Source of the DNA: Candidatus Helarchaeota ASGARD archaeon Hel_GB_B
GTDB lineage: Archaea; Asgardarchaeota; Lokiarchaeia; Helarchaeales; HEL-GB-B
NCBI GenBank assembly: GCA_005191425.1
Contig: SUPR01000136.1
Coordinates: 1 to 7,209, forward strand
DNA: 7,209 nucleotides
Direction of reading: 5' to 3'
Positions within the stretch are counted from its first letter, which is position 1; each line of letters begins with the position of its first letter. A program made the position numbers and the translations under genes. The notes beneath the pieces were generated by a model, which ran no database searches, had not been told where the DNA came from, and saw only the letters and a list, made by a program, of their open reading frames with translations. Shown here one piece after another: positions 1 to 7,209 of this stretch.

Positions 1-1020
1 ATTTTCTGGCTCTTCTATCAAAATAATTCCATTCTTATTTAATATTAATAACGCCAAGATTAACATTTGAGATATAAATTCGTCCCCAAATGATTTTACA
101 TGTACCATTTCTGGATGATTTCTTGTATGCAAATATATTTCACCCTCCGAAGTAATGATATTTTCTATGTAATCATAATTTCTCTTTAACATTGCTAAAT
201 AATCATTAAAATTATTTTTATTTTTTATTATTTTTTTTAATAGTTACTTTAATTTAAAATATGAAATTTCTCCTAAATATTCTATTTCATTTATTTTTTT
301 ATCCGTACCAGTCTTTTTACTGTCTCTAAATGGAATTTTTATTATATCCTTAATTTTTAGAATGCTTTTTAGATATATCTCTTTCATCTCTAAATTATCC
401 TCCACATATCTCTTAATATCATTAATGGAATTCTTTATATTTCTACCACCGCCTAAAAACGCATAATTTTTTATTCCACTTATCTCATTTTTATATGCTA
501 TATAAATCGAAAATTTTTCTAATAACTCCTCTTTTAACATTTCTATTTTTTTATCAATATTTTCCATTATAATTTTGTTATCTGTTTTTATTTTTTTACT
601 TATAAAATTTCTAAGTTCTAACTTAATCTCATTTATAAACAGATTTTTGAATTTCTCTAATATATATGATAACTCTAAACTTCCGACTCTACTTGAAAAT
701 TCTTCCAAACTTTTTGATATAAATAATTCTGATTTTAATCTACCGCCTCTTATACTTATTCTGCAATTATTACTATCATAATTTATAATACTTGCCAGCT
801 CATTAAAGCCACCTCTATTTTTTATTATTTCTTCTAATATACTACCTTTTTTCATCCCATTCCAACAATTCTCTCCATTTATTCCCAATATTAATGACTA
901 TAATATTGAAGATTTCCCCGTATTATTCCGTCCAACAAATATTGTTATTGGTTTCACTTCTTTAATCTCGAATTTGTCTATACACCGATATTTCTCTATT
1001 CTTATTTCTTGTATTTTCAT
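1..1020 (-). pseudogene. ABC-class P-loop ATPase (AAA_15/AAA_21-like, OLD/AbiEii/SMC-like family), interrupted by two in-frame stops; 3' end runs off the window
   Basis: Manual translation from ATG at 1020 gives MKIQEIRIEKYRCIDKFEIKEVKPITIFVGRNNTGKSSIL*SLILGINGENC..., with Walker A GRNNTGKS and TAG at 900-898. The same frame continues through the 244..888 ORF to ...YFKLK* (TAA at 246-244), then LLKKIIKNKNNFNDYLAMLKRNYDYIENIITSEGEIYLHTRNHPEMVHVKSFGDEFISQMLILALLILNKNGIILIEEPEN to base 1. This last piece has a signature-like SFGD and Walker B/D-loop IILIEEPEN. There is no frameshift anywhere. Confidence 0.88.
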
Positions 1021-1078
1021 TTTTAATCATTTATTTATATTCTTTTTTTACTATGTAAATAAAAGATTTTGATTGGAT

Positions 1079-1100
1079 ATGAATTTTGGTAAAAATTCAT
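1079..1100. promoter_or_regulatory. 9-4-9 inverted repeat upstream of the ATPase gene, candidate operator
   Basis: ATGAATTTT (1079-1087) GGTA AAAATTCAT (1092-1100) has perfect arms and lies about 60 bp upstream of the ATG at 1020. Confidence 0.35.
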
Positions 1101-1213
1101 TGTTCGTTTATTTTTTTTCATCTTTTATTATCTTTTATCTAATTTTTTTTGCATTGAATAATGATATATTTTATTCTATCTGTCTTCGTATTAAAATTAT
1201 TCTTATTATAGAT

Positions 1214-1253
1214 TTAAAATCTTGTATATTTTTTATAAATTATTAAAATCTTG
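1214..1253. repeat. 11-bp direct repeat TTAAAATCTTG x2
   Basis: Copies are at 1214-1224 and 1243-1253. The first overlaps a 6-1-6 palindrome, AGATTT-A-AAATCT (1210-1222). The AT-rich background makes chance occurrence possible. Confidence 0.3.
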
Positions 1254-1707
1254 CAATTATTATTATAATAGGGATCTTTTAAGTGGTTATTTTGAAAGAT
1301 ATTTGAAGTATGATAAATTTAATAAAATGGATAATGAGCGCCATAAACGATATAATAGAATTTATTTTTCTTATTATCAGATTTTCAAAAAAAAGAACTC
1401 GGAAAATGTAATTAATTAGGATAAAAGAGGATTATTTTTGATAATAATTGGAGATCATTTATAACATTTAATTACTTTTCTATATTAGATTATATTAATA
1501 GGTATATTAATAATATTTCTTTTCCAGGATATTTTCAGGTTATAATATAAAAAACTAAGAAGTAAATTATATATTAACGAGTATAGGGGGCAATTAAGTG
1601 TTTAAATTATTGATGTATCAGCTTAATCTTAAACTAAAAATGATTAAAAATACCGAATGATACAAAGAGATAAAAATTTAAATAAAATAAGATTTCAAAT
1701 ATTAACA

Positions 1708-1724
1708 AATAAAAGAAAAAATAG
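1708..1724 (-). terminator. Candidate archaeal oligo-U terminator
   Basis: The minus strand reads ...CTATTTTTTCTTTTATT immediately after the stop of the 1728..2261 gene. U-tracts are common in this AT-rich DNA. Confidence 0.3.
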
Positions 1725-1727
1725 AAT

Positions 1728-2261
1728 TTAAAATTTATGTGTAATTTTTTCATTTATAATTTTTTCTGCTTCAAGTGCTCTAATTATTTTTTGAATTTCA
1801 ATTACAGCTTGTGGATAAACCTTCATATATGGAGTTAATCCAGTAAATTGTTCCTCTCTTGTCGTTAAAGTAGGGAGACCTCGCGGTCCAAAATACATTG
1901 TTTCGTTAGTTTTTTGTAGTCCATCTAAATAATTTTTAAGAAATTCAATTTGTTCATCAATTGAGTCCATTTTTGAGATTATTCTTTTAATATTTTCAAG
2001 GTCAAAACCTGGGACTCTTTCACATTTTTTACCGCCTTTTAAGAAACGCAATGCTCGATTTTTGTATAAACATTCGCTATGATATGTTTTAAAGGAGTCG
2101 ACCAGTGCAGATTCAATTCTTTTATTTAATTCTTCGTCAAAATCAAGGCCATTTTCTTCGCATATTTCTTTAAATAATTCAAGATATTTTTTATTAATTT
2201 TTATCTTCAATGCTTCGATTTTTGAATTTTTATCATCATAAATTTCTTCTGAAACTGTCAT
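1728..2261 (-). CDS. Hypothetical protein (177 aa) with a ribbon-helix-helix (CopG/RelB-like) N-terminal region
   Basis: The ORF track gives 1728..2270 from GTG. However, AGGTGA (an archaeal SD-like motif) overlaps that GTG and sits 5 nt before the ATG at 2261, which favours 2261. The segment ALKIKINKKYLELFKEICEENGLDFDEELNKRIESAL has the alternating beta-strand, helix, G-turn, helix pattern of RHH proteins. The C-terminal ~120 aa are unrecognised. Confidence 0.7.
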   Translation of the reverse strand: MTVSEEIYDDKNSKIEALKIKINKKYLELFKEICEENGLDFDEELNKRIESALVDSFKTYHSECLYKNRALRFLKGGKKCERVPGFDLENIKRIISKMDSIDEQIEFLKNYLDGLQKTNETMYFGPRGLPTLTTREEQFTGLTPYMKVYPQAVIEIQKIIRALEAEKIINEKITHKF

Positions 2262-2348
2262 AAATTTCACCTACAAATGAGTTTATTATTCTGATTAAAT
2301 TAAAATCATTAAAGGATTTAAACAATTTGTCTTCACCAACAATACTTA

Positions 2349-2372
2349 TTTTGATAATAATAATTATCAAAA
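2349..2372. promoter_or_regulatory. Perfect 10-4-10 palindrome in the divergent intergenic region, candidate operator
   Basis: TTTTGATAAT (2349-2358) AATA ATTATCAAAA (2363-2372). It lies between the divergent RHH gene and the hdrA-mvh operon. Confidence 0.55.
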
Positions 2373-2398
2373 ATTATTTGATATTAGACAATGAAAAG

Positions 2399-2427
2399 AA
2401 AATTTGTTAAAAAAATTTGTTTAACAA
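2399..2427. repeat. Overlapping direct repeat (AAAATTTGTT x2) and 8-8-8 inverted repeat (TTGTTAAA...TTTAACAA)
   Basis: Direct copies are at 2399-2408 and 2412-2421. The inverted arms are at 2404-2411 and 2420-2427. Confidence 0.35.
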
Positions 2428-2582
2428 TAGAAAAGTAAAATTGTCAAAAACATTTAAAGGAAAAATTTTTTTTATTATTATTTAAAGAAAAAAAGAATTA
2501 TCAAATATGAAAAAAAAAGTAATCAAAAATTGGTTATTATAATAAACAGTAATGTTCATGTGGTATATGCAAAAAATAAAGG

Positions 2583-5117
2583 ATGATAAAAAATATGGAT
2601 ATATATTCGATATTATCTCATCCATTGAGAAGAAAAATTCTATATATTTTGGATAAAGAAGGTTATCTACAATATACTGAATTAATGGAAAGATTAGGAT
2701 TAGAAACAACAGGTCAATTAAATTTTCATTTAAAAAAATTAGGAACGCTTATTAATAAAGACAATAAATCTTATTTTCTCACGAAAGAAGGAAAAATGAT
2801 AGTAAAACTAATGAATTTAAATGAGATGCTAATATCTGGAGAAGATATTGAATATTTAAATCCCAAATTTACCGAAATGAATAGGATTGGCGTGATAATT
2901 TGTAGCTGCAATACGCAAGTTGAAGAGCTTATTGATATTAAAGCCTTAAAAAATTATCTAACTAAAATAAAAAATGTAATTTCAGTAAGAATTTTTGATA
3001 CATTATGTCAAGAGAAAAATTTACTCATGATAACAAACTGGGTAAAAGATAATTTTATTAATAAAATAGTGATAGCCGCATGTTCACCAAGGTCCCATCT
3101 ACATGCTTTTGAACGAATTTTTGAGAGTATAGATAAATATAATATAGAAATTGCTAATATAAGAGAACAGTGTTGTTGGGTACATAAAGGTAATTCTAAA
3201 CAGGCGCTTAAAAAAGCTCAACTTTTAATAGAAGCTGCGATTGAAAGAATATCCTTACAAACAAAATTAAATCTTAAAAAAGTTGAATTAATTAGAAGCG
3301 TAGCGATTTTAGGCGGCGGAATTGCAGGAATGACATTGGCATTAAACCTTGCAAGAGCCGGAATTAAAGTTTATTTAATAGAGAAAGCACCTACTTTAGG
3401 AGGAAAAGTAGCGCGTTGGGAACATATTTATGGTGTAGAAGATTGTTCTATCTGCTTTTTATCCGAATTAATAAGAGAATTAGCTAAAAATCCAAATATT
3501 GAAATTTTTACTAATACGACAATTGAACGAGTATCTGGCGAATTTGGAAATTTTACACTTGAGTTATTAAAAAAGCCTCGTTTTGTTGATGAAAAGCGCT
3601 GCACTGGATGTAAACAATGTATTGAAATATGTCCTATTGAAAAAAAAGACCAATATGAGTTTGGACTTAAAAATAGAAAGTTAATTTATATTCCATTTAT
3701 CCATTCATATCCTTATGCAGCTGTTATTGATGAAGAAGATATAATTAATTGTATTCATTGTAGGACATGCGAGAATATTTGTGTTAATAAAGCAATAAAT
3801 CTAAACCAGCAACCTGAAAAACTCCAAATTAAAGTCGGGATTAAAGTTATTGCAATAGGAGCAGATCTCTATACAAATTTAAAAGAATACCATTATGACC
3901 CTAAAAGCGATATAATTACGTCTGCAGAATTTGAAAGGATATTAGCGAGTGATGGACCAACTTCAGGTAATCTTATTAGGCTTTCCAATAAAAAGCCTCC
4001 TAAAACTATTTCAATAATTCAAACAGTTTGTAATGAAAATTACATTGGCGAATTTTGCGATTATCTTGCTTTAAAATATTTAGAAACAATAAAAATAAGA
4101 TGCCCTGAATGCAAGGTTAATATTTTTTATGAAATAAACAAGAGAAAAAATAAATTCTTATTAGACCCCATGGATAAAAGAGTACATTATGTAAAAAAGA
4201 TTGAAATTTTAAAAAGTGGAAATAAAAAATTCGTTATTACTGACGAGAATAAATATGAAAGCGATTTAATTATATTAAATATTAATTTAATTCCTAATAA
4301 AGACTTACCCAATCTTAGAAAAACTTTTGATTTTACTGTAAATGAAAATGGGTTTATGAGCAAAGAAACTTTGGCATCAGGAATTTATGGGATTGGAACA
4401 ATAATGGGACCTTTAAGTTATCAAAGTACGGTCTCTCAAGCTAATAAATTAGCAATTGAAATTATTTCGTTATTATCAAAGGATTATGTAATAGCTGAAC
4501 CCAGCGGAATTGAAATTAATGAAGATAAATGTGGTTATTGTGGGCTATGTACATTATCATGTCATTACAATGCAATTTCTATTGAAGAAAACCGAATAAA
4601 TGTTGATAGATTCAAATGTAAAGGTTGCGGGACATGTGTTAGTATTTGTCCCACTGGCGCTATTAAAATGAATATTGATATGAATGAGAAAATTCTTAAA
4701 ACAATTGAAGTTTATTCAAAATATCCTGAAAAACCAAAAATTATTGCGTTTTGTTGTCAATCATGTGGTTATGCAGCAGCAGATGAAGCAGGACTTAAAA
4801 AAATAGCATATACCCCCAATATATTTATCGTTAAAGTCCCCTGTACTGGTAGAGTTGATACTTTTTTTATTCTAAAATCATTTGAACTAGGATTTGATGG
4901 GGTTATGGTAATTGGATGTAAACCAAATTCTTGTAGATTTATTAATGGGGCGGAAACCATATCTAAAAAGATACAAATGATTAAAGAAGTATTTGGAGAT
5001 AAGATTAAAGATCATTTAATTCACAAATCTTTAAATGCAGTCGAAGGGAATATCTTTGCTAAAACTGTAAACCAGTTTTATGAAAAATTAAAGGAGGAAG
5101 AATTAAATGAAGCTTAA
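2583..5117 (+). CDS. hdrA: Fusion protein: winged-helix (ArsR-like) DNA-binding domain + heterodisulfide reductase subunit A-like flavo-iron-sulfur protein + MvhD/FlpD [2Fe-2S] domain
   Basis: 844-aa ORF; the true start may be the ATG at 2595, after SD-like GGATGAT. It contains wHTH ILSHPLRRKIL...GQLNFHLKKL...YFLTKEG; HdrA N-domain RIGVIICSC...AACSPRSH...ANIREQCCWVH; Rossmann GGGIAG; DCSIC; inserted ferredoxin CTGCKQCIEICP/CIHCRTCENIC; EFERIL..GPT; C-terminal ferredoxin CGYCGLCTLSC/CKGCGTCVSICP; and MvhD KIIAFCCQSCGYAAAD...VPCTGRVD...DGVMVIGCKPNSC. Confidence 0.93.
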   Translation: MIKNMDIYSILSHPLRRKILYILDKEGYLQYTELMERLGLETTGQLNFHLKKLGTLINKDNKSYFLTKEGKMIVKLMNLNEMLISGEDIEYLNPKFTEMNRIGVIICSCNTQVEELIDIKALKNYLTKIKNVISVRIFDTLCQEKNLLMITNWVKDNFINKIVIAACSPRSHLHAFERIFESIDKYNIEIANIREQCCWVHKGNSKQALKKAQLLIEAAIERISLQTKLNLKKVELIRSVAILGGGIAGMTLALNLARAGIKVYLIEKAPTLGGKVARWEHIYGVEDCSICFLSELIRELAKNPNIEIFTNTTIERVSGEFGNFTLELLKKPRFVDEKRCTGCKQCIEICPIEKKDQYEFGLKNRKLIYIPFIHSYPYAAVIDEEDIINCIHCRTCENICVNKAINLNQQPEKLQIKVGIKVIAIGADLYTNLKEYHYDPKSDIITSAEFERILASDGPTSGNLIRLSNKKPPKTISIIQTVCNENYIGEFCDYLALKYLETIKIRCPECKVNIFYEINKRKNKFLLDPMDKRVHYVKKIEILKSGNKKFVITDENKYESDLIILNINLIPNKDLPNLRKTFDFTVNENGFMSKETLASGIYGIGTIMGPLSYQSTVSQANKLAIEIISLLSKDYVIAEPSGIEINEDKCGYCGLCTLSCHYNAISIEENRINVDRFKCKGCGTCVSICPTGAIKMNIDMNEKILKTIEVYSKYPEKPKIIAFCCQSCGYAAADEAGLKKIAYTPNIFIVKVPCTGRVDTFFILKSFELGFDGVMVIGCKPNSCRFINGAETISKKIQMIKEVFGDKIKDHLIHKSLNAVEGNIFAKTVNQFYEKLKEEELNEA
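2595..2830 (+). other. Winged helix-turn-helix domain (ArsR/HTH_20-like) of the fusion protein
   Basis: MDIYSILSHPLRRKILYILDKEGYLQYTELMERLGLETTGQLNFHLKKLGTLINKDNKSYFLTKEGK matches the archaeal ArsR-like pattern (LSHPxRRxIL; LxxHLxxL; YxLTxxG). The end boundary is approximate. Confidence 0.85.
2877..4730 (+). other. hdrA: HdrA-like region (N-terminal Fe-S domain, FAD domain, inserted and C-terminal 2x[4Fe-4S] domains)
   Basis: It begins MNRIGVIICSC at 2877. GxGxxG is at 3312-3329, and CxxCxxCxxxC motifs start at 3600, 3750, 4530 and 4617. Confidence 0.9.
4731..5117 (+). other. mvhD: MvhD/FlpD ([2Fe-2S], methyl-viologen-reducing hydrogenase delta) domain
   Basis: KPKIIAFCCQSCGYAAADEAG, PCTGRVD, DGVMVIGC-x4-C and NAVEGNIFAKTVNQF match the MvhD consensus with the Cys ligands intact. 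Confidence 0.92.
5092..5097 (+). promoter_or_regulatory. Shine-Dalgarno site for the hydrogenase small subunit
   Basis: AGGAGG lies 9 nt upstream of the ATG at 5107. The genes overlap by 11 nt (5107-5117), consistent with translational coupling. Confidence 0.7.
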
Positions 5118-5853
5118 ATTTTCAATTATTTCTTTAACTTCATGCTCTGGTTGCATTAGCGCATTAATATCATTAGATATTTTTGAGGATTTCTTAGAAA
5201 AAGTTGATTTAGTCTATTTTCCATTTATAATGGACGAAAAACGAATCGAAGAGTGTGATGTATTTTTAATAGAAGGGTGTGTTATTGACGATGAACAAAT
5301 TAAATTATTAAAACAAATAAGAAGAAAAGCAAGAAAAGTGGTTGCATTTGGGACATGCGCAGCATTTGGAGGAATATTAAATTTATCAGAAGATATAAAT
5401 GGAGAACCAATTTCTAATTATATTGAAATTGATGGAATAATCCCGGGCTGCCCACCTCCTTTAAAAATATTGGGCAATTCACTTATTAATTTATTAGAAA
5501 ATAAGAAAATTGTACTTCCAGAAAAGAATTTATGTTATGACTGTCCTCTTAAGGAAAATATTCAGAAAAATTTTGAAATTTCTATTGATGAATTAATGGA
5601 CGAAGGGTATAAGACGGAGAAAGTAATACCTAAATGTTTCTTGGAAAAAAATATACTGTGTTTAGGACCTATTACAAGAGCTGGTTGTGATTGTAGCTGT
5701 ATAAAATTAGGTATACCTTGTGAAGGATGTATGGGGCCACTTAAACAGGATTATACCTCAACAATAATAAATTTTCTTAGTTTACTTAATCTTTCAGATG
5801 ATTTAAGAAAATATAAAAGCATATTTTTTCGTTTTTCAAAACCTAATTTATAA
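5107..5853 (+). CDS. mvhG: Group 3 [NiFe]-hydrogenase small (Fe-S) subunit, MvhG/VhuG-like
   Basis: Proximal cluster ligands CSGC, GTCAAFGG and PGCPP are present, as are the medial/distal ligands CYDC, KCFL, LCLGPITRAGC and CIKLGIPCEGCMGP. There is no Tat leader, so it is cytoplasmic. Confidence 0.9.
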   Translation: MKLKFSIISLTSCSGCISALISLDIFEDFLEKVDLVYFPFIMDEKRIEECDVFLIEGCVIDDEQIKLLKQIRRKARKVVAFGTCAAFGGILNLSEDINGEPISNYIEIDGIIPGCPPPLKILGNSLINLLENKKIVLPEKNLCYDCPLKENIQKNFEISIDELMDEGYKTEKVIPKCFLEKNILCLGPITRAGCDCSCIKLGIPCEGCMGPLKQDYTSTIINFLSLLNLSDDLRKYKSIFFRFSKPNL

Positions 5854-5864
5854 AGTTGATAAAA

Positions 5865-7202
5865 ATGAGTGTTGAAATAGATTTATGTACAAGAGTAGAA
5901 GGACAGGGACGAATATATTATAGCTTCCAGAATGGACAAATTTCAAGTGTAAATTTTGAGGTATATGGATTTAGAAATTTTGAAAATCTTCTAGTAAATA
6001 AAAAATTAATTGAAGTCCCAAGAATTACTTCAAGAATATGCGGATTATGTCATGTTGCTCAAAGTATTGTAAGTTGTAAAGCAATTGAAAACATGTTTAA
6101 TATTACACCTTCAAAATATACAGTCTTATTAAGGCGTCTTTTAATGACTGGCGATCATATTAAGTCTCATATTGCACATATCTTTTTTCAAACATTCTCA
6201 GACCTTTTATATATATTACGAGAGGAGAAAAAAAATATTGCCCCAAATAAAATAATCAAATATGACCCAGAAATAACATCACATGCTTTCAATTTAATTA
6301 AATATAGTTCAGCCATTGTAAATATCCTTGGTGGTAGGTTCATACACCCTATCACGCCTGCAATTGGCGGCTTTTATTATACACCATCTAAAAGGAACAT
6401 AGAATCACTTAAAAAATATTTTGCAGAATCATTTAACAGCTTGAAAATAATAATAATAAAATTTATAGATTTATTCCATAAAATCTCACCACCTGATGAA
6501 TTCTCATTTGGAAATCCTGTTTTTATGGGGTTAAACAATGACTCTTATTTTGATATTTATGAAGGTATAATAAGAATTAAAGATAATGATGGGATATTAT
6601 CTTATTTTGATGTAAATAAATATACCGACTATTTAAAAAGAGAAGACAGGGCAGAAATATATATCAATTTTAATGGACAAAAAGAATTATTTGTTGGCCC
6701 AATTGGTCGGTATAACATTGTAGAAAATTATGGAAATGGTATTGTAGATAACTATTTAGATTATTTTAATAAAACTTGGAAATCCAGTTTGCTTTTCTCT
6801 AATTTTTTAGCTTTATTCGAATTATTGATTTTAATCGATCAAGGAATATCCATCTTAAATGATAAAAAATTAACTAGACCTGAACCGACTAATTCAACGA
6901 ACATTATAAAAAAGAGAGAAGGTATTGGCGTTTTGGAAGCTCCAAGAGGGCTTTTAATACATGATTATAAAGTAAATGAAAATAAAAACATTTTAGACAA
7001 AGCTAGGCTTTTTATCCCCACGGAGATGAATATTCCTTTAATAAATAAAATACTCACCCGATATTGTAAGAATTTTTACTCTACAACTCAAGATTTAGAT
7101 AGAATGAAATATAATGCACAAATTATATTGAGAAGTTTTGATCCTTGTATATCTTGTGCAACACATTTTGTTAATAAAATTGATTGTAAAAGATGTGAAT
7201 AA
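5865..7202 (+). CDS. mvhA: Group 3 [NiFe]-hydrogenase large (catalytic) subunit, MvhA-like
   Basis: It has TRVEG, L1 RICGLC (6033-6050), GGRFIHP, VGPIGRYN, EAPRGLLIHDY, PTEMN and L2 RSFDPCISCATH, with all four Ni/Fe Cys ligands. The ATG at 5865 (after SD-like AAGTTGAT) is preferred over the TTG at 5856. Confidence 0.92.
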   Translation: MSVEIDLCTRVEGQGRIYYSFQNGQISSVNFEVYGFRNFENLLVNKKLIEVPRITSRICGLCHVAQSIVSCKAIENMFNITPSKYTVLLRRLLMTGDHIKSHIAHIFFQTFSDLLYILREEKKNIAPNKIIKYDPEITSHAFNLIKYSSAIVNILGGRFIHPITPAIGGFYYTPSKRNIESLKKYFAESFNSLKIIIIKFIDLFHKISPPDEFSFGNPVFMGLNNDSYFDIYEGIIRIKDNDGILSYFDVNKYTDYLKREDRAEIYINFNGQKELFVGPIGRYNIVENYGNGIVDNYLDYFNKTWKSSLLFSNFLALFELLILIDQGISILNDKKLTRPEPTNSTNIIKKREGIGVLEAPRGLLIHDYKVNENKNILDKARLFIPTEMNIPLINKILTRYCKNFYSTTQDLDRMKYNAQIILRSFDPCISCATHFVNKIDCKRCE

Positions 7203-7204
7203 AA

Positions 7205-7209
7205 ATGGT
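7205..7209 (+). CDS. Possible start of the next operon gene (truncated by the window edge)
   Basis: An ATG at 7205 sits 2 nt after the mvhA stop and is preceded by SD-like GATGTGA. Only 5 nt are visible. Confidence 0.3.

Follow-up and report, generated by a model that had tools for sequence, protein, structure and literature searches.

A winged helix-turn-helix fused to HdrA-MvhD in Asgard archaea and a conserved candidate operator at its locus

A palindrome of conserved sequence and spacing, GAYAA-N6-TTRTC, occurs upstream of archaeal genes that encode a winged helix-turn-helix (wHTH) domain, HdrA and MvhD in a single frame. We analyzed one such gene in a window of 7,209 nt from Candidatus Helarchaeota archaeon Hel_GB_B (contig SUPR01000136.1), in which it is followed by genes for the small and large subunits of a [NiFe] hydrogenase. 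Databases so far annotate the winged-helix domain only, and no earlier description of a wHTH-HdrA fusion was found in our incomplete coverage of the literature on HdrA, DUF7347 and Asgard archaea. The reading that we favor, and to which we give about an even chance, is that the protein is a bifunctional trigger enzyme, namely a hydrogenase HdrA-MvhD subunit that represses or tunes its own locus.

The fusion gene lies in an uninterrupted open reading frame of 844 aa on the plus strand (2583-5117). Translation probably starts at the ATG at 2595 (M5) and ends with the stop codon at 5117, since the N-termini of orthologs align at this ATG and the database copy of the protein has 840 aa. A Shine-Dalgarno-like GGATGA (2581-2586, plus strand) is located 9 nt 5' of the ATG, and GGAGG- or GGTGG-like strings occupy the equivalent position in orthologs. 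A regular-expression test for Shine-Dalgarno motifs proved too permissive, as it also matched 21 of 33 internal control positions, and no claim made here rests on it. The plus-strand frame encodes an ArsR/SmtB-like wHTH of Pfam family DUF7347 (PF24038; aa 5-85, 2595-2837), an acidic linker of about 13-14 residues (aa 86-98, 2838-2876), the HdrA N-terminal domain (aa 99-232, 2877-3278), which was delimited by alignment to solved HdrA and by invariant columns, the HdrA flavoprotein core (aa 233-700, 3279-4682), and the MvhD/FlpD domain with the stop codon (aa 701-844, 4683-5117). The core contains the GGGxxG FAD site, a CxxC pair (C288/C291), and an inserted and a C-terminal ferredoxin domain with eight cysteines each. 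Consistent with this layout, Pfam FAD and Fer4 families span the middle of the protein, between DUF7347 and FlpD/MvhD. Solved methanogen HdrA chains align from their own residue 2-10 to query residue 98-101, so aa 1-97 form an extra N-terminal module. ORF, Pfam matches and alignments thus bear out the original prediction that one open frame joins an ArsR-like wHTH, a short linker, a full HdrA and MvhD.

Read support across the junction, which the original prediction had named as a check, was obtained from three independent metagenome runs, whose contigs bridge the junction (2558-3067, 2300-3065 and 2454-3257) with zero differences; X4 contigs have no coverage at 2744-3002. More than 110 full-length orthologs with 60-79% identity share the architecture, including PF24038, and none of them has a stop codon or a frame change between wHTH and HdrA. 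Given these orthologs and the bridging contigs, the fusion is neither a singleton nor an assembly chimera. A wHTH and the HdrA N-terminal domain were found in one frame in ~118 of 400 genomes of the phylum, spanning at least nine families, and the same fusion is also present in Bathyarchaeia and Jordarchaeia. The notion that the fusion is a rarity was therefore not upheld: it is widespread in Asgard archaea and extends to Bathyarchaeia. Column conservation is 68% in the wHTH compared with ~63% in the enzyme domains, with the recognition helix being invariant, and by this measure of sequence conservation the fusion is under selection. With regard to sampling, a locus query with the single protein returned zero relatives, an alignment query returned seven true orthologous loci, and a genome search supplied the remainder.

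The N-terminal domain scored 46.2 bits (cut-off 27.6) with PF24038, a family of the HTH_20 clan, over aa 6-76, and a profile built from 36 family members matched the ArsR entry 1y0u in the PDB (E 2e-7). The domain retains every family-conserved residue of standalone ArsR-like regulators, is basic (pI 9.2), and has a recognition helix at aa 43-56 (nt 2709-2750), in which T43, G44, Q45, L46, N47, F48 and H49 are invariant. This reading head, TG.[LF]N[FY]H[LI], is unique in the genome to the wHTH-HdrA ORF. AlphaFold2 modeled the domain with a pLDDT of 90.6 as helices at 3-7, 10-22, 27-34 and 39-52, strands at 53-56 and 59-62, and a helix at 64-81, and thus with a beta-hairpin wing. The top Foldseek matches were CadC, YodB, PagR, NolR, HlyU and QsrR (TM 0.63-0.75), so the best structural matches are DNA-binding repressors throughout; since Foldseek E-values against the PDB were all >1e-3, we relied on the TM-scores and on the finding that the matches are regulators without exception. 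Profile, fold and structural matches agree with the ArsR-like nature first proposed for this domain.

The wHTH was also predicted to form a homodimer, with an ipSAE of 0.57 compared to 0.00 for the best control, a partner pLDDT of at least 84, and at least 63% of contacts shared between runs. Among solved structures, this mark was reached by 20 of 30 homodimers and by 1 of 23 monomers. In the model, the N-terminus and the last helix form the interface and the recognition helix stays free, although the prediction may stem from the model's memory of ArsR dimers. By fold and sequence, the domain appears to be a repressor-type DNA-binding domain that is predicted to bind DNA. The linker that follows has a pI of 4.05 and a column identity of 56%, and its pLDDT of <50 in the full-length AlphaFold2 model predicts flexibility. 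That model (pLDDT 64.8, pTM 0.44) was too poor to judge the packing of the wHTH against HdrA, and only the low confidence of the linker was taken from it.

The HdrA part aligned to solved HdrA over aa 98-711 (E 1e-117). Conserved cysteines of its N-terminal domain are found at positions 107, 109, 142, 167, 197 and 198, and the GGGxxG motif, C107, C109, C142 and C167, two CxxCxxCxxxC motifs in the insert, and two more in the C-terminal domain are invariant among orthologs. Solved MvhD chains matched the C-terminal domain (E 6e-24), as did Pfam FlpD (PF02662; aa 720-838, 113.8 bits against a cut-off of 22.3), and the cysteine ligands of the MvhD [2Fe-2S] cluster (C724, C725, C728, C754, C779 and C784) are invariant. 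Against the NCBIfam HdrA2/HdrA equivalogs, the protein scored 595, 436 and 381 bits, below all of the cut-offs (1100, 1300 and 1400, respectively).

One cysteine motif (C...C...CC) is absent from both the window protein and the clade consensus; by alignment, we take this motif to be putatively that of HA4, the FAD-proximal [4Fe-4S] cluster. It is present in each of the seven HdrA paralogs without a wHTH that the genome encodes. Since more distant wHTH-HdrA forms, those of Bathyarchaeia and of two Asgard families, also keep it, wHTH gain and HA4 loss are uncoupled. In methanogens, HA4 passes the high-potential electron from FAD to HdrB, and the HdrA N-terminal domain of the Mvh-Hdr complex is part of a redox-driven mobile arm (PMC13580544). 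Neither hdrB nor hdrC was found in the window or as an adjoining gene in seven long orthologous loci, which made up the search, and assembly with HdrBC in trans is conceivable. Loss of the HdrBC-feeding cluster in the main clade suggests that none of these proteins is a heterodisulfide reductase.

Downstream on the plus strand are genes for an MvhG/VhuG-like [NiFe]-hydrogenase small subunit (5107-5853; Pfam Oxidored_q6), which overlaps the hdrA-mvhD stop by 11 nt, and an MvhA-like group 3 large subunit (5856-7202; Pfam NiFeSe_Hases). The mvhG gene is syntenic in all seven long orthologous loci and in Bathyarchaeia. The small subunit scored 139 bits against NCBIfam VhuG, under the cut-off, and the large subunit was below the cut-off for ShyA, HydA and VhuA alike, with group 3b models scoring as well as VhuA. 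The adjacency of mvhG and mvhA to MvhD is conserved; with family scores far below cut-off, the complex is a putative group 3c hydrogenase. The genome has one other large-subunit homolog (26% identity). On the other side of the fusion gene, a 180-aa gene on the minus strand (1728-2270, start GTG 2270) shares the palindrome-bearing intergenic region; it belongs to no Pfam family, is conserved only in the closest relatives, and has no similarity to the divergent genes of other orthologous loci. A 209-aa divergent neighbor has the same distribution as the fusion, and the two cannot be told apart by phyletic pattern. No regulator-like relatives of this neighbor were found, and Pfam revealed no other conserved DNA-binding gene among the neighbors of the locus.

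The intergenic region of the window contains a perfect 20-bp palindrome, TTGATAA-N6-TTATCAA (2351-2370), which sequence and conservation mark as a candidate operator. The site precedes ATG 2595 by 225 nt and the divergent GTG 2270 by 81 nt, and the 3.54-Mb genome has just one other exact TTGAYAA-N6-TTRTCAA site. Upstream of fusion genes, the core GAYAA-N6-TTRTC was found at 41 sites in 30 of 54 non-redundant loci, the other 24 having no exact core site, whereas other core spacings (0 to 14) gave 0-1 site each in the same 54 upstream regions and a 67-kb coding control gave 1 core site. Orthologs with the palindrome in their promoter regions represent at least eight family-level lineages. Half-sites are conserved while spacers differ, also in regions of ~50% GC, and the palindrome remains with the locus while the divergent neighbor changes between lineages. 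Across 71 genomes, exact 20-mers numbered 66 compared with 20 for the reversed control; 13 of the 66 were within 270 nt upstream of a fusion gene, and 9 more were 1-11 kb upstream on the same contig. All seven sites fetched from genomes lacking the fusion were inside ORFs.

The site does not always adjoin the fusion gene. In a large genus (g25), the immediate upstream region has no site and a perfect palindrome is found ~10.6 kb away, beside a MEVLELK-type operon. The immediate upstream region also lacks a core site in Bathyarchaeia. In a single bathyarchaeial case, a core site is found just 3' of mvhA, where it is flanked by a 179-aa gene and an MFS transporter gene. In the window, a degenerate second site, TAGAAAA-N6-TTGTCAA (2428-2447), has two mismatches and a good right half (TTGTCAA, 2441-2447), and Loki-type orthologs have similarly placed leader-region sites of the form '...AAAATTGTCAAAA'; taken alone, this second site is a weak candidate operator. 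Two further repeats, a 24-bp palindrome TTGTTAAA-N8-TTTAACAA (2404-2427) and a 26-nt direct repeat (2393-2418 and 2430-2455), showed no conservation in relatives. A TATA-like box abuts only 6 of the 41 core sites, which reduced the general claim that the operator overlaps the promoter core to a lead from four lineages. Genome-wide, the core was not enriched at the N6 spacing in this genome (23 sites compared with 24-42 at other spacings), so the motif gives no signal of a large regulon.

If the protein is a trigger enzyme, HdrA-MvhD, MvhG and MvhA would form a soluble group-3 [NiFe] hydrogenase complex whose HdrA-MvhD subunit has gained an N-terminal ArsR-like wHTH. As HdrA is dimeric, two winged helices would be available; these would pair via their N- and C-terminal helices, with each reading one half-site of GAYAA-N6-TTRTC at the protein's own promoter region. 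In many relatives, the heads would also read operators at the promoter of a neighboring divergent operon that includes an MtdA-like C1 enzyme gene. We further hypothesize that operator binding is gated by redox: the short acidic linker would tether the wHTH to the HdrA N-terminal domain, and the redox or conformational state of the flavin/iron-sulfur wire would set the spacing of the DNA-reading heads. Such gating is conceivable because the tether leads to the domain that belongs to the redox-driven mobile arm in methanogen Mvh-Hdr. Regulation would probably be repression, a direction that is a guess given how few sites abut a TATA-like box. As in trigger enzymes such as PutA, BirA and RbkR, a DNA-binding domain is fused in frame to an enzyme, and the concentration of GAYAA-N6-TTRTC at the locus is consistent with an operator in its own promoter and a small local regulon, with the fusion protein as the putative binder. 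On the other side, the window site is distant from the start codon and nearer to the divergent gene. The original prediction that the enzyme regulates its own operon gains indirect support from the conservation of a palindromic candidate operator in so many lineages, and we infer that the wHTH-HdrA-MvhD protein is what binds it.

The winged helix could instead be a structural or docking module, for a partner protein or for dimer stabilization, with the palindrome serving another transcription factor. We judge this to be rather unlikely, although it has a precedent in BamF, the MvhD-like adaptor of class II benzoyl-CoA reductase, an HdrA-type bifurcating complex, in which the winged helix is the interface with BamI (bioRxiv 10.64898/2026.04.10.717634). 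Our protein resembles BamF in having a winged helix within an MvhD-like, HdrA-type bifurcating system. In BamF, however, the motif is embedded in the MvhD-like adaptor, whereas our protein has it as an N-terminal domain of its own that is flexibly linked and retains an intact recognition helix of the regulator type, and a candidate operator lies close to the gene. While the conserved linker sequence could pack against something, the linker is predicted to be disordered. Likewise, the palindrome of genus g25 sits with a neighboring operon rather than directly upstream of the fusion gene, but no other DNA-binding gene is conserved at the locus and the 209-aa neighbor has no regulator-like relatives. 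The invariant stretch is the recognition helix itself, the ArsR-like family residues are all kept, the domain is basic, and the recognition helices are exposed in the predicted dimer. That initiation occurs mainly at Met99, giving an ordinary HdrA-MvhD and a winged helix expressed rarely or separately, is scarcely credible. A Met codon (2877-2879) does stand exactly where HdrA homology starts, as originally observed, but 111 of 121 orthologous proteins, and 30 of 33 non-redundant loci, have Ile there, so an internal start is no conserved feature and the reading of the Met as a fusion scar is not supported. With the wHTH conserved in frame, to the same degree as the enzyme part and free of intervening stops in every ortholog, translation mainly from 2877, which the original prediction had named as a refuting case, is very unlikely.

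Alternatively, the whole HdrA-MvhD/MvhG/MvhA assembly could be a dedicated H2/redox sensor with little metabolic flux, whose sole output is DNA binding by the wHTH; regulatory hydrogenases are analogous in role. We find this doubtful. The main clade has lost a cysteine motif that all seven wHTH-less paralogs keep, the operon has no hdrB or hdrC, and all three subunits score well under the NCBIfam cut-offs for their enzyme families. However, the proteins look enzyme-like, with 60-65% identity across Asgard classes and with the FAD site, the MvhD ligands and all five of the remaining Fe-S sites intact; the genome has no other close group-3c-like hydrogenase; and the wHTH-HdrA forms that keep HA4 argue against coupling of wHTH gain to HA4 loss. 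In addition, hdrA and group 3 hydrogenase are among the top-transcribed metabolic genes in metatranscriptomes of other Asgard lineages, which would be unusual for a pure regulator, these transcripts not being traced to the wHTH fusion (PMC11291895). It is similarly improbable that the complex is a direct H2-to-DNA switch, that is, a one-component hydrogen/redox-sensing transcription factor. In such a switch, electrons leaving the [NiFe] center would power the Hdr mobile arm by way of the Fe-S/flavin wire, and the position of the arm would set how far apart the two tethered winged helices stand. Operator occupancy would then report H2 partial pressure or the redox state of ferredoxin directly.

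Like Methanosarcina HdrA2 and other HdrA-MvhD (VhuD-HdrA) fusions (NCBIfam NF040770), the protein combines HdrA with MvhD in a single chain. Its residues 101-838 match positions 1-770 of the 777 in the HdrA2 model from end to end, and both have the FAD site, the MvhD ligands and the ferredoxin clusters of the N-terminal, inserted and C-terminal domains. In contrast with HdrA2, it falls far enough below the cut-off of that model (595 compared with 1100 bits) not to be an equivalog, has an extra 97 residues of wHTH plus linker, belongs to a main clade without the HA4 cysteine motif, and is encoded with mvhG and mvhA but without hdrBC. The wHTH shares its fold, helix order and 'HL..L' recognition-helix signature with the CadC, HlyU, NolR, PagR and YodB/QsrR repressors, and, as in ArsR/SmtB repressors, it is predicted to dimerize via terminal helices, with palindrome half-sites about one helical turn apart. 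ArsR/SmtB-type repressors are standalone proteins of ~100 aa in which the domain itself senses metals or thiol-reactive compounds. In contrast, the wHTH described here has no evident metal or thiol sensing site, and the large redox enzyme tethered to it would be the sensor.

PutA of E. coli and Salmonella is a flavoenzyme whose N-terminal DNA-binding domain represses its own divergent operon, and the redox state of its flavin decides whether it occupies DNA or takes up its catalytic role. PutA is a bacterial protein of proline catabolism with a ribbon-helix-helix domain, while the fusion places a winged helix on a flavoprotein of the electron-bifurcation type that is connected to a [NiFe] center, and its redox switching is hypothesized. 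An archaeal precedent for an enzyme-wHTH autoregulator is the riboflavin kinase/regulator RbkR, a small single-domain kinase for which operators in its own promoter and a small local regulon were predicted by comparative genomics, DNA binding was found to be modulated by substrate and product, and validation came from EMSA and a DNA co-crystal (PMC5397151). The fusion is similarly an archaeal enzyme joined to a winged helix, with candidate operators in its own promoter and a small local regulon; unlike RbkR, its enzyme part is a 750-residue flavo-iron-sulfur subunit of a multi-subunit hydrogenase, and its wHTH is of the DUF7347/ArsR-like family.

Models of Asgard syntrophy and eukaryogenesis routinely take Asgard 'MvhADG-HdrABC-like' genes for electron-bifurcating metabolism and nothing more. 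In about one-third of the genomes sampled, the HdrA of that cluster has a conserved repressor-type domain with a matching candidate operator, providing a testable candidate link from hydrogen or redox state to gene expression in archaea with hardly any known transcription-factor targets. Both the 20-bp candidate operator and the ~95-residue domain are of a size that suits immediate in vitro work. If our preferred reading is correct, the trigger-enzyme principle known from PutA and RbkR would extend to a multi-cofactor hydrogenase complex; if the complex were a direct H2-to-DNA switch, it would be a transcription factor built from a whole hydrogenase and conserved across the archaeal lineages closest to eukaryotes.

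We examined the architecture of the frame at 2583-5117 (+), which runs for 844 codons without a stop in a complete 7.2-kb contig (C43) of a 3.54-Mb Asgard metagenome-assembled genome of 28% GC. The original prediction that this frame unites an ArsR-like winged helix (wHTH), a linker, HdrA, and MvhD was upheld by both Pfam and alignments to solved structures. Pfam placed the winged-helix family DUF7347 at residues 6-76 (46.2 bits, cut-off 27.6), together with a weaker HTH_24 match, FAD/NAD-binding and 4Fe-4S families in the middle of the protein, and FlpD/MvhD at residues 720-838. Solved methanogen HdrA chains paired, from their residue 2-10 onward, with the fusion from residue 98-101 up to ~711, and solved MvhD paired with residues 717-837. 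Since the HdrA alignments begin at residue 98-101, residues 1-97 constitute an extra N-terminal module. Translation likely starts at ATG 2595 (M5), because ortholog N-termini match there, the database copy is 840 residues long, and a GGATGA lies 9 nt upstream. The next gene encodes a [NiFe]-hydrogenase small subunit (5107-5853) and overlaps the fusion stop by 11 nt; the large-subunit gene follows (5856-7202). At the other end of the contig, three collinear ORF fragments on the minus strand of 1-1020 (898-1020, 244-888, and 1-192) look like a single AAA/ABC-type ATPase broken by in-frame stops, with a Walker A motif (GRNNTGKS) in the 898-1020 fragment and IILIEEPEN at the end of the 1-192 fragment.

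The wHTH-HdrA fusion is real and maintained. Independent assemblies of three public metagenome runs, from hydrothermal vent and marine sediment, yielded contigs that bridge the junction, and these show zero differences over 2558-3067, 2300-3065, and 2454-3257, including the 2800-2900 region. A word-indexed search recovered >110 full-length orthologs of 839-866 residues with 60-79% identity to the fusion, all of which carry PF24038, the HdrA families, and the FlpD family. Thus, the fusion is neither the singleton nor the assembly chimera considered in the original prediction. The named sources of these orthologs are Hel-, Loki-/Promethe-, Thor-, Odin-, Hod-, and Hermodarchaeota, and the fusion is also present at a Jordarchaeia locus. 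When just the domain was used as query, an exhaustive, profile-free search brought up further clusters of greater divergence that share this architecture, one of them from Bathyarchaeia, and Pfam agreed with these assignments. The wHTH and the HdrA N-terminal domain share a single unbroken frame in ~118 of 400 genomes of the phylum, across at least nine families, while none of the 14 genomes of family f5 has the fusion, closed 4.4- and 6.0-Mb genomes among them. Across 121 orthologs, conservation by domain was 68% in the winged helix, 56% in the linker, and 62-69% in the enzyme domains, and the recognition helix (T43 G44 Q45 L46 N47 F48 H49) was essentially invariant. The Met codon at 2877, initially proposed to be a fusion scar, did not hold up, as 111 of the 121 proteins have Ile at this position, as do 30 of 33 non-redundant loci; an internal start is therefore not a conserved feature.

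The N-terminal domain is a member of an extensive archaeal family, with 905 cluster representatives at E < 1e-3; most of the family's proteins are 90-300 residues long with the wHTH at the N-terminus, and some are annotated as ArsR-family regulators. The domain is already in Pfam, and NCBI labels fragments "DUF7347 domain-containing protein". Every family-conserved position is retained in the fused copy. When the family profile was compared with solved structures, the ArsR-like 1y0u ranked first (E 2e-7), followed by PagR, ArsR, CadC, and HlyU. The AlphaFold2 model of the domain alone was confident (pLDDT 90.6, pTM 0.79), and its best Foldseek matches (TM 0.63-0.75, with E-values slightly above 1e-3) were DNA-binding repressors throughout, namely CadC, YodB, PagR, NolR with DNA, HlyU, and QsrR with DNA. 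The full-length model was poor overall (pLDDT 64.8), with the wHTH domain its best part (82-87) and the linker (85-98) below 50. The domain is basic, with a pI of 9.2 (also the median of 33 orthologs); the linker, with a pI of 4.05, is acidic. Two copies of the domain were predicted to dimerize with an ipSAE of 0.57 vs 0.00 for the best control, a partner pLDDT of at least 84, and a contact agreement between runs of at least 63%. Among solved proteins, 20 of 30 homodimers and 1 of 23 monomers attained this mark. The predicted interface is symmetric and is built from the last helix together with N-terminal residues, so that the recognition helix stays free; since ArsR-type dimers have already been solved, this prediction may reflect likeness to them rather than independent evidence. 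No other ORF in its genome shares the fusion's reading head, TG.[LF]N[FY]H[LI], and the two other DUF7347-like ORFs there have different recognition helices.

Upstream regions of orthologous loci (37, then 20 more) were oriented and aligned at the start codon. Counting of 8-mers identified TTGTCAAA in 10 of 34 upstream regions vs 0.28 expected and also picked out TTTGATAA and ATTATCAA; these 8-mers combine into the palindrome TTGAYAA-N6-TTRTCAA, a candidate operator. Of 54 non-redundant upstream regions of 450 nt, 30 contained its core, GAYAA-N6-TTRTC, at 41 sites in total. Spacing was the decisive control: in the same 54 regions, identical half-sites spaced by 0-5 or 7-14 nt occurred 0-1 times each, and inverted and direct half-site arrangements occurred 0-7 times. 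The half-sites are kept while spacers and flanks vary, a pattern that extends to one family with intergenic regions of ~50% GC and to families with no more than 40-50% identity in the fusion protein. In 67 kb of coding sequence from orthologous loci the core matched once, within the wHTH coding sequence itself (2652-2671, GATAA-AGAAGG-TTATC, encoding LDKEGYL), and as the only such match it is probably coincidental.

The window copy, TTGATAATAATAATTATCAA (2351-2370), is one of only two exact palindrome 20-mers in the 3.54-Mb genome; it is separated from ATG 2595 by 225 nt and from a divergent GTG by 81 nt. The second, TTGATAA-N6-TTATCAA on contig C65 (34294-34313; L119:3295-3314), is intergenic and ~180 nt upstream of a 318-residue radical-SAM gene, which may be a second regulon member. 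Genes for a ferredoxin-thioredoxin reductase beta-chain and a cation-efflux protein are also found near this copy. The N6-spaced core showed no genome-wide enrichment in the window's genome, so the signal is local rather than that of a large regulon. The intergenic region holding the window copy also contains a 24-bp palindrome, TTGTTAAA-N8-TTTAACAA (2404-2427), as well as a direct repeat of 26 nt with copies at 2393-2418 and 2430-2455; neither feature was seen to be conserved in relatives.

A survey of 71 genomes in the class gave 66 occurrences of the exact 20-mer vs 20 of the reversed control. Cross-referencing with gene coordinates placed 13 of the 66 within 270 nt upstream of a wHTH-hdrA start and another 9 on a contig with such a start, at 1-11 kb upstream of it. 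In genomes without the fusion, all seven exact sites fetched fall within ORFs, as expected of chance matches. The exact core was absent at 24 of the 54 loci, including most of genus g25, in which an frhB-like gene precedes wHTH-hdrA and only degenerate sites are found. A TATA-like box directly adjoins the site on the gene's strand in 4 of the 41 sites and on the other strand in 2; a TATA-abutting position on the gene's strand is usual for archaeal repressors.

The palindrome could in principle belong to the fusion or to its neighbor. In most Loki-type and Jordarchaeia loci, the immediate divergent neighbor of wHTH-hdrA is a 205-225-residue gene whose product begins MEVLELK, and this operon has a conserved order, from the MEVLELKP protein to a ~243-residue paralog and then an MtdA-like (Mpt_N) protein (minus strand of loci L012, 3241-5691; L013, 3321-5668; and L149, 121-738), the last two being fused in Jordarchaeia. 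One of the distant sites, in genome G206, lies 168 nt upstream of a 205-residue MEVLELK gene divergent from an HdrBC-like/double-HdrA/MvhD/FrhB-like cluster. The distribution of the neighbor (the 209-residue gene) tracks that of the fusion, and the neighbor is absent from families f3 and f5 (0 of 14 f5 genomes for the MEVLELK-type gene), so the phyletic pattern cannot assign the palindrome to either one. The 209-residue protein matched no Pfam family and had no regulator-like relatives. In the window's genome, its homolog lies elsewhere, on a contig for which no core site was listed, and the palindrome is still upstream of wHTH-hdrA, adjoining an unrelated 180-residue gene. Taken together, the candidate operator provides a strong comparative-genomic signal for a regulatory reading of the fusion.

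With respect to the enzyme part, orthologs are invariant at every cluster-ligating Cys of the N-terminal domain, the inserted ferredoxin, and the C-terminal ferredoxin, at the flavin-adjacent CxxC pair, and at the MvhD ligands. The C...C...CC motif, which by alignment we assign to HA4, the FAD-proximal [4Fe-4S] cluster, is missing from the window protein (4011-4112, residues ~477-510) and from the consensus of the main wHTH-HdrA clade. The seven HdrA paralogs of this genome that lack a wHTH all retain the motif, as do distant wHTH-HdrA forms, Bathyarchaeia included. A nearly invariant Cys510 lies close to the lost motif. The high-potential electron leaves FAD for HdrB by way of HA4 (PMC13580544), and loss of this cluster agrees with the operon being without hdrBC; proteins of the main clade are unlikely to be heterodisulfide reductases. 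By NCBIfam, the fusion is HdrA2-like in layout and not an equivalog (595 bits vs a cut-off of 1100), and the hydrogenase subunits are divergent group-3 forms, with group 3b sulfhydrogenase alpha models scoring about as well as VhuA for the large subunit and all far below cut-off. Only one other [NiFe] large-subunit homolog is present in the genome (26% identity). Main-clade proteins also have a Cys-Cys pair at residues 197-198 (3171-3176, NIREQCCWVH), where paralogs have DS, DT, CS, or VS; some HdrA have Sec/Cys at this position. In-frame TGA codons are present in several of this genome's HdrA and MvhD paralogs (contigs C122, C26, C167, C41, and C118), consistent with the selenocysteine-containing HdrA/VhuD reportedly found in Asgard archaea.

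HdrA-MvhD fusions (HdrA2) are already known, as are the enzyme-regulator fusions PutA and BirA. An archaeal enzyme-regulator fusion, RbkR, has also been described (PMC5397151), and many Asgard HdrA fusions appear in PMC11237513, in which a DNA-binding domain is not mentioned. In a paper on Atabey- and Freyarchaeia, the group 3c hydrogenase with Hdr is interpreted as conventional bifurcation. Our literature search, of incomplete coverage, found no published description of a wHTH on HdrA or of its candidate operator. The feature is real and conserved, and would best be filed as a variant of the trigger enzymes, i.e. enzymes that double as regulators. The 14-residue linker ties the wHTH to the HdrA N-terminal domain, which forms part of the mobile arm in methanogen Mvh-Hdr (PMC13580544), and in a dimeric HdrA the position of this arm would alter the spacing of the two DNA-reading heads. 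Based on this geometry, we propose that the fusion may act as a trigger enzyme whose redox or conformational state would set operator occupancy, with repression of its own operon and the neighboring one most likely in one of the states.

Follow-up and report, generated by a model that had tools for sequence, protein, structure and literature searches.

The window, a stretch of 7,209 nucleotides from the Helarchaeales archaeon Hel_GB_B, carries a three-gene operon in which a fusion of a winged-helix domain (wHTH), an HdrA module and an MvhD domain is followed by the small and large subunits of a [NiFe] hydrogenase (Table 1), a gene order that is identical in every related locus. The real start codon of the fusion gene is probably the ATG at 2595 (MDIY...). 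The solved HdrA proteins of 8rvu, 5odc and 7bkb match the fusion protein in HMMER searches with E values of 1e-117 to 1e-90, residues 98-711 aligning with 8rvu_a at 1e-117, and Pfam identifies DUF7347 (residues 6-76), an FAD/NAD(P) Rossmann domain, four Fer4 motifs and FlpD (residues 720-838), the last of which is also matched by the MvhD chains of 5odc and 8rvu (E 1e-23 to 1e-24; 6e-24 for 5odc). The structure model, with a mean pLDDT of 73.5 and values below 50 at residues 486-488, keeps the HdrA core fold, with Z scores of 33-34 to solved HdrA (33.8 to 8rvu_A; 33.7 to 8rwn_A, at an rmsd of 3.6 A over 390 residues). Its winged helix is modelled as helix-helix-helix-hairpin over residues 14-66 with a pLDDT of about 80. 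This domain was detected in 114 of the 119 closest homologues, all of which are Asgard proteins of about 849 residues, and also in distant family members.

Table 1. Features of the operon and its upstream region in the window
Feature	Positions	Strand	Extent or location	Basis or remark
Palindrome TTGATAATAATAATTATCAA, candidate operator of the fused wHTH	2351..2370	.	244 nt before the MDIY start	
wHTH(DUF7347)-HdrA-MvhD fusion gene	2583..5117	+	844 aa	ORF list, translation, Pfam, PDB matches
Winged-helix domain (DUF7347, ArsR-like; PF24038)	2598..2810	+	aa 6-76	Pfam E 5.7e-12
FAD-binding GGGIAG	3312..3329	+	aa 244-249	aligns with GGGVAG of solved HdrA
CSIC (C288/C291), equivalent to C194/C197 of 5odc_A	3444..3455	+		alignment; both Cys invariant
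E451, equivalent to E356, partner of the flavin-N5 lysine	3933..3935	+		E in 119/119 homologues
Degenerate HA4 [4Fe-4S] segment	4017..4076	+	aa 479-498	alignment, codon mapping
CPEC (C507, C510)	4101..4112	+	end of helix 490-506, before strand 511-517	model secondary structure
MvhD/FlpD [2Fe-2S] domain	4740..5096	+	aa 720-838	PF02662 E 6.5e-33
MvhG-like [NiFe] hydrogenase small subunit	5107..5853	+	start overlaps fusion-gene end	Pfam Oxidored_q6 E 4e-21
MvhA-like [NiFe] hydrogenase large subunit	5856..7202	+		best PDB match MvhA 5odc_F, E 7e-55
L1 motif RICGLCHVAQ of MvhA	6033-6062	+		last residue Gln, not His

The segment that corresponds to the HA4 cluster site reads IQTVCNENYIGEFCDYLALK in the translation of 2583-5117. 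An HMMER alignment to solved HdrA chains pairs E356, C386, C399, C403, C404 and K409 of 5odc_A with E451, T481, I488, C492, D493 and K498, and the same ligand pairing was obtained from a MAFFT alignment with 48 relatives. Three of the four cysteine ligands are gone, and the four-cysteine site that an alignment to solved HdrA was proposed to look for is not in place. Codon mapping puts E451 at 3933, T481 at 4023, C483 at 4029, I488 at 4044, C492 at 4056, D493 at 4059, K498 at 4074, C507 at 4101 and C510 at 4110. The original prediction had located the segment, the Glu, the Lys and the cysteines at exactly these positions, and the residue numbers of solved HdrA that it had quoted agree with a residue count on 5odc_A. 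Ligands 1 and 2 are linked by a loop that is shorter by 6-7 residues than in 5odc_A, so that ligand 2 could correspond to I488 or G489; there is no cysteine at any position from 484 to 491. The idea that the emptied pocket had regained an NAD(P)-binding site was discarded, no glycine-rich GxGxxG/A motif being found in residues 479-490. An assembly artefact was likewise ruled out as the source of the loss, since three runs, each from a different study, yielded contigs that cover positions 3700-4400, two of them identical and one with a single-letter difference.

The loss is selective, as had been claimed from the window. Invariant in 56 family members are C107, C109, C142, C167, C288, C291, C340/343/346/350 and C390/393/396/400, as well as C650/653/656/660, C679/685/689 and, in the MvhD domain, C725, C728, C754, C779 and C784; all cysteines are present in the N-terminal cluster domain with its C197-type ligand and in the inserted and C-terminal 2x[4Fe-4S] ferredoxin domains. 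The four glycines G244, G245, G246 and G249 of the FAD-binding motif are invariant among the family members compared. E451 and K498 are each kept in all 119 closest homologues, and this pair, E356/K409 in the methanogen protein, has been described as a marker of bifurcating flavins and of bifurcating HdrA (PMC12054007, PMC9430772).

The four-cysteine HA4 site is absent from every one of the 119 closest homologues, which were all scored as lacking ligands 2-4, as does most of the clade. By contrast, the genome encodes at least nine further HdrA modules that keep C..C..CC. In a quick tree from the MAFFT alignment, the wHTH-fused family forms one clade (SH-aLRT 100), within which the basal wHTH-fused rows read CCCC and the HA4-less rows fall into a single clade (100). 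Among the genome loci, those of families f13, f8 and f17 read CCCC, those of f19 keep one cysteine, and those of f2 and of the host genome are HA4-less. The loss is not common to all wHTH-fused homologues, which the original prediction had suggested checking; all four cysteines are present in basal lineages of this fusion family, so the fusion came first and the HA4 loss later. According to the quick tree, the loss may have occurred once or twice (Jord-type lineage and crown clade). Judged by these sequence comparisons, it is evidently real and selected, not noise. As a rule there is one copy of the fused module per genome, and genomes that bear it also possess a second, different [NiFe] large subunit. 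Another genome of the same class (G196, a single contig of 4.4 Mb) has neither the fused gene nor the MvhA type of the module, and a cultured Lokiarchaeon is said to have one hydrogenase only (PMC7015854). In a literature search that left most subscription journals outside its range, nothing on an Asgard HdrA with a helix-turn-helix turned up that described the fusion or the HA4 loss, and no paper was retrieved that contained both HdrA and Cys386.

The cluster of the thioredoxin-reductase domain has been described as the exit from FAD to HdrBC (PMC9012536), and HA4 as the route between them (PMC13580544, PMC12350162). Since this site is destroyed, the branch to HdrBC appears to be cut, which accords with the interrupted electron path proposed in the original prediction. 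In about 12 loci with enough flank, no gene for a CCG domain and no hdrBC was found in the operon; the contig of the window stops after mvhA. HdrBC-like gene clusters do occur within 0.5-8 kb in some loci (L010, L014-L018), and coupling to HdrBC in trans is possible for the HA4-retaining members. Synteny does not separate HA4-retaining from HA4-less members, because both are without hdrBC in the operon and some of both have HdrBC-like clusters nearby (L010 versus L014-L018), and gene neighbourhood was consequently rejected as a discriminator.

The partner hydrogenase also departs from the methanogen enzyme. The L1 motif of MvhA, RICGICQVAH in 5odc_F, has a Gln in the window four residues after the second N-terminal Ni cysteine, and a His-to-Gln exchange in L1 is a trait of H2-sensing regulatory hydrogenases (PMC5665086). 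This Gln was found in every crown-clade locus in which the motif was read (12 loci), and His in the basal and Jord-type loci. Because the Jord-type lineage has lost HA4 and kept the His, the two changes are separable. By its overall sequence, MvhA groups with 3c enzymes and not with 2b sensors, its best matches being MvhA and other group 3 enzymes; several partner MvhA have no extension beyond the C-terminal His. In the loci examined, no conserved gene for a kinase or another signalling protein adjoins the operon.

The palindrome before the operon is conserved in most lineages and has one match in the window, versus 0.04 expected. The pattern TTGAYAA-N6-TTRTCAA was written from the window and L009; exact copies of it also precede the fused gene in L012, L022, L023, L107-109 and L111, none of which contributed to its derivation, and it was found in none of about 100 unrelated loci. 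The wHTH and a related palindrome are present also in basal members that retain both HA4 and the His, so that neither is a marker of HA4 loss.

On balance, we lean towards a gene product that is the flavin/iron-sulfur subunit of a three-gene Asgard module, wHTH-HdrA-MvhD with MvhG and MvhA, working as a self-regulating, HdrBC-independent hydrogenase-flavoprotein. Substitution of the HA4 ligands would remove the [4Fe-4S] cluster of the thioredoxin-reductase domain and, with it, what would be the sole relay from the flavin to HdrC and HdrB, so that electrons would no longer reach an HdrBC partner. They would flow only among the hydrogenase (via MvhG and the MvhD [2Fe-2S] cluster), FAD, and the N-terminal and ferredoxin-domain clusters facing ferredoxin. 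The point of contact for any third redox partner would have to be either the flavin or the adjacent CSIC dithiol; candidates for such a partner are a diffusible hydride carrier and the Mpt_N/Rossmann protein that is co-inherited with the module. By binding the conserved palindrome before the operon, the fused wHTH would let the module report on itself through autoregulation. Weighing against this account, the strict retention of the Glu/Lys pair without a high-potential exit needs the third partner, which is hypothetical, to be explained, and the sensor-type Gln in MvhA points to signalling over turnover.

If the cluster were instead rebuilt or replaced, by C483, C492 and D493 with C507/C510, by non-cysteine ligands or through docking of HdrC close to the flavin, canonical bifurcation to HdrBC could persist. 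All four query cysteines that lie outside cofactor motifs fall within 28 residues (P of about 1e-4 for random placement, calculated post hoc), Cys is 11-fold enriched in this segment across the clade, and Asp can ligate [4Fe-4S] clusters. However, C483 and C492 each occur in 1/119 homologues and C507 in 3/119; only column 510 has a conserved Cys across the clade (111/119), and this residue, Thr at the equivalent site of solved HdrA, is already present in HA4-retaining members and hence older than the loss. Across the clade, positions 481, 488 and 492 are occupied by residues of unrelated chemistry. Position 493 is Asp or Glu in 105 of the 119 homologues. The proposal that the cysteines encoded at 4029, 4056, 4101 and 4110 might form a site also fares poorly, as C492 and C507/C510 stand at opposite ends of the 17-residue helix 490-506, some 22 A apart as estimated from predicted secondary structure, not coordinates. 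The new CxxC of the original prediction does exist as CPEC, a motif limited to the four closest sequences, but given the rarity of C507, the age of C510 and a distance too great for the site to be rebuilt, it does not qualify as a replacement. Similarly, a Cys does occupy the place of the third ligand at 4056, but its reading as an ancestral remnant is doubtful because it is sporadic in the family and absent in the nearest relatives, which have N or R. A rebuilt cluster seems improbable to us, and it forms part of the account we favour, at the same modest degree of confidence, that C483, C492 and C507 would not restore it. Very improbable indeed is relaxed selection on a decaying paralogue heading for loss: in a genome with so many other HdrA modules redundancy is plausible, but the full-length identity of 60-79% across many Asgard lineages, the invariance of the other cofactor residues, the intact reading frame, the conserved three-gene operon and upstream palindrome, and the placement of the HA4-less rows in one old clade all speak against decay.

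A dedicated H2 or redox sensor, as suggested in the original prediction, deserves more attention, although we regard it as rather unlikely. The hydrogenase would set the redox state of the HdrA cofactors and thereby gate DNA binding by the wHTH, with no net metabolic electron flow, HA4 having been lost since the acceptor branch was unneeded. The wHTH fusion across the family, the conserved palindrome, the L1 Gln throughout the crown clade, the MvhA proteins that end at the C-terminal His, the second [NiFe] large subunit and the usual single copy of the module are all in its favour. Yet the fusion and a related palindrome also occur where HA4 and His are intact, the HA4-less Jord-type lineage has kept the His, MvhA is of the 3c and not the 2b type, and a conserved kinase or other signalling partner was not found nearby; moreover, the Glu/Lys pair is invariant, as are both ferredoxin domains, through which electrons would leave to ferredoxin, and a pure sensor has no obvious need of either. 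A slightly more doubtful version is an H2-responsive transcription factor, in which the hydrogenase would reduce a bifurcation-type flavin in an HdrA scaffold deprived of its exit to HdrBC, and the redox or conformational state of this scaffold would move the wHTH on and off the palindromic operator; the series from fusion through HA4 loss to His-to-Gln would then document, just as tentatively, how an enzyme became a sensor. The wHTH is joined here to the N-terminal domain, which in solved complexes is part of the mobile arm.

Asgard group 3c hydrogenase genes are routinely read as a methanogen-like MvhADG-HdrABC bifurcating or confurcating complex (e.g., PMC7015854, PMC11291895), and syntrophy models of eukaryote origin lean on this reading. 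The class of the host genome and the Jord-type lineages encode with their hydrogenase an HdrA that lacks the cluster between flavin and HdrBC and carries a predicted DNA-binding domain. With the cluster that wires the flavin to HdrBC lost, this module, which is widespread among Asgard archaea, presumably cannot function as the methanogen enzyme that it is usually annotated as; it could be an H2 sensor, a self-regulating "trigger enzyme" or a hydrogenase that is independent of HdrBC and serves another partner. From HA4-intact through HA4-less to HA4-less with the MvhA Gln, the family offers a natural series of ready-made variants that could probe the high-potential branch and the Glu/Lys pair in flavin-based bifurcation.

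Among known systems, HdrA of the methanogen MvhAGD-HdrABC complex (5odc, 8rvu, 7bkb) shares with the query the domain order, the FAD site with E356/K409, the CSIC motif (C194/C197), four ferredoxin-type clusters and the partners MvhD, MvhG and MvhA; the query differs in the missing HA4 ligands and shortened loop, the fused N-terminal wHTH and C-terminal MvhD, and an operon without hdrBC. An MvhD domain at the HdrA C terminus is also found in the HdrA-MvhD fusions (type Ia HdrA, or HdrA2 of Methanosarcina; PMC12054007, PMC5296606), but these keep C..C..CC, work with HdrB2C2 and have no wHTH. One such copy without wHTH (C107) is encoded in the same genome, has 37% identity to the query and keeps C..C..CC. 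The group 2b regulatory hydrogenase HoxBC-HoxJ of Ralstonia/Cupriavidus resembles the query system in the L1 Gln (PMC5665086) and in linking a hydrogenase to gene control, whereas the query hydrogenase is of the 3c (Mvh) type, its signal route would be a wHTH flavoprotein and not a histidine kinase, and basal members of its family have His. A non-bifurcating relative, sHdrA of Hyphomicrobium denitrificans (6tjr), has the HdrA-type thioredoxin-reductase core (Z 23.3). It keeps its one [4Fe-4S] cluster in the thioredoxin-reductase domain but has no ferredoxin domains, which is the opposite of what the query shows. Variable retention of Fe-S cysteines among HdrA paralogues, and tandem HdrA, have been documented in ANME archaea (PMC9012536). 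Among 150 representatives, about nine tandem HdrA (approximately 1000-1275 aa) contain a module with a half-degenerate site, e.g., C-x-C-S; in most of these degenerate modules K409 is lost as well and the second module of the chain is intact, whereas the single-module query has lost the site and kept both E and K.

HdrA contains six [4Fe-4S] clusters, four of which are located in two ferredoxin domains, one at the N-terminus and one in the thioredoxin-reductase domain. The last of these, here termed HA4, is presumably the cluster bound by C386, C399, C403 and C404 of the solved HdrA (5odc_A), as deduced by elimination. The thioredoxin-reductase-domain cluster has been described as the electron exit from the flavin towards HdrBC (PMC9012536). 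Alignments show that the HA4 site has been destroyed in an old and strongly conserved clade of wHTH-HdrA-MvhD fusion proteins, including that encoded in the window, with the flavin environment and the other redox centres preserved. HMMER paired residues 479-498 of this protein (IQTVCNENYIGEFCDYLALK) with the HA4 segment of 5odc_A, and in this alignment E356, C386, C399, C403, C404 and K409 correspond to E451, T481, I488, C492, D493 and K498; an independent MAFFT alignment gave the same pairing. Counting along the alignment confirmed the residues E, C, C, C, C and K at these positions of 5odc_A, as given in the original prediction, and a recount of the codons returned the same coordinates throughout. 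Ligands 1 and 2 are joined by a loop that has 6-7 residues fewer than its counterpart in canonical HdrA, and Cys is absent from residues 484 to 491. The proposed selectivity of the loss was borne out: in an alignment of 56 family members, every other cofactor cysteine is in place and never varies, namely those of the N-terminal cluster, CSIC (equivalent to C194/C197 in 5odc_A), eight in the inserted and eight in the C-terminal ferredoxin domain, and the MvhD set. Contigs assembled from three runs, belonging to three studies, match positions 3700-4400 with at most one letter different, so the HA4-site sequence is not an assembly error.

The window is the complete contig C43 (7,209 bases) of a 3.5-Mb Asgard archaeal genome, and the named homologues closest to it carry the labels Helarchaeota and Promethearchaeota. 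This genome encodes at least nine other HdrA modules, all with C...C...CC at the HA4 site, one of them an HdrA-MvhD fusion without wHTH (contig C107); the window copy is the only degenerate one among those examined. Ligands 2, 3 and 4 were found in none of the 119 closest database homologues, which are all from Asgard archaea, about 849 residues long and 60-79% identical. Position 481 holds Glu in 44 of them and Cys in 38, the remainder having N, G, D or S; an acidic residue (Asp or Glu) occupies position 493 in 105, whereas E451 and K498 are kept in all 119. A search scored on the HA4 segment alone returned exclusively Asgard proteins, nearly all with DUF7347, the exceptions being truncated entries. 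In a set of 150 representatives drawn from a library of 1.8 billion proteins, nearly all unfused HdrA and HdrA-MvhD read E-CCCC-K. About nine tandem HdrA proteins have one module with a half-degenerate site (C-x-C-S), in most cases lacking the lysine as well, and a few other representatives have partly degenerate sites. The same degeneracy was thus not found in ordinary single-module HdrA of this survey. HdrA paralogues that have lost Fe-S ligands are already documented (PMC9012536). No description of the HA4 loss or of the wHTH fusion was found in the searchable literature. Four full-length HdrA paralogues of this genome (C122:6665-8557, C26:48384-50327, C167:172-2073 and C41:3802-5736) have two in-frame TGA codons each, which probably encode selenocysteine, a feature already reported for Asgard HdrA.

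The four non-motif cysteines of the protein (C483, C492, C507 and C510) all fall in a stretch of 28 residues (post hoc P about 1e-4), and Cys is 11-fold enriched in residues 478-512 across the clade relative to other non-motif positions. C492 had been regarded as a retained third ligand; Cys is present there, but ancestral retention is doubtful, since it occurs in only one of the 119 homologues and gives way to N or R in the nearest kin, suggesting a sporadic relic at best. C483 likewise occurs once, and C507 in the three nearest relatives (RCPEC, RCTNC and RCAKC). C510 is present in 111 and, being shared with the HA4-retaining P0140 group, is older than the HA4 loss; it is Thr in solved HdrA. 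In about a quarter of the clade another Cys precedes C510 by 3-8 residues, at column 502 (23 of 119) or 507 (3 of 119; window 4086-4112, residues 502-510). In an AlphaFold model (mean pLDDT 73.5; core against solved HdrA, Z 33.7, rmsd 3.6 A over 390 residues), strand 475-479, a loop, helix 490-506 and strand 511-517 form the first beta-alpha-beta unit of the Rossmann-like subdomain. C492 is at the N-terminal end of the helix and C507/C510 just past its C-terminal end. This predicted secondary structure argues against a joint site of C492 and the CPEC cysteines, as about 15 residues at 1.5 A each would separate them by about 22 A, too far for a common cluster.

A check posed in the original prediction was whether wHTH-fused homologues share the HA4 loss; this is not general, since more distant fused proteins (P0140, P0150, P0152, P0154, P0157-P0159 and P0162) combine DUF7347 with a complete C...C...CC. 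A quickly searched maximum-likelihood tree, built without the columns of the HA4 trait and containing several long basal branches, unites the wHTH-fused family in a single clade (SH-aLRT 100). Within it CCCC is the state of the basal rows, in a Jord-type clade the third Cys alone is left, and the 26 HA4-less rows form one clade (support 100), with no resolved order of branching among these three groups. Genome loci of the phylum agree: families f13, f8 and f17 are CCCC, f19 has one Cys, and f2 and the genome studied are HA4-less. By this distribution, HA4 loss is later than the fusion. The L1 motif of the partner MvhA (RICGLCHVAQ, window 6033-6062) has Gln at the usual [NiFe] hydrogenase His, which we take to be the position of Q67 in HoxC, four residues after the second Ni cysteine. 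This Gln occurs in all 12 loci read of the HA4-less crown clade and His in basal and Jord-type loci, which places the changes in the order fusion, HA4 loss, His-to-Gln. HA4 loss, Gln and taxonomy covary through one or two evolutionary events and not as independent replicates. A Gln replacing this histidine has been described as a hallmark of regulatory, H2-sensing hydrogenases (PMC5665086).

Features of the fused gene and related loci (L, locus; aa, residues of the fusion protein)
Feature	Position	Strand	Remark
wHTH(DUF7347)-HdrA-MvhD fusion gene	2583-5117	+	ORF, 844 residues
Winged helix, family DUF7347	aa 6-76
Complete HdrA	aa about 98-711
MvhD/FlpD domain	aa 720-838
MvhG-like small subunit gene	5107-5853		start overlapped by fusion ORF
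MvhA-like [NiFe] large subunit gene	5856-7202		next after MvhG-like gene
Mpt_N (MtdB-like; methylene-H4MPT dehydrogenase N-terminal) + Rossmann protein	L113 8728-10422	-	about 330-565 aa long across loci
Same	L115 8173-9870	-
Same	L010 1-811; L012 7271-8269; L013 7257-8942
Exact palindrome matches	L009 9755-9774; L012 9769-9788; L022 5786-5805; L023 5912-5931; L107-L109; L111 104-123

The fusion gene probably starts at ATG 2595, since MDIY is the first sequence both of relatives and of an identical 840-residue database entry. All loci with enough flank contain the unit fused gene-MvhG-MvhA without hdrBC. HdrBC-like clusters lie within 0.5-8 kb in certain loci of either kind, both HA4-less (L010) and HA4-retaining (L014-L018), so synteny cannot be used to tell the two apart. 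The Mpt_N/Rossmann protein (about 565 residues) occupies the fourth position of the operon in basal families f13 and f8 and a divergent neighbour in crown-clade loci L010, L012 and L013; it is possible that it serves as third redox partner of the module. A palindrome, TTGATAATAATAATTATCAA, is located at window 2351-2370, 244 nt upstream of the start, as the only match in the window against an expectation of 0.04. The pattern TTGAYAA-N6-TTRTCAA, written from the window and its nearest relative, L009, has exact matches in seven additional loci, 89-246 nt upstream of the fused gene, and one-mismatch versions in eight more; f8 loci have the core version GACAA-N6-TTGTC, and none of about 100 unrelated loci contains the pattern. 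HA4-retaining lineages also possess one-mismatch or core versions. This conservation makes it likely that the wHTH binds DNA, in HA4-retaining members too, and the palindrome is a candidate operator.

By sequence, fold and six of seven cofactor sites the protein is an HdrA, but it lacks two defining features of canonical HdrA, HA4 and an HdrBC partner in the operon; compared with methanogen HdrA, its high-potential side is least alike in working. The original prediction of a severed or rewired path to HdrBC is consistent with the missing ligands of this documented exit. The physiological tunnelling limit is roughly 14 A. Without HA4 the FAD-HdrC gap would exceed this distance, and the canonical route between FAD and an HdrC-type partner would be closed to electrons, leaving a chain of [NiFe], MvhG, MvhD [2Fe-2S], FAD and the clusters leading to ferredoxin.

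The E/K pair is used as a signature of the bifurcating flavin (PMC12054007, PMC9430772), and its invariance argues for a retained catalytic role. We lean towards a joint reading in which this role is kept, the flavin itself or the CSIC dithiol would be the direct reaction site of a third partner, and the wHTH would supply autoregulation. The main rival, a dedicated sensor as first proposed, appears less probable. The module has one trait on the hydrogenase side in common with group 2b sensors, of which it is not a member. A rebuilt cluster, to which the clustered cysteines might be assigned, is improbable in view of the conservation data, and these same data make decay of the gene highly improbable.

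Several further features were observed around the operon. TRVEGQG (Gln for His), at window 5889-5909 near the MvhA N-terminus, was seen only in the window among the loci read, the relatives having TRVEGHG. Twelve residues (window 7164-7202) follow the C-terminal DPCISCATH of this MvhA, whereas that of L010, L012 and L013 ends exactly at the C-terminal His and thus would have no extension needing cleavage in maturation. A divergent 180-residue protein without Pfam match (window 1728-2270, minus strand) is 72% identical to the gene in the same place in L009 (9132-9665) and unrelated to upstream genes of more distant loci. The Lokiarchaeial contig L013 has two fused-gene copies 7 kb apart (821-3412 and 10001-12532); mvhG and mvhA come after the first copy only, and a tRNA synthetase gene after the second.

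Follow-up and report, generated by a model that had tools for sequence, protein, structure and literature searches.

A wHTH-HdrA-MvhD fusion in a Helarchaeota [NiFe]-hydrogenase operon that may regulate itself

The closest solved relatives of the proteins described here are the MvhA, MvhG and HdrA subunits of the MvhAGD-HdrABC complexes of hydrogenotrophic methanogens (PDB 5ODC, 8RVU and 9SW2), which belong to the same subunit families, give the best PDB matches and have the same order of cofactors: Ni-Fe, three [4Fe-4S] clusters, the MvhD [2Fe-2S], a Cys pair, FAD, and the N-terminal, inserted and C-terminal ferredoxin clusters. Unlike them, the Helarchaeota complex has no linked HdrBC and no HA4 motif, its MvhD is fused to HdrA, and HdrA is preceded by an N-terminal wHTH. 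The same HdrA-MvhD fusion is present in HdrA2 of Methanosarcina acetivorans (NCBIfam NF040770), which partners with HdrB2C2 and has neither a wHTH nor a dedicated hydrogenase (PMC6019823). The regulatory hydrogenases HoxBC/HupUV (group 2b, with the kinase HoxJ/HupT) are similar in the Gln of their L1 motif, in a large subunit ending at the L2 His, in a three-cluster small subunit and in the proposed role, reporting H2 to transcription; they are, however, of an unrelated lineage, and the complex described here has no histidine kinase or response regulator and carries its output domain on the flavoprotein subunit. PutA of enterobacteria is a trigger flavoenzyme with an N-terminal DNA-binding domain, and represses the divergent operon that encodes it, depending on the redox state of the flavin; its DNA-binding domain is of the ribbon-helix-helix type and the protein switches to the membrane, whereas here an ArsR-type wHTH sits on a multi-subunit hydrogenase complex for which a switch is proposed. 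YodB/QsrR and the ArsR/SmtB family (CadC, HlyU, SqrR) share with this wHTH the fold (TM 0.6-0.74), a helix 1/helix 5 dimer (modelled here) and a palindromic target (here a candidate one), but are free-standing proteins that sense by their own Cys or metal sites, while in the present case the attached enzyme would do the sensing.

The window, i.e. the whole stretch of DNA analysed, is a complete contig of 7209 bp that ends 7 nt past mvhA. The same contig was drawn by Seitz 2019 (Fig. 5, Hel_GB_B), where the cluster was described as a possible energy-transferring complex and the wHTH was not mentioned. Three tightly coupled genes were found exactly as the earlier note had placed them, encoding a wHTH(DUF7347)-HdrA-MvhD protein, an MvhG-like small subunit and an MvhA-like [NiFe] large subunit (Table 1). 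Judging from orthologs and from a Shine-Dalgarno-like AGGA, the true start of the first gene is probably the ATG at 2595.

Table 1. Positions of the features discussed, numbered from the first base of the window.
Feature	Position	Strand	Remarks
Divergent 180-aa ORF	1728..2270	-	shares its intergenic region with the operator
Candidate operator TTGATAA-N6-TTATCAA	2351..2370	.	sole window match at ≥13/14
Half-site TTGTCAA	2441..2447	+	kept in 3/3 Helarchaeota-lineage upstream regions
Further half-site TTATCAA	2498-2504
P0001, wHTH-HdrA-MvhD gene	2583..5117	+	844 aa
ArsR-like wHTH (DUF7347)	2595..2837	+	residues 5-85; Pfam E 5.7e-12
wHTH recognition helix	2709-2750	+	residues 43-56
HdrA body	2883..4682	+	keeps N-terminal cluster Cys, FAD motif, Cys288/Cys291 pair, inserted and C-terminal ferredoxin domains
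Stretch without canonical HA4 motif (CX12CX3CC)	4014..4127	+	from alignment to 8rvu_a
Fused MvhD/FlpD domain	4734..5096	+	carries the [2Fe-2S] Cys
P0002, MvhG-like small subunit	5107..5853	+	11-nt overlap with P0001
P0003, divergent [NiFe] large subunit	5865..7202	+	ATG at 5865, 11-nt gap after P0002
P0003 L1 motif	6033-6062		Cys59, Cys62, Gln66
P0003 L2 motif	7140-7166		Cys428, Cys431, His434

By Pfam/NCBIfam, the first protein is composed of a DUF7347 wHTH (residues 6-76) and an HdrA2-like body (101-838, E 2e-178) that includes a FlpD/MvhD domain (720-838). HdrA2 was the best NCBIfam match over residues 101-838, with 595 bits, which is far under the 1100-bit cut-off of NF040770. In the solved HdrA (8rvu_a) the motif CX12CX3CC sits in the thioredoxin-reductase domain; it is missing in the fusion protein and kept in none of its 72 orthologs, and it is present in two paralogs of the same genome (L002 and L007). 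All other cofactor sites are retained, the Cys residues of HA3, the 288/291 pair, HA5/HA6, HA1/HA2 and MvhD each being 94-100% conserved among the 72 orthologs. HA4 lies on the path from FAD to HdrB (PMC13580544). In this clade the HdrA cluster feeding HdrBC is gone, which bears out the cluster loss stated in the earlier note.

As the window is a whole contig ending 7 nt after mvhA, the absence of hdrBC within it is uninformative by itself. The 37.9-kb contig L011, from the same species, however, has a NifB-like radical SAM gene and not hdrBC after mvhA, and hdrBC were found beside the cluster in none of the loci examined. The canonical parts whose existence the earlier note had asked about are found at other places in the genome, a VhuA-type large subunit being encoded on contig C128 and vhuG-hdrC-hdrB with vhuD on C123; there are also many hdrA paralogs. 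The genome has about 25 CCG-domain genes, the hdrC-hdrB pair on C123 among them, and published Asgard annotations label such clusters MvhADG-HdrABC. These observations, like the identity of the nearest solved relatives, would suit an Mvh-Hdr complex of the ordinary electron-bifurcating kind, served by HdrBC from another place in the genome, in which the wHTH is a neutral add-on. We consider this very unlikely: the ligands linking FAD to HdrC/HdrB are gone in 72/72 orthologs, hdrC-hdrB on C123 adjoins the other small subunit, and constraint is stronger on the wHTH than on the enzyme body (median ortholog identity of 68% and 63%, respectively, in the 72 orthologs).

The wHTH was missing from just three among the 120 homologs listed. 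Its structure model (pLDDT 86.7) matched, by Foldseek, YodB, CadC, HlyU, the QsrR-DNA complex and MexR, the closest folds being DNA-binding repressors throughout; the almost invariant recognition helix and the wing are its best-conserved part. In the modelled homodimer the wHTHs pair through helices 1 and 5, the canonical ArsR interface, leaving the recognition helices free (contact agreement between runs at least 62%, pLDDT at least 79). The score of this dimer was 0.56, against 0.00 for the best control. Of 30 proteins solved as one-chain pairs, 20 attain that mark, and of 23 single-chain structures, 1 does; the pass of the wHTH may nevertheless reflect memory of ArsR-family dimers.

Upstream of the operon lies a candidate operator with the consensus TTGAYAA-N6-TTRTCAA (A or T being allowed at the last base in some of the scans, including that of two complete genomes). 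Matches of at least 13/14 were found in 56 of 66 orthologous operon-upstream regions compared to 18 of 166 control intergenic regions. Strict copies numbered 34 in 814 kb of loci, 22 of them within 350 nt upstream of hdrA; the genome itself holds two, and in the scan of the two complete genomes hardly any matches fell outside the region upstream of the operon. The palindrome accompanies the operon whatever the identity of the divergent neighbour, and where FrhB leads the operon it is found upstream of FrhB. With a fold of DNA-binding repressors and a conserved palindrome in cis, the wHTH is predicted to be a domain of the DNA-binding type, as had been supposed.

Two observations stand against regulation of the operon by its own product. 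Between the operator and the first start codon lie approximately 215-265 nt, a long distance for a repressor site in an archaeon if the leader is not itself long, and in the window the operator is closer to the divergent ORF. In addition, the winged HTH of BamF, an MvhD-like adaptor of class II benzoyl-CoA reductase, forms a protein-protein interface with BamI, and winged helices are frequent as protein-protein modules. The role of the wHTH could accordingly be structural or one of docking, to hold a partner or stabilise the dimer, with the palindrome bound by another transcription factor; the divergent 180-aa ORF, which has no family match and whose conservation is limited to the Helarchaeota lineage, gives weak ribbon-helix-helix-like leads, at chance-level scores. 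This alternative appears improbable to us given the conservation of the recognition helix and wing, the repressor folds, the free recognition helices of the modelled dimer, the constancy of the palindrome beside changing neighbours and the lack of any conserved gene for a free-standing regulator close to the operon in the loci examined.

The small subunit was assigned to Oxidored_q6, VhuG-like (Pfam/NCBIfam), with a Cys pattern compatible with three [4Fe-4S] clusters, and the large subunit to NiFeSe_Hases (Pfam). The non-canonical large-subunit motifs noted earlier were confirmed for L0 (RVEGQG) and L1 (RICGLCHVAQ, in which Gln66 replaces the canonical His), while L2 (DPCISCATH) has the canonical form, with a tail of 11 residues behind it. 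Compared to MvhA, the divergent subunit scored 188 bits and the Vhu-type paralog of the same genome 387-436 bits. In a tree with HoxC as outgroup, the large subunits grouped with group 3 and formed a strongly supported clade of their own, adjoining the canonical Vhu/Mvh-like clade and not nested inside it. Their identity among orthologs is about 45%, compared to about 63% for the HdrA subunit.

L1 reads CxxCxxxQ in all 71 genome-set orthologs, matching RVCGICSVSQ of HoxC, a low-activity sensor; all energy-converting enzymes have His at this position (PMC5665086). Together with the lower conservation of the large subunit, this Gln fits a sensor better than a busy enzyme. Such a complex could be a dedicated kinase-free H2 sensor, an archaeal counterpart of the regulatory hydrogenases, whose slow hydrogenase module would set the redox state of the HdrA FAD and hence DNA binding by the wHTH. 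The loss of HA4, with no hdrBC adjacent, is in line with this, as is the canonical Vhu-type enzyme also encoded by most genomes with the divergent subunit. In 68 of the 71 orthologs the protein ends exactly at the L2 His, as in HoxC; taillessness is not diagnostic, however, since 19 other group 3 representatives, all bearing His, likewise have no tail, and the window copy has one. The Gln is characteristic of regulatory hydrogenases yet seemingly not involved in H2 sensing (PMC5665086), nor is it universal here, two wHTH-linked large subunits having retained His. A dedicated sensor would also have little to control beyond itself and its neighbour, and the full conservation of FAD and of the ferredoxin-exit clusters HA5/HA6 speaks against it. 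Signs of real catalysis are FrhB in the same operon at 20 of 72 loci, approximately 17 genomes in which (by our reading of the results) the divergent type is the only large subunit that the query finds, and the lack of any match to PF00346, the Pfam family covering group 4 large subunits, in the five genomes tested. The kinase-free H2-sensing complex proposed in the earlier note therefore holds in part: the divergent clade, the repressor-fold wHTH, the palindrome in cis and the HoxC-like Gln favour it, but a device dedicated to sensing seems unlikely.

The reading we prefer, and to which we give about an even chance, is that of a redox enzyme, an HdrBC-independent [NiFe]-hydrogenase/flavoprotein complex, that also regulates its own operon. 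A repressor-type domain on a flavin/iron-sulfur subunit, with a matching conserved site before the genes of the complex, suggests that H2 or redox state is probably reported directly to transcription without a kinase. The complex would be cytosolic and consist of the MvhA-like, MvhG-like and wHTH-HdrA-MvhD subunits, with no need for HdrBC. Electrons from H2 would leave the Ni-Fe site by the three [4Fe-4S] clusters of the small subunit, enter the fused MvhD at its [2Fe-2S] and arrive at FAD via the conserved Cys288/Cys291 pair. The N-terminal shuttle cluster and then the inserted ferredoxin domain would relay them onward to a carrier of the ferredoxin type, or the whole path may run in reverse; the heterodisulfide-reduction branch of methanogens (HA4, then HdrC and HdrB) would have been removed. 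The wHTH is predicted to be joined by a linker of about 15 residues to the N-terminal HdrA domain, which in the solved methanogen complexes is part of an arm that swings during turnover. In an HdrA dimer the palindrome upstream of the operon could be bound by the two wHTHs as a pair, and its occupancy would track the enzyme's redox state or conformation. H2 or redox state would then control operon and divergent neighbour with no kinase involved, making the complex a trigger enzyme like PutA.

Absent from three single-contig genomes of the class, the wHTH fusion was found at 57-79% identity in approximately 99 of its 161 genomes.

Inspection of the gene positions confirmed the three tightly coupled genes, with an 11-nt overlap and then an 11-nt gap, that the earlier note had described. 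The first product (P0001) carries a DUF7347 winged helix-turn-helix (wHTH) domain at residues 6-76, a body resembling HdrA2 (match to NCBIfam NF040770 at E 2e-178, with a score far under the cut-off of that family) and a C-terminal FlpD/MvhD domain whose [2Fe-2S] cysteines are present and conserved; since the orthologs begin with MDIY, its true start is probably the ATG at 2595. The second (P0002) is a VhuG-like small subunit, the cysteine pattern of which aligns with the three [4Fe-4S] clusters of MvhG (5odc_E), and the third (P0003, the product of mvhA) is an MvhA-like [NiFe] large subunit.

The window is a complete contig (C43) of its genome, which comprises 3.54 Mb, is 93.7% complete and has ca. 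25% G+C. Whether hdrBC follow its last base could be read from L011, a contig of 37.9 kb that belongs to the same species and on which the three genes are identical: no hdrBC were found there, and the next gene 3' of mvhA, 2 nt away, encodes a 317-aa radical SAM protein. The best NCBIfam match of this protein is NifB (TIGR01290, 306 bits against a cut-off of 343), without the NifX-like tail, and the same gene lies 3' of mvhA in L013, from a second Helarchaeota genome, in L017 and in the Lokiarchaeota locus L014; its product may make an unusual Fe-S cofactor for the wHTH-hydrogenase complex, or insert it. No hdrB or hdrC adjoins the cluster in L011, L013-L016, L116 or L118, nor among the neighbors in 72 orthologous loci, and no kinase gene is conserved near it in L011, L013 and the 72 loci compared. 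Downstream, 25 of the 72 loci encode a 340-aa protein that is specific to Asgard archaea and matches no family, and the rest various genes. Upstream, 31 of 72 have a divergently encoded protein of 209 aa, again with no family, beyond which, in the three loci inspected (L058, L027 and L018), lies a 243-aa or 560-aa protein of one similarity cluster; the 560-aa neighbor in L014 and L118 has an Mpt_N domain. The Lokiarchaeota contig L014 (RDOG01000010) holds two wHTH-HdrA-MvhD genes 8 kb apart, the first together with mvhG and mvhA as well as the radical SAM gene, the second alone beside an aspartyl-tRNA synthetase-like gene and with no palindrome upstream.

To locate the cofactors of P0001, it was compared with the solved HdrA 8rvu_a. 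The four cysteines of the N-terminal domain (cluster HA3), the GGGxAG FAD motif, the Cys288/Cys291 pair (Cys202/Cys205 of M. marburgensis) and both ferredoxin domains (ligands of HA5/HA6 and HA1/HA2) are kept, and the cysteines of HA3, of the pair and of the ferredoxin domains are 97-100% conserved in the 72 orthologs. The loss of an HdrA cluster, which had been noticed from the sequence alone, is real and common to the clade: the CX12CX3CC motif of the thioredoxin-reductase domain, which by elimination against the account given in PMC13580544 is that of HA4, was found in 0 of 72 orthologs and is present in two HdrA paralogs of the same genome (L002 and L007). HA4 carries the high-potential electron from FAD to HdrB (PMC13580544), and its loss, which fits the absence of hdrBC, indicates that the wHTH-hydrogenase complex is not a heterodisulfide reductase. 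P0001 resembles subunit A of HdrABC in its FAD motif, HA3, cysteine pair and ferredoxin-domain ligands, but its clade lacks both HA4 and the clustered hdrB and hdrC. Three further cysteines, Cys197, Cys198 and Cys510, are specific to the wHTH clade (99%, 85% and 92% of the 72 orthologs, respectively), and might serve as ligands of a cluster that has moved, or else make a redox-active disulfide.

P0003 has all four Ni-Fe ligands (Cys59, Cys62, Cys428 and Cys431), which are conserved in 71 orthologs. The non-canonical large-subunit motifs reported earlier were also recovered: in L1, Gln66 stands in place of histidine, and L0 reads RVEGQG, where most orthologs have a histidine. L1 follows the pattern RxCGxC[HY]xxQ in the 71 orthologs of the genome set, with glutamine replacing the histidine of CxxCxxxH in every one; in Vhu-type paralogs the histidine is present. 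Among the 149 nearest representatives at 50% identity this position is His in 102, Tyr in 13 and Gln in five, the last all being among the closest matches and placed by the tree in the wHTH-linked clade. Two large subunits with verified wHTH linkage (P0124 and P0126) have kept the histidine. At the C-terminus, 68 of the 71 orthologs stop exactly at the histidine of the L2 motif DPCxxCxxH, and 19 His-type group 3 representatives among the 149 are likewise tailless; the window's own protein is atypical, in that 11 residues containing a CxxC follow this histidine. A group 3-like clade with CxxCxxxY was also observed (P0143, P0149, P0163, P0189, P0193, P0194, P0222, P0225, P0234, P0254, P0256, P0265 and P0266), and tyrosine at L1 is a second departure from the "invariant" histidine.

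The possibility that the subunits nest within ordinary group 3c enzymes was addressed with a FastTree phylogeny of 166 large subunits, rooted on HoxC/HoxG. The wHTH-linked large subunits formed a clade of their own (support 99) within a 31-row clade (support 100), and were not placed among the VhuA-type sequences; the 31-row clade is sister (support 85) to a 43-row clade that holds the Asgard VhuA sequences. With group 3c Mvh/Vhu enzymes, a provisional group label given that the rows of the tree included no named HydDB references, the complex shares the four Ni-Fe cysteines, the three-cluster small subunit and the MvhD [2Fe-2S] center, but its large subunits differ in the L1 residue and in clade placement. 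A search for a separate canonical hdrABC-mvhADG set in the same genome, which the earlier note had suggested, recovered its parts scattered over two contigs. The large subunit on C128 scored 436 and 387 bits against solved Vhu/Mvh large subunits, compared to 188 for P0003, and on C123 a second small subunit stands beside hdrC-hdrB with vhuD nearby; from these genes we conclude that a separate canonical, selenium-type set exists. An ordinary Mvh-Hdr complex is, in our view, a very improbable reading of the window's cluster, despite the features shared with such complexes. Clusters of this kind are usually counted as MvhADG-HdrABC, yet the clade is devoid of the cluster linking to HdrBC, so that reconstructions assuming heterodisulfide-coupled bifurcation for it are probably wrong and the annotation should be corrected.

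The L1 glutamine invites comparison with HoxC, the group 2b H2 sensor. HoxC of Cupriavidus necator, read directly from pHG1, has RVCGICSVSQ at L1 (RICGLCHVAQ in P0003) and ends at DPCMVCTVH, whereas the membrane-bound HoxG has the L1 histidine and a 15-residue tail. The regulatory hydrogenase works at rates of ca. 2 units per mg. An end at the L2 histidine is seen in HoxC and in 68 of the 71 orthologs, as well as in the 19 His-type group 3 representatives, and P0003 extends 11 residues beyond it. Group 2b enzymes further differ in having a partner histidine kinase and group 2 descent; the present complex has no conserved kinase gene nearby, and in the tree, where HoxC and HoxG serve as outgroup, its clade falls among group 3-like sequences. 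The glutamine is described as characteristic of regulatory hydrogenases in PMC5665086, according to which it seems not to be part of H2 sensing, and sensors are listed among the tailless classes in PMC7294309. The likeness to HoxC is tempered by this report on the glutamine, by the restriction of the residue to the closest matches, by the histidine of P0124 and P0126, by the 19 His-type tailless relatives and by the window's own tail. A dedicated H2 sensor would agree with the L1 glutamine, the loss of HA4, a large subunit that is evolving faster, and the presence of a canonical hydrogenase set in most genomes. Pointing to an enzymatic role are the full electron path to ferredoxin, which is kept, the co-directional, co-operonic FrhB-like gene upstream in 20 of 72 loci, the ca. 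17 genomes in which the wHTH-linked type is the sole large-subunit type found by the query, and the lack of any match to PF00346, which covers group 4 large subunits, in the five genomes tested. On this evidence we consider a dedicated sensor unlikely.

The wHTH domain is the best conserved part of P0001 (residues 5-85, median identity 68%), compared to 63% for the HdrA body, 62% for MvhD and 53% for the linker, the lowest, and its recognition helix, TTGQLNFHLKK, is nearly invariant. In the AlphaFold model (pLDDT 86.7) helices 1-2-3, the recognition helix, a beta wing and helix 5 follow one another in the ArsR order. Foldseek matched the domain to YodB, CadC, HlyU, QsrR, PagR and NolR; the matches include quinone-, metal- and sulfide-sensing repressors, MarR proteins and a QsrR-DNA complex. 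A homodimer was modeled in which helices 1 and 5 form the interface; it scored 0.56, compared to 0.00 for the best control, at contact agreement between runs of at least 62% and pLDDT of at least 79. Of 30 proteins solved as pairs of one chain, 20 attained this mark, as did one of 23 solved as single chains. As ArsR dimers have already been solved, this pass may show likeness only. The fold, the modeled homodimer and a palindrome in cis are shared with ArsR/SmtB-like factors, DNA binding being predicted in the present case. A docking role of the domain appears quite doubtful.

K-mer counts over 65 upstream regions yielded TTGTCAAA and TTATCAAA, arranged as TTGAYAA-N6-TTRTCAA. In 814 kb of loci, 22 of the 34 strict copies of this palindrome lie within 350 nt before hdrA, regions that make up 2.75% of the sequence. 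A match of at least 13 of 14 positions was found upstream of the operon's first gene in 56 of 66 loci, compared to 18 of 166 other intergenic regions, which include some upstream regions of neighboring Hdr genes. In FrhB-led operons the palindrome is shifted to upstream of FrhB. When two complete genomes were scanned with A or T allowed as the last base, two of three sites (G002) and one of two distinct sites (G001) were directly upstream of the operon. The palindrome stands 215-265 nt from the first start codon, with half-sites closer in, and no free-standing regulator is conserved near the operon. The window's own genome has two strict copies, the second of which precedes a radical SAM gene (318 aa) on C65 by ca. 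180 nt; this copy may be due to chance, with ca. 0.5 copies per genome expected by estimate. Other palindromes in the intergenic region were rejected as not conserved in relatives, palindromes being frequent in DNA of ca. 20% G+C. A divergent 180-aa ORF was likewise rejected as an operator-binding protein, since its ribbon-helix-helix leads were at chance level and it is confined to three loci. A block of ca. 30 nt (AAAGRATTTAAACAA...CTTCACCAA), near-identical upstream in three Helarchaeota-lineage loci, lies beside the palindrome and could be a divergent promoter or a second site. In FrhB-led loci the divergent gene encodes a selenocysteine-type HdrA, which shares the palindrome-bearing intergenic region with the operon.

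Coordinates of the features discussed, in the window and in related sequences
Feature	Sequence	Position (strand)	Remark
ORFs with AAA-domain fragments and the 214-aa ORF	window	1-192, 244-888 (-)	
ORF-free stretch	window	889-1727	
Stretch of 17% G+C	window	1001-1500	within the ORF-free stretch
Near-identical block	window	2310-2340	
Candidate operator	window	2351-2370	only site in window
Palindrome (rejected)	window	2404-2427	
Codons of Cys197, Cys198	window	3171-3176	
Codon of Cys510	window	4110-4112	
ORFs with AAA-domain fragments and the 214-aa ORF	L011	7152-8426	
NifB-like radical SAM gene	L011	14611-15564	2 nt 3' of mvhA, just past window end
Second strict palindrome copy	G000:C65	34294-34313	L099:4295-4314
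453-aa VhuG-like gene with hdrC-hdrB, vhuD nearby	C123	L097:4468-7220, 8409-8855	
VhuA-type large subunit without C-terminal part (VhuU-type split)	C128	L098:4902-6212	alone
Selenocysteine-type HdrA	L020	2279-4195 (-)	160 + 477 aa read across TGA

The favored explanation for this arrangement is that the hydrogenase complex is a trigger enzyme regulating its own operon, a reading whose chances we put at about even. The wHTH pair of an HdrA dimer would bind the palindrome upstream of its own operon; the wHTH being tethered to the N-terminal HdrA domain, the redox state could plausibly be conveyed to DNA binding by movement of that domain. In methanogen complexes the N-terminal HdrA domain belongs to an arm that rotates between states during turnover (PMC13580544). 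As in PutA-type trigger enzymes, P0001 combines catalytic and DNA-binding parts in one chain with a predicted operator on its own operon; that DNA binding is switched by the state of the enzyme, as it is in those proteins, we infer only. A further scenario, which we judge rather unlikely, is that of a one-component H2 sensor, in which a [NiFe] hydrogenase has independently gained the active-site glutamine of bacterial regulatory hydrogenases and the DNA-binding component is the flavoprotein subunit of the hydrogenase. The exchange of hydrogen has a central place both in the physiology of Asgard archaea and in models that derive eukaryotes from syntrophy, and we know of nothing reported on H2 sensing or the regulation of H2 metabolism in these archaea. 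In the [NiFe] H2 sensors of hydrogenase type that were considered, the signal passes through histidine kinases; a hydrogenase with a DNA-binding subunit would constitute a different and much shorter signal path, with a defined domain, a 20-bp site and a gas ligand. If the one-component scenario were true, the promoter would read H2 partial pressure without a kinase, second messenger or free regulator, and the device would tell syntrophic, H2-sensitive Asgard archaea how much H2 their partners leave.

The fusion is conserved in Asgard archaea. With P0001 its 120 best homologs share 60-79% identity; they are ca. 849 aa long, all but three with PF24038, and their source names include Helarchaeota, Promethearchaeota/Lokiarchaeota and Thor-, Hod-, Hermod- and Odinarchaeota. 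Of 161 genomes belonging to the GTDB class, ca. 99 have a large-subunit ortholog (E < 1e-60). One family of the class (f5) has no large-subunit ortholog at this threshold and no wHTH-HdrA ortholog; this holds also for its three single-contig genomes, two of which measure 4.4 and 6.0 Mb. The HdrA homologs of this family all begin at query residue 75-101, at no more than 35% identity.

The gene cluster has been known since 2019. Seitz et al. (PMC6478937, Figure 5) showed genes 5-7 of "NODE_147_length_7209" of the Helarchaeota bin Hel_GB_B as one protein resembling HydB/Nqo4, one with Oxidored_q6 and an Fe-S disulfide reductase that includes FlpD, labeled a "possible energy-transferring complex" with transmembrane motifs; gene numbers and homolog names agree, and the window is most probably that contig. 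The N-terminal winged helix is not mentioned there and the regulatory reading is absent from that description; no description of the wHTH fusion, DUF7347 or the operator was found in the searchable literature. Membrane association was rejected: the most hydrophobic 19-residue windows correspond to the Rossmann strand of the FAD site, the strand with the CxxC of the proximal cluster and one internal helix, and as all three align with soluble homologs the transmembrane calls are treated as false positives. Rfam and tRNA scans of the window gave no match, and the sigma-70 and terminator scan is of no meaning in an archaeon. No RNA run containing the window, or mvhA alone, is listed; the 14 sequencing runs in which part of it occurs are all DNA records, taken from metagenomes of hydrothermal vents and marine sediment. 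At the 5' end of the window, next to an ORF-free stretch, and also on L011, fragments of AAA_15, AAA_21 and AAA_23 occur in short ORFs (128 and 40 aa) that stand on either side of a 214-aa ORF without a family, and that look like what is left of a broken ATPase gene.
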